Shown here: positions 1 to 64,000 of the stretch, piece after piece
Numbering within the stretch: position 1 is the stretch's first letter
Layout: each line of letters begins with the position of its first letter
From: a virus
IMG/VR virus record: IMGVR_UViG_3300047548_000777
Coordinates: 13,592-77,591 of that record
Direction: 5' to 3' (one strand)
Length of the DNA: 64,000 nt
The notes under the pieces: model-generated
What the model was told of the DNA's origin: nothing
The model's input: the letters and a program-made list of their open reading frames with translations, nothing else
Databases searched by the model: none
Translations under genes and position numbers: made by a program

Positions 1-153
1 TTTACCTTTGGTAAATCTACTCACTTGGTATTTTTGCAGTGCCGCTTCCATGCAATCTTCACAGTTTTCCGGAAGGTCTCCTGCGATTTTAATTTTGAAT
101 GCGTACTTTTTTTCTTCTGCATTTTCTTTTAGGTATTCAATAAATCTTTTCAT
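1..153 (-). CDS. Hypothetical protein, 5' part only (runs off the window)
   Basis: Not in the ORF track. Read manually from ATG at 153: MKRFIEYLKENAEEKKYAFKIKIAGDLPENCEDCMEAALQKYQVSRFTKGK, open to base 1. ATAAATA late-promoter motif at 172-178. Confidence 0.8.
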   Translation of the reverse strand, partial: MKRFIEYLKENAEEKKYAFKIKIAGDLPENCEDCMEAALQKYQVSRFTKGK

Positions 154-170
154 AATTTTATCCCGATACC

Positions 171-671
171 TTATTTATTCATATTTTTAAGTTTTTCAAG
201 TAGGCTATTACGGTCTGTGACAATGACACCTTCTCCTTGAACAACTTCCCCTTCGGAGCTGCCTGATTTTTGATCTATTGCTTGCTTTTTAATTTGCAAC
301 TCTATCATTTTGAGTTTTTTATCTATCTTGGCGCTTTTTGCATCTATCGCATTTTTAAGCATACCTGCGGCAACTTCGAAAACACGCCCGCTATATCTTG
401 CTTCAACATTCATTCCAAGATCCATGAGATCATCAAATGCATCTGTAGCACGTTGCGCTAAAGAATCTAGTTCACTATCGCTAACTTCGCCAAGTCCTTT
501 TACCTGAGGTAGCGCAGCACTAATTTTATCTAAATCACCAATATCTCTAAACATAGGAGCAGAAGCTTTTTCAGCTTCTTTTTTCTCATAATAGTCTGTC
601 ATACGGTTAGTATTAGTTACTATTTTTTTAGATTCTGGTAGATTCAAGACTTCTTCTAATCGTTTTGTCAT
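171..671 (-). CDS. Hypothetical helical/coiled-coil protein in the head-completion cluster
   Basis: 166-aa ORF packed against its neighbours, preceded by TAAGTA-N5-ATG. No recognisable catalytic motif. Confidence 0.75.
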   Translation of the reverse strand: MTKRLEEVLNLPESKKIVTNTNRMTDYYEKKEAEKASAPMFRDIGDLDKISAALPQVKGLGEVSDSELDSLAQRATDAFDDLMDLGMNVEARYSGRVFEVAAGMLKNAIDAKSAKIDKKLKMIELQIKKQAIDQKSGSSEGEVVQGEGVIVTDRNSLLEKLKNMNK

Positions 672-679
672 ATGTTTAC

Positions 680-1120
680 TTATCTTTTTCTAGGAGTAAG
701 AGAAAACAGATCTTGTTCATTTAATACACGAAACTTGACACCTTGTTTTCGACACCAAGCGGTAGCTGCTTGCCATTTAGCCATGTTACGTGCATACTCT
801 ATTTGATTATGCTTACTACGCCCCACATGCTCTTTCATTGTTTGATTACGAGGCTTGACCTCTATCAGTTCAACATGCATTTTTCCTTCTCTATCTACAT
901 ATTGGATAAAGAAGTCAGGTACGTATACTGTTTGTTTTCCGGTCATTGGACAACGATAAGGTATTGCAATTGCCTCACTTGCCCACTTAACAATAGCTGG
1001 GTGTGTATCGCAAGTTTTGCAAAAGGTGTATTCCCAACTACTACGATATGTCGGTTGACGATTACCTATATATTTTTCTGGATTTTGTACCTGATATTTT
1101 CCACTAGCGAATCGTTTCAT
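680..1120 (-). CDS. gp4: Head completion nuclease (T4 gp4-like, TnsA/PD-(D/E)xK fold)
   Basis: NPEKYIG, YRSSWE, WASE..IPY, YVPDF and IEVKP motifs, and KWQAA..WC...G..F.VLNE, typical of T4 gp4 homologues. Confidence 0.85.
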   Translation of the reverse strand: MKRFASGKYQVQNPEKYIGNRQPTYRSSWEYTFCKTCDTHPAIVKWASEAIAIPYRCPMTGKQTVYVPDFFIQYVDREGKMHVELIEVKPRNQTMKEHVGRSKHNQIEYARNMAKWQAATAWCRKQGVKFRVLNEQDLFSLTPRKR

Positions 1121-1485
1121 GGTCTAATATTACGGCTTTCTGTTGTTTCTTCAGCAGTTAATACCCTGTAACCTAGTAAACTTATTTTTTCTCTGCTAGA
1201 GTTCATGACCTGTGTAACCACATTACTAAGTTGTACATCTTGCAATCCTTTTAAAGTATCAAGCAGCTGAAACACGTTGACGTTATCAATTCTAGCCTGA
1301 TTTAATAAAACGATTGCAGTACTTTTGGCACCCAACTCGTTGAAACCTCGTTTTAGAAAAAACCCAACCACTGCATCAATTTGTGCTGCAGGGAAAGATA
1401 CTGGTTCTGTAAAGTACCGATTAAAGAATAATTTAATTTCATCACTGCTATCAGTAGAAGTATCTTGTTGTGGTAAATTTGTCAT
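1117..1485 (-). CDS. Hypothetical protein (probable baseplate/virion protein)
   Basis: 122-aa ORF translationally coupled to both neighbours in the structural operon. Confidence 0.7.
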   Translation of the reverse strand: MTNLPQQDTSTDSSDEIKLFFNRYFTEPVSFPAAQIDAVVGFFLKRGFNELGAKSTAIVLLNQARIDNVNVFQLLDTLKGLQDVQLSNVVTQVMNSSREKISLLGYRVLTAEETTESRNIRP

Positions 1486-1486
1486 A

Positions 1487-2563
1487 TTAGAATAAATTTC
1501 TTAAATTTTGAGTAGCTGTGGTTATACTTCTTGCAGTAGCTTGTACTGTCCTTACTGCACTCGCTACAGGAAAGGCTACGTTCTGAACACCGCTAACTGC
1601 TCTATTCGAGATTGCTGTGGCTGCAGCCAATACGCCAGATACTGTGTCTAAAGTACTTAGTTTTTGGTTACCTAGCGATTTTAAATTTTGATATGTATTT
1701 ACAGCAGTTACGGCAGTTGATAATACCCCTAGAGGACTTCCTGTTGCAGTACCGTCTGCAATAGCACCGAAAACACTAGTTGCACCATCTATTGCACCGG
1801 CAACTCTGCGCACATTTCCTCCGAGTCCATACGGACTTGGTCTTGTATCATAATGTTCGATGCCAAACCCTGGAGGATTACCTTGATACACCACTCCATT
1901 ATTATACGAAACTGCTTCGTAAATTAAAGTCATGCTCTGTTCTGCAGGTTGGCTGGTACTGTAATCTAAACTAGCGTGATTCCAGGTTTGTATTATGGGG
2001 TTAACTAATGTATAGCTATTCCAGTAACCTCTAGCCATTTGATATATCGTTATATCATTAAAAAACATAGGATAGCTATTATTGTCTAACCCGTAAAGAG
2101 TACCAATATATGCACCAGATTTAGTTGCGTTACGGCTATATGCCCCTAATCTAGTTGCGCTAGTTGGATCTGCATAATAGTATTTGTAGTAACTTTCCCA
2201 GAGCTGTCTAGTTACACCTGCGTTATCATCATGAAATGTTATCGTAACCGGTTGATAATCTATCTTAACCTGTGTGTTCTTTTTTCTATTATACTGATTC
2301 AATGTATCTGTTTGAACAACGAATTTAGGAAGCTCGGCATCCTTAACTAACATGTTGATCTCGTTCTGATGACGAACTTTAAACCCCATGTTAGACATAA
2401 CTATTGCGTTGTCATTTATGTTAAATCTAACATAATATAAGAATTTAGCCTTGGGGGCTAGTCTATGATCGTTATCAACGAAAAGTTTAGAGGCGTGATC
2501 AAAATCCCGAAGGTTAATATCACCATAAGAATTACCGAAATATTTGTTAGATTTGCTTGCCAT
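1487..2563 (-). CDS. Tail-tube-like protein (gp19 paralogue, possibly a gp54-like tube initiator)
   Basis: ELPKF...NQYNRK...I.YQPVTITFHDD and S.TLIYE tube-fold motifs. Start moved from 2611 to MASKSNKY (2563), which follows TAAATA-N5 and lies after the upstream terminator. Confidence 0.7.
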   Translation of the reverse strand: MASKSNKYFGNSYGDINLRDFDHASKLFVDNDHRLAPKAKFLYYVRFNINDNAIVMSNMGFKVRHQNEINMLVKDAELPKFVVQTDTLNQYNRKKNTQVKIDYQPVTITFHDDNAGVTRQLWESYYKYYYADPTSATRLGAYSRNATKSGAYIGTLYGLDNNSYPMFFNDITIYQMARGYWNSYTLVNPIIQTWNHASLDYSTSQPAEQSMTLIYEAVSYNNGVVYQGNPPGFGIEHYDTRPSPYGLGGNVRRVAGAIDGATSVFGAIADGTATGSPLGVLSTAVTAVNTYQNLKSLGNQKLSTLDTVSGVLAAATAISNRAVSGVQNVAFPVASAVRTVQATARSITTATQNLRNLF

Positions 2564-2613
2564 ACTAATATTTAGTAATCGAAGTAATATACGTATATAA
2601 CGATTACCCAAAG

Positions 2614-2637
2614 AAAAAGGCCCCTAGGGGCCTTTTT
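2614..2637 (-). terminator. Intrinsic terminator after the tail tube gene
   Basis: AAAAAGGCCCC-TA-GGGGCCTTTTT inverted repeat with T runs on both strands. Confidence 0.85.
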
Positions 2638-2645
2638 ATTAAGTA

Positions 2646-3269
2646 TTAACCTCCACCGGTGGTCATACTTCCTTGTGTACGTCCTACGTTTACGCCAACT
2701 CCAGAACCATCTGCCTTCTGGATAGCGTTATCGTACTTGATACTGGCTGTAATTAGAACCGGTTCATTAGCGTTATATGCTAGATTGTTATAGTTAACGT
2801 TTTCTAAATAGCAACCGTATAGTTCCCAAGTTTCTAATACAGCAGGAGTGAACTGACCGTTACCGCCATCTAGTATTTCGATACGAGTTACGAACTTGTA
2901 GTCAATACCAGATGCAGCACTAGCTTGCTCATAGAAGTCAAACTGCTTCTGTAACTGCTCACCAAATAGCTTGCTTACAACACCAGTTACTTCGTCTCTT
3001 ACGTTTAGAGTAATTGGACTCCAGGTGTGTTTACCTGCTAGATAAACACGACTGTTGTAAACATCGACTGTAATTGGATCGAACGCAACTGTTGGGCGTG
3101 TGACGTCCTGCACCTGCTTAGAGATTTCAGTAACAGGTGTGTTAAAACCGAAGTTTTCTAAAGTAACGCGAAAGCGATACTTTAGCTTCGGCATTAACAA
3201 ACCTTGTGTGCTAGCACTTTGATCACTTGCTAACGGGACCGTTAGTTTTGTTAATGTAGAAATTGACAT
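2646..3269 (-). CDS. gp19: Tail tube protein (T4 gp19-like)
   Basis: 207 aa, immediately downstream of the sheath. PKLKYRFRV, YLAGKHTW.PITL..RD and WELYGC...I.YDNA motifs. Confidence 0.85.
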   Translation of the reverse strand: MSISTLTKLTVPLASDQSASTQGLLMPKLKYRFRVTLENFGFNTPVTEISKQVQDVTRPTVAFDPITVDVYNSRVYLAGKHTWSPITLNVRDEVTGVVSKLFGEQLQKQFDFYEQASAASGIDYKFVTRIEILDGGNGQFTPAVLETWELYGCYLENVNYNNLAYNANEPVLITASIKYDNAIQKADGSGVGVNVGRTQGSMTTGGG

Positions 3270-3288
3270 TTTATTATTCCTTTAATAA

Positions 3289-6200
3289 TTATAGTCCAGA
3301 AATCTCGCCAGTATTCTTTAAGCGTAGAGGAATGTAAATAAATTCCACTGCTTTTACTGGTTCAATTGCGATATCGATCCAGAGCTCGTTACGATCAATT
3401 CTGTTTGGGGTGTTGTTACTTTCGTCACAAACAACCAAGAAGTCGTATAAAGCACGCTGACCTACTAATTCAACTAGTAAACTTTCGCAAGCGCCTTTGA
3501 TCTCATCACGGGTAACTTTATCGTTTGGTTCAAAGATGTAAGGTTTAACTAACTGGCTTAGTTGTCTACGTAAGTAGATTACTAAACGAGCTACGTTAAT
3601 GCGATCTAGCGCACTAGCAGTCTTTGCACGAGTCTTCTGTCCATAGTTAACTAATCCAGTTCCAGTGAAGAAAGTAATTGGATTAATCTTAGCTTCGTAT
3701 AGAGTATCACGCTGTCCATTGTTTAGTGCAACGGTCTTGAATTCGCCTTCTTGACCATCAACATATCCCACGCTAGTAGCATTGGTGATTCCGCCACGAC
3801 GTAATCCTGCCGGAGCAAACCAAGGATAAGCAACTTGATCGTTTAATGCAATGGTTCTTAGTATCATGTGGCTTGGTGGTACAACTACGTTATTACCGAA
3901 GTTGTCACTAGTAAAGCCCCAAGGATAGAACATAGCCATGTATTCGTCATAGCTTGCTGCTCCAATATCATTGTCCTCTACTGCACCATTCAAGTTCATA
4001 CCCCATGCATTTAAACTTGTTGCATCACTCGTTAGACGAGCAGGTGTATCACCAACTACGAACGCCGTTAGGCCTCGATCAAAGTTTAAGCTAACCAGTT
4101 CGCCGATTAGTTCAGGATATCCTGGACAAGCCATTAGGTTAAACACTCTGGATTCTTCGTCACGAATCTGTTGATTTTGTCCAACTAAACTTTGTAGAGC
4201 TTTTACAACTACCACACGCTGAGCCTTACGTCCAAAGCTTCCGCTTCCGTCAGCCTGGTTTGCACTGACCGTTACCCAACGATGTGGATAATAATCAGTC
4301 ATTAGTTCGTCAGCTACTCGAGCATTTCTAGATAATGTATCAATGTGATTTAATCGGAATTCCTTGACATTAAATCCGCTACGACGTAAATTCCATAGTA
4401 GCATGCCACGTGGATACAATGCTGGATCTGGTGCATCTGGGTCTACGTAATCTTCTGTTAACAGAGATTCAATAGATCCAGCAACATCGCTGTTTTGTCC
4501 AGTTGTGTTATAGCGAGCATCTGCAAACAATACGCCGTTGTCGGTGCTTTGATCGGCCTTGTCAACTAACAGCCACTTGGATAGGTCTGCGTCGTACTTG
4601 TAGATCATTGGGAAATTTTCAAGATCATCTGTACTGATCCAGATATCTCCGGTTACTAGCGGAGTAGTATCACGTTGAGTTTCAGGTGCCGTTGCTTGTA
4701 CGAACGGTCCTTGGGCATCTGCATCAGGGAATTCATTCCTGTATCCAACCCAATTCGATCCATCATGTACCATTAGATCAACCTCGTCGATGATACTGCT
4801 GTACCATAGGCGACCATTTTCAGTTAAACTAGTTGGAGCATCTGCAGATGCAACGTACACCAAAGGCTCCCATAAGCTTGCTACAAAATCATGCGAGTCG
4901 GTATCAGCATATAAGTTAATTGTACCAGTCCCTGTAGTAGGATTGAATGGGGATAACCCTAGGTCTGATAATGGACTTCCTACACCGTCACTTAGGTGGA
5001 TATCACCGCCTGTATCGTGACTAATAACTACTCGATTCTGACTGTCAATTTCTGCAGTAACATGAGTTAACCCTGCTTGATTAATTGCACCTGCTAATGC
5101 TTCTGCATTAAGAATTGCGCTAGTAGGTGCAGGAATACTAACAGAAACTACTTCGGTGTTTAACGCATCAGAGCCCGCTACAGTTTCAGCGATAACAAAT
5201 TGATATGCGCCAGTTGTAGAACTCTGGATGTTTGTCACTGTTACTGTGAAGTTATCAGTCGGAGAGGTACCGCCTATTGCGGTACCTGGGACTGTGATTG
5301 TGTCACCAATGCTAAACCCAGTTCCTCTATTGTTAATAGATACGGAGACTTCTAATGTAGAAGGTGCAACAACAAATGTTAGTGTTAGCCCTGTTCCGCT
5401 GGTATCAGTGGCGGAAAGTGCACCGGTAGTATAGGTTCCCTCAGTTACGCCGACGACAGAGCCTAACGATAGTGCGCTAACTTGTCCAGTTATCTGTTGA
5501 TTTCCCGGAGTGAATGTAGTTTGCGTAATTTTCTCGGTTCTAATTTGGGTAGGACCGACTGCTTTTCTACGGAACACTTTGAAATTTGCTAGAGGAGCCG
5601 TGTCTTCATTATAATTAAACTTGACATACACGCTTCCTGCTGCTAGGTTGTTGCCACCGCCTGCTTTATCTAAGCTGTATAATGCAGTTTGTGCATTTTG
5701 GAACATTGGTGCATTGACTGCACTGAATGCCTTTGTCGCACTATTGTATCTGCTCAATCTCCAACGGGCACCTAGGTTTGGTTCAGTTGTCTTAATCCAT
5801 ACGCTACCAGTGACTGCTGGCGTATTTCCGCTGGACTTCCATTGCGGAACTTGTGTGTGCGGTGCAATAGATATCTTTGGTTGATTTGCTGTAATGTTGC
5901 TGTAGCTAGTTTTCCAATCTTCGCTACCGACTTCTACCCAAGACCCGGCGCCATTTCTATACCAAATAGTCATAGGATGACTATCAGTTAAAGCAGGGGT
6001 AGCTGGATTTGTGTCAACTGTGACAATTGCGTAGCTACCAACTTTTCCTACAGATGCTGTTGGACCAGAAGTTGCTGGATCAACCTTGGTTGGATCAGTG
6101 ATAACTAAAGGAACTTTATTGACAAACTTTTGTCCTCCCTGTGTCACTGGGCGACCATCCCACTCGAAGATGCCCCACTGAGTGGTTTGTGTGTCTAACC

Positions 6201-6606
6201 AATATGTTCCGTTTCTAGGTTCTGCAGTTGGTTCGTTCGCACTAGCATCTAATTGATTTAAATCTAGATCAGCTCTAACAACAAATGCACGGTTACTTAC
6301 ACCTAAAAAGCTATAAGCAGCATGTAGTCCATATTCATTTTGTTCACCTGCGTGAATAGGATTTCCATTTACATCAGTTTTGAACACCGGATCACCGAAT
6401 GTATCAACTAAGTCTTTCTGGCTGGTAATTAAATATACTTGGCCGGCGTTAGCCTTTAATGTACCTGGAGCAATGCCATCTCCTGCTCCATTTGTTTTGT
6501 TTTCAGCAGAAGCAACAACCAATAAAGGTGTTGTTCCAGGTTCTGCTGGTGTGTAAAACGATTCGTCAATTACTTTGACTTCCACGCCTGGTGAAGTTAA
6601 TGCCAT
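3289..6606 (-). CDS. gp18: Contractile tail sheath protein (T4 gp18-like) with large insertions
   Basis: N-terminal LTSPGVEV.VIDES. C-terminal PWFAPAGLRRG, INPI, GQKT, LDRINVARL, FEPND..TR, VCDESNNTP..ID and IEPVKAVEFIYI. Confidence 0.95.
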   Translation of the reverse strand: MALTSPGVEVKVIDESFYTPAEPGTTPLLVVASAENKTNGAGDGIAPGTLKANAGQVYLITSQKDLVDTFGDPVFKTDVNGNPIHAGEQNEYGLHAAYSFLGVSNRAFVVRADLDLNQLDASANEPTAEPRNGTYWLDTQTTQWGIFEWDGRPVTQGGQKFVNKVPLVITDPTKVDPATSGPTASVGKVGSYAIVTVDTNPATPALTDSHPMTIWYRNGAGSWVEVGSEDWKTSYSNITANQPKISIAPHTQVPQWKSSGNTPAVTGSVWIKTTEPNLGARWRLSRYNSATKAFSAVNAPMFQNAQTALYSLDKAGGGNNLAAGSVYVKFNYNEDTAPLANFKVFRRKAVGPTQIRTEKITQTTFTPGNQQITGQVSALSLGSVVGVTEGTYTTGALSATDTSGTGLTLTFVVAPSTLEVSVSINNRGTGFSIGDTITVPGTAIGGTSPTDNFTVTVTNIQSSTTGAYQFVIAETVAGSDALNTEVVSVSIPAPTSAILNAEALAGAINQAGLTHVTAEIDSQNRVVISHDTGGDIHLSDGVGSPLSDLGLSPFNPTTGTGTINLYADTDSHDFVASLWEPLVYVASADAPTSLTENGRLWYSSIIDEVDLMVHDGSNWVGYRNEFPDADAQGPFVQATAPETQRDTTPLVTGDIWISTDDLENFPMIYKYDADLSKWLLVDKADQSTDNGVLFADARYNTTGQNSDVAGSIESLLTEDYVDPDAPDPALYPRGMLLWNLRRSGFNVKEFRLNHIDTLSRNARVADELMTDYYPHRWVTVSANQADGSGSFGRKAQRVVVVKALQSLVGQNQQIRDEESRVFNLMACPGYPELIGELVSLNFDRGLTAFVVGDTPARLTSDATSLNAWGMNLNGAVEDNDIGAASYDEYMAMFYPWGFTSDNFGNNVVVPPSHMILRTIALNDQVAYPWFAPAGLRRGGITNATSVGYVDGQEGEFKTVALNNGQRDTLYEAKINPITFFTGTGLVNYGQKTRAKTASALDRINVARLVIYLRRQLSQLVKPYIFEPNDKVTRDEIKGACESLLVELVGQRALYDFLVVCDESNNTPNRIDRNELWIDIAIEPVKAVEFIYIPLRLKNTGEISGL

Positions 6607-6719
6607 ATTAGTTTACTCCTAAAGGTTCTATGTCTTCACTTATATTTAGCCCGTTTTGTAAAAAAAGTCCTTTTATAACTACAAAAAAGGGGAACAAAAG
6701 GGATAATATAAATAGCTAT

Positions 6720-7058
6720 ATGTCCAGACCTTTGTGTATTTGTGGTTTTAGACCAGCTGCAATTAACTATATTAAAGAAGGAAAAACACACTATCGACGA
6801 AAATGCGAAGTGTGTCTTTCTGGTGGTATCGCAAAGGGAATACCTAAGTGGTATCAAGACGGTTATCGAATAAAATCCAAATGTGACAAATGCGGATTTT
6901 CATCTAAACATATCGAACAATTTAATGTATTTCATGTGGATGGTGATATGAATAACACCAGAATTGTAAATCTAAAAACAGTATGTGCTAACTGTCAAAG
7001 AGTTCTTGCTAAAGAAGGCATTACCTGGCGGGCTGGTGGGATTCAACCAGACCTTTAA
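6720..7058 (+). CDS. Zn-finger HNH-like protein
   Basis: CxC and CxxC pairs and an HVDGD..N....NL.TVCANC HNH-type motif. Start moved to MSRPLC (6720), 5 nt after TATAAATA. Confidence 0.75.
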   Translation: MSRPLCICGFRPAAINYIKEGKTHYRRKCEVCLSGGIAKGIPKWYQDGYRIKSKCDKCGFSSKHIEQFNVFHVDGDMNNTRIVNLKTVCANCQRVLAKEGITWRAGGIQPDL

Positions 7059-7671
7059 CGCTATCAAACAGATCTAGCATGGATCCATTGTTTAAAATCA
7101 CACAATCTATACTGGCGCCAACCCAGCTACTTTCGCTCGTATGTACACCGGTCGCATCTAAATAAATTTTTGATTCATTCCACTGTGGATTACCAGTTGG
7201 GCCTTTGTTTACTACTTCAGCATGCTGGACCCAATAAGGATCTTCTCCGCGTTTAATGCGTACCACTAGACCTCCTGCATTTTTAATGGCGGCAATTTCG
7301 TTAGGAAACCTAACATCGCTGATAACAATATTAGTATCAGTATTTCTGACCCTATTTTCTAGACTAGCGATCCAGATATCATCATGAAATCCGATTCTAC
7401 AAACCTCTGTGCCCCATTGCTGTAAAACCCAACGTGGGGTTAGATTAGGTATATTCAATCGGTTAGACCACCAGGTGTCTACTTGTTCTCGCCATTCTCG
7501 AGCTTCTTTAGTTCGGCCTTCTATCATTTCTCTATCCCATCCAAACACTGCAGCCACAGCATCTTTAAGTGTATTAGCGAAACTATCTCTCTTAAATCCG
7601 CAATGCTGCACTAAGTAATCTGCAGCAGTATCTTTCCCACTACCTATTAATCCCACTAGACCTATTAGCAT
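7021..7671 (-). CDS. gp1: Deoxynucleoside monophosphate kinase (T4 gp1-like)
   Basis: P-loop GLIGSGKDT, SFA..LK, TPR..LQ..GTE, ISDVRFPNE and H.SE motifs. GGAG SD before ATG 7671. Confidence 0.9.
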   Translation of the reverse strand: MLIGLVGLIGSGKDTAADYLVQHCGFKRDSFANTLKDAVAAVFGWDREMIEGRTKEAREWREQVDTWWSNRLNIPNLTPRWVLQQWGTEVCRIGFHDDIWIASLENRVRNTDTNIVISDVRFPNEIAAIKNAGGLVVRIKRGEDPYWVQHAEVVNKGPTGNPQWNESKIYLDATGVHTSESSWVGASIDCVILNNGSMLDLFDSVKGLVESHQPAR

Positions 7672-7691
7672 AATAATCTCCAAACTATTAT

Positions 7692-7720
7692 AGTATAATA
7701 GATTTTTAGAGAGTTGTCAA
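7692..7720 (-). promoter_or_regulatory. Sigma70-type (early/middle) promoter of the dNMP kinase
   Basis: TTGACA-17 nt-TATACT directly upstream of the kinase SD. Confidence 0.75.
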
Positions 7721-7724
7721 AGAA

Positions 7725-8105
7725 TTATACACCGTATTTGTTCTTTTTCTTTTTAGGCGTTGGACTAGATTTGTTAACAGAATCAAGTTCTAGACTACGC
7801 ATGTCACCTTTATTTAAATCAGTGTAACTTGCACCTGCCGCTTTATATGCCAATTTAAGCATATCCTGTTCTTCTTTAGTATAAGGATGTGCAGACTTTT
7901 CCTTGCCAATCCAAGATTCTTTATCTATATTTGGTGGGGTTTTTCCATCTGTGCCGGCCACGGCCATGCCCATACGGTAAGCAACATAATCACTGTTTGC
8001 ACGAACCGCATCATGATAGGTGTTTGCGCCTGGCATGGATTGCTGCTGCCGTTTTGTTAATTTTGCTCGGTTTTTACCCTCAGAAATTATTTCATTTATT
8101 TTCAT
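7725..8105 (-). CDS. Small basic protein, candidate head-packaged internal protein
   Basis: Likely start MKINEIISE (8105), just after the upstream stop. Lys-rich C-terminus. Confidence 0.7.
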   Translation of the reverse strand: MKINEIISEGKNRAKLTKRQQQSMPGANTYHDAVRANSDYVAYRMGMAVAGTDGKTPPNIDKESWIGKEKSAHPYTKEEQDMLKLAYKAAGASYTDLNKGDMRSLELDSVNKSSPTPKKKKNKYGV

Positions 8106-8106
8106 A

Positions 8107-10260
8107 TTATGTGTTTTGAATAGTTCTAACACCGTATAAGTGTGCGCTGTTTCCATCATGGAGTGTCATAAGATGTCCTAGTGCATTAAGTTTCGCAATT
8201 CCAGGACTTGTTGCAGATAAGCGGTGTACCGAACTTCCGTCTGATCGTCTATAGAGTTCCCACGGTCCCGGACCTTCTGGAGCTAATGGGTCCGATAAGT
8301 TTTGAGATCCGGTTGGCTGCGCTAATTGTTGTTCGATATCTGATAAGTCGTCGCTTTCAATAGTTCTGACACCGTAATGTGCTAAGAGTTGGCCCCTGAT
8401 CCCTAATTCTGCCATATGGCGAATTGCCTCTTGGTGCGCCAACGTCCGAGTTCTACCTCTTAGGTCTTCGATGCTTCTTCCGTTGTTCCTTCTATAAATT
8501 TCCCACGGACCAGGCCCGTGTGGCATTAAAACTAGTACCGGATCTACGGTGTTGTCTTTAGGCACCGCGGTAGCGTCTTTAAGTAATACAATTTTCCATT
8601 TTTTAATTATTGGGTCGTCGGGTGAGACTCCCCATTCTTCTGCAGCAGCCAGTAACGCATGGCGTTCATCGGGCGCGGCGACTTGAATCTGATCAGTTGA
8701 ACTTCTACCAACCATCCAGGTAAACATTCCACCTTGTCTCGATGCTTTTCTCAATTTTAACCGCTGCTTAAGCTCTTGTTGTGCATTCCTTGGTTGTGGT
8801 AGAACGCTGTGTTTAGCAAATAACTTAACAACATCTTCACCTAGCTTAGGACTTAGTAGGGCATATAGCTTTTTAAGGTATTCAGCTTTATTTTTTTCTG
8901 GATCCATGGCAGCATCAAATGCAACTATGAATTTCATTAGTGTAGGTTTAAGTAAATCAAATTTTTCATTTAGCCAGTCATTACCGGGACTTCGAAACTC
9001 TATCCACTCTTTTCCAGAAGTTTCACTTTTCTTAGTATTGATACTTGTATATTTCTCCGTTTTTCCAGAATGTATAGAGTGGCTAGCCAGTAAATTTAGT
9101 CCCTTGTGTAAATATTCAAATGCATATGATGCGGACCTAGGTTCGTCCTTTATTGCTGTTCGAATTCGTCTCATAGCTGGGACCGTATAAATATTTAGAA
9201 GTCGTTCGAAATCTGTTAATATTTTCTCGTCACCAAGTAATAACGCTATTTTTACATAATCTAAATTATCAACACTATACCCTGGAATACTAATATTCAT
9301 GTGTAACCCGGTAGAGTCGTTAGTATAGATTCCCTTTTTATCGGCCCATTTTTTAATTGTATCAAGATCTTTTAATATTTCATCTAAGGGCATTGCGGGA
9401 CTAACAAATTCTAATCCCATGGCATCACGTCTGCGTGGCTCTAAACTGCCATCTGGTTCTATGCAATAGTGGTTACCACGCGGGCATGACTTGTATCGAG
9501 GCCCCCAGTTCACTGTTCTTCCGATAACTTTCTGAAAGTCTGCAGCAGTAGCTTTGATAAAAGCGTTAGGATCCTTTGATACATCATCGGCAAGTGGCCA
9601 GGCCAGGTCATAATCATTAGTGATGTTTCTTAAAAAGCGTTCAAGATTTTGATTCCGATAAATCCATTCATATTCAGTCAGTTCTTCGAACTCGTCTGAT
9701 CGATCTTCTAGGAATTGTTCTCTTGCTTGCCGATATGCTGTACTGTTTTTGTCATGCCAAAGATCGAATACCTCTTCGTCTAACAACTCTTCGACTAATA
9801 TGGAAATTAAATCATAGTACTCGGGATCATCAGTCGGAACATCTCTTAAATAGGCTTCTTCTCTGGCTTTTTCCATAGCATCTTCTTCGTCGAACCACTC
9901 TGATCTGTAGAAATTTTTGAAGTATTGACGTCCACCTTCTCGACGCCAGATGCGTTCGGTCTGTTCTTCACGCCATTTTTCAAAATCAGTCTCTAGACCG
10001 CGACCAAGCCACTCCAATTCGTTTAGACCGTTTGATTGCCCAATGGAGAAAAACTCCACCACATCAGCAATCGTAGTAATGTTATCTGGGATTTCTGTAG
10101 GCCTATCATCAACCTCCTCAGCCGTTCCTGTTGGAACCAACATTTCAAACTCCATGCCCACTAGTACTCCTGGCAACGATTCTGCCATTTTATAAAGTTT
10201 CCTAGTCATGTTAATTTCATTTAACACGGATTCTATAATTTTAAAATCTTTAAATCTCAT
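8107..10260 (-). CDS. Putative amidoligase (Amidoligase_2 / COOH-NH2 ligase family)
   Basis: Ordered motifs GMEFEM, EPDGSL, LEFVSP, STGLHMNIS, KYTSIN and IEFRSPG. Long acidic insertion. Two C-terminal GPGPWE(I/L)YRR repeats. Confidence 0.8.
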   Translation of the reverse strand: MRFKDFKIIESVLNEINMTRKLYKMAESLPGVLVGMEFEMLVPTGTAEEVDDRPTEIPDNITTIADVVEFFSIGQSNGLNELEWLGRGLETDFEKWREEQTERIWRREGGRQYFKNFYRSEWFDEEDAMEKAREEAYLRDVPTDDPEYYDLISILVEELLDEEVFDLWHDKNSTAYRQAREQFLEDRSDEFEELTEYEWIYRNQNLERFLRNITNDYDLAWPLADDVSKDPNAFIKATAADFQKVIGRTVNWGPRYKSCPRGNHYCIEPDGSLEPRRRDAMGLEFVSPAMPLDEILKDLDTIKKWADKKGIYTNDSTGLHMNISIPGYSVDNLDYVKIALLLGDEKILTDFERLLNIYTVPAMRRIRTAIKDEPRSASYAFEYLHKGLNLLASHSIHSGKTEKYTSINTKKSETSGKEWIEFRSPGNDWLNEKFDLLKPTLMKFIVAFDAAMDPEKNKAEYLKKLYALLSPKLGEDVVKLFAKHSVLPQPRNAQQELKQRLKLRKASRQGGMFTWMVGRSSTDQIQVAAPDERHALLAAAEEWGVSPDDPIIKKWKIVLLKDATAVPKDNTVDPVLVLMPHGPGPWEIYRRNNGRSIEDLRGRTRTLAHQEAIRHMAELGIRGQLLAHYGVRTIESDDLSDIEQQLAQPTGSQNLSDPLAPEGPGPWELYRRSDGSSVHRLSATSPGIAKLNALGHLMTLHDGNSAHLYGVRTIQNT

Positions 10261-10265
10261 TCAAA

Positions 10266-11030
10266 TTATCCGATAATGAAGGTATACCCAGTTCCGCCGG
10301 CTACTAATGTTTCTAACTCTTTTTCTAGTTTTTCTATTTCTGCTGTGGCTTCCGATTTTAATGCCGCCCCATTTAAAGAGGTACCGCCTTGCGGACCTGC
10401 AATTTGAGCAAACTTTTCACGAGCCTGAGCTAGTATTAGCTTGCAGTTCGATAAGGTGTAATCATATAACCACTGCTGTGCGTATATGTCACTAAGTAAT
10501 ACATAGTCTGGTTTATAGTTATAACAGCGAAGCATTATATTTTCGCCTTCTACAAACGGTCGTTGTAAAATTCTTAAGGTATGACTATGAGGGATCCATT
10601 GAAACTCAATATAACTACCAAAAAATCTACCCACCATTTCTTGATATTGAGCAAATAGTTCATAAGTAGCTAGTCCACCTAACATTGTACTGTTAAGTAA
10701 GTACGTGTTTGTATATGCAAGGTTAAATGGTTCAAAATTTGTACCAGTTCCGCCACCAGTTCTGGATCCAAGTGTACGTCTAAACACACTTCTAACTTCA
10801 ATTATCTCGTCAGGTAATCTATAGTCGTTGGTGTCTTTGCCCAATTCTAAAAACATATAACTTTCTTCTACCGAGTTTGGGCTTCTCTGGCGGAATTTAG
10901 TTAATGCCTTTCTTAGAGCAACTTCGTAATGAGCAGGATCTAGCTCAACGTCTATCATACCGTCACCTAGCATTAGGCGAACGTAATCGAATACTTTTTG
11001 TCTTTCGGCTTGCGGATTTATATCTGGCAT
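10266..11030 (-). CDS. gp13: Neck protein (T4 gp13-like head-tail adaptor)
   Basis: LG...IDVELD N-terminus and REKF..I.GPQGG..LNG..L..EA..EIEKLE C-terminus. Divergent from the gp14-like gene. Confidence 0.85.
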   Translation of the reverse strand: MPDINPQAERQKVFDYVRLMLGDGMIDVELDPAHYEVALRKALTKFRQRSPNSVEESYMFLELGKDTNDYRLPDEIIEVRSVFRRTLGSRTGGGTGTNFEPFNLAYTNTYLLNSTMLGGLATYELFAQYQEMVGRFFGSYIEFQWIPHSHTLRILQRPFVEGENIMLRCYNYKPDYVLLSDIYAQQWLYDYTLSNCKLILAQAREKFAQIAGPQGGTSLNGAALKSEATAEIEKLEKELETLVAGGTGYTFIIG

Positions 11031-11045
11031 TTGAATCTCCTGATG

Positions 11046-11063
11046 TATTTATCCTGATAAATA
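11046..11063. promoter_or_regulatory. Back-to-back T4-type late promoters for the gp13-like and gp14-like genes
   Basis: Palindrome TATTTATC-CT-GATAAATA gives ATAAATA on both strands. Confidence 0.7.
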
Positions 11064-11101
11064 TTGTATCGTGTTCAATAGTACCGCAAGGGAGAATTAA
11101 A

Positions 11102-12475
11102 ATTCCAAGATTAAGCCTTTACAGACCCGAAAAGGGTAATGACTACAAGTTTATAGATCGAACCATATCGGAAATGTTTGGTGTCGGGGGTACAGAATTG
11201 TACATCCATAAATACCTAGGACCTAAAAATCCTGAAGAAGGCACTGCGGCTCAACCTATATACGACACAATTAAAGAAACTAATATTCAAGATTTGCTAT
11301 TTTTAGAAAATAGAGATCGAGTATACGATAGTAGCATTTATAAAATTCGAGGTGTCTACAACGTACAAGATATCGATTTTAACCTAAGCCAATTTGGTCT
11401 ATTTGTTGACAACGATACTGTTTATATGACAGTGCATATAAATGACTACATTAGAACTATTGGCAGAAAACCATTAAGTGGTGACGTTGTTGAGGTACCA
11501 CATTTAAAAGATGAGTTTGCACTCAATGATTTTGATGTGAGCCTGCCAAGGTATTTTGTTATTAGTGATATCGGTAGAGCAGCTGAAGGATTTAGTCCTA
11601 CTTGGTATCCGCATTTATATAGATTAAAATTGACTAAAATAATGAATAGTCAACAGTACAAAGATATTTTTAATCAGCCAATAGTTGATCCTGTAACGGG
11701 AGAAGAAACTGATCGAACACTTGCAGATATATTAAGTACACAAAATAAATCATTAGAAATTAATGATATCATGCTTGCACAAGCAGAAGCAGATGCCCCA
11801 TACAGCGGATATGAAACTCGGCATTTCTATACATTATCTCTGGATGATCAGGGTAATGCATCATTAGAAACTGCGGACACCATTGATGTGGATGCCAGTA
11901 GCGATTATGGAAGTCCATCTACCTACTCTAACCCTAAAAGACCTGGGTACACCGGATATTTATTGGGAGATGGTCTTCCAGAAAACGGAGCAGCATTTGG
12001 TCACGGACTCACTTTCCCTAACGGCCCAATTGAAGGGGACTACTTCTTACGAACTGACTTTTTACCAAACCGGTTATTTCGTTATGATGGATTCAGATGG
12101 ATTAGACGAGAAGATGCCGTAAGAACCACTATGACGCCTAGTGCTGGTAGGAATAATCAAAAGGGCACGTTTATTAATAATACTAATAGGGTAGGTATTG
12201 ATTTATTAGAATCGAATATTGTAAAATTAACCGGACTTACTATAGAGACGAATGTTAATTATACTTCAGACATATATGCCACTGTTGCGTTAGAGGATAG
12301 TGAAATCATAGTTCCACTAGCGGTAACAAATAATAATGGAAAAGTAGCAATTCAGTTGCCAGCTAATTTCCAATCTGGGCTAGTAGTTGACTACAAAGTT
12401 TACAGGTCAAGCACAGAAGAAAAACAATCATTAAGTAAGGCACTGCGTCCTAGAAAACCTTTAGCGGATTTATAA
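11102..12475 (+). CDS. gp14: Neck protein (T4 gp14-like), probable ATT start
   Basis: IQDLLFLENRDR, LSQFGLF and P..GDV.E.PHL motifs. The ORF-track start at 10904 overlaps gp13 on the opposite strand. GGAG-7 nt-ATT CCA AGA at 11102. Confidence 0.75.
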   Translation: MPRLSLYRPEKGNDYKFIDRTISEMFGVGGTELYIHKYLGPKNPEEGTAAQPIYDTIKETNIQDLLFLENRDRVYDSSIYKIRGVYNVQDIDFNLSQFGLFVDNDTVYMTVHINDYIRTIGRKPLSGDVVEVPHLKDEFALNDFDVSLPRYFVISDIGRAAEGFSPTWYPHLYRLKLTKIMNSQQYKDIFNQPIVDPVTGEETDRTLADILSTQNKSLEINDIMLAQAEADAPYSGYETRHFYTLSLDDQGNASLETADTIDVDASSDYGSPSTYSNPKRPGYTGYLLGDGLPENGAAFGHGLTFPNGPIEGDYFLRTDFLPNRLFRYDGFRWIRREDAVRTTMTPSAGRNNQKGTFINNTNRVGIDLLESNIVKLTGLTIETNVNYTSDIYATVALEDSEIIVPLAVTNNNGKVAIQLPANFQSGLVVDYKVYRSSTEEKQSLSKALRPRKPLADL

Positions 12476-14088
12476 TGTCAACAACAACATTTTTTTATGA
12501 TGGTCAAATTAGAAGATACCTTTTGCAAATAGTTAGACTACTAAGCAACTTTGCAGTAAAATATACTGATGGGACCTTGGTTCGAATTCCTGTAATATAT
12601 GGAGATGCTGACAGGCAAGTAGCGCATATTATAAATCAAAACAGTGAAAATACCGTACAAAGTGCACCAAAGATCGCAATTTATATGGCAGATCTAGAGC
12701 TAGATACTAGCAGGCTTGCTGATAGTAGCCATGTAGGTAAAGTGCATGTTAGAGAACGGGCATACAATGAGCAGACACAAAGCTACGAAAATTATCAAGG
12801 AAACAGTTATACAGTCGAACGGTTAATGCCGACACCATATAAGCTCACAGTCAAAGTAGATATTTGGTCTACCAGTATAGATCAAAAATTACAAATACTA
12901 GAGCAAATACTAATGTTGTTTAATCCTAGTTTAGAAATTCAAACTAGCGATAACTATATTGATTGGACTAGTCTAAGTGTAGTGGATTTGACCTCTGTTG
13001 TGTTAAGTTCAAGAAGTGTACCCGTCGGTACTGCCGCAGAGATTGATATTGCTACGTTAACCTTGGCAACTCCCATATGGATTAGTCCTCCTGCCAAAGT
13101 AAAACGGCTAGGTGTTATTACTAATATTATATCGAATATCTTTACCGATAAAACTGATCAATATGGTGATTATATTGAAGGGTTAGGTGTAGACTCTTCG
13201 GCAACATATGCCTCTCCAGCAGGATCACCTGTGGCATCGTTCAGTTCTGCAACAGCAAACTATGACATCGAAGTCACTGGAAATTCAGCAAAATTATTAG
13301 GATTTGAGAATCAATATCCTAGATGGAATAATATCGTTAATAAATTCTCTGGAGTTTATACAGCAGGTTTAAGCAGAATTTATTTAAAAATACCTAGCGG
13401 AAACAATGTAGTTGGCACGTTTAGCTTAAATCCGCTAGACGATTCATTGCTAACTATTAACTGGGACGTTGATACTTACCCCACCAATACCTCAGTATAT
13501 AGTATAAACAGATCATCTACCACAACATTTGATGCCATCATTGATCCTACACGAACTGGTCCGAGGGATTCTAATCTACCTAAATTAAAACAAGGATCTA
13601 GGTACTTAATTGTTGATAAAATAGGAAATAGCATTAAGGAAACGTTTGTATCCGAAACAAAGATACAGAGAATTAATACCAACACCCTGTATAAAGATGT
13701 AGTTGATCATAAAATTTTAGTCAACGGAATTGAGGTAGGCTCCGGAAATGCACGAATACCAGATGATCTTAATACGGGGAATTACTATATTTTATTGGAT
13801 GAATTTGCACCTGCTGGCGCAGAAATTACGTATGAACTTTATACCAATGTTGACGGGCCAGAATCTTGGAAGAATAATGACGGTAGCGATTTTACAGCCA
13901 ACGAAAATGATATAATAGAGTGGGATGGTGATAAATGGAATATTGTTTTCAACTCTTTAAAGGCACAGGATCAAATAGTTTATCTATCAAACATTTTTAC
14001 CAATACACAGTATATGTGGAATGGGGTACATTGGAGTAAGAGTTTTGAAGGTATTTATAGAGCCGGAGAATGGCGCCTTGAACTTTAA
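12475..14088 (+). CDS. gp15: Tail terminator / sheath stabiliser (T4 gp15-like) with C-terminal extension
   Basis: FFYDGQIRRY, IPVIYG, P.PY.L...VDIW and QILEQIL.LFNP motifs. Follows the gp14-like gene. Confidence 0.85.
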   Translation: MSTTTFFYDGQIRRYLLQIVRLLSNFAVKYTDGTLVRIPVIYGDADRQVAHIINQNSENTVQSAPKIAIYMADLELDTSRLADSSHVGKVHVRERAYNEQTQSYENYQGNSYTVERLMPTPYKLTVKVDIWSTSIDQKLQILEQILMLFNPSLEIQTSDNYIDWTSLSVVDLTSVVLSSRSVPVGTAAEIDIATLTLATPIWISPPAKVKRLGVITNIISNIFTDKTDQYGDYIEGLGVDSSATYASPAGSPVASFSSATANYDIEVTGNSAKLLGFENQYPRWNNIVNKFSGVYTAGLSRIYLKIPSGNNVVGTFSLNPLDDSLLTINWDVDTYPTNTSVYSINRSSTTTFDAIIDPTRTGPRDSNLPKLKQGSRYLIVDKIGNSIKETFVSETKIQRINTNTLYKDVVDHKILVNGIEVGSGNARIPDDLNTGNYYILLDEFAPAGAEITYELYTNVDGPESWKNNDGSDFTANENDIIEWDGDKWNIVFNSLKAQDQIVYLSNIFTNTQYMWNGVHWSKSFEGIYRAGEWRLEL

Positions 14089-14527
14089 AAATAAAATTGT
14101 CTGCAGTGGGGCATTATTTTATGCTAAGTCTACTAAACGAATCTTGCTGCTACAAAAGGCAAGGGGAAAGCACACTGGTACCTGGGGGTTAGTAGGTGGA
14201 ACAACTGAAACACAAGAAACTCCTTGGCAAGGACTAACCAGAGAAATCAATGAAGAAATTGGATTGTTTCCAAAGATAATAAAAACAATTCCACTAGAAA
14301 CATTTGTTAGCAACGATTCTATTTTTAACTATCACACTTACTTGTGCGTAGTAGAAGAAGAATTTATTCCTAAATTAAGTTCAGAACATTCAGGCTATGC
14401 CTGGTGTGTTATAGATTACTCTCCTAAACCTTTACATCAAGGATTAAAAAACAGCTTTGGGAATAAAATTATTCGCACAAAGCTGCAGACTATATTTGAG
14501 ATAATTAATCTTATTGAAATAAAATAA
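14078..14527 (+). CDS. NUDIX hydrolase
   Basis: Nudix box WGLVGG..E..E.....L.REINEEIG and LSSEHSGYAW. Probable TTG start at 14078 after GGAG (14065-68); the ORF track starts at 14021. Confidence 0.85.
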   Translation: MNFKNKIVCSGALFYAKSTKRILLLQKARGKHTGTWGLVGGTTETQETPWQGLTREINEEIGLFPKIIKTIPLETFVSNDSIFNYHTYLCVVEEEFIPKLSSEHSGYAWCVIDYSPKPLHQGLKNSFGNKIIRTKLQTIFEIINLIEIK

Positions 14528-14545
14528 CGGGGCAATGCCCCGTTA
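14527..14545. terminator. Hairpin terminator between convergent genes
   Basis: AACGGGGCA-A-TGCCCCGTT inverted repeat between the NUDIX stop and the fibre stop. Confidence 0.7.
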
Positions 14546-14551
14546 TTCTTA

Positions 14552-17500
14552 TTAACCTGATGTTTCGTTAGTTGCCGTGTTAACATTAGTTGATGGGAAG
14601 CTTCTACCAACACCCCATACAATTCTCACTGCGCCGTTTGCACCGTCACCGCCTTGGGCGGTCGCGATTCGGGTGCTTCCGCCGGCGCCGTAAGCACCCC
14701 CATCGGGTTCAATATAATACACTTGAGCGTTACCCGTTGTAGTACGGCTGCCTGGGCCGCTGCCAGCTACCGTAGAACCATACAGAGAGGATCCAGTTCC
14801 TGTTGTGCCAGCAGCTGCACCAGTGTAGCTTCCGGCATTGCCACCACTTCCGAATGTAGTGCCGGTACTTATACGTACTCCATTAGCACCATTTCCGCCG
14901 CCGTCTCCTACGTAACCACCGCCAGTGCCGGCACTCCCTGAAGGTTGACTAACAGAGCCGACTGTGTTGTATGGAGGGGGGTTGTTCGAATTTGGAGGCG
15001 TGTAGCTAGCAATAGTACCCGAGGTTGCGCCGCCAGCACCTTTACCTGCTACGGTGGTTAGGCTACCGAAATAACTATCTCCGGCTTTTGCACTCGAAAA
15101 ACTTCCGGCGGTAAGTGGGTACGGCGCAGCACTTCCTGCCCCTACTACAACAGTATAGTTAGTTCCGTATGTTGGTACAATCTTCTTGTACCCAGTTCCT
15201 CCTCCGCCACCTGAGTATGCCGCGTCGGCGATGCCGTTTGCTCCAATGGCTCCGGATCCTCCGCCGATGCATACGACGTGTATATTTGGAATGTACGGGT
15301 CCGGTAGAGTCCAGGTACGTGTTCCGGGAGTAGTAAATACAATACTTCCCCAGGTAGTAACAGACACAGTTCTGGATGCAGTTCCTATGTTTCCGGCTTG
15401 GTCTGCAGAGGTAGTGGCTGTTATAGTTCGTGATGCACCTTCCCCTATTGCGATCAACACTGCCTCTGTAACGAGACAACTCCAATTAGTGCCGATGATG
15501 CTAATCGGTATTGCGCCATTAGGCCCTGATAGCGATACGGTGTATCCGCTTTCTATAGTTCCTGATATATATGTAGGTGTCGCAAGACTTGCGTAAGTTA
15601 ATGCAGGAACTGCATTTATAGTTACAATAGGTGCTGTCTTATCTACGGTGATCGCTGGAGCGAATGTTATATCTGATGAATACCCCTGTGCATTGGTTTG
15701 CCTAACTTGTACAACATTCACTGCATAGGATCCTTCTCCGAGAGTAAAGCTGGTTACGTTATATGCCATAGTTGTCCAACTACCACCGCCGTTGATACTA
15801 TACTGCCAAGATCCAGTTGAACCCACAGTTATACCGGAAACATTTATTGTTCCATTGCTTGTATAGTAATCAGATGCTGAACTACCGGTATCGGATGCGA
15901 GTGCCAATGTTAACTTAGGTGGGACCGTAGTTACAGTTATAGTTCTAGAAGTACTTGAAGCATTTCCTGCGGTATCTGTTGCTGTAGCAGTAATAATTCT
16001 ACCAGTTCCAGCACCCATTGCGGTGAAGTCAGCAGATGTAATTAGATAACTCCAAGTTGTTCCGCTGACTGTGGCAGTTCTTACTGTTCCGTTGAGAGAT
16101 ACAGATACTGTACTGCCGCTTGTTACCGTTCCGGTAATTGAAGTAACTCCTGCGTCTTGAGAACTTATGATAATATCATCTCCAGAAATGATATTCATAG
16201 TTATTGTAGGAGCAGTGGTATCTACAGTAATGGTCGAAGGATATGTGGTTACAGCAGATGGATAATTTTGTGCGTTAAATTGTCTAACGTTTACGCTGTC
16301 ATAGGTTCCCTCGGAGAGGACGAAACTAGTTGTAGTAGGGGCCTGATTTGCACTCCAGCTGGAACCCCCGTTGGTACTGTATTGCCAATACCCGCCAGTA
16401 ACTTGTCCAGAAACTGTCATAGTTCCATTACTCGTAATTCGATCCGATGCCGAACTACCTGTATCAGATGCTAAAGTTAAAGTTAACGCAGCCGGGACTG
16501 AAGTATACGTTACTGTCTGAGTTGCAGTTGCAGTGTTTCCTGCCTTGTCTGTAGCCGTGGCAGTTATAACTTTACTAGTCCCAATACCAAGCGCTGTTAA
16601 ATCAGCTGATACAATAGTGTAAGACCAAGAAGTGCCTGTTATTGAAGCTGTTTTTGTTGTAGTACCAAATGTCAACTTAACAGTATCAATGTAATCGTCA
16701 TTCACTGTTCCGGTAATTGAAGTTACCCCTGCATCCTCAGAGCTTATTAGTATGTTATCACCGGAAACTATATTCATAGTTACAGTGGGTGATGTCTTAT
16801 CTACTACAACTGCTGATGCGTATGTAGTTATAGCAGACGGATAGTTTTGTGCGTTAAACTGTTGAACTTTTATGTTATTGGCTGAATAACTTCCTTCGTC
16901 GAGAGTAAAAAATGTTGTAGTAGACGCTTGATCAGCGCTCCAATTAGCTCCTGCATCAATGCTATATCTCCAAATTCCACCAGTAACCACACCAGATACG
17001 TTCATTCTTCCATTATTTGTAATTCTATCACTTGTAGAAATACCGGTATCGGATGCCAATGCAAGCGTTAATGTAGCCGGGACGGTAGTATTAGTCACAT
17101 ACCTAGTCACAGTTCCTATGTTTCCTGCAGTATCTGCAGATGTAGTAGCAGTTATAGGTATGTTTACCCCGGTTCCTAAAACTGTACTACCTATATCAGT
17201 TGAAGTAAGAGCATAGCTCCACGTTGTTCCACTGACTGTAGCAGTTCTTGTTGTTGTTTTGAGGGTCAACGTTACAGTCCTTCCGCTTTCCACAGTTCCA
17301 GTTATTGTTGTTGTGCCGGTTATAATATCGTCTCCACTTATAACATCCATGGTCACGCTCGGTGCAGTGGTATCTACAGTAACTGCTGATGCATATTTTA
17401 TCGGAGTTGATGGGTAGTTTCCATCTGCACTAAACTGCCTTGCTTGAATTTGATTGGCTGCATATGTTCCTTCTCCAAGTACAAAACTACTTGTACCCGC

Positions 17501-19042
17501 CGTCGGGGTACTTCCGTCAGTCCAGCTAGCCCCAGAGTCGGTACTATACTGCCATTTAGCAGCACTAGCAGATATACCTGTAACCGTCATAGTTCCATTA
17601 CTTGTAATTTTATCAGTTGCAGAACTACCTGTATCTTGTGCAAGTGCAATCGAAGTTAACTGGCTAGGAGCTTGGACAACTGTTACAGTCCTAGTTGCAG
17701 TTCCGTCAGTATTTCCTGCTAAATCTGTTGCAGTAGCAATTATAGTTTTATTTGTTCCATATCCAAGGCTAGTTAAATCAGCTGCTACGACAGTGTAAGT
17801 CCATGTAGATCCGGATATTGAAGCAGTTTTTATTGTAGCTCCAAATGTTAACTTAACAGTATTGACATTTGCATCTGTTACTGTTCCGGTAATTTGAGTA
17901 ATTCCTGGGTCAACGTTATCTACTAAAATGTTATCGCTAGAAATTGTATTGATGGTTATTGTCGGAGAAGTTGTATCTATCTTGATTGTCGAAGTGTTTC
18001 CTACCGGAATTGATGAATACCCAGATGAGTTTGTTTGCCTGACTTGAATTTTATTAGCTGTGTAAGTGCCTTCTGCCAGTTCAAACGTATTTGTGCTTAG
18101 GTCTTTACTTGTCCAGCTATTTCCGCCATCGATGCTGTACTGCCAAGATCCGCCGGCACCAACATTTATATCAAGAACAAGCACTGTTCCGTTCTTTGTA
18201 ATTTTATCAGTAGTTGATGTTCCGGTGTCTTCTGCAAGAGCAAAGGATACGTTGCTTGGTGCAATGCCAACAGTTACTGTTTTAGAAGTAGTTGCGGTAT
18301 TTCCTGCTCGATCCGTTCCTGTAGCAGTTATAACCTTATTAGAACCAGCGCCTAATGCTAATAGATCGTCTAATACAACAGTATATGTCCATGAGGTTCC
18401 ATTAACTATTGCATTTCTGGTTACCGTATTAAATTTTAGAGTGACTGCGCTGTCACTTGTTACTACACCAGTAATAGCTGTAACGCCAGGGTCTTCGTTG
18501 CTTATTAGAACATTATCTACAGAAATAGTATTAATTGTTATCAGAGGCGCTGTACCGTCTACTATAATTTGTGTGGGATTAGTTGCCGGGATTGAAGTAA
18601 ATCCTACCGCGTTAGTTTGTCTAACTTGAACTTGTCCAACTGCGTATGTCCCGTTATTTAAAATAAAACTATTCACGTTAGTTGGTAATGGTGTCCATGA
18701 TGCACCCGAGTTCGTACTGTACTCCCAATATCCGTTAGTGACATTTATGCCGGATACCACTGTTGCACCATTGCTTGTGATATTATCAGTTGATGACAGT
18801 CCTGTATCTTGTTGCAATGTAAATGATAATTTATCTGGTATTGGGTTGAAAAACGGCAGTTGCTTCCACAAAATCACATCTGTATTAATTTCACTAAACG
18901 ATGCAAGTTCTACTTTTTCATTGGTAGTGTTAAATCTTAACATTCCTTCGATTGCAGTAACAGGTCGTTCGTCAGTGATTCCTACCGCAACTTTTAAGTA
19001 ATCGGTATCGACTATGGATATTCCGTTAATTTGAAGGGCCAT
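14552..19042 (-). CDS. Fibre/adhesin with six tandem bacterial Ig-like (Big) double repeats and a Gly-rich tip
   Basis: Six copies of L.L..DTG.S..D.IT.NG...W.YS...G..W followed by D.T.P..T...I..D and TATD.AGN. Gly-rich C-terminal domain ending GANGAVRIVWG. Confidence 0.8.
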   Translation of the reverse strand: MALQINGISIVDTDYLKVAVGITDERPVTAIEGMLRFNTTNEKVELASFSEINTDVILWKQLPFFNPIPDKLSFTLQQDTGLSSTDNITSNGATVVSGINVTNGYWEYSTNSGASWTPLPTNVNSFILNNGTYAVGQVQVRQTNAVGFTSIPATNPTQIIVDGTAPLITINTISVDNVLISNEDPGVTAITGVVTSDSAVTLKFNTVTRNAIVNGTSWTYTVVLDDLLALGAGSNKVITATGTDRAGNTATTSKTVTVGIAPSNVSFALAEDTGTSTTDKITKNGTVLVLDINVGAGGSWQYSIDGGNSWTSKDLSTNTFELAEGTYTANKIQVRQTNSSGYSSIPVGNTSTIKIDTTSPTITINTISSDNILVDNVDPGITQITGTVTDANVNTVKLTFGATIKTASISGSTWTYTVVAADLTSLGYGTNKTIIATATDLAGNTDGTATRTVTVVQAPSQLTSIALAQDTGSSATDKITSNGTMTVTGISASAAKWQYSTDSGASWTDGSTPTAGTSSFVLGEGTYAANQIQARQFSADGNYPSTPIKYASAVTVDTTAPSVTMDVISGDDIITGTTTITGTVESGRTVTLTLKTTTRTATVSGTTWSYALTSTDIGSTVLGTGVNIPITATTSADTAGNIGTVTRYVTNTTVPATLTLALASDTGISTSDRITNNGRMNVSGVVTGGIWRYSIDAGANWSADQASTTTFFTLDEGSYSANNIKVQQFNAQNYPSAITTYASAVVVDKTSPTVTMNIVSGDNILISSEDAGVTSITGTVNDDYIDTVKLTFGTTTKTASITGTSWSYTIVSADLTALGIGTSKVITATATDKAGNTATATQTVTYTSVPAALTLTLASDTGSSASDRITSNGTMTVSGQVTGGYWQYSTNGGSSWSANQAPTTTSFVLSEGTYDSVNVRQFNAQNYPSAVTTYPSTITVDTTAPTITMNIISGDDIIISSQDAGVTSITGTVTSGSTVSVSLNGTVRTATVSGTTWSYLITSADFTAMGAGTGRIITATATDTAGNASSTSRTITVTTVPPKLTLALASDTGSSASDYYTSNGTINVSGITVGSTGSWQYSINGGGSWTTMAYNVTSFTLGEGSYAVNVVQVRQTNAQGYSSDITFAPAITVDKTAPIVTINAVPALTYASLATPTYISGTIESGYTVSLSGPNGAIPISIIGTNWSCLVTEAVLIAIGEGASRTITATTSADQAGNIGTASRTVSVTTWGSIVFTTPGTRTWTLPDPYIPNIHVVCIGGGSGAIGANGIADAAYSGGGGGTGYKKIVPTYGTNYTVVVGAGSAAPYPLTAGSFSSAKAGDSYFGSLTTVAGKGAGGATSGTIASYTPPNSNNPPPYNTVGSVSQPSGSAGTGGGYVGDGGGNGANGVRISTGTTFGSGGNAGSYTGAAAGTTGTGSSLYGSTVAGSGPGSRTTTGNAQVYYIEPDGGAYGAGGSTRIATAQGGDGANGAVRIVWGVGRSFPSTNVNTATNETSG

Positions 19043-19063
19043 ATAATTATTTCCTAACTCACA

Positions 19064-20056
19064 TTAAACAGCAGCAGCATTATTAGGGAAACTCCTGCCT
19101 GTTCCCCATATTATGCGCACCACTCCATTTGCACCCGTTCCGGCAGATCCGCCGCCGCCACCGTAAGAACCACCGTTAGAAGTTTGATTAAGCCCGGTTC
19201 CGCCGCTGCCGCCGCCGCCTCGGCGCGATTGACCGTTTAGAACCGGAGATCCGGCTGTTCCGTTTGCACCAACTCCATATATACCTACGCCGCCCCCACC
19301 GCCACCGGCAGTACCACCGGAGCCACCACCACCTCCGCCACCTCCTTGTCCTGCATTACCGGAGAATTGACTAGTACTACCATTAAATCCGGAACCGCCG
19401 TCTCCGCCGGCACCGCCGTATCCTCCGGCACCACCACCCCCTCCTATCAAGGAGCCTCCGGTGCCGCCGTTGCCACCACTACCGTACAAAGATTGGTATG
19501 TGCCGCCTAGTCCGGCGGCACCATTCGTTCCACCTATTCCTCGTTTGCCGCCACCGGCTCGACAAACTTCGGCTCCATCAGGTAATTTAAAATAGCTATC
19601 TCCACCGTCAGTAGCAAACACTGAACCCCCCACTGAGTACTTACAAATTGTTCCCGGAGTTACTGGTATGTCGTTAGCATATGCTAGTGCTCCTCCCCCT
19701 CCGCCGGCGCCGTAACTACCTGCACTAGCACTTCCGCTTCCTCCGGCTCCAATGCATAATATCGAAATTTTAGTGACACCGTCCGGCACCAACCACTCTG
19801 TTTCAGAAGTGGTAGTTGCAGTGAATGTTGCATCTCCGTAGCTTGATACCCCATACCCTATATATTGCCACCCACTGCTGGTATATACTTCTAGATAGCC
19901 AATATCGGTATTATATCTTGTCATGCCGATTACTGGAGTAGACGGTCTTTGTGCAGTAGTGCCTGCTGGTAAAGACAAATAACTAGTAGGACTATCAATA
20001 ATAGTTGTTGTGCCGTTTATTCTTAATGACATATCTGTTTTACTCCTGTTAAACAA
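19064..20056 (-). CDS. Gly-rich tail fibre tip/adhesin protein
   Basis: GTTAQRP...GMTRYNT N-terminal module, W.VPDGVT.I.ILCIGAGG, poly-Gly tracts and GANGVVRIIWG. The real start may be MSLRING, 8 codons in. Confidence 0.75.
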   Translation of the reverse strand: MFNRSKTDMSLRINGTTTIIDSPTSYLSLPAGTTAQRPSTPVIGMTRYNTDIGYLEVYTSSGWQYIGYGVSSYGDATFTATTTSETEWLVPDGVTKISILCIGAGGSGSASAGSYGAGGGGGALAYANDIPVTPGTICKYSVGGSVFATDGGDSYFKLPDGAEVCRAGGGKRGIGGTNGAAGLGGTYQSLYGSGGNGGTGGSLIGGGGGAGGYGGAGGDGGSGFNGSTSQFSGNAGQGGGGGGGGSGGTAGGGGGGVGIYGVGANGTAGSPVLNGQSRRGGGGSGGTGLNQTSNGGSYGGGGGSAGTGANGVVRIIWGTGRSFPNNAAAV

Positions 20057-21935
20057 CTTTAGTTGTTAAAGTATCGACATCGTTAGATAGTTCTTTAATT
20101 GCTTCGATTAAAAATCCAATCAAGGACACATAGTTAACGCTCTTTGATCCATTTATCTCATGAACCACTTCAGGTAATACCTTTTCAATTTCTTGCGCGA
20201 TTACTCCGTAACCTAAGTGCCCGGTATTCCTCCAATTAAAAGAAACTCCTCGTAATCTTGATAATACATTAACAGAATCTTGAATTGTTTTAATATTTTC
20301 TTTTAATCGTTGATCAGATGCAAAGTTAATGTTGGTTGCGTATAGAGTTTGATTTCCAGAAGTATAATACATGTTAGTGGAATCAACTGCACCTTTATCC
20401 CAGGTACCAGTTGAGGCCGACGACATAGGTAAGTAATAGGTTGTATTTGCGCAAGTTCCTGCTAACGAAATTGCTGCAGTATATTTAACTCCGTTAATGC
20501 ATAATCCAGTATCATCAACCCGTAGACGTTCGCATGTTCCAGTTCCCATCAGTACAGTATTGCATAAACCAGCAGCACCTGCCATTGGCCCTATAATAAT
20601 ATTATTTGAACCAGTAGTTACTGAACAGCCCGAGAAACAACCAAAGAATGTGTTATTTGATCCGGTAGTATTATTATATCCAGAACAGTACCCTGCAAAG
20701 AAATTGTGAGCTCCGGACGTATTTTTATAACCAGCCAGTCTACCGTAAAAAATATTATGTTCACCAGTAGAATTAGAATAACCATTTTCCTGACCAATAA
20801 AGATATTATTACTGCCTGCGCCGGTTGCATTGCTCCCACTTGATTGGCCAAAGAATATATTATTACTACCTATATTTTTAAGGCCAGCATTGCATCCGAT
20901 AAAAATATTATGTGTTCCAGTTTCGTTACATGCTCCTGCGGAATAGTTAATAAATGTGTTGTAACAGCCGGTATCATTTTTATATCCTGCTTGATAGCCT
21001 ATAAAAATGTTACTCATTCCAGTAGAGTTTGTAAATCCAGATAACCCACCAATAAATACGTTGGCCGAACCAGTAACGTTACATATTCCCGCTGAACCAC
21101 CAATAAAGGTATTATTATTACCTACAGAATTTCTAAAACCTGCACAGAATCCAAAAAATGTATTACTTGATCCAGCAGTGTTACAGTAGCCTGCACGGTT
21201 TCCAAAAAAGTTATTATTGGACCCAGTGCTGTTTGTTACACCAGCGCAATATCCAGCAAAGAAGTTACTGGTTCCAGTCCCTCCTTGTCCTGCTTGGCTA
21301 CTGTATATAGTTCCACAAACTCCTGCAGATTTTGAAATTTCTCCGCTACTGCCGGTATACCCGCATGACCCTTGGCTTCCGGTGTATCCAACAGATCCAG
21401 TATACCCAGTGTCACCTCGACTACCAACATATCCGGTGTCACCTCGACTGCCGGTATAGCCAACAGATCCAGTATACCCAGTGTCACCTCGACTACCGGC
21501 GTATCCGGTAAATACAGACCCGTTGATGAACAAGCCAGTAGCATCAACTTTTAATCTCTCGGTAGCACCTGCTGCCAGAATAACCGTATTACACAACCCA
21601 GCAGATCCAGCAACACTTCCAATGATGACGTTGTTTGATCCAGTAGTTACCGCACATCCTGCATTGCAACCAAAGAATGTATTATTACTACCTGTAGAGT
21701 TAGATCGACCGGCACAGAATCCAGCAAAGAAATTATGTTTACCGGTGCCACCGGTGCCTGCTTGGCTACTATATATAGTTCCGCAAACACCACTTAGCTT
21801 AAATTCCCCGTAACCTTCTAAACTAATGTCACCGGTACCTAAAATACTACATCCGCCGATAGTCTTTAAGTTTGTTATGTTTTCTAAGCCTCTACTATCA
21901 TTGATAACAGTACAGCTATTAATTTTAATTGCCAT
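20049..21935 (-). CDS. Cys-rich tail fibre with collagen-like GYTGS tract and C-terminal intramolecular chaperone (peptidase S74)
   Basis: About 16-residue N.F.G..AG..N.TG repeats, a G-X-Y tract, and SDQRLKENI...F.W...GVIAQEIE..LPE.V...VNY. Confidence 0.85.
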   Translation of the reverse strand: MAIKINSCTVINDSRGLENITNLKTIGGCSILGTGDISLEGYGEFKLSGVCGTIYSSQAGTGGTGKHNFFAGFCAGRSNSTGSNNTFFGCNAGCAVTTGSNNVIIGSVAGSAGLCNTVILAAGATERLKVDATGLFINGSVFTGYAGSRGDTGYTGSVGYTGSRGDTGYVGSRGDTGYTGSVGYTGSQGSCGYTGSSGEISKSAGVCGTIYSSQAGQGGTGTSNFFAGYCAGVTNSTGSNNNFFGNRAGYCNTAGSSNTFFGFCAGFRNSVGNNNTFIGGSAGICNVTGSANVFIGGLSGFTNSTGMSNIFIGYQAGYKNDTGCYNTFINYSAGACNETGTHNIFIGCNAGLKNIGSNNIFFGQSSGSNATGAGSNNIFIGQENGYSNSTGEHNIFYGRLAGYKNTSGAHNFFAGYCSGYNNTTGSNNTFFGCFSGCSVTTGSNNIIIGPMAGAAGLCNTVLMGTGTCERLRVDDTGLCINGVKYTAAISLAGTCANTTYYLPMSSASTGTWDKGAVDSTNMYYTSGNQTLYATNINFASDQRLKENIKTIQDSVNVLSRLRGVSFNWRNTGHLGYGVIAQEIEKVLPEVVHEINGSKSVNYVSLIGFLIEAIKELSNDVDTLTTKVV

Positions 21936-21973
21936 CTTCGTTCTCTCCTATAACTGTGAACTCGGCACAATAT

Positions 21974-24900
21974 TTATTGGTTACCCAATCGCTTGTTTAA
22001 CTCTTCTATCTGTTCTTGTTGGCGTTTTACAACGGCAATCAGTAATGGAATTAGCTGTGAATAGTTTACACTTTTAATTCCATAGTCATTGGTACTAACT
22101 ACTTCAGGTAATACCGTTTCAATATCTTGTGCTATGACACCGTATGCAGTTTTTCCGGTTTCTTTCCATGAAAATTTAACTGGTTGAACTTTCTCTAAAA
22201 TGCCAAAAGAATCAGAAATTTCTTCTATATTTTCTTTGAAACGAGCATCAGACAAACTGTTTATTTCAGTAGCGCTTAATGTTCCTGTACTAGGTACAAA
22301 TGTAAGTTTAGTGGAACTTACATATCCGGACTGTGCACCAGTGTTCGACGAAAAGAACGCAGGGTAATATGTTCCTGCATCGGCTGTTTCGTCAGTAATT
22401 TTTACTAATTCATCAGTATTAGTATCAACATAAGTAGAATTAATAGTAATAACATCATCTGTCCTAGCTAACGAAATGTTAGAGCCTGCTTTTAACGTTA
22501 CACTGTCAGTTCCACTACCACTTCCAGTAGCAGTTAATATAATAGTCTTTTCACCCGTTACTGCCCCATCTCCTGCACTGATACTATACGTTGTATCGGT
22601 GTTAGTTGAGTTAATTATTAACTTTTGATCCGTTTCACTCCAAGAAACTACTGTAGAACCTGAACCAGTTACTCTAATGGAATCTGTACTACTATCGTTT
22701 CCTATTAACTGTAAATCAACGATATTAGTTGTATCTGCAGGTGTTGACCCATCTAACGAATATGTAGTATTTGTAAACGAAGAACCAAATGTAATTTGAT
22801 TTTCGCTATCCCTGGTGATAGAAATATTCGAGCCTGCTTTTAGTATTACACTGTCAGCTGATGAATCACTACCAGATAATTTTAAACTTGCGCCTCCTGT
22901 TTCTGTTTCAGCAGAAATTGTGTAAGTTGTATTTACGTAGGTAGAACCAATCGTTATTTTCTGGGTGTCTTCATCCCATGATACTGTAGTAGAGCCGATT
23001 CCGGCTATCCTAATAGAATCTGTGCTACTATCTGTTCCCACCAATTCAAGGTCAACTATATTCTCTGACGGTGATGTGCCATCTAACGAATATGTAGTAT
23101 TTGTAAACGAAGAACCAAATGTAATTTGATTTTCATCATCCCTGGTGATAGAAATATTTGATCCTGCGATTAACTTCACGCTATCGGTTGATAAATCGGC
23201 TCCGGATAATTTTAAACTTGCACCATTAGTCTCTGTTTCAGCAGAAATTGTGTAAGTTGTGTTCGTTGCAGAAATTGTTAACTTCTGATTTGTCTCATCC
23301 CAAGAAACAGTGGCAGCTCCAGAACCGGTTATTCTAATAGAATCTGTGCTACTATCTGTTCCCACCAATTCAAGGTCAACTACATTAGCTGACGGTGATG
23401 TGCCATCTAATGTGTAAGTTGTATTGACATATGATGAATCAATTGTTAACTGCTGGGTATCCTCATCCCAGGCGACAGTAGTGGATCCTGAACCTGTTAC
23501 TCTAATATAATCTTCAACAGCATCAGAATCAATTAATTGAATATCAACTATATTAGCTGATGGGGTTGTACCATCTAGCCAATAAGTTTTATTCACAACA
23601 TCCCCTGTAGTTATTGTCTGTACGTGTCCGAATGTATCAAATGTAATTGCGTTAACAAATTTATTTGTTTGGGCAGTTACGTCTTCTACGCTACTGGTAT
23701 CTTTATGTTCTATACGTATAGCATCGTTATTTGCATCAGCAGATACTCTTATTCCGGATCCTGCAACTATTTTTAGCTGATCATTAACACTATCAGTTAC
23801 AACTTGGGTTCCATCTGCGGTATTCCAATTATATTCGGTATCAGTGTTGTCTATAGTTATGGTATTAAACGAACTAAGACCCGTAGCAGACATAGTGACC
23901 GAATTAGTGTCGTCATCATATGCTATTAATATGTTTGATCCGGCTACCAGATTTAATCTTTCAGTATTAACATCCAGTGTTAACTTTGAATCCGTGCCAT
24001 CACCTATGGTAAGCGTATGGCTGTGCCCTACTAGGGCAAAATCTTCAGCATGATAGCTGTCAAGTAAATCTGCATTTAAATTAGCAACTACAGTTGTGCT
24101 AGCTACGCTCAAAGGAGCGGTTCCTACCTCAACTGTAGATACTAATTGTGTAGCTGTTACAGTTCCTGGGAATATGGTGTTTCCAGAAGCATCCAGTAAA
24201 GTAGCAGTTCTAACATCTTCTGTACCGTATTGCCTGACATAAATTGGTTCATTTTTATTATTGCCCGTTGCAATTTCTAAAAATCCTGCATCAATACCAG
24301 TTGCGCCGCCGCCAATGTACCAGTAATCAGACTCTCCAACTAGTCCTTTAACACCCCTATTCGTATTGCCATCAGCAAAAGTGATATTTCCAGTTCCTGT
24401 TACGGTATATGACGGGGAAGAAAAGTTTTGATTACTTGTCCAACTATCTGTAGAATCAACCCATAATATAGTTTTATCTGTGGTTCCTTTTAACGTAATG
24501 CCGCCACCGTCTGCAGTTACATCAGTCGGTCCGGTGGTTGTAATATCAGTAACTGTACCTGTAGTTGGTGCTGTACCACCAGTATACGTATACGTAATGC
24601 TAGTAGAACTATCAACAGAAAATACTACAGCAGTACCCCCAGTTCCTATTGTTCCTGCACCATTAGTTGCTGTGATAGCGGCACCTGGAATTAGTCCAGA
24701 TGTATTAGTCATTCCAGTAATTGCAGCAGTCCAGGGCCCGGTGCCAGTAATTGAGCCTACTGTTCCTGTTATACTGACAACCGCAGATACAATAGACCCA
24801 AGTTCGATATTTTTATCGTCAACAGTTAGTATATTAGTATTAACAGTAGTGGTTGTTCCGTTTACTATTAGATTACCACTTACCACTAGACTAGGACTGT

Positions 24901-25705
24901 GTATTGTAGTCGTGCCGCCCGAAGTACTACCAACAGAAATATTAGTTATACTACCTGCCGAACCGCCAGTACCTAAGTTAACAGTTTTTGTTACACCACT
25001 ACCATTGATACCTGTTCCAAGGTTAAGTGTATGCGCTACTGTACTACGATCTACTGTAATAGTTCCTGTTTGTAAAGTGCCGCCAATTAACAAGTCTCCG
25101 CTAGTTTGTCCGCTAGCAATTATTATTTCCGTGGTAGTATTTTCACCAAGTAATGTAGTGGCAACATTTCCTGCAGTTATTGTGCCTCCGCTAACTGTTA
25201 AATTACCCGTTACTGATGTGTTTCCGCCAACATATAAGTTTTCTGTTATACCGGCACCACCCGTGACGCGTAATGTTCCAGAAGTTGTGCTTGTCGATGG
25301 TTCGTCTTTTGTTAAAAACAAGTTATTGGTAATTTTAGCCGTTCCGCCGACTGTAAATTTGTAAAGGAACTCGCTGTTTCCTATTCCCAGACTGCCAGTG
25401 CTTGGTTGGTAAAATAAATCGCTATCATCGACTTTTAATACTTCATCTCCAGTACTATTTGAGACAAAGGTTAAAAAATGTGTTGCGGTGTCTGTAGTTT
25501 CGTTAAGTACCGTTGATTTATTCGAAACAATAGATTCTGCAAATACAGATCCTGTAACATATACATCGCTACCTACATATAGGTCTTCTGCAATGCCTGC
25601 GCCACCTTTTACGACCAGAGATCCGGTTGTTGGGCTTACTGATGGTGTAGTAGCTGCTACTACAAGCCCGTGTTTAACTTCAAATTCTTTATTAGTTGTT
25701 GCCAT
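21974..25705 (-). CDS. Long tail fibre protein with internal repeats and C-terminal S74 chaperone
   Basis: G.L.V.GG.GI repeats, VANLNADLLD, NTTY repeats, and SDARFKENI...GVIAQDIE..LPEVV at the C-terminus. Confidence 0.85.
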   Translation of the reverse strand: MATTNKEFEVKHGLVVAATTPSVSPTTGSLVVKGGAGIAEDLYVGSDVYVTGSVFAESIVSNKSTVLNETTDTATHFLTFVSNSTGDEVLKVDDSDLFYQPSTGSLGIGNSEFLYKFTVGGTAKITNNLFLTKDEPSTSTTSGTLRVTGGAGITENLYVGGNTSVTGNLTVSGGTITAGNVATTLLGENTTTEIIIASGQTSGDLLIGGTLQTGTITVDRSTVAHTLNLGTGINGSGVTKTVNLGTGGSAGSITNISVGSTSGGTTTIHSPSLVVSGNLIVNGTTTTVNTNILTVDDKNIELGSIVSAVVSITGTVGSITGTGPWTAAITGMTNTSGLIPGAAITATNGAGTIGTGGTAVVFSVDSSTSITYTYTGGTAPTTGTVTDITTTGPTDVTADGGGITLKGTTDKTILWVDSTDSWTSNQNFSSPSYTVTGTGNITFADGNTNRGVKGLVGESDYWYIGGGATGIDAGFLEIATGNNKNEPIYVRQYGTEDVRTATLLDASGNTIFPGTVTATQLVSTVEVGTAPLSVASTTVVANLNADLLDSYHAEDFALVGHSHTLTIGDGTDSKLTLDVNTERLNLVAGSNILIAYDDDTNSVTMSATGLSSFNTITIDNTDTEYNWNTADGTQVVTDSVNDQLKIVAGSGIRVSADANNDAIRIEHKDTSSVEDVTAQTNKFVNAITFDTFGHVQTITTGDVVNKTYWLDGTTPSANIVDIQLIDSDAVEDYIRVTGSGSTTVAWDEDTQQLTIDSSYVNTTYTLDGTSPSANVVDLELVGTDSSTDSIRITGSGAATVSWDETNQKLTISATNTTYTISAETETNGASLKLSGADLSTDSVKLIAGSNISITRDDENQITFGSSFTNTTYSLDGTSPSENIVDLELVGTDSSTDSIRIAGIGSTTVSWDEDTQKITIGSTYVNTTYTISAETETGGASLKLSGSDSSADSVILKAGSNISITRDSENQITFGSSFTNTTYSLDGSTPADTTNIVDLQLIGNDSSTDSIRVTGSGSTVVSWSETDQKLIINSTNTDTTYSISAGDGAVTGEKTIILTATGSGSGTDSVTLKAGSNISLARTDDVITINSTYVDTNTDELVKITDETADAGTYYPAFFSSNTGAQSGYVSSTKLTFVPSTGTLSATEINSLSDARFKENIEEISDSFGILEKVQPVKFSWKETGKTAYGVIAQDIETVLPEVVSTNDYGIKSVNYSQLIPLLIAVVKRQQEQIEELNKRLGNQ
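22749..23410. repeat. Recent tandem duplication (period about 324-330 bp) within a fibre gene
   Basis: A 56-nt exact match at 22749-22804 and 23079-23134, and a 48-nt exact match starting at 23011 and 23335. Confidence 0.85.
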
Positions 25706-25757
25706 TCGCTTCCCTATCCACGAAGATTTCTAGAAAATGTTCTAGTTTAGTATTTAT

Positions 25758-25792
25758 AAAAAAAGCATTGCGGTATTTTGCAATGCTTTTTT
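25758..25792 (-). terminator. Intrinsic terminator, followed by late promoter TATAAATA (25751-25758)
   Basis: AAAAAAAGCATTGC-loop-GCAATGCTTTTTT inverted repeat between two fibre genes. Confidence 0.75.
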
Positions 25793-25808
25793 AGTGTTAC
25801 CTAACTTA

Positions 25809-28800
25809 TTAAGTCAGCTCGATCAATTGTCTTTCAGCTTTGATTACCGTTTTTCTAACTGTACCAATTGGGAGCTTACTATTTGTAATAGTAGTATTAC
25901 CTTGAGGAGATACAATCAATCTCACATTGGTTGCCGTGGTGTCTGCGCTAAATGCCGCTACGGTTCCGTTAGTTTCTAACGTTGCATATTCTGTAATATA
26001 GATATTAGGAGTTCCGGTGATAATTGCACTTGATAACGGAATAGTTGGAACCGAACTAACTCTGAACGAAGTTGAACTAATAATTTCTGTAACAAATGTA
26101 TTAGATTCAAATACGCCTGTTGAAGAGTCCGAGGTTACTACTACGCCCATTCCAGGGTATAGGTTTGTTGTGCTGTTTACTGTTATCACATCTGCTGCAT
26201 TTGATGCTGATGCAGTTGAAACGTAATTTCCAACCAGTGTTCCTCTAATAGTTGCAGCGGTTAATGCCGTAGTTGGAGCATTGCTTAGTGTAATTGAAGT
26301 ATCTGTTACAAAACTTTCTACTGTTGTTCCAGCAGGTAGTGCACCAGTACCATCTACTACAACTACTGTCATACCTACATAAACACCTGCTGTACTGGTC
26401 ACCGGTAAAGTTGCGGTATTACTAGTTACTCCGGAAATTGTGAATACCGGAGCATCTGTAGTTAATAGAATCTCGGAAGTTTGAGTTCTAGTAGAAGTAG
26501 TACCGACTTGAGTGGCTTGAATTGTATACTTGGCAGACCTATACATACCCCAGTTAAACCCAAGATCAAAAATTTGATTAGTTGCAAGTGTAGTAAACTC
26601 TTTCGATATGGTGTTAACTTCTTGAATACGATTTAATATCCATTCTGCAGTTACTACTTCAGTTCCAGTTGCATTTATATTTGGGCTTGTACCTAGTTTA
26701 ACGACTCCGTTTCCACTAGAAATTGTAGTACCACCGATTACAACTTCGCCAGTTACTGCTGGGAATACTTCTGCTTTTCCTGTAGTTACATCGGTAGTTA
26801 ACTTAACTGTGCCTTCTGGCGTGCTTCCAATAGTTAATGTATTTCCTGTTACTGCACCACCAAATTTTAAGGTACTTGCCGCAGCAGTTGCTGCAGTTGC
26901 AATATTAACTGTTCTTGCAGCAGTGCCAGTATTGGCAATAGTTACGGTTGCCGCATTAGCAGAATAATTAGTTGTTCCTGTTATTGTTGGGAACACATTA
27001 CCTACAGATGCAGCATTAGTTGCATCGAATGTAGCATTACCGGCTGAGCCAGTATTAATAGCAATACGGTTTGTGCCAGTAGTAGTTAATCCACCATAGG
27101 TTAATGTATTATTATTATTACCAGTTGCGCCTGCAATAGTTAATGTAGTTGCCGAAGTAGTAGTATTTTGTAAAGTAACAGTTGTTGCATTTTCTGCAAG
27201 TTTTACTGTTCCAGAAGTTGTAGTCGGGAACAATGCAGCAGTAACCCCAGAAGTGTTTGTATCAAAGGAAGCTACACCACCAGTTGTGCCGCCTACTTTA
27301 ATCGAGTTAGTTCCAGATGTTATTGCTCCACCAAACAGCATTGTGCTAGCAGCCGAAGATCCTGTAGCAATTTGTACTGATTTTGCAGCAGTTCCTGCAT
27401 TAGTTAGTTGGAGTGTTGCTGCATTGTTACCGACCGAAACTACTCCAGTAACTGATGGGAATACCGTTGCACTACCTGAAGTTACATTAGTGGTAATTGT
27501 TGCAATTCCACTGGCATCGTTTCCGCTGACTGATAAAATGGCATTTCCAGTTTCTGCACCTATTTTTACAGTAGTTGCGGCTCCTCCAAGGTTTACTGTG
27601 CCAGTTACGCTAGTGAATACGTTGGCAACGCCTGAAGTTACACCAGTTTCAAGATTGACTGTACCAGTCCCGGTACTTTCGATTTTTAATCTGTTATTCG
27701 AAGTTAACCCACCGAATTTTAGTATACTAGCAGCATCAGTTGCCGAGGTCGCAATGTCGATAGTTCTGCCAGCCGTACCAATATTTGCAATATTTACATC
27801 AGTTGCGCCATCGAATAAGTTACCAGTTGCAACGCTTGCAAACACGTTTGCAGTTGTGACACCGATAGTAGTTCTTAGTGTAACCGTTCCTGTAGTAGAG
27901 TTTCCTACTAATTCTAGTACGCTGTTTCCAGTATTTTTACCAACACTAATTACTGTGCCTGCTTCCCCGATGTTTATAGAAGTTGCACTTCTAAACGCAT
28001 TTACTGTAGTCGGTTGATTTAATAATTCGAAAGTAGTTGCTGTGGAAGTTATGTCTCCCCCGTTTACAGCTAAATCTCCACCTAGTAATGTGTTACCAGC
28101 TTCAACCTGTATTGCGTAAGGATTTGTTATTGTTACGTTACTACCAGCTAACGGAGCATTGCTAATGTACAAACTTGCGGCACTAGAGTATGTTACACCA
28201 GTATTCACAGAACCAATTGTTTGCTGATCTATTCGTGCAATAGCTCCTTGAGTTACAGTTCCACTAGCTACAGTATCTATATCGTAAAAACTATTAGTTG
28301 GAATCTTTAATGCTACACCAGAGGTTAGGTCCACTGCACTTGCAGTCATCTCTGGACTGGCAATAAATGTTCCGGCTTTTATTGCCCCATAGCTTCCGGA
28401 GAATGTACTTGCAGCACTTTCTTGTCCATCTTTATAGAACTCAAATATACCGTCGTTATTGCTCACACCGCTGAATGCGTAACGCTGGTCAATAATAATC
28501 AATCCAGTCTGAGTGATGTTTGATGCCGGATCGCTAGGTAATGTTATATTAAATGCGCCACTTGCTGCATTGCTGATAACAAAAGTACCATTATAAACTT
28601 CAGGCAAGTTATTTGTTAAGGTAACAACATCACCGTCGGTTAGTGCTGGACCTGTATAGTTAATTGTTGCAACTGCTCCAGCATATGTTCCGCTAGAAAC
28701 TTCAAGTTGTGTAACTCTGGTAACAGTACCTAACGCACCTGTTGTAATTACAGAACTAGATAACGAGCTTGCAAAGCTAACACTGTTAGATGTGCTATTA

Positions 28801-30263
28801 GTAACTTTATACGTTCCGTTAAATCCTACAGGGTCAACACCGCTTACTGTTATTATCTGCCCAATGTTAAATTGATAGTTTGAACCTACTGTTAAGGTAG
28901 CAGTTCCACCAGAAGCAGTTCCACCTGTTACAACAACAGAATCTCCAGCAGCTTTGTAATAATTGTATTTGACACCGATGTCATATCCATCATCTACTGT
29001 TAGATATCCAGTTAGAGGTTTATGTAAATCTATGACGCTATCTTTAATACTTGTATTTGTGGTATTAACTATAGTTTGGCTACCTTTAACAATTAAATTA
29101 CCAACAACAGTTAAGTCATGATTAATTGTAGTAGTTCCGATTGCATCACCGATATTAACTTGTGTTGCATCACCACCAATGTTTAATGTGGTAACACCAG
29201 AATTTACTAAGTTATACGTAGTAATTCCAGTACCTTGTAATAAACTAGTACCGTTAGTTCCAGTTCCGCCGTTTTCTGGAGGTAAAATTCCATTGATATG
29301 GCTCACACCATAAACCGTACCATCTAATTCAACCTTACCGTAGAAAGGCGCGGTTGTAAGCCCTCCTGAAAGTAAAACACTACCTATTGCAACATCATTG
29401 AGCCCTTCTAGATCCGTAGGAGTAGAGGCATAAATAACATCTCCAGGAGTATATGCTTTACCAGTTATACCATTGTTACTTGCTAATAATGTTGCTGCAG
29501 TAGTATACCATTTATTATCACTTGCTGCAATAAATTCTACTGCAGTATAATTATTCATAGTATAAGCATTATTTGCCGATAGGCTGTTAATGCTTGTATT
29601 TGAATTTCCTGCTCTAACCGTTGCACCACTCAGTAGTGATTCCGACGGAACTTTATCAACTGCAAATGTAGTTCCGCTTAAAATACTAGTAACTGTCGTA
29701 TTTGGTTGGAATAATCCTGTACCGGTTATTACGGTAACTTTCATTCCAGGAAATAACCCATTAGTGGTATTAACAGTAACCGTTGTTCCTGAACTAGATA
29801 CTACTGTCACATCAGAAGGTGACGATAATGGATATACCGCAATAGGATTAAGGCTTGCATTAACTATACGAACCTTTCTTCCGGTAACTGCTGGCGGAAG
29901 CCTAATGCCATTGTAAGGTTCTACATCGTTAGTGGAATTTATTATTACTGAATTATCTTTTGTTACAACAGTGCTATCTAACTGACTTGTACCGGTTGCT
30001 TCAATTCCAACTTCGGTTTTTGATAGCATTGTTGAATCTGTATAAGCAACCGTTCTTCGAACCAGAGCTGCTAAGTCTCCGCTGAAAGTTCCATTGGTAG
30101 ATTTCTCAGAAACATATAAATTATATCCATCCCATTCAACAGATCCTGAAGCTAGATCAGGTAAATTTGTGCCTTCTTGAAAAGTTAATGGTGCGTGAGT
30201 ACCATCACTAGCGGGTAAATTTACACCAGTCCTTACTAGAAATTGCTTATTAATTGTTGACAT
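25809..30263 (-). CDS. Long Thr/Gly-rich tail fibre / baseplate appendage protein
   Basis: 1484 aa of beta-rich repeats. C-terminal SAKY.IQ....Q.SEI and ITEYA domain. Confidence 0.75.
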   Translation of the reverse strand: MSTINKQFLVRTGVNLPASDGTHAPLTFQEGTNLPDLASGSVEWDGYNLYVSEKSTNGTFSGDLAALVRRTVAYTDSTMLSKTEVGIEATGTSQLDSTVVTKDNSVIINSTNDVEPYNGIRLPPAVTGRKVRIVNASLNPIAVYPLSSPSDVTVVSSSGTTVTVNTTNGLFPGMKVTVITGTGLFQPNTTVTSILSGTTFAVDKVPSESLLSGATVRAGNSNTSINSLSANNAYTMNNYTAVEFIAASDNKWYTTAATLLASNNGITGKAYTPGDVIYASTPTDLEGLNDVAIGSVLLSGGLTTAPFYGKVELDGTVYGVSHINGILPPENGGTGTNGTSLLQGTGITTYNLVNSGVTTLNIGGDATQVNIGDAIGTTTINHDLTVVGNLIVKGSQTIVNTTNTSIKDSVIDLHKPLTGYLTVDDGYDIGVKYNYYKAAGDSVVVTGGTASGGTATLTVGSNYQFNIGQIITVSGVDPVGFNGTYKVTNSTSNSVSFASSLSSSVITTGALGTVTRVTQLEVSSGTYAGAVATINYTGPALTDGDVVTLTNNLPEVYNGTFVISNAASGAFNITLPSDPASNITQTGLIIIDQRYAFSGVSNNDGIFEFYKDGQESAASTFSGSYGAIKAGTFIASPEMTASAVDLTSGVALKIPTNSFYDIDTVASGTVTQGAIARIDQQTIGSVNTGVTYSSAASLYISNAPLAGSNVTITNPYAIQVEAGNTLLGGDLAVNGGDITSTATTFELLNQPTTVNAFRSATSINIGEAGTVISVGKNTGNSVLELVGNSTTGTVTLRTTIGVTTANVFASVATGNLFDGATDVNIANIGTAGRTIDIATSATDAASILKFGGLTSNNRLKIESTGTGTVNLETGVTSGVANVFTSVTGTVNLGGAATTVKIGAETGNAILSVSGNDASGIATITTNVTSGSATVFPSVTGVVSVGNNAATLQLTNAGTAAKSVQIATGSSAASTMLFGGAITSGTNSIKVGGTTGGVASFDTNTSGVTAALFPTTTSGTVKLAENATTVTLQNTTTSATTLTIAGATGNNNNTLTYGGLTTTGTNRIAINTGSAGNATFDATNAASVGNVFPTITGTTNYSANAATVTIANTGTAARTVNIATAATAAASTLKFGGAVTGNTLTIGSTPEGTVKLTTDVTTGKAEVFPAVTGEVVIGGTTISSGNGVVKLGTSPNINATGTEVVTAEWILNRIQEVNTISKEFTTLATNQIFDLGFNWGMYRSAKYTIQATQVGTTSTRTQTSEILLTTDAPVFTISGVTSNTATLPVTSTAGVYVGMTVVVVDGTGALPAGTTVESFVTDTSITLSNAPTTALTAATIRGTLVGNYVSTASASNAADVITVNSTTNLYPGMGVVVTSDSSTGVFESNTFVTEIISSTSFRVSSVPTIPLSSAIITGTPNIYITEYATLETNGTVAAFSADTTATNVRLIVSPQGNTTITNSKLPIGTVRKTVIKAERQLIELT

Positions 30264-30284
30264 TGTCCACTCCTATATCCTTAT

Positions 30285-33200
30285 TTATGCTCTAAATTTA
30301 AATGTACTTACTCTAGTTGCGTTGACTGAGAAAGGCGTATATACTAGTTCTACATTTGACCCTGAAATTCTACTAGAAAAAACTCCCAGCAGCTGGCTGG
30401 TATGCACGATGCCATACTCACTGGTGTTAATATCTACCCCATTGTGTACCAACATAATTTCCTGTCCAGATACCTGGTTTGTTACTGTATCCTTAACTCT
30501 CACAATATACTTTGCTAGATTATGGTCAGCTAGTGCAAACGAATCAATGACCGTTGCATTAGCATTTAAAATCTCTATTTCTGAAGTTGTCGTATTAAAT
30601 TGATTTGCAACCACTTCACTAAACGATGCCTTTGCGGGGGTTGTCTCTCCTATAACAGTTCCATCAATGTTACCACCGGTAATAGCTACCTTAGGACTTA
30701 CAAGATTTACATTCATGGTCCCGATATTACCAGTTACCACATTATTTGTAATTCCTGAACTAGGTATGTAAGTTAACGCATCCAATGATCTAATGTATCC
30801 AAAGAATCCCTGTCGAACTAATAGGACCACAGTAGCATTTGATGTATAAGTTCCTGGTATCGCCGTCGGTGTTATTGAAATATTAAAACTAGTGCTAGTT
30901 GGGTCTGCTGCAGTGACTTTCCATTTTCCATTAAAGATTGTATTCGTCGATCCTGCGATGATAACCGAATCATTAGTAGTTATTTTAGCATTGCTAACAG
31001 TCGTATTTAAATTAACCGATGTAGTATTAGATATACCGTTTGAAGTTAGGACTATACTGTTGATTAGTGCTGCCAAGTTCGTATGATCGTTGTATTTTAT
31101 ACCGTAATCTACGGAACTAGGTATGCTAATTTGTTCAGGACCAAATCTAACAATAGAGTTTCCAATAATTAATTCATCTTTAACAGTTAAATCGTGTTCT
31201 ACAGTAACCATTCCCGGTTCAATAGTAAAAGCTAACTGCTCTTTAGGATAGAACTCCAGTTTTCCAGTTGCATCGTTGGTTCCAGTTGTGTAAGTTGTAA
31301 ACTTAGCGCTAGAAAAATTAGTTGCTGCAATGCTATTAGTTGTGATTCTTAATGTGTTAGTTTCGTTATATCCAATATCTAACGTAGGATGCAAAGTGTA
31401 AGTACTATCAAAAATATTAACATCTTTGTTTAAATTTTTAATATTGGGTTGGGTTTCTGTAACAATGGTTCCGTCGATACTGGTAAAATAACCAGTTTTC
31501 CATTTGCTAGTAGATTTTCCAAAGTCAATACTGTTAGATAGTTCTGGAATAACTGAGGCATTACCGGTTACACCAAACACCAAATCCTGATTTAAAGATT
31601 GATTCTTTATAAGATTAAGATCAAGTTTGATGTTGTCGACTGTCAATTCAGTCAATGTGCCCACCCGTGTTATCGTAGTCTGAGTTGGATTGGAAACTGT
31701 TGCAGCCGATCCTGTGGCATTACCGTTTAATGTTCCATAGAAATTCGGAGACGTTACACTGGTTCCTACATTTAATCGTTTTTCAATGCCAACACCACCC
31801 TCAACAATCAATGCACCTGTATCTTTACTTGTGCTTTCAAGAGTCGATGATATAACAACTGCCCCAGTGCCTGTAGTTTTTAATATAATATTGGCATCAG
31901 CATCTACGTTAGATATAGTGTCTGATGTAATATTAATATCACCGATCGTTGCAGATAATGCCGCACCCCCTCCGCCCGCCACAAAGTCAACATACGCTTT
32001 TGTTGCGGCATCTTGTGCACTAACAGGGGTTGCTAAATTAGAAATGATGGTGTTGGATAAATCAACTACACCAGTTCCGTTGGGATTAATAACAATATCT
32101 TGATCAGTCCCTATGCTTATTAGACTATTTCCAATTATACGTAAACTATCTATAGTAGTAGGACCAGTTACGATACCACCTGCTAAATTTAAATAGTTAT
32201 TTTCTAAATATTGTACTATTGCTGTCTGCGTAGGAGCTGTATAATCATCTGTAAACCCAGTTGAAGAAATTAAACTAGAGTTGTTGCTAATTTCTTTTAG
32301 CTGAACACCTACTGGAACCCCATTTCTAATCAAAGGACCCAATGCACTTATATTAGATAAGTTAAAGTTACTAGCATCAATGGTGGAAGTTCCAGTTAAT
32401 TGATTTATTTCTAGAACATCCCCAATTTTAAAAATTCCCGAATCAGATAAGGTTGAGAAAAATATCTTACCATAATTTGTTTCAGTAATTTCATTTAATG
32501 CATTTGGAGATCCGCCGTTTTCTGGAAGTGCATGAAGTGTGACACCAGAGCCAACATACTTAAATCCATGTCCATTTGCTGAAATCTTACTACCAAGGTA
32601 GAAGTTAACCTGGGTTCCTGTTTCTGCAAACAATGGTCTTGGAACTAGTGATATCAAACTATTTGTAACAACCAACGGAGTTGCTGCCGAAATATAATAC
32701 TTACTAGAATCACCCACCAACTCTAACAGCGTGCCTGTAATCGGACGAGAAAGCATGGTCCCTATGTTTAATTGTCCTACACCACTTAATTCCACACTGG
32801 TAGTGGCTTCTGTTGTTGGAGATCCTCCAGTAAGCGTTACGGACGGGACTGTTTTATATCCATAACCAGGTTCAATAATCGTTATTTGTGTCACTATTCC
32901 TGCATCTATTACAGATGTAGCAGTAGCTTGTGTTCCAATATATTCTAGTGTGGTTGTACCGTCAACTTCAGAGCCAGATGTATGTGCTGGGGGGACCATT
33001 CCAGTGGTACCAGCAATTATAACTTTATAAAAGTTTCCATTACTAGTTAATGTTTGCTCTATTGTATATACTGTATCCGGTTCCCAAGAGACACCTCCAG
33101 CAATCGGAGGATCAATGGAAACTGATGGCGCTTCACTGTATCCACTTCCACCACCAGTTACATTTATTAACGCGACAAAACTGTACTCGCTCTGGCTTAC

Positions 33201-34178
33201 TATTGCATTAGTTTTATAAGGAACCGAAGAAAATCCATTTGCAATGAGTCCATTAATACCGTATTCAGTAGTACACGCAGATGCTTCTATAAATCCGCCC
33301 GATTCTGTCTTTAAAGATTCATAACAAAATTTGGTGACAACACCATTTGCCAGTATATATGCACCGTTTGATGCTGTTAGTCCATATCCGCCCTGGCTCT
33401 CAACAACTAATCTATCTACAATTACGGTTTTAATTGTTGAATTGCTAGAGAATCTAGAACCGTCGACGTTAACACCACCGCCTGCACCGGCAACATCAAT
33501 GCGTTTGCTGACGTTTGGTACATCTGAATTTTTTATTAAAGGGAGTGCGCCCGGTGTGATTGCTGGATTCTGAACTGTCTTTTTAGGAATAAACAGTGTA
33601 CCGTCAGCTAAGAAAGGTCCTGTAATTACCGTACAATTTCTTACTATCGGAGATTCTGTAACTACAGCGCCTACTGCAATTGCAAACGCATATCCAGGAG
33701 CTCTATGGTTTTTTATTTTAACATCTTGTACTAAACAAGCATTATTAAGGTGAAAAATATCTAGAGTAGGATTTGCCGGTATAACGGTACAGTCCTGTCC
33801 TATTATTGTTATTTCGTTATCTAATTTTAAAGGATTTAATTCTTTATAAACCCCACTAGAAACTATGATAGCCGTTCCTGGAATGGCTGCTGATAGCGCT
33901 GATCTAATCGTAAGCTTAGATTCAACTATTGAAGATCCGGTATTTTTATCATCACCGCCCTTGCTAACATAAATGACGTTTTTTACAGGCCTAGAAATTA
34001 AGTCATCCTGGCTAATCCATTTTGTGCTGCCATCGAGTCTAGCAATTAGTACACTGTTATCTACACTAGGTTTCCCTAGTGCAGGTTGTGCTTCAGTTAA
34101 CGAAATAAATTCGTACCTAGAAGATTCTAAATCTTCCAAAGGAGTTACTTTTGTTTTTCCACTTAATAAATTAGGCAT
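30285..34178 (-). CDS. Large virion structural protein (beta-helix-type N-terminal region, baseplate/fibre-associated)
   Basis: NVIYVSKGGDD.N.G, GVY.E.NPL, GGSGY..AP.V.I and A.DAATK.YVD motifs. C-terminal AKY.V...Q EI.LVH.G...SEYG domain. Confidence 0.7.
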   Translation of the reverse strand: MPNLLSGKTKVTPLEDLESSRYEFISLTEAQPALGKPSVDNSVLIARLDGSTKWISQDDLISRPVKNVIYVSKGGDDKNTGSSIVESKLTIRSALSAAIPGTAIIVSSGVYKELNPLKLDNEITIIGQDCTVIPANPTLDIFHLNNACLVQDVKIKNHRAPGYAFAIAVGAVVTESPIVRNCTVITGPFLADGTLFIPKKTVQNPAITPGALPLIKNSDVPNVSKRIDVAGAGGGVNVDGSRFSSNSTIKTVIVDRLVVESQGGYGLTASNGAYILANGVVTKFCYESLKTESGGFIEASACTTEYGINGLIANGFSSVPYKTNAIVSQSEYSFVALINVTGGGSGYSEAPSVSIDPPIAGGVSWEPDTVYTIEQTLTSNGNFYKVIIAGTTGMVPPAHTSGSEVDGTTTLEYIGTQATATSVIDAGIVTQITIIEPGYGYKTVPSVTLTGGSPTTEATTSVELSGVGQLNIGTMLSRPITGTLLELVGDSSKYYISAATPLVVTNSLISLVPRPLFAETGTQVNFYLGSKISANGHGFKYVGSGVTLHALPENGGSPNALNEITETNYGKIFFSTLSDSGIFKIGDVLEINQLTGTSTIDASNFNLSNISALGPLIRNGVPVGVQLKEISNNSSLISSTGFTDDYTAPTQTAIVQYLENNYLNLAGGIVTGPTTIDSLRIIGNSLISIGTDQDIVINPNGTGVVDLSNTIISNLATPVSAQDAATKAYVDFVAGGGGAALSATIGDINITSDTISNVDADANIILKTTGTGAVVISSTLESTSKDTGALIVEGGVGIEKRLNVGTSVTSPNFYGTLNGNATGSAATVSNPTQTTITRVGTLTELTVDNIKLDLNLIKNQSLNQDLVFGVTGNASVIPELSNSIDFGKSTSKWKTGYFTSIDGTIVTETQPNIKNLNKDVNIFDSTYTLHPTLDIGYNETNTLRITTNSIAATNFSSAKFTTYTTGTNDATGKLEFYPKEQLAFTIEPGMVTVEHDLTVKDELIIGNSIVRFGPEQISIPSSVDYGIKYNDHTNLAALINSIVLTSNGISNTTSVNLNTTVSNAKITTNDSVIIAGSTNTIFNGKWKVTAADPTSTSFNISITPTAIPGTYTSNATVVLLVRQGFFGYIRSLDALTYIPSSGITNNVVTGNIGTMNVNLVSPKVAITGGNIDGTVIGETTPAKASFSEVVANQFNTTTSEIEILNANATVIDSFALADHNLAKYIVRVKDTVTNQVSGQEIMLVHNGVDINTSEYGIVHTSQLLGVFSSRISGSNVELVYTPFSVNATRVSTFKFRA

Positions 34179-36540
34179 TTGCAGTCTCTAGTATACTTAA
34201 GGTAATTTTTAAAGCGCCTGAACGGCTAGCATATGCTATCACGCTGTCAAAGCTTTCTAAAATCATTTTTCCGTTAATTACGGTTGCTGAATCGTTTGGA
34301 GGTACAGTGAATTCTTTTACCAGTTCTGTTAACGTGTCTCCTGCTTGATATCCATTTTGTGTAGACGGGTCAGCGAATACCGGTAGGCGTCGATAGTGTC
34401 CGAACGTAACTTTTGCTGCGGTATCTGACACGTTGGCTACCTGTGCCATTAGTATAATTGCAGTAATGCCAGGTGGTGCTGTGTAAATTTTGGTAGTATT
34501 AGGGGTATTCAGCGACTTTAGATATGCAACTGCTTCTGCAACTAAGAAATCTCTATTTGCTAATAGCAGATCAAATGCTTTGTTAATTTTAGGATCTGTT
34601 GATAGTCCAGTTAAATCAATCGGTGCTGCAGCGCCAGGTGCTGCACTTGGGCCAGCGCTTATAATACCGGTAATAATATCTATTTTCTGATTAATCTGCG
34701 TAAGAATATAGCCGTCTGTTGAGTCTATATATGCCGCAGGTAAGTTAGTAACCTGCAGTACTTCGGTTTGTAACGGTGTTGGGAATTTTGTCAAGGAAAC
34801 AATGCTTGCAATAACATCTTTTAAGTAGTTATATGCATTTACTGTATCAACTTTTTCAGTAGGAACAAGGCTAATTGTTGCACTGTGATCATAGTAGTAC
34901 ACCCCTGCTTGAACAGCCTGCCTGTTTCCTCCCCACAAAATATCAAAACGTATACAATCAACAATATATCCTACATCTCTTGAACATAATGAAACATCAT
35001 AGCTAAAAGATCCACGAGTTTGGCTGTCAACAAATGCAACTACTTCAGCAGCTAAGAAGTCTCGATTAGCTAACAGCATTCTATATGCATTTTCTCTATC
35101 TCGATCTGCGGTATAGTTAACATTGATAGCTTCCCTAACACTGGTGTCAGGGCCGTTTTCAATCATGCCAGTAATAATGTCAATTTTAGTTTTAGCAATT
35201 TCAGAGTTATTTAATGTACCAGGAGGAAGGTTAGTTCTTTGTTTAACTGCTGTTTGATACTTTCCTGCAACTGGGTTGCCCTCTATTACTTCATCTAATA
35301 TTGATCGTAAGTAATTGAATGCGGTGACTGCTACAGATCGCTGTGTAGGGAATACGCTGGTAGTTGTAGAAAATCCATAATAGTAGACCCCGGCTTGTAT
35401 ACTCTGACGATTTCCGCCGAATAATAGGTCAAAGCTAACACTATCTATAATATACCCGGCATCTCTGAAACATTTTTCTTGATCGTAGGTAAACCCATCC
35501 CAAATGCCTCCGAGACCAGTGTTATCAGAAATTTGTTTAGTAATCCATGCAATGACTTCTTCTTGTATAAAACGCTTATTATTTTGCAATAAAGTGTAAG
35601 CGTTAATAATACCTTCAATTTGTGATCTCTCTCCGTTAGGAATTACCTGATCTGTAACTGCACTGGTTCCTGCCGTAATAATACCGGTAATAACATCAAA
35701 TAATCCACCTACTAGTGTGACACTGGCTAGGTTACCTTCTGCATTATTTCCGATAAATTGCGATTCATCGTTGCCATCTGTTGGAATTACTTCAATATTT
35801 CGTATCACATTTTGTGCTACGGTTTTTATCCTAGCAATTGCAGCAAGGGTTTGTGCGCTTTGGTCCGGAACTTGTGTCGAACCTTGGCTCCAATATTGTA
35901 ATCCTGAAAAGATACTTTGAGTCGAACCATCAGTTAGCAAGTCGAAGGCAATAGAGTCTACTATTAACCGAGTATCTCTTGCGCAATCTGTTTTATTATA
36001 ACTAAATGTGTTAAACTGGCTATTTACGTAAGCAATAATTTCTGATTGTAAAAATCCTCTGTTTGCATACAAAATAGCTGCAGAATTTAATAAATCTGTA
36101 TCTGTAGTTTGTTCTTTATTCGGTTCAATAAGGTCTGTAACACCTTTAGTTCCGTTTTCGATAATTCTAGATATAAGATCGAATTCTGCTGCAATTTTTG
36201 ACTGTCCGTTAACTCCACCTGATGGTAAATCGACTATTTGCGTTTCACCGTTTCCTGGGGATACTGATACAGTCTGGTTAATCACTAGTTGTTTAGCAAC
36301 TTCTTTTGCTCGATCCAATGCCGCTAGTGTTTGCAAAGTTTCACCTGGAATTTTACTTGCACCCTGTGCCCAATATTGCAATCCAGAAAATCTCGACTGG
36401 GTTGTTCCAGAATATAAAATGTCGAATGCTATAGAATCTACAATTAGCCCGGTGTCCCTAGCGCAATTTGCAGCGTTATAAGTCGATGTGGTTAACACCG
36501 CAGTTTTTGTTTTAAATGTATTTAATGGTAGTAATGCCAT
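34171..36540 (-). CDS. Virion structural protein with four CxRD helical repeats
   Basis: Repeats NCARDTG, DCARDTR, KCFRDAG and LCSRDVG. C-terminal YTAPPG..AIILMAQVAN...LSILET domain. Confidence 0.7.
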   Translation of the reverse strand: MALLPLNTFKTKTAVLTTSTYNAANCARDTGLIVDSIAFDILYSGTTQSRFSGLQYWAQGASKIPGETLQTLAALDRAKEVAKQLVINQTVSVSPGNGETQIVDLPSGGVNGQSKIAAEFDLISRIIENGTKGVTDLIEPNKEQTTDTDLLNSAAILYANRGFLQSEIIAYVNSQFNTFSYNKTDCARDTRLIVDSIAFDLLTDGSTQSIFSGLQYWSQGSTQVPDQSAQTLAAIARIKTVAQNVIRNIEVIPTDGNDESQFIGNNAEGNLASVTLVGGLFDVITGIITAGTSAVTDQVIPNGERSQIEGIINAYTLLQNNKRFIQEEVIAWITKQISDNTGLGGIWDGFTYDQEKCFRDAGYIIDSVSFDLLFGGNRQSIQAGVYYYGFSTTTSVFPTQRSVAVTAFNYLRSILDEVIEGNPVAGKYQTAVKQRTNLPPGTLNNSEIAKTKIDIITGMIENGPDTSVREAINVNYTADRDRENAYRMLLANRDFLAAEVVAFVDSQTRGSFSYDVSLCSRDVGYIVDCIRFDILWGGNRQAVQAGVYYYDHSATISLVPTEKVDTVNAYNYLKDVIASIVSLTKFPTPLQTEVLQVTNLPAAYIDSTDGYILTQINQKIDIITGIISAGPSAAPGAAAPIDLTGLSTDPKINKAFDLLLANRDFLVAEAVAYLKSLNTPNTTKIYTAPPGITAIILMAQVANVSDTAAKVTFGHYRRLPVFADPSTQNGYQAGDTLTELVKEFTVPPNDSATVINGKMILESFDSVIAYASRSGALKITLSILETANA

Positions 36541-36555
36541 GTTGCTAAATCCTCT

Positions 36556-39500
36556 TTATTCAATCGACAGTATAAACGGGGTCATTGTTGCAAACAGACT
36601 CTTTTCAAAGGTTCTTCCAGTTAATGTTCCAGTTGCCTGATTAATAACTAGACCCTCACCGATTCGGAAGTCTCCGTTCTGATCTGTACTTGTGAAGAAA
36701 ACTTTTCCTCCGTCTAACATATTTACTTCTCTTTCCTGTTTAGGATCAGCACGGCCTACCATAGGTAATGCCCCGTAGTTAGATCCTGCCCCAACATACT
36801 CAAATAAGTATCCTGATGCTGTCATGTAACTTCTCTGATAGAAGTTAATAATAGCACCATCCGGGAATAATGAAGTGTTTGTAGTATTATCTTCTAGGTT
36901 TATTAAATGATAAGTTCCAGATCTAGCATAATAACTTAATCCTGAATAAACTGCGTTGTAGTTTCCACCAAGAGTTAAATCTTCAGCAATTTTACTTGGA
37001 ATTAATGCAGAATCTCTTAGGCACTTTTCTTTATTATATGTAAATCCTGGATTTGCAACAACATAATTGTCCATAAACTTACTAATTTCTGCAACAATAA
37101 AGTTAATATTCAATAATATCAACTCCGATGCGTCAGCATCACTTTGCGTGACGAATCCCTTTTTAACGATGCCTGGAGTCGCACTTTGACCTTGATCAAG
37201 TATGTCATAAACGATTGTTGCCAACAATAATGTCCTAGCTATTGTACCAGTTGTTGGATTGTTTGTTAAATTAAGTGTAACTTGAGGGACCGCAGTCTGT
37301 AACGGGGAACCATACATTGTATTGGATACAATGGATTGTAGAAGTGTTCTAATGTATTCGATGGTCAATAGTTCTGGAGCTTTCTGATTATTTGGGAACA
37401 CTAATAACCCTTCTGCAACCGGATCTGGAGCTTTCTCACTAGATAAAATTGTGTAATACGCTTTTCCTGCTACAAATATTGTGAAATAAGTAGGATTTTC
37501 AGGGAAACTTCCTCCTTTATTTACAGGAGTATTTAAATAGATTGTATCTGGGCCTACATCAGTAATAACTGTATCTTCCAGTAAATATCTTTCTCCGGTA
37601 ACAGGATCCGAGTAACTGCCGAATTGATCTCGCACATATACGTGTTGTCCTATATACATGTCATTGACTTCTATCCCTGAAATTGTTAGACTATCTTCTA
37701 TAATTTCAGAAGTTGTAATGGTACTGGTGATATATCCTGGTAGGTTTTGCTCGTTGATATAATCATCAGGAGGGATTACTTCCATTACTAATCCAATGTG
37801 CGGTCTATTTGCAGCATCTGGAACAAAAACGCAAACCTGCTGATTTCTCGGGAAATACCCGTCAGGATAGAATTGGTTAAATTCAAATGTTTTTGTTAAA
37901 CTGTTGTAGACTTTATTAGCAGGATTGTAAATTGTGCCGGAGAATTCTTTTGGTCCGTATCCTTTAGAAACCATGCAGTAGTCACCGAAGTTACTGTTCG
38001 CGTTAGTAATGGACATAATCCCACCGTTATCTACTTGCATAGATATAGAGCAGAACACTGTGAACATCGAAACTAACTGTGTATAACCACGATTAGTTGC
38101 TCTAGCTCCGCGGCCGCCTTGATTTAGCTGTGTAAATGCATCAACAACCATAGACCTTATAGGAGATATATCGCTTACACGATCACCGTCAATAATTAAT
38201 CCACCCATTGAGCCATACTTATCGTACTTACGCTGATCCCACTCTGGATAATTATCAAAATCTTTATCTTGCAACGGATAGACCGATGGGTATCCAAAAT
38301 ACAACCTAGAATTTGTTCCGATACCAACAGTCGGCTTATCTAATCCTATAATGTAAGTATTAGCAACTCCAGCTTTAGGTGTAACTGATGTAACCTTGGT
38401 AGATTGTTGAACGTCATCAGCGCTAACTCCAGTTGCAGCAAATAAAGCAGTTCCTTGATATATTTCTGGAACAGCTGCTTCACCATTTTCGATGATATCA
38501 GTTATAATTTTTGTATTTCTTACTATACTACCAACTGTAATTTCACCTTTTGAATAATACGTGTTTGTTACTTGCTCGCTTGTAAGATCAGGCTTAATAT
38601 TCTGAACAATATTAGTCATTAACCCTTTGGCATAGTTTAATGCATCAATTGTTTGTGTTGCTTCGCCTTCAATTACTAACACATTTGCCGAGTAGTATCC
38701 TCTGCCGGCTTCTGCTGACTTTTTATTTCCACCTAATAATATATCTTGGCTTATCGAGTCTATAATATAACCAAGATCACGTTCACATTTAGCCTTTGTG
38801 TCGTACTTTTCATTTAAAAATCCTAAAGTACTGGTTTGTATACTAGCTAAATTAGTTAAAATTGTAATCTTATCAACATTATTAGCAGTATAGTTAACAC
38901 CTTTGATGTAATTAGGCATTGTTATAACTACCGTACCAGACTGTTCGATAATTATGTTAATCTGATCGATAAGAACTTGTAACGTTACTGCCTCATCAAA
39001 TGTTCCCACTGGCAGTTCTAAATATTGTCGTAAATCGTCATTTCCTTGGGTTGGAATAACTGGTATATTTTGTACAACGCTACTAATAACTTGTTTTAAA
39101 TGCTCGTAGGCAGCAATTGCTTGTTGTATTTGACCTGGTAAGTAAGTTGTTGTGCCTAAATAGTAAGCATTTGCTACTTCAACAGATTGGCTATTTCCTC
39201 CGTATAGTAAATCATAAACTAACGCATCAATAATATATCCGGTATCTCGCCTACAAAGAGAAATATTATATGTAAATTCTGATGTAAAAGGAGGTGTGTT
39301 AGTTGCAACTTGTTTATTAATCCATGCTATAACTTCTTCAACTAGGAACGGTTTATTTTTTATAATAATTCTAGATGCATTTATTTTATTTGAAGTACTT
39401 ATTAACTCTTCTGATGAGGTACTTAATGGATTTATAAACTCTAAATCAGGTGCTGCAAAATCTGATACTTTATCAATTATGTCAGTTACAGTTTTAAATA

Positions 39501-41613
39501 ACTCATTAATCTTCTTAATTGTATCTGCCTTAGTAACAGGATTAAGCAGTGCAACTGCAGTATCCCTTGCAAAATTTAATCCTGCAATAGTTTTTTGTTT
39601 CTGTAAAGTAGTTACTGTTGAACTGTAGCTTCTTGTATATGCAATTCCTGCATATAAAGATCTATAATTTGTTCCTAAAATTAAATCGTCAAGTACAGAA
39701 TTTAAAATAATTCCTACGTCTCTACTACATTTAGCTTGATCAAATGTTAACAGCCCTGGGTATTTTGTATCTACATAAGAACTAACTTGTTTAATAATAA
39801 ACTCTCGGTTATCCTGTATCAGCACTTCCCCGCACACCAATCCGAATTCTGCACCGGTAGAATAATATATCTTTGGTGCGGCACCAGGACCGTTTGTTAT
39901 TATATTTGTAATGATGTCAATATTGTTAGATATTGGGATGAGTGCAATCAGCCCATCTGTTAAATTTGGGTTGAATACTTGAGCGTGAACACCTGTTCCA
40001 GATAACAAATCTGGAGCTGGTAGACTAGGATTATTTTGCAGTATGCTTGTCGCTAAAGTTTTAATGTAATCGAGTGCATCAACAGTAACCGATTCTTCTC
40101 CAGGTATTAAACTAGTAACGCCGTCAAAATATGCAAGTCCAGATTCGACACTTTTACTATTTCCACCAAAGCATGCATCGTATAATACATTTTCAACAAT
40201 TATACCAACATCCCGACGACATTTTTCTCTAGCATATACAAAGGTAGGATACGTAGTTTCTACATAAGCAAGAACCTGTTCTTGAATAAAAGGCTTATTT
40301 GCTAAAAGCAATGTTCTTGCATCAAAAAATCCAATGTCTTGCGGAGCAGTATTGATGCTCATTCCTGCTAAGGGAACATCACCACGCTTAATTTCAACTT
40401 CAATCTCGTTAAGGCCTTCAGTAAATGTAGTAATTCCAACACTTAATGGTAATTGCACTGTCTGATTTGGAATAAACATGGTGCCATCTTTGAGCCAAGG
40501 TCCAGATTGATTTGTGCAGTTTTGTATATAGGGAGACTTATAAATCGTTAACTTGCCTGTTTTTAAATTAACATTAGTCTTTGGTACAGTATTCAGAGAT
40601 TGCTTAGAAACAAATATGGTATTACCAACCACCGACCTAACAATCGTATTCTCTGCAAAATCTTCTCCAATAATTTCAATTCCTGGGATAACCTCATCCG
40701 AAATACTGATAACTTGTATTTCGTTACTCTTTGGCTGAATATTTCCCGTGATTTGAACTGTATTTGTTGGGAACGCTACAGTGTATGCTCCTCGATCAAT
40801 GTAAGGATCAATTATACCACTTCGTCCATTTATAAATTGCATCTGTGCAAGGTATGTTGAGCTATCAACATGAAATAAATCTTGAGTTTTGTTAATAGGT
40901 TCAACTGTAGTAGTTCTTAAATCACTACCTATAACACTGGTATATGGTTTTAGTCTAAGTGGATTGTTTTCTAAGTACCTGCCTGGAAATACTTTTATGC
41001 TTGTTCCTGGCCTATACAAAGGACTTCTAATCGCTCCTCCGATAGTTCTACAGGCCCTGGTAGGATCCATACTGCTGCCATCGTTTGTATCATCTCCGTC
41101 CATTGTAACGTATAACGTATTCGTAACAATAGGAGCAGTTCCGTACGGTATTCCGGTGACAACCAAATCTCCTTCGAAGACTGCCTTTCCTGATACATTT
41201 AACTCTTTTTCGATGTCAACACGACTAAGAATGTCTACTTTCCCAGACCCCCTTGCATCAACGACCACATCTTTGTTGACTGTGTTAGTAATTTTGTTAA
41301 CAAATAAATCATTCCATGCTTGATCCGGAATACCTAAATTGAACGTATCGCTTTGCTTAGGAATTAAATCCGAAGTAAAGTCAGCTGCAACAGAAATAGA
41401 ATCACCAGGTGTTGAACCAAAAGTTAACTTTCCATCAATAGTTGTATTACCTGTAACATACAAGTTGTTGTTAACTTTAACTTGTGTTGCTGAATCATCA
41501 GAACCTAAGACAACGTCTTTAGAATCTAACACAACCTTGCCGTTAGCTTCAACTGCTACACTGTTATCCTTAACATTTTTTTCGTTTATCTGGCTTCTTT
41601 TTAAAAACTTCAT
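36556..41613 (-). CDS. Large virion structural protein (beta-helix core with five CxRD repeats)
   Basis: NTLYV..DGDD.NDG, SPYIQNCT, SMVVDAFTQ, FEYVGAG and TSTDQ.GDFRIG motifs. Paralogous to 30285..34178. Confidence 0.75.
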   Translation of the reverse strand: MKFLKRSQINEKNVKDNSVAVEANGKVVLDSKDVVLGSDDSATQVKVNNNLYVTGNTTIDGKLTFGSTPGDSISVAADFTSDLIPKQSDTFNLGIPDQAWNDLFVNKITNTVNKDVVVDARGSGKVDILSRVDIEKELNVSGKAVFEGDLVVTGIPYGTAPIVTNTLYVTMDGDDTNDGSSMDPTRACRTIGGAIRSPLYRPGTSIKVFPGRYLENNPLRLKPYTSVIGSDLRTTTVEPINKTQDLFHVDSSTYLAQMQFINGRSGIIDPYIDRGAYTVAFPTNTVQITGNIQPKSNEIQVISISDEVIPGIEIIGEDFAENTIVRSVVGNTIFVSKQSLNTVPKTNVNLKTGKLTIYKSPYIQNCTNQSGPWLKDGTMFIPNQTVQLPLSVGITTFTEGLNEIEVEIKRGDVPLAGMSINTAPQDIGFFDARTLLLANKPFIQEQVLAYVETTYPTFVYAREKCRRDVGIIVENVLYDACFGGNSKSVESGLAYFDGVTSLIPGEESVTVDALDYIKTLATSILQNNPSLPAPDLLSGTGVHAQVFNPNLTDGLIALIPISNNIDIITNIITNGPGAAPKIYYSTGAEFGLVCGEVLIQDNREFIIKQVSSYVDTKYPGLLTFDQAKCSRDVGIILNSVLDDLILGTNYRSLYAGIAYTRSYSSTVTTLQKQKTIAGLNFARDTAVALLNPVTKADTIKKINELFKTVTDIIDKVSDFAAPDLEFINPLSTSSEELISTSNKINASRIIIKNKPFLVEEVIAWINKQVATNTPPFTSEFTYNISLCRRDTGYIIDALVYDLLYGGNSQSVEVANAYYLGTTTYLPGQIQQAIAAYEHLKQVISSVVQNIPVIPTQGNDDLRQYLELPVGTFDEAVTLQVLIDQINIIIEQSGTVVITMPNYIKGVNYTANNVDKITILTNLASIQTSTLGFLNEKYDTKAKCERDLGYIIDSISQDILLGGNKKSAEAGRGYYSANVLVIEGEATQTIDALNYAKGLMTNIVQNIKPDLTSEQVTNTYYSKGEITVGSIVRNTKIITDIIENGEAAVPEIYQGTALFAATGVSADDVQQSTKVTSVTPKAGVANTYIIGLDKPTVGIGTNSRLYFGYPSVYPLQDKDFDNYPEWDQRKYDKYGSMGGLIIDGDRVSDISPIRSMVVDAFTQLNQGGRGARATNRGYTQLVSMFTVFCSISMQVDNGGIMSITNANSNFGDYCMVSKGYGPKEFSGTIYNPANKVYNSLTKTFEFNQFYPDGYFPRNQQVCVFVPDAANRPHIGLVMEVIPPDDYINEQNLPGYITSTITTSEIIEDSLTISGIEVNDMYIGQHVYVRDQFGSYSDPVTGERYLLEDTVITDVGPDTIYLNTPVNKGGSFPENPTYFTIFVAGKAYYTILSSEKAPDPVAEGLLVFPNNQKAPELLTIEYIRTLLQSIVSNTMYGSPLQTAVPQVTLNLTNNPTTGTIARTLLLATIVYDILDQGQSATPGIVKKGFVTQSDADASELILLNINFIVAEISKFMDNYVVANPGFTYNKEKCLRDSALIPSKIAEDLTLGGNYNAVYSGLSYYARSGTYHLINLEDNTTNTSLFPDGAIINFYQRSYMTASGYLFEYVGAGSNYGALPMVGRADPKQEREVNMLDGGKVFFTSTDQNGDFRIGEGLVINQATGTLTGRTFEKSLFATMTPFILSIE

Positions 41614-41960
41614 TATGAAACTCTCAAGGTACTAATAATAGCGTTAACGCCTTTTCCGTTATCATCTGGTCCAATTGATGCAATTGCCTGAACCCTATCA
41701 CCAGTTGATAAAATAATTTTTTCAGTATCAAACGTAAAAGTCTCGCCTGCAGGTATAGTTAAACTGTTAACAACCATATTTCGAAAATCTCTTGCTTCGT
41801 TAGCTGGAACGTAATGTACCGTTAATGTTATATCAGTGTCTGCACTATTACAAAAAATTATGCAGGTTACAGCATATTCTCGAACATCGGTAGTTGCAAG
41901 TCCGGGGCAAATAAAGATTGTAGTTTCAGCTGTTAAAATTGCTGTGCTCTGAATAGCCAT
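41613..41960 (-). CDS. Small virion structural protein
   Basis: 115 aa with an L.IPAGETF.F..EK.IL..GD.V motif, resembling the C-terminal domain of 34171..36540. Confidence 0.7.
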   Translation of the reverse strand: MAIQSTAILTAETTIFICPGLATTDVREYAVTCIIFCNSADTDITLTVHYVPANEARDFRNMVVNSLTIPAGETFTFDTEKIILSTGDRVQAIASIGPDDNGKGVNAIISTLRVS

Positions 41961-41969
41961 TTTTATTCC

Positions 41970-43172
41970 TTAAAATATCAAACTATAGACAATTGCTCTA
42001 CGTTTGCTTATTAATTCGTCGTTTGTTCCTTGAGTGTTTACAAAATACAACCCAGTTCCACCGCCACCAACTTCGTTTTTAGAATAGAATTTAACATACC
42101 CTGGATTGGATTCTTGCGATGGATTATAACTCACAGGAGCATTTTTTAAATTCAATACACTATCTAATAGTAATACGTTGGTGGAAATATTAGATATACT
42201 ATTAGATTCTAATCTAATATTGTCAGCGGTTAATCCAGAATTGTTAACTACGACTCTAGGAAATGCATCTACGTCAAATACGATTTCACCAAGGCCTGTT
42301 TGATTTGTATCGAATACCTGTACTTTAGTGTCGCCTTCTTGTATTTTATTTGTAGAAAACACTCTACGATTTGTATAATCTACAATGGCTCTTATATTCG
42401 GAATCGCATCATCATTTTTTACAGGATTCGGACGTACTGTACCTGTCGCAGAGGATGTTGCAAGGTCTGGACCTTCGTTTCTATAAGTCAGTGTTACCGC
42501 ATTAGAACCAGCATCAGGAACTGAGACAACAGTAGCAAATAATGTGTCAAAAGTTGAATTATTTAAAACAAATATATCAACTTGTCCACCAGCTATTATA
42601 GTATGCGGGGCACTGGTTGTTATTGTTGCTATATTATTAATTCTAGATATAGTTGATATTTCATAAACTGTATTAAGTTTATCGTAATCAAGAATTTGTC
42701 TTTCATAATTTAAGGTACCAGTGACATTAATAATGCCGGTACCTTGTGTGATTAAATTTAAATCATTCCCACCAGTGTCTATTCTGTTTGTTGCTATACC
42801 TTGTATTGCAGTAGATAGATCCGAAGCATCTACATAACTACTATCAACAAATACAAACTGATTAGTTCGTTCGTCCCATAATATAGAAACGTCGGGCAAT
42901 GTGCCTCTTTCTATAGAGATACCAGCAGTAGATCCTAAAGTTTTAACACCGTCCAACTGTTCATTTTGATTTAGAACAATAATGTTGTCTTTAATAGCTA
43001 GATTTTCTGACTCTATAATTGTGGTTTTGCCTTGTATATCTAAATCGCCAACAATGACTACCTTACCTTGATTTCCTAAAAAATTAGTATCAAAGGTAAT
43101 TGTACCAGGATTACCCGGAGAACCCACCACAAGTTTGTAATTACTATCTTGTACTCTAACTATTTTTGACAT
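41970..43172 (-). CDS. Baseplate/fibre-associated structural protein
   Basis: IKDNIIVLN and GISIERG motifs, resembling the SIKD..I.L and VDDKNIEL segments of the fibres. AAGGGA SD. Confidence 0.7.
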   Translation of the reverse strand: MSKIVRVQDSNYKLVVGSPGNPGTITFDTNFLGNQGKVVIVGDLDIQGKTTIIESENLAIKDNIIVLNQNEQLDGVKTLGSTAGISIERGTLPDVSILWDERTNQFVFVDSSYVDASDLSTAIQGIATNRIDTGGNDLNLITQGTGIINVTGTLNYERQILDYDKLNTVYEISTISRINNIATITTSAPHTIIAGGQVDIFVLNNSTFDTLFATVVSVPDAGSNAVTLTYRNEGPDLATSSATGTVRPNPVKNDDAIPNIRAIVDYTNRRVFSTNKIQEGDTKVQVFDTNQTGLGEIVFDVDAFPRVVVNNSGLTADNIRLESNSISNISTNVLLLDSVLNLKNAPVSYNPSQESNPGYVKFYSKNEVGGGGTGLYFVNTQGTNDELISKRRAIVYSLIF

Positions 43173-43190
43173 TATACATTCCCTTATACA

Positions 43191-43210
43191 AGGGGCCGCA
43201 TAGACCCCTA
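43191..43210 (-). terminator. Weak hairpin downstream of the Ig-domain gene
   Basis: AGGGG-loop-CCCCT inverted repeat with only a short T tail. Confidence 0.4.
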
Positions 43211-43222
43211 TAGTAAATTATA

Positions 43223-43870
43223 TTAAGCAGCAACAGTTAATGTAACCGCATTAGAAGTTACACTAGTAGCACCGGTTGCACTAACAATTACACGATATAG
43301 GTTACCGTCATCCGATGGTTGTAAACCAAGTAATAGTAAGTTATCGTTAGTAGATGCAGTATTACTCCATGTTGCGCCAGAGTCAGTTGAAACTTGCCAT
43401 AGATAAGTTAGTGTAGCACCTTCTGTTACGTTAGCAACGACCGCAAATACAGCTTCTCCATCAGCTGCGGTTTGATCAGTTGGCTGCGATGTAATCGTAA
43501 TGAACGGGGAAACACTGGTTTCAACTTCATCCATTTCTGCCTTTCCATCTGTAATACTACCATCGAATGTCCAAGCATAGCTTACACCGCCGGCGACAAC
43601 TCTATGTGCAGCAATCTTAGTAACTCTTCGAACAACGCCGTCATCAGTTTGTACACTGATAGACATCTCGTTAGCTGCTAACGAACCATCTGCTTTATCT
43701 ACTAAGAAACAATCACCTGTGTTAGCACCAACTGTTACTTTAAATTTTCTGGTACCTCGTTGACTTACAATTCTGCCGTCGCCTTCTGCATTGGCACCGA
43801 TTTTTGCACGAACTTTGATCTGATTACCTGCGCCAGATCCGAAATATCTCTTGTTTAGTGGACGTCCCAT
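43223..43870 (-). CDS. Virion protein with C-terminal Ig-like domain (possible Hoc-like decoration protein)
   Basis: C-terminal ITITSQP.DQT...F.V.A...LTYLWQ.S...DDG..YRVIVS...S..V.LTV Ig pattern. AAGGA SD. Confidence 0.75.
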   Translation of the reverse strand: MGRPLNKRYFGSGAGNQIKVRAKIGANAEGDGRIVSQRGTRKFKVTVGANTGDCFLVDKADGSLAANEMSISVQTDDGVVRRVTKIAAHRVVAGGVSYAWTFDGSITDGKAEMDEVETSVSPFITITSQPTDQTAADGEAVFAVVANVTEGATLTYLWQVSTDSGATWSNTASTNDNLLLLGLQPSDDGNLYRVIVSATGATSVTSNAVTLTVAA

Positions 43871-43882
43871 TTGTTTGATTCC

Positions 43883-43968
43883 TTATAAATAGTATTATGG
43901 ATGTGGGTTCTATCCACTACGGTGTGGGGCACCGTAAGCTATTATCTGTTAAATAGCATCCATTACTA
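43883..43968 (-). ncRNA. Structured 5' leader RNA (four-way junction), copy A
   Basis: P1 AUAGUA-AUGGAU/AUCCAU-A-AUACUAU encloses P2 GCUAUU/AAUAGC, P3 UACGGUG/CACCGUA and P4 GUGG/CCAC. It lies between a late promoter (43969-75) and the SD. Confidence 0.7.
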
Positions 43969-43974
43969 TTATTT

Positions 43975-44649
43975 ATGTATATTAAGATGAATACTCCTTA
44001 CACTTACCTAATCGGATGGTCAGATTTAAATCGTTGGTATTACGGCGTTCGATATTCTAAGAATTGCCATCCAACTGACTTGTGGAATCCGTATAAGACA
44101 TCAAGTAAGATAGTATTAAAATTTATTAAAGATCACGGAGAGCCCGATATTCGAATTGTTCGTCGTACATTTAACAGCGTTAACGAAGCAAGAGTATGGG
44201 AGCATAGAGTTCTATTAAAATTAAACGTCATTAATAAAGAGAAATGGTTGAACGGACATAATACTATTGCGTTTGATATTACATTAGTTCCAAAAGGAGA
44301 TCAACACTGGACTAGAAAGAATCCCGAAAAGTGGGCTAAAATTCAAAAATTTAGAAAATACCAAAAAGGGGAAATGCATTGGACTAATCAAAAAACTGCA
44401 TCGGCGCAACAGCATCGAACGCGAATGAATAGCGAAATGAATCCTAATAATTTTTTACACAACAAGATTTTAAGAAGTGAAAAGTTAAAAATCGATAATC
44501 CTGTTAATTTACCAGGAGTTAAAAATAAAATTAAAGAAACATTAACAGGATATAAGCATCCTCGTAAAATATGCGAGCACTGCGGTAAAGATGTAGCTGA
44601 TTCGATTTATACAAGATGGCACGGAACTAAATGTAAAAATTTAGGTTGA
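43975..44649 (+). CDS. Free-standing homing endonuclease, GIY-YIG-like (Seg-type)
   Basis: YTYLIGW....WYYGVR, Y.TSS, EA..WE..VL and WLN motifs, NP-type DNA-binding repeats, and C-terminal CEHCGK...RWH..KC. Antisense to the operon. Confidence 0.8.
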   Translation: MYIKMNTPYTYLIGWSDLNRWYYGVRYSKNCHPTDLWNPYKTSSKIVLKFIKDHGEPDIRIVRRTFNSVNEARVWEHRVLLKLNVINKEKWLNGHNTIAFDITLVPKGDQHWTRKNPEKWAKIQKFRKYQKGEMHWTNQKTASAQQHRTRMNSEMNPNNFLHNKILRSEKLKIDNPVNLPGVKNKIKETLTGYKHPRKICEHCGKDVADSIYTRWHGTKCKNLG

Positions 44650-44703
44650 CGTTTTAGGTCTACGCTGCGGGGTTACAGCATAAGTCTCGTGTTAAACGAG
44701 CAC
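44648..44703 (-). ncRNA. Structured leader RNA, copy B (orphaned, 3' arm of P1 missing)
   Basis: P2 CUCG/CGAG, P3 UAUGCUG/CAGCGUA and P4 GAC/GUC, with loops matching copy A. Late promoter ATAAATA at 44721-27. Confidence 0.65.
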
Positions 44704-44736
44704 TCAGTTATAGACATATGTATTTATCATATAAAG

Positions 44737-44762
44737 AAAAAGGCTTCCGAAGAAGCCTTTTA
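44737..44762 (-). terminator. Intrinsic terminator (UUCG loop) after the orphan capsid-end copy
   Basis: AAAAAGGCTTC-TTCG-GAAGCCTTTTT on the minus strand. Confidence 0.85.
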
Positions 44763-44783
44763 TTGGGGGTGTTACTCAGTTAA

Positions 44784-44846
44784 TTAACTAAACTTGACTG
44801 CGCCAGAAGCGATAGCAACCTTACCTAAGTAATCTGCGGCATTTCC
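44784..44846 (-). pseudogene. Orphan duplicate of the last 20 codons plus stop of the major capsid gene
   Basis: Encodes GNAADYLGKVAIASGAVKFS*, identical in protein to 46166-46228. 53/63 nt identical and every difference is synonymous. Confidence 0.9.
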
Positions 44847-44856
44847 TACGGAAACT

Positions 44857-45159
44857 TTATAGTGGTAATTGAGAACTAAGTTCTAGTATTCGATCTTTCA
44901 TTTCAATTAGTTCGTTGTTTGTTTTTTCAATATCTGGATCATTTTTATCAGGATAATTGATATTTAAAATACTATCGATTACAGAAATAAATTCCTCAAC
45001 GTTATTTAAAATCATTGCAGATCTAGAAGGAGATCTTAATCTTATCAAAATATTTAAAGATTTTTCAAGTATATCATATGTATGTTTTACAGAATCAATA
45101 TCTACTCCGCGCATGTTAGACCATAATAAATTCTTATCAGTTATTTCAAATATTCTCAC
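44857..45159 (-). CDS. Hypothetical protein (cargo of the endonuclease cassette)
   Basis: AGGAG SD then TTG/GTG. The GTG at 45159 gives MRIFEITDK. AT-rich. Confidence 0.55.
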   Translation of the reverse strand: MRIFEITDKNLLWSNMRGVDIDSVKHTYDILEKSLNILIRLRSPSRSAMILNNVEEFISVIDSILNINYPDKNDPDIEKTNNELIEMKDRILELSSQLPL

Positions 45160-45295
45160 CAAGAGATCTCCTATGCTCTAATTCTTTGATTAGATCCGTT
45201 AAATCAGATTCTGCTTGATGACGCAAATCATTAATTTTTTTGTTTATTTCTCTAATTTTGTTAATTGTATCTTCAGATAAATTTTTATTTTCCAT
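45146..45295 (-). CDS. Small 49-aa coiled-coil ORF
   Basis: Read manually: MENKNLSEDTINKIREINKKINDLRHQAESDLTDLIKELEHRRSLGENI*. Starts 2 nt after the HNH stop. Confidence 0.5.
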   Translation of the reverse strand: MENKNLSEDTINKIREINKKINDLRHQAESDLTDLIKELEHRRSLGENI

Positions 45296-45297
45296 AA

Positions 45298-46065
45298 TTA
45301 TTCCGTTTTAAGTTTACAATTATCCCCGTGCCATCTAGCATATCCATTAACTGCAACTAACTGATTGCAATGAGGGCACTGCTTCTTTTCTCGTTTCATA
45401 TTTAAAGCCCGCTGTGTTTCTGCTCGACGCACAACTACTTCCGGATCTTGTTTTCGCCCAGACAATGATTCACTTATCTTTTTCTTTGTATCTTCTGATA
45501 CATTAATCCCAAATCTATTATTATTTTCTCCTTGTTTAGAAGCAGATAACTTTCCTCTCCATTCTTTAGAAAAAGGCTTGCGTTTTTTTCCTAATTTACT
45601 GGCAGATATCTTCGCTCTTGCCTCTAGTTGTTTAGCACCGTTATTTTCACCGGTAACTGCTGCTCGTTGTCTTTCTGTTCCTTCTGCACTACGGTAAAAT
45701 TTGTCTCCGTACATAGGATTTTTCTCGCCAGAGTATCGTTCACTTTGTAACATAGAGTATTCTTCTTTCAAATTTTCATATACTCTAGCTGTAACTTTTG
45801 TTTTATATCGTTGTTGGCGGGAATTTTCTGCTTGCATCATTCTAAATGCGTTAATCATTTTCCAGTGTGCTTCACCGGTAGGGTATATTTTTGTTAATAA
45901 CCAATGGCATATAAAATGTTCGCGGGCAGTTAAATCAGTTAAATTTTCAATGGAATCATCGCCGCCTAGACTTTTTGGCAGTATGTGATGTTTTTCTGTA
46001 TAACCATCTCTAAGTGCTTTTCCTACAGTTGTAATAGCTACATACCATTTTTTGTATTTGTTCAT
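45298..46065 (-). CDS. Free-standing HNH homing endonuclease with NUMOD3-like repeats
   Basis: EKHHILPKSLGG.D...NL..LTAREHF.CH.LL, G.KNPMYG, SEDTKKKISESLSG and C-terminal CPHC...RWH.DNC. Start moved from 46101 to MNKY (46065), 5 nt after TATAAATA. Confidence 0.9.
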   Translation of the reverse strand: MNKYKKWYVAITTVGKALRDGYTEKHHILPKSLGGDDSIENLTDLTAREHFICHWLLTKIYPTGEAHWKMINAFRMMQAENSRQQRYKTKVTARVYENLKEEYSMLQSERYSGEKNPMYGDKFYRSAEGTERQRAAVTGENNGAKQLEARAKISASKLGKKRKPFSKEWRGKLSASKQGENNNRFGINVSEDTKKKISESLSGRKQDPEVVVRRAETQRALNMKREKKQCPHCNQLVAVNGYARWHGDNCKLKTE

Positions 46066-46070
46066 AACTT

Positions 46071-46121
46071 TATTTATATTCGATAACTCAACATAATACA
46101 TTAAAAATAAAATTAAGTCAA
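46071..46121 (-). promoter_or_regulatory. Tandem sigma70-type and T4 late promoters for the HNH gene
   Basis: TTGACT (46116-21)-17 nt-TATTAT (46093-98), then TATAAATA (46071-78). Confidence 0.65.
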
Positions 46122-46122
46122 G

Positions 46123-46147
46123 AAAAAACCCGCCGAAGCGGGTTTTT
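46123..46147 (-). terminator. Intrinsic terminator (UUCG loop) after the major capsid gene
   Basis: AAAAACCCGC-TTCG-GCGGGTTTTTT. Confidence 0.9.
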
Positions 46148-46165
46148 GATATATTAAATGCTCAA

Positions 46166-47341
46166 TTAAGAGAACTTAACAGCACCAGAAGCAATAGCAA
46201 CCTTACCTAAGTAATCTGCAGCGTTACCTAGAGAGCTAGCAGTATTACTCAATTCCACGTAGCCATATCTCGTCATAAAGCTTACGACTGGTTCGAATGT
46301 AGACGGATCTAGAACAACACCAGAGCTCATTAGAGGAACATATGGGCAATAGAATGCAGCAGCGTCTGCTTCGCTGGAACCCTTATATCCAACTAGGATA
46401 TCAGCGTTATCAGCAGCATATGTGTTAACATAGATCTTCATTGCGTTGTTTAGTGTACCAACGAACTTGGTGTTTGTTGGAGCTTCAAAAGTACCTTCTG
46501 TAGTACGAGCAAATGCACTAGTAGTAGCAGATTGTAGAATTGTTAAAGCTAGTGGGCTAACAACTGCCCAGTTACCTGCGCCACGACGTGTACGCTGAGC
46601 GATTAAGTTAGCAACACGGTTGATCTGAACAGCTAAAGCAGCGTGCTCGTCACCAACGAAAGTAGCAGTACCGCTAACAGCAGACTGGTCATAAGTCTGT
46701 AGAGCAGCACCTGCTAGGTTGTTTAAAGAACCTAGAACTTCTTGATCGATTTCAGCAGTAATTTCTTGTGCTAGAGCAGCCATGATTTCTGCTTCGATAT
46801 CGATACCTTGTTGAGCTTGTGCATCTTGTGCAGCTTCGAAAGTCCAACGTGCGCTTAGTTTGCGTGTCTTGGCTTCGACGGTCTGCTTTAAGATTTGAAT
46901 GCTCATTCTGTTACCAGCAGTACCTTCTAACGCAGCAGTATTAGCAGCCTTAGCAGCATTTGCATTTTGGTTACCAGAATAAGCTTCAGCAATCTTGAAT
47001 GGGCTGAATGCTTCTTCACCAGCTACAACGCCAGCGCCAGTGCTTGTATCACTGTAGCGAACACGTAGAGTATGAATTTGGCCAACTGGACCAGTTAGAG
47101 GCTGAACACCAACTAGTTCGTTAGCAATAACGGTTGGCATAACGCGACGAATAACCGGTAGAATAACACGGTTTAGTGTTGCAACGTTACCAGCAGAAGT
47201 AGCGCCAGCTGTAGCACTTTCTGCAAGATACTTGCGTGTATTTTCTAATGTTACAGCCATTGTGGATTTACGGGTGCCGCGTAGGCCTTCTAATAGGGCT
47301 TCCTTGGTCTCGTTCCAACGGCCAGTGAGTAGTTCTGACAT
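46166..47341 (-). CDS. gp23: Major capsid protein (T4 gp23-like)
   Basis: LP.IRR.MP..IANELVGVQP..GP.G.I, VEAKTRKL.A.WT.E.AQD, EI.AEID.E, YKG..E.DA..FYCPYVPL and FMTRYG. Strong codon bias. Confidence 0.97.
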   Translation of the reverse strand: MSELLTGRWNETKEALLEGLRGTRKSTMAVTLENTRKYLAESATAGATSAGNVATLNRVILPVIRRVMPTVIANELVGVQPLTGPVGQIHTLRVRYSDTSTGAGVVAGEEAFSPFKIAEAYSGNQNANAAKAANTAALEGTAGNRMSIQILKQTVEAKTRKLSARWTFEAAQDAQAQQGIDIEAEIMAALAQEITAEIDQEVLGSLNNLAGAALQTYDQSAVSGTATFVGDEHAALAVQINRVANLIAQRTRRGAGNWAVVSPLALTILQSATTSAFARTTEGTFEAPTNTKFVGTLNNAMKIYVNTYAADNADILVGYKGSSEADAAAFYCPYVPLMSSGVVLDPSTFEPVVSFMTRYGYVELSNTASSLGNAADYLGKVAIASGAVKFS

Positions 47342-47356
47342 GTATATCTCCTTGAA

Positions 47357-48448
47357 TTATAATCCAGCTAAACGACGAATTGCAATAATGTTTGTGTCGT
47401 TTTCGCTACTACTTATGCTGTTAGGAATTTTATTTCCTGTTACTTCTTTTGCCTCTACTAGCGCCTTACGTGTGTTAGGAGCAGCTTTACCGGCAACTAC
47501 CGCTGGCAAGTATTTTTCAAAACTTGCACGTAGCTTAGTAGTTTGAACGCTTTCTAGTAATTCATTCATAATTACCTTTTGCTCACGAGCCAAAGGTGCT
47601 AATAATTCATTCATTACTTCTTGACGTTCTTTGCTCTCCATTAGAGCCTTAATTTTTTGTTCTTTGCTTTCTAAGAGTCGTTTCGTTGCATTGGCTTCTT
47701 TACGTGCTTCGGCAACTGCGGATTCTTTCAGGTTTATAACCTTGAGCAATTTACTAATTTCTGATTTTTCGCTTAGATAACTTGTTTGGTACTCGCTTGC
47801 AAAAGCTTCAAACAATTTACGTCCGAAGTCGTTACGACGTGCTGCCTCGATATCTTCACGTAGTTGACTCATCTCTTTAGCTAGAGTTTGTTCAACTGCG
47901 CCTTCGACTACGACTGCTGCTCTCTTGATAAACTGATCTTTTACTTTAGCAAATGCTTCGCGACCCTCACGAATTAAACGAACCTTTGTTTCTGCAAGTT
48001 CTTGTTTATCTGTGTGGAACTCTGCAATTTCCTGTGCTAGAGCTTCTACTACAAACTGTTCAAGTTTAAAAAACTTGTCAGTCATTTGCTTTTGATCTTC
48101 ATGCAATTCTTTTACTTCGGATGCTAGTTGCTTGACAACAAAATGCTTCATTGTTTCTGCGACGCGCTTGCCTTCCATTACAACCTTAGCTTTTGCTTCG
48201 GCTAATTGCATACGATCTTCAACAAATTGAGCAATTTCTTCACGTAGTTGGTCACCCAACATACGATCTACAGCCTCGACCATGATACTTTTATCATGTT
48301 CGTAGCGCTGTGCAAATTCCTCACGTAGCTGTTGAGTTACTTGGGTACGATTCTCAGTGATTCGCTTTTCCCAAGCAGACTCAATTTCTGCTTTAACTTG
48401 TTCAGAAATCACATTGTTTTCAAACAGGCTTTTTAATGCTTCCAACAT
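47357..48448 (-). CDS. gp22: Prohead scaffold/core protein (T4 gp22-like)
   Basis: Glu/Lys-rich coiled coil between the protease and the capsid gene. Confidence 0.8.
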   Translation of the reverse strand: MLEALKSLFENNVISEQVKAEIESAWEKRITENRTQVTQQLREEFAQRYEHDKSIMVEAVDRMLGDQLREEIAQFVEDRMQLAEAKAKVVMEGKRVAETMKHFVVKQLASEVKELHEDQKQMTDKFFKLEQFVVEALAQEIAEFHTDKQELAETKVRLIREGREAFAKVKDQFIKRAAVVVEGAVEQTLAKEMSQLREDIEAARRNDFGRKLFEAFASEYQTSYLSEKSEISKLLKVINLKESAVAEARKEANATKRLLESKEQKIKALMESKERQEVMNELLAPLAREQKVIMNELLESVQTTKLRASFEKYLPAVVAGKAAPNTRKALVEAKEVTGNKIPNSISSSENDTNIIAIRRLAGL

Positions 48449-48461
48449 GTGTTTCTCCTCG

Positions 48462-49097
48462 TTATTGGAGTCCGCCTATTATGCGTAATAGGCTTTCTTT
48501 AATATATGTTTGCGCCTTAGGATCGCCCTGCACCTCCTTCGCTATACGAAGGCTACTATATCCCCCACGAGTATTCATGAGGTGTTCGTAAATCGGTGTA
48601 GGATACGCTCCTGGAGCACTTGGTTGAGCTACCACATCAACTGTGATAATTTCAAAATCTGATACTTCACCGGAACCGTCTTCTTTGACGTTCCCGGATC
48701 CGCGACTACTGACTCCTAACTTAACCCCACTGGTCAACATAGCTTTAACTAGTTCTCCCATTGGGGTAGGTAGGATTTTTAATTTTCCATAACCGTCTGT
48801 GCCATCCATCCACATTTCTGTAATCATATGACTTACACGGTCAAGGTTAATTCTTAGGTCATCTGGATGATCAACTTCGCCTAAAACTGAATAGCCACCT
48901 GCGATTTGATCGTTCAGGGTCTTGACAGCCCTAGCAATCTCTCTTGCAGGATAAACACGCTGATTTTGATTCCGCTTGTCACCTTGGATAAAGATACCTT
49001 TCATATAAAGGTTCTTACCACCAGTGCCCTCATCGGATTCAACGACCACTTTCGCCTGGTCGAAACTCAGATTTTCACGAAGATAATTCATCGTCAT
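48462..49097 (-). CDS. gp21: Prohead protease (T4 gp21-like)
   Basis: GIFIQGD.RN.N.RVYP, LGE.DHP, VSH.I, LGVSSRG.G and DVVA.PSAP.A. Confidence 0.95.
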   Translation of the reverse strand: MTMNYLRENLSFDQAKVVVESDEGTGGKNLYMKGIFIQGDKRNQNQRVYPAREIARAVKTLNDQIAGGYSVLGEVDHPDDLRINLDRVSHMITEMWMDGTDGYGKLKILPTPMGELVKAMLTSGVKLGVSSRGSGNVKEDGSGEVSDFEIITVDVVAQPSAPGAYPTPIYEHLMNTRGGYSSLRIAKEVQGDPKAQTYIKESLLRIIGGLQ

Positions 49098-49103
49098 ACC
49101 TTC

Positions 49104-50051
49104 TTACTTTGCTCTTTTCGGAGCACCATTGATAGGGCTACCTGCGCTCTTGTCGCCGTTGTCTCCACTACCTTTTCTTTCAGCACCGTGTCCTGGTTCT
49201 TTTTTCTTGAATGCTGTTTTACCAGCTTTTCCGCCAGGAACATTAATGTTGCCGAAATTTTCTTCTTTAGCAGTTGGCTTTAGTAGACCGCTTTGTACGC
49301 CCTTACCGCCAGCTTCGCCGCCCTTCACGATATTGGCAGTTGTACCGCCCATGTCGTTCTTCATGTTATCAATAACGCTCTTTACATTATCACCGTTGTC
49401 GCCAGAAGATTTCTTTTCAGCACCGTGGCCGCCGCTGACTTTTTCAATGTACTCACGCATAAATGCTGTGGCATCGAAACTGTCTTTGATTTCTTCTTCC
49501 TCTTCCTCTTCTTCTTCGCCTTCTTCGTCGCCCATGTCCATTTCGTCATCAGCTTCGTCGTCTGCTTCGCCCTCTTCGCCACCGAAGTCCATGCCTTCAG
49601 GTTCTTCTTCGCCTTCTTCGTCGCCCATCATTTGCTCAAATTCGGCACGTAGGTCATCTAATGCGTCTTCTAGATCCATAACACGATCTTCTAGATCGCC
49701 TTCTCCTTCAGCACCATCCATGTCCATATCGGAATCCATGTCAGAATCCATATCGGAATCTGCATCGATGTCGCCCATGAAGTCATCTGTAGCATCTCCG
49801 CCGACTTCACCGTCGTCTTCGCTACCGAATGGATCGGCGCCCATTTCGTCATCTTCGTCTTCAGTTTCACGGAAGGTAACTTCCATACCCTCGTCAACTT
49901 CTTCATCGTCATCTAGCTCTTCGGCTAAGATGGATTCATATATTTCGCGTGACTTTTCAACTACTAGTTGGTGAAATACTTCACGCGCTTTATCTTGTTC
50001 TTCACTAATTAAATACTCGAGCATCTGCTCGAACTTGCTTCGGTCAGTCAT
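49104..50051 (-). CDS. Highly acidic prohead core protein
   Basis: Very long Asp/Glu tracts with MDSD repeats and a basic C-terminus. Lies between portal and protease, like the T4 gp67/68 core proteins. Confidence 0.7.
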   Translation of the reverse strand: MTDRSKFEQMLEYLISEEQDKAREVFHQLVVEKSREIYESILAEELDDDEEVDEGMEVTFRETEDEDDEMGADPFGSEDDGEVGGDATDDFMGDIDADSDMDSDMDSDMDMDGAEGEGDLEDRVMDLEDALDDLRAEFEQMMGDEEGEEEPEGMDFGGEEGEADDEADDEMDMGDEEGEEEEEEEEEIKDSFDATAFMREYIEKVSGGHGAEKKSSGDNGDNVKSVIDNMKNDMGGTTANIVKGGEAGGKGVQSGLLKPTAKEENFGNINVPGGKAGKTAFKKKEPGHGAERKGSGDNGDKSAGSPINGAPKRAK

Positions 50052-50145
50052 TGTTTATTCTCCTTTAAGGTTGTAAGGCTGTCAAATATATTTACATATA
50101 ATTGTAAATTCTATACGGAAATAGTGATTTTTTGAATGTTTTTAT

Positions 50146-50388
50146 TTACATCGCCGGCTGAGCAGGTGGTTTATACATTTGTTCAATGAATTCTAATTCT
50201 TTTTCCTGCTCTAAAATATGTTGTTCAGATGCTTGCCGTAGCTGTTTGATCTGTTCTAATGTTAGGCGAGTTTTGCGTGTATCTTTACGCTTTATCGGCA
50301 TGAGAGAGTCTCGGCTACCGTCGTAACGCATGTCGTTAGACACCGAACGGGTGTCTTGATCCATATAAAATAGTTCTCTCAATATCAT
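50146..50388 (-). CDS. Small protein, probably head-associated
   Basis: 80 aa, MILRELF... DTRKTRLTL.QI..LR. Preceded by TATAAATA-N5-ATG. Confidence 0.75.
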   Translation of the reverse strand: MILRELFYMDQDTRSVSNDMRYDGSRDSLMPIKRKDTRKTRLTLEQIKQLRQASEQHILEQEKELEFIEQMYKPPAQPAM

Positions 50389-50396
50389 ATTATTAT

Positions 50397-52142
50397 TTAT
50401 ACAATTGGGGGAGTTGTTCCCGGTACTGGTGCAGCTGCACCCTGAGGTGCACCGCCAGGAGCTGGGCCTGCAGCAGAACCTGGTGGGAGAGGCATTCCAG
50501 GCGGAGCCATAGTATCAGTCATTGCGCCCATATCGTTTTCAATTCCTGCTTGGCTTACGCCTACACTTCGTAACTCGCCTGAGCTGTCTGTAACTGATGG
50601 ATGACCTTTTCCATTTTCTTCAGCCCATAAACGTTCGTTTTCTGCAATCTCTTCTTCGCTTAACCCTAGATAGCGCTTAAGAGCAAACCTCTTACTAATA
50701 TAAGTTTGTTGACTGATAGTGCCATAGGTATTAATACGCTGGTTGTCAAGTTCTGCTTGACGATAACTGGCAAAGTTTTGAGGAGGCTGAAACTTTAATT
50801 CAAATAATGAACTATCAATGTTTACTCCCCTACTGTATAGGTACAGTTTAAATTCTTGATCAAATTCATCTTGCATTAAACTTTGCAATCTCATGCAATA
50901 ATTATTGAATCTAAGTTCTTGAATGTAAGCAGTACCAACTCGACCATCATTGTACTGAGATGCACTGTCATCTGCGCCTGTTGGTAGATAACTACTAGGA
51001 ATACGTAAACCACGGAATAGTTTATTGGTAAAATATTTTAAATCATCAATTTCACCTAAATTAGTACCGCCTGGTAGTGTTTCAACCTTTGATCCTCGAC
51101 CCTCTGCTGTAGTTGGAAAGAAGTAGTCTTCGTTAATGCTTAGTGGATTGTACGCACTGTCAATCACGTTTTGTCCGCCGCCTGTAGCACTAGGTATGCG
51201 GCGTTGATGTATTTCATTTTTAACACGTTCAACAAACCCCATAGCCAAGTGGCTGGGCATGTTACCAACATCAATGTAGAAAATTCGACGTTCCGGAGCA
51301 CGTTGTATACGATATATTAATATCGCATCTTCTAATAGTTCTTTTTGCTTGAAAACTTTAAAAATATTTTCCAACAGACTATTACCAAATGGATAGTTAT
51401 TATCTAAGCCCTCGCTTAAACTTAAATGTATTACATGTTCCGAATTAATAGCTAACTCAGTTTCCCCGGTGCTGAATCTAGTACCAATGTTACCACCGTA
51501 TGCACTTCCTGTTGCACTGGTTGCACTGGCTCCACCAGGACCTGCAAAGTTTGTTCCACGTTGATTGGTGTTTAGATAGCTAGGATTTATCTGTGTAACT
51601 GATAAGTCAACAAGATTGGGGTTTAAATCTCGTATAACATATTGCTCAGGTTCTTTGCCTTCACTTTCGTTTACGATAACCTTAACAATTTTTGCAGGAT
51701 CAATGTGCATCCATTTATATGTTTCCGGGTCTCTTACAAAGAAACAATCTCCGTATTTGAATACATTACGTACAATACGGAAAATACGAGTCTCAAATTT
51801 TTGTAATTTGCACCATTGTTGTAGATATTCCCTAAGAATACTGACTTCACTATTAGTAGCTTTGCTTTTAAAGTAAAGGCTAAATGGTGTTTCGTTTTCT
51901 CTATTTTTTTGGCTACAAAATTCTGCAATGATATCCAATGCCGCGTTTACTTCGCTATCCATATCCATAGTATCATACTGCTGATATCGTTCAACACGGT
52001 TAGGTGCACCAGTGTAAACATCAGGAAGGAAACTAGAATAGTTTTTTCTAGCTGGACCAGGGTTACTAGTGGAAGTCAACGGACTAAAACTACTAGGGTT
52101 AGTATTAACTTCTACGGGGGTAAAAAACTTTTTCCAAGACAT
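50397..52142 (-). CDS. gp20: Portal protein (T4 gp20-like)
   Basis: LLEDAILIYRIQRAPERRIFYIDVGNMP, EDYFFP....GRGSKVETLPGG.NLGEIDD.KYF and ELRF. Pro-rich tail. Confidence 0.97.
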   Translation of the reverse strand: MSWKKFFTPVEVNTNPSSFSPLTSTSNPGPARKNYSSFLPDVYTGAPNRVERYQQYDTMDMDSEVNAALDIIAEFCSQKNRENETPFSLYFKSKATNSEVSILREYLQQWCKLQKFETRIFRIVRNVFKYGDCFFVRDPETYKWMHIDPAKIVKVIVNESEGKEPEQYVIRDLNPNLVDLSVTQINPSYLNTNQRGTNFAGPGGASATSATGSAYGGNIGTRFSTGETELAINSEHVIHLSLSEGLDNNYPFGNSLLENIFKVFKQKELLEDAILIYRIQRAPERRIFYIDVGNMPSHLAMGFVERVKNEIHQRRIPSATGGGQNVIDSAYNPLSINEDYFFPTTAEGRGSKVETLPGGTNLGEIDDLKYFTNKLFRGLRIPSSYLPTGADDSASQYNDGRVGTAYIQELRFNNYCMRLQSLMQDEFDQEFKLYLYSRGVNIDSSLFELKFQPPQNFASYRQAELDNQRINTYGTISQQTYISKRFALKRYLGLSEEEIAENERLWAEENGKGHPSVTDSSGELRSVGVSQAGIENDMGAMTDTMAPPGMPLPPGSAAGPAPGGAPQGAAAPVPGTTPPIV

Positions 52143-52143
52143 A

Positions 52144-55100
52144 TTATGGTGTTACTCTATCATATATATTTGACGAACCAGATGATCTAGTTGTCTTAAT
52201 TTGTTTGTTCAGTAATTCTGATTGCTGTGTAATCAGCTGACTCATTTGTGTATTTAATCTATTTAAACTACCCACAACGTCATCAAGAGTAGCTGGCTTT
52301 TTATGTGCTGCAGCATTTTCAGCGGGTTTGGTAGTGGCAGCTGTAGGCGGTGGGGTTTTTGCCTTTGCAGCTTCTGCTTGTGCAGCTTCTTTTTCTTTCT
52401 CTGCTTTAGCTTTGTCTTCAGCTACTTTATTTAATGCACCTTTTGCATCTGCAGATGCGGCTGGTGGTTCTTTGGGGGCTGTCTTTAATTCAGAAGCAAC
52501 CCCCTTCATTCCAGGCAATTGATAGATACTGTTTAAATCTACTTTTCCTTCTTTGTTAACTGCCTTGGCACGTAATTTTTCGGAATCTAATATTCTATTT
52601 TTGTTTACAGCAGATTCTTTAGCAGTAGCTGACGATTCTTGTTTAGAATTGCTTGTTACATCAGCAACAGTCTGAACATCTAGTTTTGCCTGCTCTATTT
52701 TTTCCGAAGCTGCTTCTACAATTTGCGTTGTAGCATCTATATTTTTCTTTTTAGCTTCAATTGCTTTATTGATCGTTTCTAGATCTTCTTCATGATACTT
52801 TTTAGATTCTTCTAATGCCGTTTTTTCTTGCTTATAACCCTCTAGCTTAAATTCTAGTTGTTTCTTTTGATTAGCAGTACTAGCGTTTTGTATTTCCGCT
52901 TTTACTGATTCTATTCTATCATCTGCTGCTTTTAACTTCTCAATATCAAGCGTGAGTTGTTGTTTTGTACTTTCTTCTTTGTACTTTATTGTTTCGTCAT
53001 CTTGCTTTAACAGATAGTTAAAGTAATTTTTCTGACCTTGTGTTAATTTAGCTGTAAGCTCTTCCGTAGATAAAGTTAACTCTTTAGTCGGAACTGCATT
53101 GATTAATGCACTATTAGTTAGTTCTGCATTCTTTTGTACTTCTTTTGCAGCTTCAATTTGCGTGTTTTTAAGTTCTTCAGTTTTCTTACCTGTAATTTCT
53201 GCAATAATTGCCTGAGTATCAGCAGCCTGTTTTGCTGCAGTTAATTCTGCATTCTTAACCTTAGATAAGTTGCTGGATGCCGATAATTGTTCGGATAGCC
53301 TCTTGTACTCTTCATTATGTTCTAATTCAGCAAGCCGCCCTTCTTTTTCATAACGGTCTTCCATGATTTTCATGGCGTCAGCAGCACCTCGATTAGCAGT
53401 AACCGCAGCCTGGGATTCTTCTTTCAATGATTCTAAACGCTGTTTTGCAGCAGTCGAGCTCATCGACATCATTTCATCGTATATTTTCTTTTGACTGTCG
53501 TTGAGATTTATTTTTCCTAACTGCATTGATCGTTCAATAATCTTTGGATCAATTACACCGGTCTTTTGCACACGTTCTTTTTCTGCATCTACTTCAAAAG
53601 ACCGTTTTAAATATTCTTCTTGACTGATACGTATGTTACCGTCCGGTATTTCTTTCGATTTCTTATTGGCTTCCACGTAATCTGCGGAGAAACTTTTTAA
53701 TATAGTTTCTCCTTTTTTAGTGGTATCAATATAAAAGTTTTCAAATTTGGCACCACTTTTCTTAATCATATCGGAAATTGCGTTATCACTCATTCCTGCA
53801 ACGTTTTTACCTATTAGATCCTTTGACAGTTCTGCTTGTTTTTGAGCCTCTCTTAATTCAGCCGCTTGAACTCTAGACATCTCCTGCGATGCGGTTTTCT
53901 TTTCTTTAATTGACTGCTGTGTAAGCTTTGAATTTTCTTTAATTTGATCTGAAGCTGCTTGTAAATCGTTAAACTTGGCGGTTCTTTCTTCATAAGAAAC
54001 TTTTTTACTCTCTTCAGCGGCATCTTTTTTATAAGTTACTTCCCATTTAGTTCCAGCATCAATTACAGACTGTAACTTCTTAGATTCAACTTCGTACTTT
54101 TCTCTTGCAGCCTTAATAGCCGGATCAACTGCTTCGATATGCATTGGGGATACTTCTCGAATACCACTTTTTCTTAATGAACTGTTGACTTGTTCTAATG
54201 TTTCGCTTTTTAACTTTTCAAAATCACTATCTAATTTTTCTAATTGTGCCGCTGCCTTTTTTGCACTGTCGTTTTGTACAAGCTGAGTTGTTTTTTCTCC
54301 CTCTTCAGTTGTACTGGTGCTGGTAGATACTTTTACTGAACTAAAGGTAGTTTTAATATCTTTAGATACTCCACCTAAATCTAACTTCGGCACTGATGAT
54401 TTTAAAGAATTAATTGCTGTTGCAGCGCCTTCAGACTGAATACCTAATGCTAAATTTTTAAGCTGATCTTCGGTAATAACCCCTTCTTTACCGTGCAGCA
54501 TAGCCAGTGTGCCTTGTCCAAAATCTTCAATAAGTTTTCCTACAGTTCCAGCCGATCCAGTTTCACGAGTTGTCTTAACTTCTACTGTAGGTGTTTCTGG
54601 TTTAGTTTTATCTGATTCAATTGTTACTGGTATGGCTTTATCTGTTTGAAATGTTACAGGACTTGACCTAGTATCTGCAAATTGTGTTACAAGTTCTGTA
54701 ACCACTTTGCTAACTTCATCTACCGCAATGTTAGATGCTTTAACTGCCGCAACCATTGCTGATCCCAGCGGACCACCGCTAGCCTGTTCTTGGCGTTCTT
54801 TAAATGCTAGCTCACCTTCACCTTCTTTTCTAGTGATAGGCTCGGGTTTTAACCCTTTTTGCGCAGCTTCAGCCATTTTTGCACCGAGACTTTTGCCAGG
54901 GCCTTCGATTGCAATTAATGTTTCTGATATAGTGCTGCCTACTTTGTTTAATGCACCGGCTATACTTTCTCCGCTAGCATTAATTGCAGTGATTGCTCCT
55001 GCGGCACCCGCCTTTAGTTCTTGTTGGACTTTTTCTGTAGCAAGTGCACCTTGTGTTACACCTGCTGTTTTTGTTTGGCTGGCTAAAATTCGTTCATTTG

Positions 55101-61111: not shown

Positions 61112-62886
61112 TCTGTAACCTCTAAGTCATTTGAATATGTTGTAAATCCATTTTCTTTGATAACTTTGAGCACGTTGTTAACTCTTCCTACTAATTCATC
61201 TTTATGACTGATCAAGTATACATTTTTATTGCGCTCTCGAGCCATTCTTTTTAAAACACTGAGTGCATTTTCAACGCCGTTTGCATCAAGTCCATTATCA
61301 ATAAGTTCGTCAATAAACAACAGGTTAACATTTTGATATAAGCTTTCCCAAACATCCCTGAATGCCCAGCTAAGACCCAGTATTAGCCTGTTTCTTTCTC
61401 CTCTACTGAGGTTATCAAAGTCTAAATCTTGACCCAGTTGCGTAATTTCCACAGTTAAATCGTTTTTAAACAATACCTGGTGAGGCAACCCCATTTTATC
61501 AAGATAGTAAGTTAGTCTATTATTTAAATAGGATAGATTTTGGTCTATGATCTTTTTTCTAATAAAGCTATCTTTGTTAGTCAACAGTTTAAGTAGGAAT
61601 TCTTGGTGGTCCTTTAAACTGTTTAATTGATTAATTGTGTCCCAGTTTATTTCTTGTAATGCTGTTCGTTGTAACTCTTCGATTTGCTCTTGGTAAGGAT
61701 CCTGTTCGCTCGCCTTAGCCACCAGCGCACCTTCAAGCGTAGCCAAATTGTTCTGATGACGTAGTGCCTCCTCCACAGTTTCGTAAAATACCTTAGGTCT
61801 ACCATTAATGTCTCCAATTTTTTCTAATTCTTCAACAACTTTTACTAAATCTGCGCTTACCTTGCTTAGGTACAAGCACGCTTCTTCTAAATTTTTAAGA
61901 GCTTTTGCTTGCATTTCCTCATGTTTATGGTCATGAATTTCTTGTTCACAAGCAGGGCAGCGGTTGCTTTCTAATTGTTCAATTTCTTTATCGTACTTTT
62001 TAACAGTTTTTTCTGCTTGTATAACGGCACTTTCTAAAGTAGCACGCTCTTTACCTAGGCTTTTGATTTTTGCTGATAGCTCATCGTAGACTTTTAATTT
62101 TGCATGTTGTTCAAGCTCTTTTTCAATGTCTACCTCTTGTAATTCAGCAATACTGTAGGCTATTTTTTCTAAATCCTTGTCTTTTTGATTATTCCATGCA
62201 CTCTGTTTGGTGCGCAAGCTATCGATGCTTAATCCAATTTTTTCGTTAGACCTTTTAGTTGCTTCGATATTACTAGTTTCTTGAACAAGTGCATCTTTAG
62301 TTTTTCGAACTTCTTCTTTTAATGATTCTGCCTTTTCACTGAGCATTGTAATACCTAGTAGCTGCTCAATTATTTCTCTTTGATCGTTTGCACGCATACT
62401 TAGGAATGGTTCAGTGTAAGTATTGAGTGCAACAATGTGTTTGAACATATCGTGACTCATCCCCAACAGTTGATCAATGTCTTTCTGAGTTTCTCGCATA
62501 TCTCCTTGACTTTCATCAGCGGCAATGGATTGCTCTTGGTCATTGATATAAAATTTCATAATGCTAGGCTTTCGCCCGCGCTCGATTCGATAGCTAGTTC
62601 CATTCTTATCAAATGTCAAGGTAACTAACATATTTTTATTGTTGATTTTATTAATCAAATTGTCTTTTTTAATGTTGGTTAATGCATTACCGAACAGTGC
62701 AAAACTCAATGCATTGACAATTGTAGTTTTTCCGGTTCCGTTTCTGCTACCGCTATCGTCTCCGCCTTGATCTAGATTCTCACCTAACACAAGAGTTAGT
62801 AGCTCTTTTTCAAAATTAACTGCTTGAGAGACATTGCCCACGGACATGAAGTTTTTCACTGTTAAAGTTTTTAATTTGATGCTCAT
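61108..62886 (-). CDS. gp46: Recombination endonuclease ATPase subunit (T4 gp46 / Rad50-SbcC-like)
   Basis: KNFMS.G, Walker A NGTGKTT, zinc hook CPAC, signature LSRGE, Walker B LLFIDE and ISH. Confidence 0.95.
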   Translation of the reverse strand: MSIKLKTLTVKNFMSVGNVSQAVNFEKELLTLVLGENLDQGGDDSGSRNGTGKTTIVNALSFALFGNALTNIKKDNLINKINNKNMLVTLTFDKNGTSYRIERGRKPSIMKFYINDQEQSIAADESQGDMRETQKDIDQLLGMSHDMFKHIVALNTYTEPFLSMRANDQREIIEQLLGITMLSEKAESLKEEVRKTKDALVQETSNIEATKRSNEKIGLSIDSLRTKQSAWNNQKDKDLEKIAYSIAELQEVDIEKELEQHAKLKVYDELSAKIKSLGKERATLESAVIQAEKTVKKYDKEIEQLESNRCPACEQEIHDHKHEEMQAKALKNLEEACLYLSKVSADLVKVVEELEKIGDINGRPKVFYETVEEALRHQNNLATLEGALVAKASEQDPYQEQIEELQRTALQEINWDTINQLNSLKDHQEFLLKLLTNKDSFIRKKIIDQNLSYLNNRLTYYLDKMGLPHQVLFKNDLTVEITQLGQDLDFDNLSRGERNRLILGLSWAFRDVWESLYQNVNLLFIDELIDNGLDANGVENALSVLKRMARERNKNVYLISHKDELVGRVNNVLKVIKENGFTTYSNDLEVTE

Positions 62887-63896
62887 AAATTTCTATAGAT
62901 TTCAAGTAAAACGTTTGTATCGTACGATTCGCTTTCGATATTAACTAATTGATTGCTAACAATTTGATCAACACTTTCAAATGCTTGAACATCAATGCTA
63001 GTATTAATTTCTACCTCTTTTTTCTCGGGTATTAGAGTTAATTCTCTAATGTCATAATCGCTAATAAACTTTTCTTTAATAAAGCTTGCTTCCTCGTAAC
63101 TAATGTCAATATCTAGTGCTACTCTAAGATGCATTTTAGTTTTTAGAATATTATCTGCATCGTCGATTAGTTGGCTTAGTTTGAGGGTTCGAAACTTAGG
63201 AGCATTATCCCAGTTTTTATAAACTGGTTGACCACCCCACTCAAGTATCATCATACCACGTTCGTCATCCCAAGCATCGGCGTAATTGTGAGGGAACGCA
63301 TTTCCGATGTAATGCATGTTATTTCGTGACTGCCGTTTGTGAAAATGCCCACTAAATCCAAGTTCATATCCATCAAACTGTGCAAGTTGAATTTCACCAT
63401 GATCTGGCATTTGCACCATTGCGTTCATAAAAAAGCTAGGCAGCTCAAAGTGTCCAAAAATGTACTTGGCTGGCTTTTTACCCACTGTTTTCCATTCTTC
63501 ACCAACTAGCCAAGGACACATGGTAACATTTCCCACGGTCATTGGCTTATGAACTATAGTAATACCAGGGATGTATTTCCCAAATTCTGCGCTATGAATA
63601 TCTCTCTTGTCTCTGTAGTAGAGGTCATGATTTCCTGGAAAGAAGAAAAACTGGTCAAATGCTTGTCCTAGTTTTTCAAGAGCCCTGAGGCTGTAATCCA
63701 TGGTAACAATGTTTAATGTATTTCGATTATTATGCCAGTCACCTAGGAAAATGCCGGTATCGCATCCTTCTTTTTTAGCTTCGTCTATGAACCAATCAAT
63801 AAAATCTTCGCAATCTTGATTGTGTACCACACTGTTTGATTTAAGGCCGAAATGAATATCAGTCATCGCAGCAACTTTTTTAAATAAATTACTCAT
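62883..63896 (-). CDS. gp47: Recombination endonuclease nuclease subunit (T4 gp47 / Mre11-SbcD-like)
   Basis: Metallophosphoesterase motifs TDIHFG, LGD, GNHD, GHFE and SGHFH. Confidence 0.95.
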   Translation of the reverse strand: MSNLFKKVAAMTDIHFGLKSNSVVHNQDCEDFIDWFIDEAKKEGCDTGIFLGDWHNNRNTLNIVTMDYSLRALEKLGQAFDQFFFFPGNHDLYYRDKRDIHSAEFGKYIPGITIVHKPMTVGNVTMCPWLVGEEWKTVGKKPAKYIFGHFELPSFFMNAMVQMPDHGEIQLAQFDGYELGFSGHFHKRQSRNNMHYIGNAFPHNYADAWDDERGMMILEWGGQPVYKNWDNAPKFRTLKLSQLIDDADNILKTKMHLRVALDIDISYEEASFIKEKFISDYDIRELTLIPEKKEVEINTSIDVQAFESVDQIVSNQLVNIESESYDTNVLLEIYRNL

Positions 63897-64000
63897 TCGC
63901 TTCCGCCTTCTTCAAAACGACGCATTGCATTTGCATAATCTCCGTCGCTGGTTCTGGTGTAACTAGGATTCATTCCGTGTATTTCTAGTAAGTCATCCCG
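63893..64000 (-). CDS. 3' end of an upstream gene (possibly the gp55-like late sigma factor, by synteny)
   Basis: Open frame RDDLLEIHGMNPSYTRTSDGDYANAMRRFEEGGSE*, with an ATGA overlap onto the gp47 start. Identity inferred only from the T4-like 55-47-46 gene order. Confidence 0.45.
   Translation of the reverse strand, partial: RDDLLEIHGMNPSYTRTSDGDYANAMRRFEEGGSE

Follow-up and report, generated by a model that had tools for sequence, protein, structure and literature searches.

Why should two structured elements, each behind its own late-promoter box, precede a single virion gene? The question is raised by a locus on the − strand of the window (the whole 64,000-nt stretch of viral DNA that was analysed), in which the first-pass annotation had seen a candidate new cis-regulatory RNA present twice, in elements here called copies A and B. 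We put the probability at about 0.8 that the answer is a different one, namely that both copies are freshwater-2 RNAs, copy A being a working leader and copy B a resident leader which was cut by the cassette of a SEG-like endonuclease.

The gene presumed to be regulated (43223..43870, − strand) encodes a protein of 215 aa which starts MGRPLNKRYFG and is referred to below as the MGRP protein. The protein matches the head protein group phrog_613, and its homologue in PA5oct, gp102, carries an MS-based annotation as virion protein. In the predicted models (pLDDT 82 and 86) an all-beta N-domain (residues 1-115) is followed by a C-terminal Ig-like domain (119-215), and the predicted model of the latter resembles the capsid Ig-like protein of phage Moo19 (Z 7.0, rmsd 2.6, 89 aa) and Hoc of RB49 (Z 6.1). 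When an RNA-binding fold was sought in the N-domain, the best structural matches were weak ones to Tudor/SH3/KOW-like barrels (Z ≤ 4.6), and Atlas yielded nothing usable. The MGRP protein is probably a capsid-surface protein. The PA5oct homologue was examined for a leader and none was found; hence, the MG start does not require the RNA.

The structured core of copy A spans 43888..43970 on the − strand according to the MFE fold and the Rfam alignment, and comprises P1 with 13-nt arms (43970-43958 with 43902-43888), P2 (43957-43938), P3 (43936-43918) and P4 (43917-43903). It is preceded by the late-promoter box CATAAATA (43970..43977, −), which on the opposite strand coincides in part with the first ATG of the endonuclease ORF, and followed by the SD AAGGA (43884-43880), an A-rich spacer and the AUG (43870-43868) of the MGRP gene, the whole segment 43868..43884 (−) corresponding to positions 68-84 of the Rfam model RF02980. 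The MFE is −29.1 kcal/mol (z = −5.28), with none of the 200 shuffles as good. Copy B (44648..44700, −), which Rfam and the model R1 show to be a freshwater-2 core of canonical type I form, consists of P2 (44700-44686), P3 (44682-44661) and P4 (44660-44648), and its late-promoter box GATAAATA is located at 44721..44728 (−). Ahead of this promoter lies an intrinsic terminator with a UUCG loop (44738..44761, −), the sole terminator-like site on the − strand in 43100-46300. The fold of copy B has a z-score of −3.34, and the outer helix of its MFE fold borrows coding sequence of the endonuclease. Every helix that had been listed in the first-pass annotation was recovered on the − strand.

Both copies are members of the already known freshwater-2 family and not a new RNA; the claim of novelty did not survive the Rfam scan. 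By cmscan, copy A matches RF02980 (Rfam type Cis-reg) with 45.2 bits over model positions 1-84, that is, the full length, and copy B with 29.2 bits over positions 1-70 of 84, its 3′ end being absent; both scores lie below the curated gathering cut-off of 49.9 bits, an operational threshold of which copy A falls 4.7 bits short. The E-values over 1 kb are 1.8e-5 for copy A and 0.029 for copy B, and in the 77.6-kb record copy A reaches 3.4e-7. Leaders at the orthologous position in relatives score 51.9, 54.4, 57.2 (the sister leader L142) and 70.2 bits, all above the cut-off, and some other leaders score 40-49 bits. The remaining Rfam families gave only noise within 43700-44900 (E ≥ 0.7). A tRNA or tRNA-like gene was considered and rejected, none being found in the window by ARAGORN.

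Copies A and B share the hairpin order of freshwater-2, three in tandem with P3 and P4 abutting, and carry, with variants, its conserved nucleotides CUUAUG/CGUAG at the base of P3 and UAGAAC in the P4 loop. These read CUUACG, CGUAG and AUAGAAC in copy A, and CUUAUG, CGUAG and CUAAAAC in copy B, the A-for-G variant in the P4 loop of the latter being seen in other family members as well. Copy A also has the SD and start codon with which the model ends (positions 68-84), whereas copy B lacks positions 71-84 and runs on into the endonuclease gene; ending at position 70, with neither SD nor AUG, it is a truncated member of the family. Copy A, in turn, departs from the family in its AU-rich P2, its closing stem, its weaker SD (AAGGAAU) and a C-G pair in P3 in place of the usual U-G. 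With the type I model R1, built from relatives, copy B scores 54.2 bits (E = 1e-12) and copy A only 11.1 bits; hence, the copies represent different subtypes. The first-pass annotation had treated them as two covarying versions of one element, but no sequence repeat registers between them, and all that they have in common is the conserved nucleotides of the family. A recent tandem duplication was rejected, since no direct repeat joins A and B and their R1 scores differ.

The freshwater-2 motif reportedly goes back to a comparative screen published in 2017 by Weinberg et al. The main text of that paper (PMC5737381) does not name freshwater-2, and no mention of the motif or of RF02980 was found in the body text of the literature searched; nor was any description found there of a phage host, a capsid-adjacent position or the MGRP gene family for freshwater-2. 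As regards cultured phages, the leader had no blastn match among 50,697 phage records.

The proposed structured, covarying leader, located behind a late promoter and reaching to the SD of an Ig-like virion gene beside the capsid gene, was borne out by comparison with uncultured relatives. In IMG/VR, ∼120 of them have the homologous fold upstream of an MGRP-starting homologue, each time with a T4-type late promoter in front, followed by three covarying hairpins and then the SD and AUG. Among 93 distinct relatives, pairing is kept in 98.8% of cells versus 77.2% in shuffles and double-change cells number 245 versus 68.8, the observed pairing values being reached by none of 500 shuffles and slid controls attaining at most 55%, figures to be read with five P3 pairs fixed by the search pattern and an alignment fitted by the model. 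The conserved unit is ordered as late-promoter box, P2, P3, P4, strong SD and AUG GGN. P2 is a variable hairpin with 59 distinct stems, P3 has an invariant lower stem UUAUG/CGUA and the loop CCC(A/G), and P4 is a short hairpin which is stacked directly on P3 and has an invariant NUAGAAC loop. Thus, of the loops that had been noted as conserved between the two copies, those of P3 and P4 are so in the family, while the UAACA of both P2 loops is a chance resemblance, the family having no conserved P2 loop. Each of the 113 leaders examined has a predicted T4-type late-promoter box (TAAATA/ATAAATA) in front of it, in most cases 26-35 nt ahead of CUUA. The leader's gene is always the MGRP-starting virion gene just downstream of the Gp23-type capsid gene, and most of 112 loci show the same order of capsid gene, spacer, leader, MGRP gene and homologues of the next three ORFs, the capsid-to-leader spacer varying from 68 to 1861 nt. 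The leader is carried by uncultured freshwater T4-like phages, whose size is estimated at ∼350 kb.

The gene lying antisense to the two leaders (43975..44649, + strand; alternative start 43987) encodes a SEG-like homing endonuclease of putative GIY-YIG type (224 aa), and the 3′ arm of P4 of copy B overlaps with its stop codon. In tblastn the product matches annotated (SEG-like) homing endonucleases of phages ACP17 and Ps15 (4e-25 and 1e-21) over 96% of its length, and it also matches phrog_314. PF19835 (SegE_GIY-YIG) covers the N-terminal 101 aa only, with 18.4 bits against a cut-off of 25, and no PDB sequence match was found. The N-terminus YTYLIGW...WYYGVR is invariant among 16 homologues; 382 homologues were collected at E ≤ 1e-10, many of which carry PF07460 (NUMOD3-type C-terminal region).

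All ten close relatives of this endonuclease lie beside a freshwater-2 leader as well. In the nine relatives with a 5′ flank (48-86% identity) a full-length freshwater-2 was found in every case, arranged head-to-head 4-38 nt off; the contexts of the closest homologues (P0004-P0012) were sampled through a metagenome scan. At the 3′ end of the endonuclease, the leader is cut directly after P4 in L142 (capsid 88%, endonuclease 86%) and likewise in L149 (49%). The endonuclease thus occupies the same junction in the window, L142 and L149, and is absent from 112 collinear leader loci; the window and L142, being close relatives, may record one insertion event rather than two. No leader was found at ∼70 loci of more distant endonuclease relatives. 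L134/L135 had been taken up as a SEG relative beside a leader and were rejected: only the C-terminal DNA-binding region is shared, and the gene lies right after the capsid gene.

Where the cassette begins can be read from the loci which lack it. The left junction is located at 44641..44647 (−), where homology to intact leaders stops after P4 + AAC, and every one of the blastn alignments to more than 30 loci ends at 44640-44651. The alignment with L100 picks up again at 43876, 6 nt short of the AUG, so that 768 nt of the window correspond to 8 nt of L100. The 46-nt core of copy B is 96% identical to L016, and copy B is cut directly after P4, with no SD, start codon or gene behind. Judged by these alignments, copy B most likely represents the phage's own, resident leader of type I, truncated by the endonuclease cassette; the notion of two operators is not supported, copy B being a remnant with no gene to regulate. 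The right-hand border of the cassette is not placeable, because the first codons of the MGRP gene are conserved in all relatives.

Farther upstream (44784..44846, −) the final 20 codons of the capsid gene occur a second time as an orphan duplicate. It encodes the very peptide of the genuine capsid end (46228-46166), all nucleotide differences being silent. The 200-nt block 44846-44645 is collinear with the capsid 3′ end, terminator, promoter and leader of endonuclease-free relatives (blastn against L100 and L055, 69-71% over ∼217 nt). The capsid-tail peptide of both copies is absent from 64 relatives, which indicates that the tails duplicate each other and that none was imported from a distant lineage. 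The window also harbours an HNH gene right after the capsid gene, and this cassette is bracketed by the silently recoded duplicate of the capsid tail. The cargo of capsid-to-leader spacers at other loci showed no homology to the HNH, orf101 or SEG genes of the window.

On the preferred reading, the endonuclease gene would have landed in a leader, so that a truncated copy was left on one side and a working substitute on the other. The cassette would have brought along its own variant leader (copy A) or remained linked to it; the P4-SD spacer of this leader carries, in the opposite orientation, a box which is the putative late promoter of the endonuclease. The box, a perfect TATAAATA, lies inside the P1′ arm of copy A (43884..43891, +) and faces the endonuclease gene 84-96 nt away; since it does so, the endonuclease mRNA would begin as an antisense of the leader hairpins. 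An opposite-strand box of the ATAAATA type occurs in 8 of 10 endonuclease-linked leaders versus 1 of 112 endonuclease-free ones, and the SD variant AAGGAAU in 6/10 versus 0/112.

As for the role of the RNA, we infer, tentatively and short of calling it probable, that it tunes translation initiation: the P3 loop would pair with AUGGG and hide the start codon, probably under the control of a protein partner which would read the invariant P3 base and the P4 loop. In 72-77% of leaders the P3 loop finds a complement of at least 4 nt at the AUG, and no other place between −18 and +45 offers one in more than 16%; in two of the five AUGGC leaders the P3 loop has GCC(A) instead of the usual CCC(A/G). 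The pairing comprises only 4 bp and both partners are conserved; therefore, its covariation rests on these two sequences. In E. coli rpsO/S15 and T4 gene 32 mRNA, translational operators trap or hide the initiation region via a loop-to-start pseudoknot. The freshwater-2 leader is similar in that it is small, gene-specific and structured, ends at the SD/AUG and has a loop complementary to the initiation codon region; its pairing, however, is only ∼4 bp, and the likeness concerns a possible way of working rather than membership.

Alternatively, the leader might be a constitutive element, its hairpins shielding late mRNA from 5′-end-dependent decay and presenting an unstructured strong SD for a steady, high output of a stoichiometric capsid protein. 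In type I leaders the SD follows P4 by 5-10 nt with no anti-SD or terminator alternative, the first hairpin starts a few nt past the predicted transcription start, and P2 varies freely in sequence, as would be expected of a purely structural hairpin. A general stabiliser, however, should also occur on other abundant late messages, whereas the leader is seen once per 115-250 kb contig and always at the MGRP gene, and the invariance of the lower P3 stem and of the P4 loop suggests that they are recognised specifically rather than being there for stability. We consider a constitutive role rather unlikely.

The promoter and hairpins of copy B are intact, and it may still do something. A transcript from promoter B could cross the endonuclease gene in antisense and continue through copy A into the MGRP gene, whereby the endonuclease would be silenced late and a second, longer message would arise in which the full 13-bp P1 can form. 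Box B is a consensus one, no terminator-like site was found between copies B and A (− strand, 43100-46300), and the truncated leaders of the window, L142 and L149 all retain the promoter, P2, P3 and P4. Frequent homing, on the other hand, would renew fresh-looking left flanks with no selection, and the CGUAG junction has been lost from the L142 remnant; a living copy B is in our view quite improbable.

Far less credible still is the original proposal, that is, a previously unknown four-way-junction regulatory RNA in two functional copies. The MFE fold of copy A is a four-way junction exactly as proposed, with the low z-score given above, and some long (type II) relatives can close such a junction with 5-7 bp, by helices such as GUUCAA/UUGGAC and GUCAGAU/AUCGGAC, the whole helix being swapped to AUGGAU/AUCCAU in copy A. 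As a fold of the family the junction is not supported: type I leaders have no room for P1, no closing pairs are predicted in 84 of 113 leaders once untranscribed bases are removed, and the duplex energy of cognate arms differs little from that of non-cognate ones (−4.0 vs −2.9 kcal/mol). The match to an existing Rfam family and the lack of a gene behind copy B also speak against it. Moreover, the outer P1 arms of copy A are covered by the inverted repeat I4 and are two facing late-promoter boxes; the outer half of P1 would be mostly absent from promoter-A transcripts, and the inner part alone (AUGGAU 43963-43958 / AUCCAU 43902-43897) should be expected in that RNA. Only copy A and its closest relative have the four-way junction. 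Equally hard to believe is that the DNA alone is conserved, as a site where recombination takes place or an endonuclease lands, while the hairpins play no part in the RNA: the site is a hotspot, with varied cargo in the spacers and two endonuclease cassettes each bracketed by duplicates, but compensatory changes including G-U on the mRNA strand and the fixed promoter-SD position fit an RNA rather than a protein-DNA site, and more than 100 leaders have no endonuclease nearby.

Returning to the leader cut by an endonuclease cassette, it is conceivable, if rather doubtful, that the leader DNA is itself the homing site of the endonuclease. With no greater assurance we propose that the lineage homes to leader DNA and moves as a unit with a diverged, cleavage-immune leader whose P4-SD spacer would serve, read from the other strand, as its late promoter; the endonuclease message would then be, from its start, a perfect antisense of the leader. 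In T4, segD is located between genes 23 and 24, and SegB resides in the tRNA gene cluster which is its target (PMC2988022 Table 1; PMC2330249). The endonuclease gene of the window resembles these Seg genes in being small, free-standing, of putative GIY-YIG type, intergenic and adjoining the major capsid gene, in its presence/absence polymorphism among related phages and in the co-travelling of flanking sequence; as with SegB, it is tied to DNA encoding a structured RNA. In contrast to the T4 genes, it is nested head-to-head in a 5′ leader, which it splits and for which it carries a substitute, its putative promoter lies on the opposite strand within that substitute, and its catalytic domain scores under the Pfam threshold. 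The intron-encoded I-TevI represses itself by binding an operator that looks like its homing site and extends over its own late promoter (PMC2988022). The putative late promoter of the window's endonuclease likewise lies inside its most likely target sequence, a likeness by pure analogy.

The locus and its relatives set an orphan Rfam motif in giant T4-like freshwater phages, behind a late promoter and ahead of the gene that follows the major capsid gene. A conserved non-coding leader can serve as a landing pad for a homing endonuclease, and by bringing a replacement leader the element spares the virion gene behind it. Such an event leaves a small antisense ORF flanked on both sides by diverged duplicates, a signature which may be taken for paralogous regulatory RNAs that have undergone compensatory changes; its recognition should prevent similar false leads. 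If the homing proposal is true, the two facing late promoters would couple the expression of a selfish gene to that of a virion gene, and the HNH cassette with its recoded capsid tail would be a second case, at the same locus, of an element bringing its own replacement. The window offers a testable endonuclease-target pair in uncultured phages.

Comparison with Rfam (relaxed cmscan) showed that the two folded leader RNAs on the minus strand, copies A and B, belong to a known family, RF02980 (freshwater-2, type Cis-reg), which was matched twice in the region; the novelty claimed for this RNA in the first-pass annotation is thereby refuted. Copy A was aligned to model positions 1-84 with 45.2 bits and copy B to positions 1-70 only with 29.2 bits, the curated cut-off being 49.9 bits, and the two are new members of the family, the former divergent and the latter truncated. 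In the RF02980 model, AAGGAGA and AUG come after three hairpins in tandem. These hairpins correspond to P2, P3 and P4 of the leaders, with the proposed closing stem P1 lying outside the model. At two orthologous loci, located via the downstream protein, the motif occupies the same position (51.9 and 45.1 bits), and in the whole record of the window (77.6 kb, 21% complete) copies A and B are the sole RF02980 matches. No tRNA was called in the window. A full-length match to another Rfam family, RF01718 (Polynucleobacter-1 RNA, 75.1 bits, cut-off 37), was found at 58986-59139 (minus strand), in the only long non-coding gap of the phage record (58665-59227).

Every helix of the initial description was recovered on the minus strand in its place. 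Copy A (43977-43868) folds into the proposed four-way junction with -29.1 kcal/mol (z = -5.28, equalled by 0/200 shuffles), and copy B (44728-44648) forms the three inner hairpins (z = -3.34). Copy B represents the canonical type I, scoring 54.2 bits with the type I covariance model and sharing a core 96% identical to that of one relative (L016), whereas copy A scores 11.1 bits. In type I (short) leaders P4 consists of 3 bp (GAC/GUC) and the SD lies only 5-10 nt further on, which leaves no space for a closing stem. Type II (long) leaders continue after a 4-bp P4 with CAUYGGACUYCU and, in many cases, a small hairpin in which CUYCU is paired with the SD. Since their AUYGGAC element can pair with the first transcribed bases (e.g. 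GUCAGAU/AUCGGAC, GUUCAA/UUGGAC), and since both sides are swapped to AUGGAU/AUCCAU in copy A, a closing stem is plausible in the type II subfamily. Closing pairs are predicted to be absent in 84 of 113 leaders among the matches listed, and cognate closing arms surpass non-cognate ones by just ~1 kcal/mol; hence the four-way junction describes the fold of copy A, but not the family as a whole. The outer half of P1 is an inverted repeat of the T4-type late-promoter box of copy A (43977-43970, minus strand) and an opposite-strand box at 43884-43891, and in RNA initiated at this promoter the inner 6 bp of P1 alone should be transcribed. A perfect 12-nt inverted repeat (43888-43899/44257-44268, AATAGTATTATG/CATAATACTATT), linking P1' of copy A to the interior of the ORF between the copies, may be due to chance in AT-rich DNA.

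Scanning of IMG/VR with a degenerate pattern derived from P3 and P4 yielded at least 120 stretches. Among the matches listed, a single one is not a true member; in the others P3 is paired at every free position and followed by the SD and ATG, and the downstream protein begins with MGRP, rarely MAR. When 100 of the matches listed were aligned to a covariance model built from seven type I members, 98.8% of cells were paired vs 77.2% in shuffles and 245 double-change cells were counted vs 68.8, values reached by 0/500 shuffles (slid controls ≤55%), with five P3 pairs being fixed by the search pattern and the alignment being fitted to the model. Compensatory change was detected in 9 of the 14 pairs, and with these two caveats the assertion that the stems covary is borne out. 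P2 is represented by 59 different stems, and 86% of leaders vs 29% of shuffles have a perfect stem of 4 bp or more, both among the matches listed.

The setting of the leader is constant as well: a Gp23-type capsid gene (74-86% amino acid identity) is followed by a spacer, the leader, the MGRP gene and homologues of the next three ORFs, and each leader among the matches listed is preceded by a TAAATA/ATAAATA late-promoter box. The length of the capsid-to-leader spacer varies between 68 and 1861 nt, and its cargo ORFs are unrelated from phage to phage (112 IMG/VR loci among the matches listed), which makes it a hyperplastic spot directly 3' of the capsid gene. In a 250-kb contig (L002:2196-2924), the ORF in this position contains an HNNHH box and resembles, as judged by eye, an auxiliary gene of the fatty-acid desaturase type. 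Contigs of 115-250 kb contain one leader copy each; their estimated completeness of 32-71% suggests source genomes near 350 kb. In another IMG/VR contig (L037:482-1721), two MGRP paralogues (MGRPLSKQ... and MGRPLRND...) are each preceded by a complete leader, the two leaders being arranged in tandem. Here gene and leader were truly duplicated together, which is not the case in the window. The capsid gene of the window shares ~71% nucleotide identity with PA5oct-like and other jumbo phages. PA5oct lacks the leader; its MGRP homologue carries a mass-spectrometry-based annotation as a virion protein.

Most proteins of the MGRP family comprise 116-163 aa. The product of the window gene (43223-43870, minus strand), located directly 3' of copy A, possesses an extra Ig-like C-domain resembling the capsid protein of phage Moo19 (Z 7.0) and Hoc (Z 6.1). 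The N-domain, confidently modelled as all-beta, has structural relatives in other jumbo phages, and its Tudor/SH3-like matches are weak. A role at the capsid surface is likely.

The P3 loop near-always ends with CC(C)(A/G), and from -18 to +45 the only pairing of at least 4 nt available to it is with AUGGG at the start (72-77% of leaders vs ≤16% elsewhere); among the five leaders with AUGGC, two carry the loop GCC(A) rather than CCC(A/G). This complementarity favours translational control, to which we assign a probability of roughly 40%: the P3 loop would pair with AUGGG and occlude the start codon, and a protein, perhaps the MGRP gene's own product, may set this occlusion. The main rival, a leader serving as a constitutive stabiliser or enhancer, is somewhat less likely. 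Strict association with one gene, together with the invariance of the P3 base and of the P4 loop, speaks for gene-specific recognition rather than plain stabilisation. A classical riboswitch is unlikely, given that type I leaders contain neither a terminator nor an anti-SD.

The key to the existence of the second copy is a 224-aa ORF between copies A and B (43975-44649, plus strand), which the first-pass annotation did not mention. Its similarity to phage genes described as homing or SEG-like endonucleases extends over 96% of its length (4e-25 and 1e-21); it also matches phrog_314 and has an N-terminal SegE_GIY-YIG match below threshold. The 3' arm of copy B P4 and the stop codon of the ORF overlap, and alignments of the copy B region to >30 intact leaders invariably break off at 44640-44651, just past P4. 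In relation to one relative (L100), homology starts again at 43876, 6 nt upstream of the AUG, and across the gap 768 nt of the window correspond to 8 nt of L100. Both copies match the family, copy B being truncated after P4 and split off by the endonuclease gene.

A similar duplication was observed further upstream. The 3'-terminal 20 codons of the capsid gene are found in two copies (46228-46166 and 44846-44784, minus strand; 10 of 63 nt differ, all silently), which each have their own UUCG terminator and enclose an HNH-NUMOD3 endonuclease gene (45298-46101) together with a 101-aa ORF. The tail peptide of both copies is absent from 64 relatives. The orphan tail, its terminator, the late promoter of copy B (44728-44721, minus strand) and leader B constitute one 200-nt block collinear with endonuclease-free relatives. 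Hence, both endonuclease cassettes are flanked by copies of the element they interrupted. Endonuclease genes adjoining capsid genes are common (PMC10448857). In T4, segD lies between genes 23 and 24, and SegB is encoded within the tRNA gene cluster on which it acts (PMC2988022, PMC2330249).

Close homologues of the 224-aa endonuclease were retrieved from 5.8 billion proteins and their loci recovered by a metagenome scan. In this sample of contexts, all nine relatives with 5'-side sequence (48-86% identity to the window endonuclease) have a full-length freshwater-2 RNA (40.5-57.2 bits) encoded on the other strand at a distance of 4-38 nt from the endonuclease start codon; none was found at ~70 loci of more distant relatives. 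Locus L142 (capsid protein 88% and endonuclease 86% identical) reproduces the architecture of the window, including the leader remnant that stops right past P4 at the endonuclease 3' end, and the same junction is present in L149 (endonuclease 49% identical). At six other loci, where no remnant is present, the MGRP paralogue is a different one (MGRPLKIQK type), and the endonuclease lies upstream of its leader. Endonuclease-linked leaders have in common a special P4-SD segment, ...UAUUUAUAAGGAAUC..., the opposite strand of which provides a late-promoter box, (T/C)ATAAATA, oriented towards the endonuclease. This box was found in 8/10 linked vs 1/112 unlinked leaders and the SD variant in 6/10 vs 0/112 (unlinked leaders among the matches listed), three of the ten being nearly identical to one another, so that independent lineages are fewer than these counts imply. 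At five loci (L143, L144, L146, L147 and L148) the gene following the endonuclease has no SD and begins 5 nt past a TAAATA box; it may be expressed as a leaderless late message.

The window contains a perfect TATAAATA box at 43884-43891 (plus strand). Together with the promoter at 43977-43970 (minus strand), which it faces, this predicted promoter would give rise to convergent RNAs overlapping across P2-P4 (43897-43964), and the 5' UTR of the endonuclease mRNA would be a perfect antisense of these hairpins. A lineage of putative Seg-type homing endonucleases, linked to the freshwater-2 leader, accounts for the way in which the two copies are arranged.

Follow-up and report, generated by a model that had tools for sequence, protein, structure and literature searches.

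In bacteriophage T4, the free-standing endonucleases SegF, SegG and MobE undergo intronless homing with co-conversion of flanking markers; we know of no T4 homing case in which a duplicated gene end was reported to be left behind. Integrase-borne elements bring along the 3' end of the gene that they target, as seen in tRNA, tmRNA or protein-gene att sites. Nuclease genes adjoining essential phage genes have also been described (PMC10448857). In fungal mitochondria, mORFs replace the 3' ends of genes, namely of atp6 in Allomyces macrogynus and of atp6, atp9, cox2 and nad3 in Glomus sp., and the resulting copies have been explained by a foreign gene end that was transferred along with the endonuclease (PMC3630166).

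Here, we are discussing a locus of this kind in a window of 64,000 nucleotides from one metagenome assembly record (IMG/VR record IMGVR_UViG_3300047548_000777). As in the mORFs, a replacement C-terminus in frame is followed by an endonuclease gene and, further downstream, by a presumably untranslated C-terminal copy, the two copies differing far more in DNA than in protein. By analogy, the locus would be a phage counterpart of the fungal mitochondrial gene-end swaps. In contrast to these, it concerns a dsDNA phage and a major capsid gene; the endonuclease is of the HNH/NUMOD3 type instead of LAGLIDADG or GIY-YIG; rather than extending the capsid frame, the cassette forms a transcription unit of its own, set off by a terminator and a promoter; the endonuclease is accompanied by two additional small genes; and the tail peptides are 100% identical. 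The orphan of a mORF-type replacement should be the native copy and lie nearer to close relatives than the translated one does; in the window, the flanks of the orphan match empty-site relatives and the tails are about equidistant from the relatives compared. An incomplete literature search turned up no phage in which a duplicated gene end is flanked by an endonuclease. With T4-type intronless homing the locus shares a free-standing gene with its own promoter in an intergenic position beside a conserved essential gene, presence or absence among relatives, target base differences that would protect the carrier, and co-inherited flanks; unlike in T4, the putatively protective differences are a long silent recoding of the last ~33 capsid codons.

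The capsid gene (46166–47341, minus strand; 391 aa; Pfam PF07068, E 1.4e-99) belongs to the Gp23 family and has 70–71% nucleotide identity to those of PA5oct and Rak2-like jumbo phages. The closest capsid proteins are 95–97% identical, and no capsid gene nearer than 90% was present among the matches listed in a metagenome scan. The last 20 codons plus stop, translating to GNAADYLGKVAIASGAVKFS*, are encoded twice on the minus strand, as the translated tail A (46228–46166) and as the orphan tail B (44846–44784). The repeat search returns the pair as family D1, with 67 nt at 85% identity and a spacing of 1382 (44782–44848 and 46164–46230), and thus bears out the original prediction of one peptide at both ends of an insert. 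Re-reading likewise confirmed that the tails differ at 10 nt in nine codons, all silently and including the last Ser codon (TCT in A, AGT in B), and that they share a 26-nt identical core, GCAGATTACTTAGGTAAGGTTGCTAT (46194–46219 and 44812–44837). The silent differences avoid this core, affecting 0 of 8 codons inside and 9 of 12 outside (Fisher p 0.0014). Tail B, said to lack a start codon, has a reading frame that extends just 12 codons upstream before it closes, without any ATG, GTG or TTG. Between tail B and the stop of orf101, the last cassette gene, lies a 10-nt junction, AGTTTCCGTA (44847–44856, minus strand), which has just TA in common with the sequence before tail A and is the putative site of an illegitimate joint. 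A frameshift fusion of orf101 and tail B is not supported, tail B being 10 nt off and out of frame with orf101.

The silent-only divergence of the tails excludes neutral decay of an in-place duplicate, since not one of 400,000 simulated sets of 10 random substitutions was silent throughout. Natural tail pairs with the same peptide are similar, with 1–13 silent codon differences. Protein selection on both copies, as originally proposed, is supported by these two results, but that it acted "recently" is not datable; the pattern fits two tails that each evolved as a working capsid end, in keeping with the joining of two capsid alleles. At 9 of 9 differing codons, tail A has the codon preferred in the capsid gene, in line with the claim that the active copy uses the favoured codons. 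All codons of tail A are capsid-typical (z +1.33, top 2% of tails), and tail B is codon-atypical (z -2.3, bottom 1.4% of tails from loci without endonuclease). The silent divergence between A and B is that typical of genes ~13–15% apart, yet the peptides are identical, which is the case for just 0.7–1.5% of natural gene pairs at this level of silent divergence; tail residues 13–16 are variable even among capsid proteins 95–97% identical. Such peptide identity would need a patch of gene conversion, a donor closely akin to the resident, or compatibility selection. The exact core has no match in IMG/VR or the metagenome collection (best ≤24 of 26 against the aligned tails of 61 relatives), and the tail peptide was not found elsewhere in IMG/VR or in metagenome contigs. 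The core may, as originally raised, allow precise excision. Two further candidates were rejected: the adenine-specific pattern of a diversity-generating retroelement is absent among the 10 differences, and a generally faster silent evolution of the capsid tail is contradicted by tail silent divergence tracking that of the gene body.

The insert, of 1382 nt, is a cassette of three genes and is filled by their ORFs together with 64 and 10 nt of non-coding DNA. The HNH/NUMOD3 homing endonuclease gene (45298–46101, minus strand; PHROG 655 homing endonuclease, E 8.6e-44) has its probable true start at the ATG at 46065, with relatives aligning from MNKYKKWY. Its product matches NUMOD3 (PF07460) with 35.3 bits (cut-off 20.4), HNH models are weak on it (19.3, cut-off 22), and an HHILPK...ENL...REH motif is visible; it thereby combines the motif and the NUMOD module of a free-standing I-HmuI/NUMOD-type homing endonuclease. 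The second gene, orf49 (45146–45295, minus strand), has a 39% identical homologue at the same position in loci L184 and L185. Homologues of orf101 (44857–45162, minus strand), 33–39% identical, occur in L180–L185 downstream of capsid gene and endonuclease, and those in L184 and L185, where the whole HNH-orf49-orf101 module recurs, stop directly before a terminator. The HNH cassette of the original prediction is, thus, substantiated by PHROG, NUMOD3 and relatives as a real homing-endonuclease cassette. A group I or II intron was excluded, with no intron family hit by Rfam at E up to 1 in 43800–46600, no room for a ribozyme, and a capsid ORF that is complete without splicing. As in integrase-borne elements, the gene end is restored by the element's copy and a direct repeat stands at the other end; unlike in these, there is no integrase or recombinase in or near the cassette and no recombinase domain in its proteins, and the repeat is silently diverged (85% identical) instead of being an exact, element-bounded att core, so that an integrase island with att duplication was likewise rejected.

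Relatives of the HNH gene are found 60–125 nt after a Gp23-type capsid gene in ~40 related loci. These comprise 16 of the 17 IMG/VR loci with an HNH relative, whose capsid genes are 73–85% identical, and the same position is occupied in L096 and ~20 loci of a second clade. The family is site-specific, lodging immediately behind Gp23-type capsid genes of a widespread group of large aquatic phages. Among 160 of the closest capsid loci, only L096 carries an HNH gene, and 12 have a minimal empty site, in which p215, the next virion gene, follows the capsid gene after only 159–220 nt; of the loci in the second clade, 20 have HNH and 43 lack it. Flanking terminator repeats are present elsewhere (21 nt in L185, 25 nt in L164), and in L103, 19 nt of the capsid end plus the terminator are repeated as a short, nearly identical remnant. 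Apart from this remnant, no comparable orphan tail exists in 225 related loci. Two loci, L003 and L048, are fold-back chimeras whose junction falls exactly within the capsid tail.

Both tails are followed by a UUCG-loop hairpin and a U tract (-14.9 and -13.2 kcal/mol, z -3.5 and -2.9), so that folding supports the predicted terminator of each copy; the spacers and terminators behind them are mutually unalignable. Terminator A (AAAAACCCGCUUCGGCGGGUUUUUU, 46122–46147, minus strand) is of a type that precedes the HNH gene in L167, L168 and L185, with a close variant in L096, and that also stands 3' of the capsid gene in L156. It is followed by a sigma-70-like promoter for the cassette, TTGACT-17-TATTAT (46093–46121, minus strand; 10/12 matches). 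TTGAC comes after the terminator in most HNH-bearing relatives, and the stretch of terminator A and TTGACT can be aligned to L096, which bears HNH, for 434 nt (71%) and into the HNH gene. Tail A, terminator A and promoter are, thus, colinear with other HNH-bearing loci. Terminator B (AAAAGGCUUCUUCGGAAGCCUUUU, 44738–44761, minus strand) resembles those of L031, L083 and L158 and precedes a late-promoter-like element, GATAAATAC (44720–44728, minus strand), of putative function: in empty-site relatives, the same element is found after the terminator and before the leader. The whole of segment B, from tail B through terminator B and the late promoter to a putative freshwater-2 leader RNA, is colinear with these relatives and can be aligned without interruption to L158 (75% over 214 nt) and to L031 (72% over 220 nt). 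Taken alone, the two tails lie at about the same distance from each relative compared (53 versus 51 of 63 to L083). The earlier view that the native copy cannot be told holds for the tails, whereas the flanks tie B to empty sites, closest to L158 and L031, and A to HNH loci.

On the far side of segment B lies HEG2 (43975–44649, plus strand; PHROG 314 homing endonuclease, E 1.8e-4), a second, convergent putative homing endonuclease gene. Its product is GIY-YIG-like at the N-terminus and shares with the HNH protein a CxxC...RWHG..CK module at the C-terminus (inverted repeat I1; tblastn); no Pfam nuclease domain was found in HEG2, and a pattern search returned no relatives in IMG/VR. HEG2 is bracketed by two diverged putative copies of the freshwater-2 leader RNA (Rfam RF02980), of which the inner one is truncated: copy B (44632–44701, minus strand; model positions 1–70 of 84) has its 3' end cut by HEG2, and copy A (43868–43956, minus strand) is complete and directly upstream of p215 (43223–43870, minus strand; MGRPLNK...; PHROG 613 head protein, E 3.6e-10). 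They reach 29.2 and 45.2 bits, respectively, against a gathering score of 49.9 bits; in 10 of 12 relatives, RF02980 exceeds gathering (51–75 bits) at the corresponding place ahead of the homologous gene. Copy B is nearer to L158 and L031 than copy A is. As judged from tblastn gaps in relatives, p215 normally lies 160–220 nt past the capsid gene.

Silent recoding, beginning at the TRYG(Y/F)VEL codons and extending to the stop, marks capsid genes that adjoin these endonucleases (p ~1e-9 to 1e-10); the median tail z is -3.7 with endonuclease versus +0.2 without (p 3e-10). The difference persists within the second clade (-3.9 in carriers versus +0.24 in non-carriers, p 4e-9), where the recoded tract of endonuclease-bearing genes begins at the TRYG motif. 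The recoding spans the last ~33 capsid codons and is common to capsid clades only 73–85% identical. In the window, the TRYGYVEL patch (46250–46273, minus strand) reads ACG AGA TAT GGC TAC GTG GAA TTG and has a codon-typicality score of -11.07, below all 147 relatives without endonuclease, of which the consensus is ACACGTTATGGTTATGTTGAGCTA. The endonuclease-linked alleles seem to fall into two immunity classes: in L096 and L164, the recoding is confined to the patch, as on the A side of the window, and the favoured codons of tail A match this class; L180, L184 and L185 are recoded through to the stop, with GGA/GGT AAT GCC, and the GGA AAT GCC codons of tail B are those of this second class. On comparative evidence, carriers differ from naive genomes at the putative target, as immunity would demand. 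Because the recoding runs from TRYG(Y/F)VEL to the stop, 46250–46273 is the probable recognition or cleavage region of the endonuclease as well as the probable immunity patch. The SSLGNAADY codons, near which cleavage had been suggested, are probably too far downstream, the recoding pointing to TRYGYVEL, 24–45 nt upstream.

The event that we consider reasonably probable is an acquisition, homologous on one side and illegitimate on the other, by which a capsid 3' end linked to the endonuclease was joined to a resident genome and the resident tail was orphaned. The insert is a free-standing cassette of terminator A, own promoter, HNH/NUMOD3 endonuclease, orf49 and orf101, and its endonuclease would cut naive capsid genes in the strongly conserved TRYG(Y/F)VEL codons, ~80–105 nt ahead of the stop. 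Repair templated by a genome with the endonuclease would always copy the stretch from the cut to the cassette, which is the capsid tail plus terminator. At the capsid-side end, homologous recombination would have installed the donor-type recoded patch, tail A and terminator A; at the other end, an illegitimate joint would have connected the DNA right after orf101 to resident DNA at codon -20, so that the resident's tail B would persist, along with its terminator B, late promoter and leader RNA, as a remnant that is not translated. HEG2 may have entered likewise from the opposite side, with its own promoter and a leader copy for the downstream gene; with this second event and the cassette, the central B segment would be the remainder of the original intergenic region. 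Tails that evolved as working capsid ends in separate genomes would show only silent differences, and a later gene-conversion patch over codons 4–14 probably made the 26-nt core identical. Were tail B derived from an allele recoded for immunity, it should have escaped cutting by the endonuclease, and the illegitimate joint may then owe nothing to cleavage.

Counter to the acquisition run the peptide identity of the two tails, uncommon at this level of silent divergence, and the preference for A at every differing codon, which looks directional. Both would be accounted for by an in-place duplication of the resident's last 67 nt upon entry of the cassette, followed by directional recoding of the translated copy to preferred codons through re-optimisation by selection on the most highly expressed gene, the orphan having persisted as the relic of a tail that had earlier been recoded in association with the endonuclease. 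The placement of A and B at opposite extremes of codon typicality, the identity of the peptides in a hypervariable stretch, the near-identical in-place flanking duplications in L103, L164 and L185 and the usual occurrence of recoded tails beside these endonucleases would all agree with such a course. We nevertheless regard it as unlikely. The copies would have been identical at the outset, so that ~10 silent changes would have been fixed in A and none in the 63 unconstrained bases of B; ATC to ATT and AGT to TCT bring little or no codon gain, the latter requiring two steps via a non-synonymous intermediate, and GCA and TAC in the core stayed unoptimised. Moreover, the spacers and terminators behind the copies do not align, and the leader duplication at HEG2 is clearly between diverged alleles.

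The clustering of the silent differences outside the core could also point to a selected design, in which the recoded pair is maintained as useful to cassette or phage: low nucleotide identity would shield the cassette from deletion between repeats, segment B, which is colinear with naive genomes, would be a private homology arm for each endonuclease gene, and the core would permit occasional precise excision that leaves the capsid gene intact, its product encoding the same peptide and restoring the canonical empty layout. With a comparable orphan tail in 0 of 225 related loci, the arrangement is not conserved in the cassette family, and an untranslated copy is unconstrained in its peptide, any mutation in B giving divergence more easily; we, thus, rate such a design as highly improbable. 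Least probable of all is an assembly chimera of two co-occurring strains, with and without the cassette, in which case the two tails would be found together in no single genome. The record derives from a single metagenome, the chimeras L003 and L048 join in precisely this part of the gene, and no second assembly of the junction was found in IMG/VR or the metagenome collection. However, the joint between cassette and tail B lies 9 nt upstream of the shared core, where orf101 meets the B-specific GGAAATGCC with only TAGG in common with the context of copy A, so that there is no shared k-mer to cause an assembler switch; the same bracket architecture occurs independently at HEG2, and comparable flanking repeats are present in unrelated contigs.

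Returning to the acquisition of a foreign gene end, we tentatively propose, at somewhat less than even confidence, that the recoded replacement of the last ~33 capsid codons is a working part of the mobile unit, serving as immunity determinant and left homology arm, and that the unit moves between capsid genes 73–85% identical by gene-end swap without intron or intein. The window would then hold a rare intermediate in which the displaced resident end is still present.

Endonuclease homing normally erases its own tracks. With both gene ends kept in the window, the joint and the co-converted tract become directly readable. For a family of endonucleases from uncultured phages, the family-wide recoding yields a predicted target, ACACGTTATGG(T/A)TATGTTGAG, with immunity by silent changes, and local codon atypicality at a gene end may flag a present or past endonuclease association elsewhere. 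Capsid genes serve as phylogenetic markers, and a foreign or recoded ~100-nt capsid 3' end together with duplicated tails can mislead trees, primers and assemblers. If the proposal is true, gene-end replacement homing, hitherto known in fungal mitochondria, would give selfish nucleases a general means of remodelling the structural gene that is most conserved in large phages, and codon-atypical gene ends would be a searchable footprint of past invasions.

The end of the capsid gene is present twice in the window. On the minus strand, the gene closes with ...SSLGNAADYLGKVAIASGAVKFS and a stop codon at 46228–46166 (tail A), and a second, untranslated copy of the same 20 codons and stop lies downstream at 44846–44784 (minus strand; tail B, or the orphan). 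That one peptide is encoded twice, 1382 nt apart, had been proposed in the original prediction and is borne out both by a repeat search (direct repeat of 67 nt, 85% identity, spacing 1382 nt) and by reading the sequence (44600–46400). Comparison of the copies gives 10 base differences in nine codons, all silent and including TCT versus AGT, together with an identical core of 26 nt; each copy has its own terminator on its 3' side, a hairpin with a UUCG loop followed by a run of U, and the orphan has no start codon; its frame stays open for only 12 codons upstream and differs from that of the ORF before it. An HNH cassette does lie between the copies (endonuclease gene: PHROG 655, E 8.6e-44), and the predicted description is right on all points checked. 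The silent differences avoid the core (0/8 codons inside versus 9/12 outside, p 0.0014), and copy A has the preferred codon at each of the nine codons that differ; it ranks in the top 2% of codon typicality, copy B falling in the bottom 1.4%. Among 225 loci, the full coding tail is retained only in the window.

The source is a 77.6-kb IMG/VR virus record, estimated to be 21% complete. Its capsid protein is of the Gp23 type; the gene's DNA is about 70% identical to those of PA5oct- and Rak2-like jumbo phages, and proteins 80–97% identical are encoded, among the matches listed, by contigs from aquatic metagenomes that number at least in the hundreds. The genes usually follow the order scaffold protein, capsid gene, p215 (the next virion gene) and p400, and the spacer between capsid gene and p215, only 159–220 nt in 12 relatives, holds a terminator (UUCG or similar), a late-promoter-like (G/T)NTAAATA element and a structured leader. 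Between the tails of the window lie, in this order, terminator A, a promoter (TTGACT-17-TATTAT), the HNH/NUMOD3 gene, orf49, orf101 and a 10-nt junction. HNH relatives from IMG/VR are found 60–125 nt after the capsid gene in 16/17 loci, preceded by a terminator and usually also by a TTGAC promoter; the same placement recurs in locus L096 and, in a second clade of capsid genes, in about 20 loci, and the three-gene module HNH-orf49-orf101 is also present in L184 and L185. Given this recurrent position and the module's presence elsewhere, the insert is a putative free-standing homing-endonuclease cassette that is specific for this site and that some relatives carry and others lack.

The window holds further putative nuclease genes. 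HEG2, a second, convergent putative homing endonuclease gene, differs from the HNH protein in its N-terminal nuclease part, the two having in common a C-terminal C..C...Y.RWHG..CK module (a 30-nt inverted repeat, 80%, at 44608–44637 and 45313–45342) that also ends endonucleases of related loci, which suggests a DNA-binding domain shuffled between nuclease types. At 59507–60813 (minus strand), two nuclease-like genes with similar N-termini (MTWMYNNNIVEHIPPGS versus MCWYHNNILIESLPENC) adjoin, one encoding 151 aa and bearing a GIY-YIG-like motif (GFVYIITN...KYIGKK), the other 284 aa; this pair seems to be of another kind than the arrangement at the capsid tail.

The two tails differ in their affiliations. 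Tail B with 150 nt downstream aligns as a single piece with relatives having an empty site (L158, 75% over 214 nt; L031, 72% over 220 nt), and in this segment B terminator, GATAAATAC and leader follow one another as in the canonical spacer. Side A, from 19 nt past the stop, aligns with the HNH-bearing L096 (71% over 434 nt) across terminator A, promoter and HNH gene; this type of terminator upstream of the HNH gene is also found in L167, L168 and L185. Segment B stops within its leader (copy B, 44632–44701, minus strand) at model position 70/84, where the 3' end of HEG2 begins, and past HEG2 follow a complete late promoter, the complete leader copy A (43868–43956, minus strand) and p215. HEG2 is thus, like the HNH cassette, bracketed by a duplicated, diverged element, the truncated copy being the inner one. 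The leaders of L158 and L031 are nearer to copy B than to copy A. In the simplest history, segment B would be a remnant of the original intergenic region, and each endonuclease would have entered from an outer conserved gene, replacing the adjacent functional element too.

Capsid gene ends next to endonucleases are synonymously recoded. When the last 20 codons are scored against the codon usage of the same gene's body, the median tail z in the first set is −3.7 in loci with an endonuclease (carriers, n = 23) versus +0.2 in those without (n = 147; Mann-Whitney p 3e-10), and −3.9 (n = 20) versus +0.24 (n = 43; p 4e-9) in the second clade, a within-clade control in which the peptides of both groups are often identical and which, with de-duplication, lessens the phylogenetic non-independence of the loci. 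The recoded tract sets in abruptly at the TRYG(Y/F)VEL codons (the patch) and extends to the stop. Patch scores in the second clade have medians of −5.87 with an endonuclease (n = 31) and +0.37 without (n = 36; p 2e-10), and the 20 codons upstream show no difference between carriers and non-carriers (−2.04 versus −2.49, p 0.95). These tests are conservative, since absence of an endonuclease was assigned by tblastn with few query proteins and some controls may hide other nucleases; the worst "negative" outlier of the second clade, L236, was found to carry a GIY-YIG-type endonuclease at the post-capsid site used by the HNH family (L236:3808–4602; MKHFIYKTTHTNGKYYIGRH...). Its tail has the strongest recoding seen (z −8.2), and a close relative of this endonuclease occurs in L180, followed by an orf101 homologue. 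In general, capsid gene ends adjoining HNH or GIY-YIG genes are recoded (L163–L265, L180/L184/L185), frequently with rare codons (AGA/AGG, GGG, ATA, GCC); L237, L263 and L195, mildly recoded and with no endonuclease detected, may be former carriers.

Among endonuclease-free loci of the window's clade, patch DNA is nearly invariant (ACACGTTATGGTTATGTTGAGCTA). The window reads ACGAGATATGGCTACGTGGAATTG (46250–46273, minus strand), with a score of −11.07 that is under all 147 controls, and AGR arginine codons occur at the patch in 18/38 distinct carrier sequences versus 13/169 others (p 5e-8). From these comparisons we infer that the patch is probably the recognition or cleavage region, silent changes protecting the carriers. 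The carriers fall into two classes: some (L096, L164) have the patch alone recoded and a codon-typical tail, like side A; others (L180, L184, L185) are recoded to the stop and have GGA/GGT AAT GCC at the GNA codons, like tail B.

Tail and terminator lie between the patch, where the cut would fall, and the cassette, so that repair of the cut from a carrier genome would necessarily copy both of them together with the cassette; tail A and terminator A fit such co-converted donor DNA. The orphan starts at codon −20, 24–45 nt past the patch, as would follow limited resection of the far end and an illegitimate joint after orf101; an illegitimate crossover between carrier and non-carrier genomes would give the same product. 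Flanking duplications at the post-capsid site occur elsewhere as terminator repeats (21 nt in L185, 25 nt in L164) and also in L103, where a 616-aa DUF7487/REase-like gene is flanked by the last 19 nt of the capsid gene with spacer and terminator. This gene (weak REase_MTES_1575 and HTH matches) and a 522-aa paralogue are inserted behind the capsid gene (L103:5100–7200); the repeat that brackets the 616-aa gene is nearly identical, the stop-codon region being deleted in the downstream copy.

The identity of the peptides does not sit easily with this mechanism, nor do the bias towards copy A and the sparing of the core. Silent divergence at 9/20 codons is typical of capsid genes 13–15% apart in protein, the tails of such pairs show on average 5–6 residue differences, about 0.7–1.5% of the pairs having identical tails, and tail residues 13–16 of the window are not matched even by capsid proteins that are 95–97% identical. 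Gene conversion across codons 4–14 would account for the core and for some of this identity, and kinship of co-infecting donor and resident for more of it. The main rival, in-place duplication followed by re-optimisation of the translated copy, accounts for the direction of the changes. It also requires that the orphan, though unconstrained, did not change at all, and two of the changes it invokes bring little or no gain in codon preference; we consider it unlikely. Far less probable is an assembly chimera of strains: a k-mer chimera is expected to switch strains within the shared core, but the joint of cassette and tail B lies 9 nt upstream of it, in B-specific sequence. Two IMG/VR contigs (L003:1900–2100, L048:2950–3100) are fold-back chimeras joining two different capsid genes tail to tail within the GNAADYLGKV codons, beside the palindrome TACCTAGGTA, probably as an assembly artefact.

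Among known systems, the biology nearest to that proposed for the window is the intronless homing with co-conversion of free-standing phage endonucleases, along with the grouping of nuclease genes next to essential phage genes (PMC10448857). In architecture, the nearest is the C-terminal replacement mediated by endonuclease ORFs in fungal mitochondrial genes (PMC3630166); a literature search of partial coverage yielded no phage case in which a duplicated gene end is kept.

The structured leader of the spacer corresponds to Rfam freshwater-2 (RF02980), which lies directly upstream of p215, the MGRPLNK... virion gene after the capsid gene, and scores above the gathering score, at 51–75 bits, in 10/12 relatives (L031, L053, L083, L090, L096, L156, L158, L180, L184, L185). 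An orphan motif thereby gains a defined genomic context, that of a phage late-gene leader.
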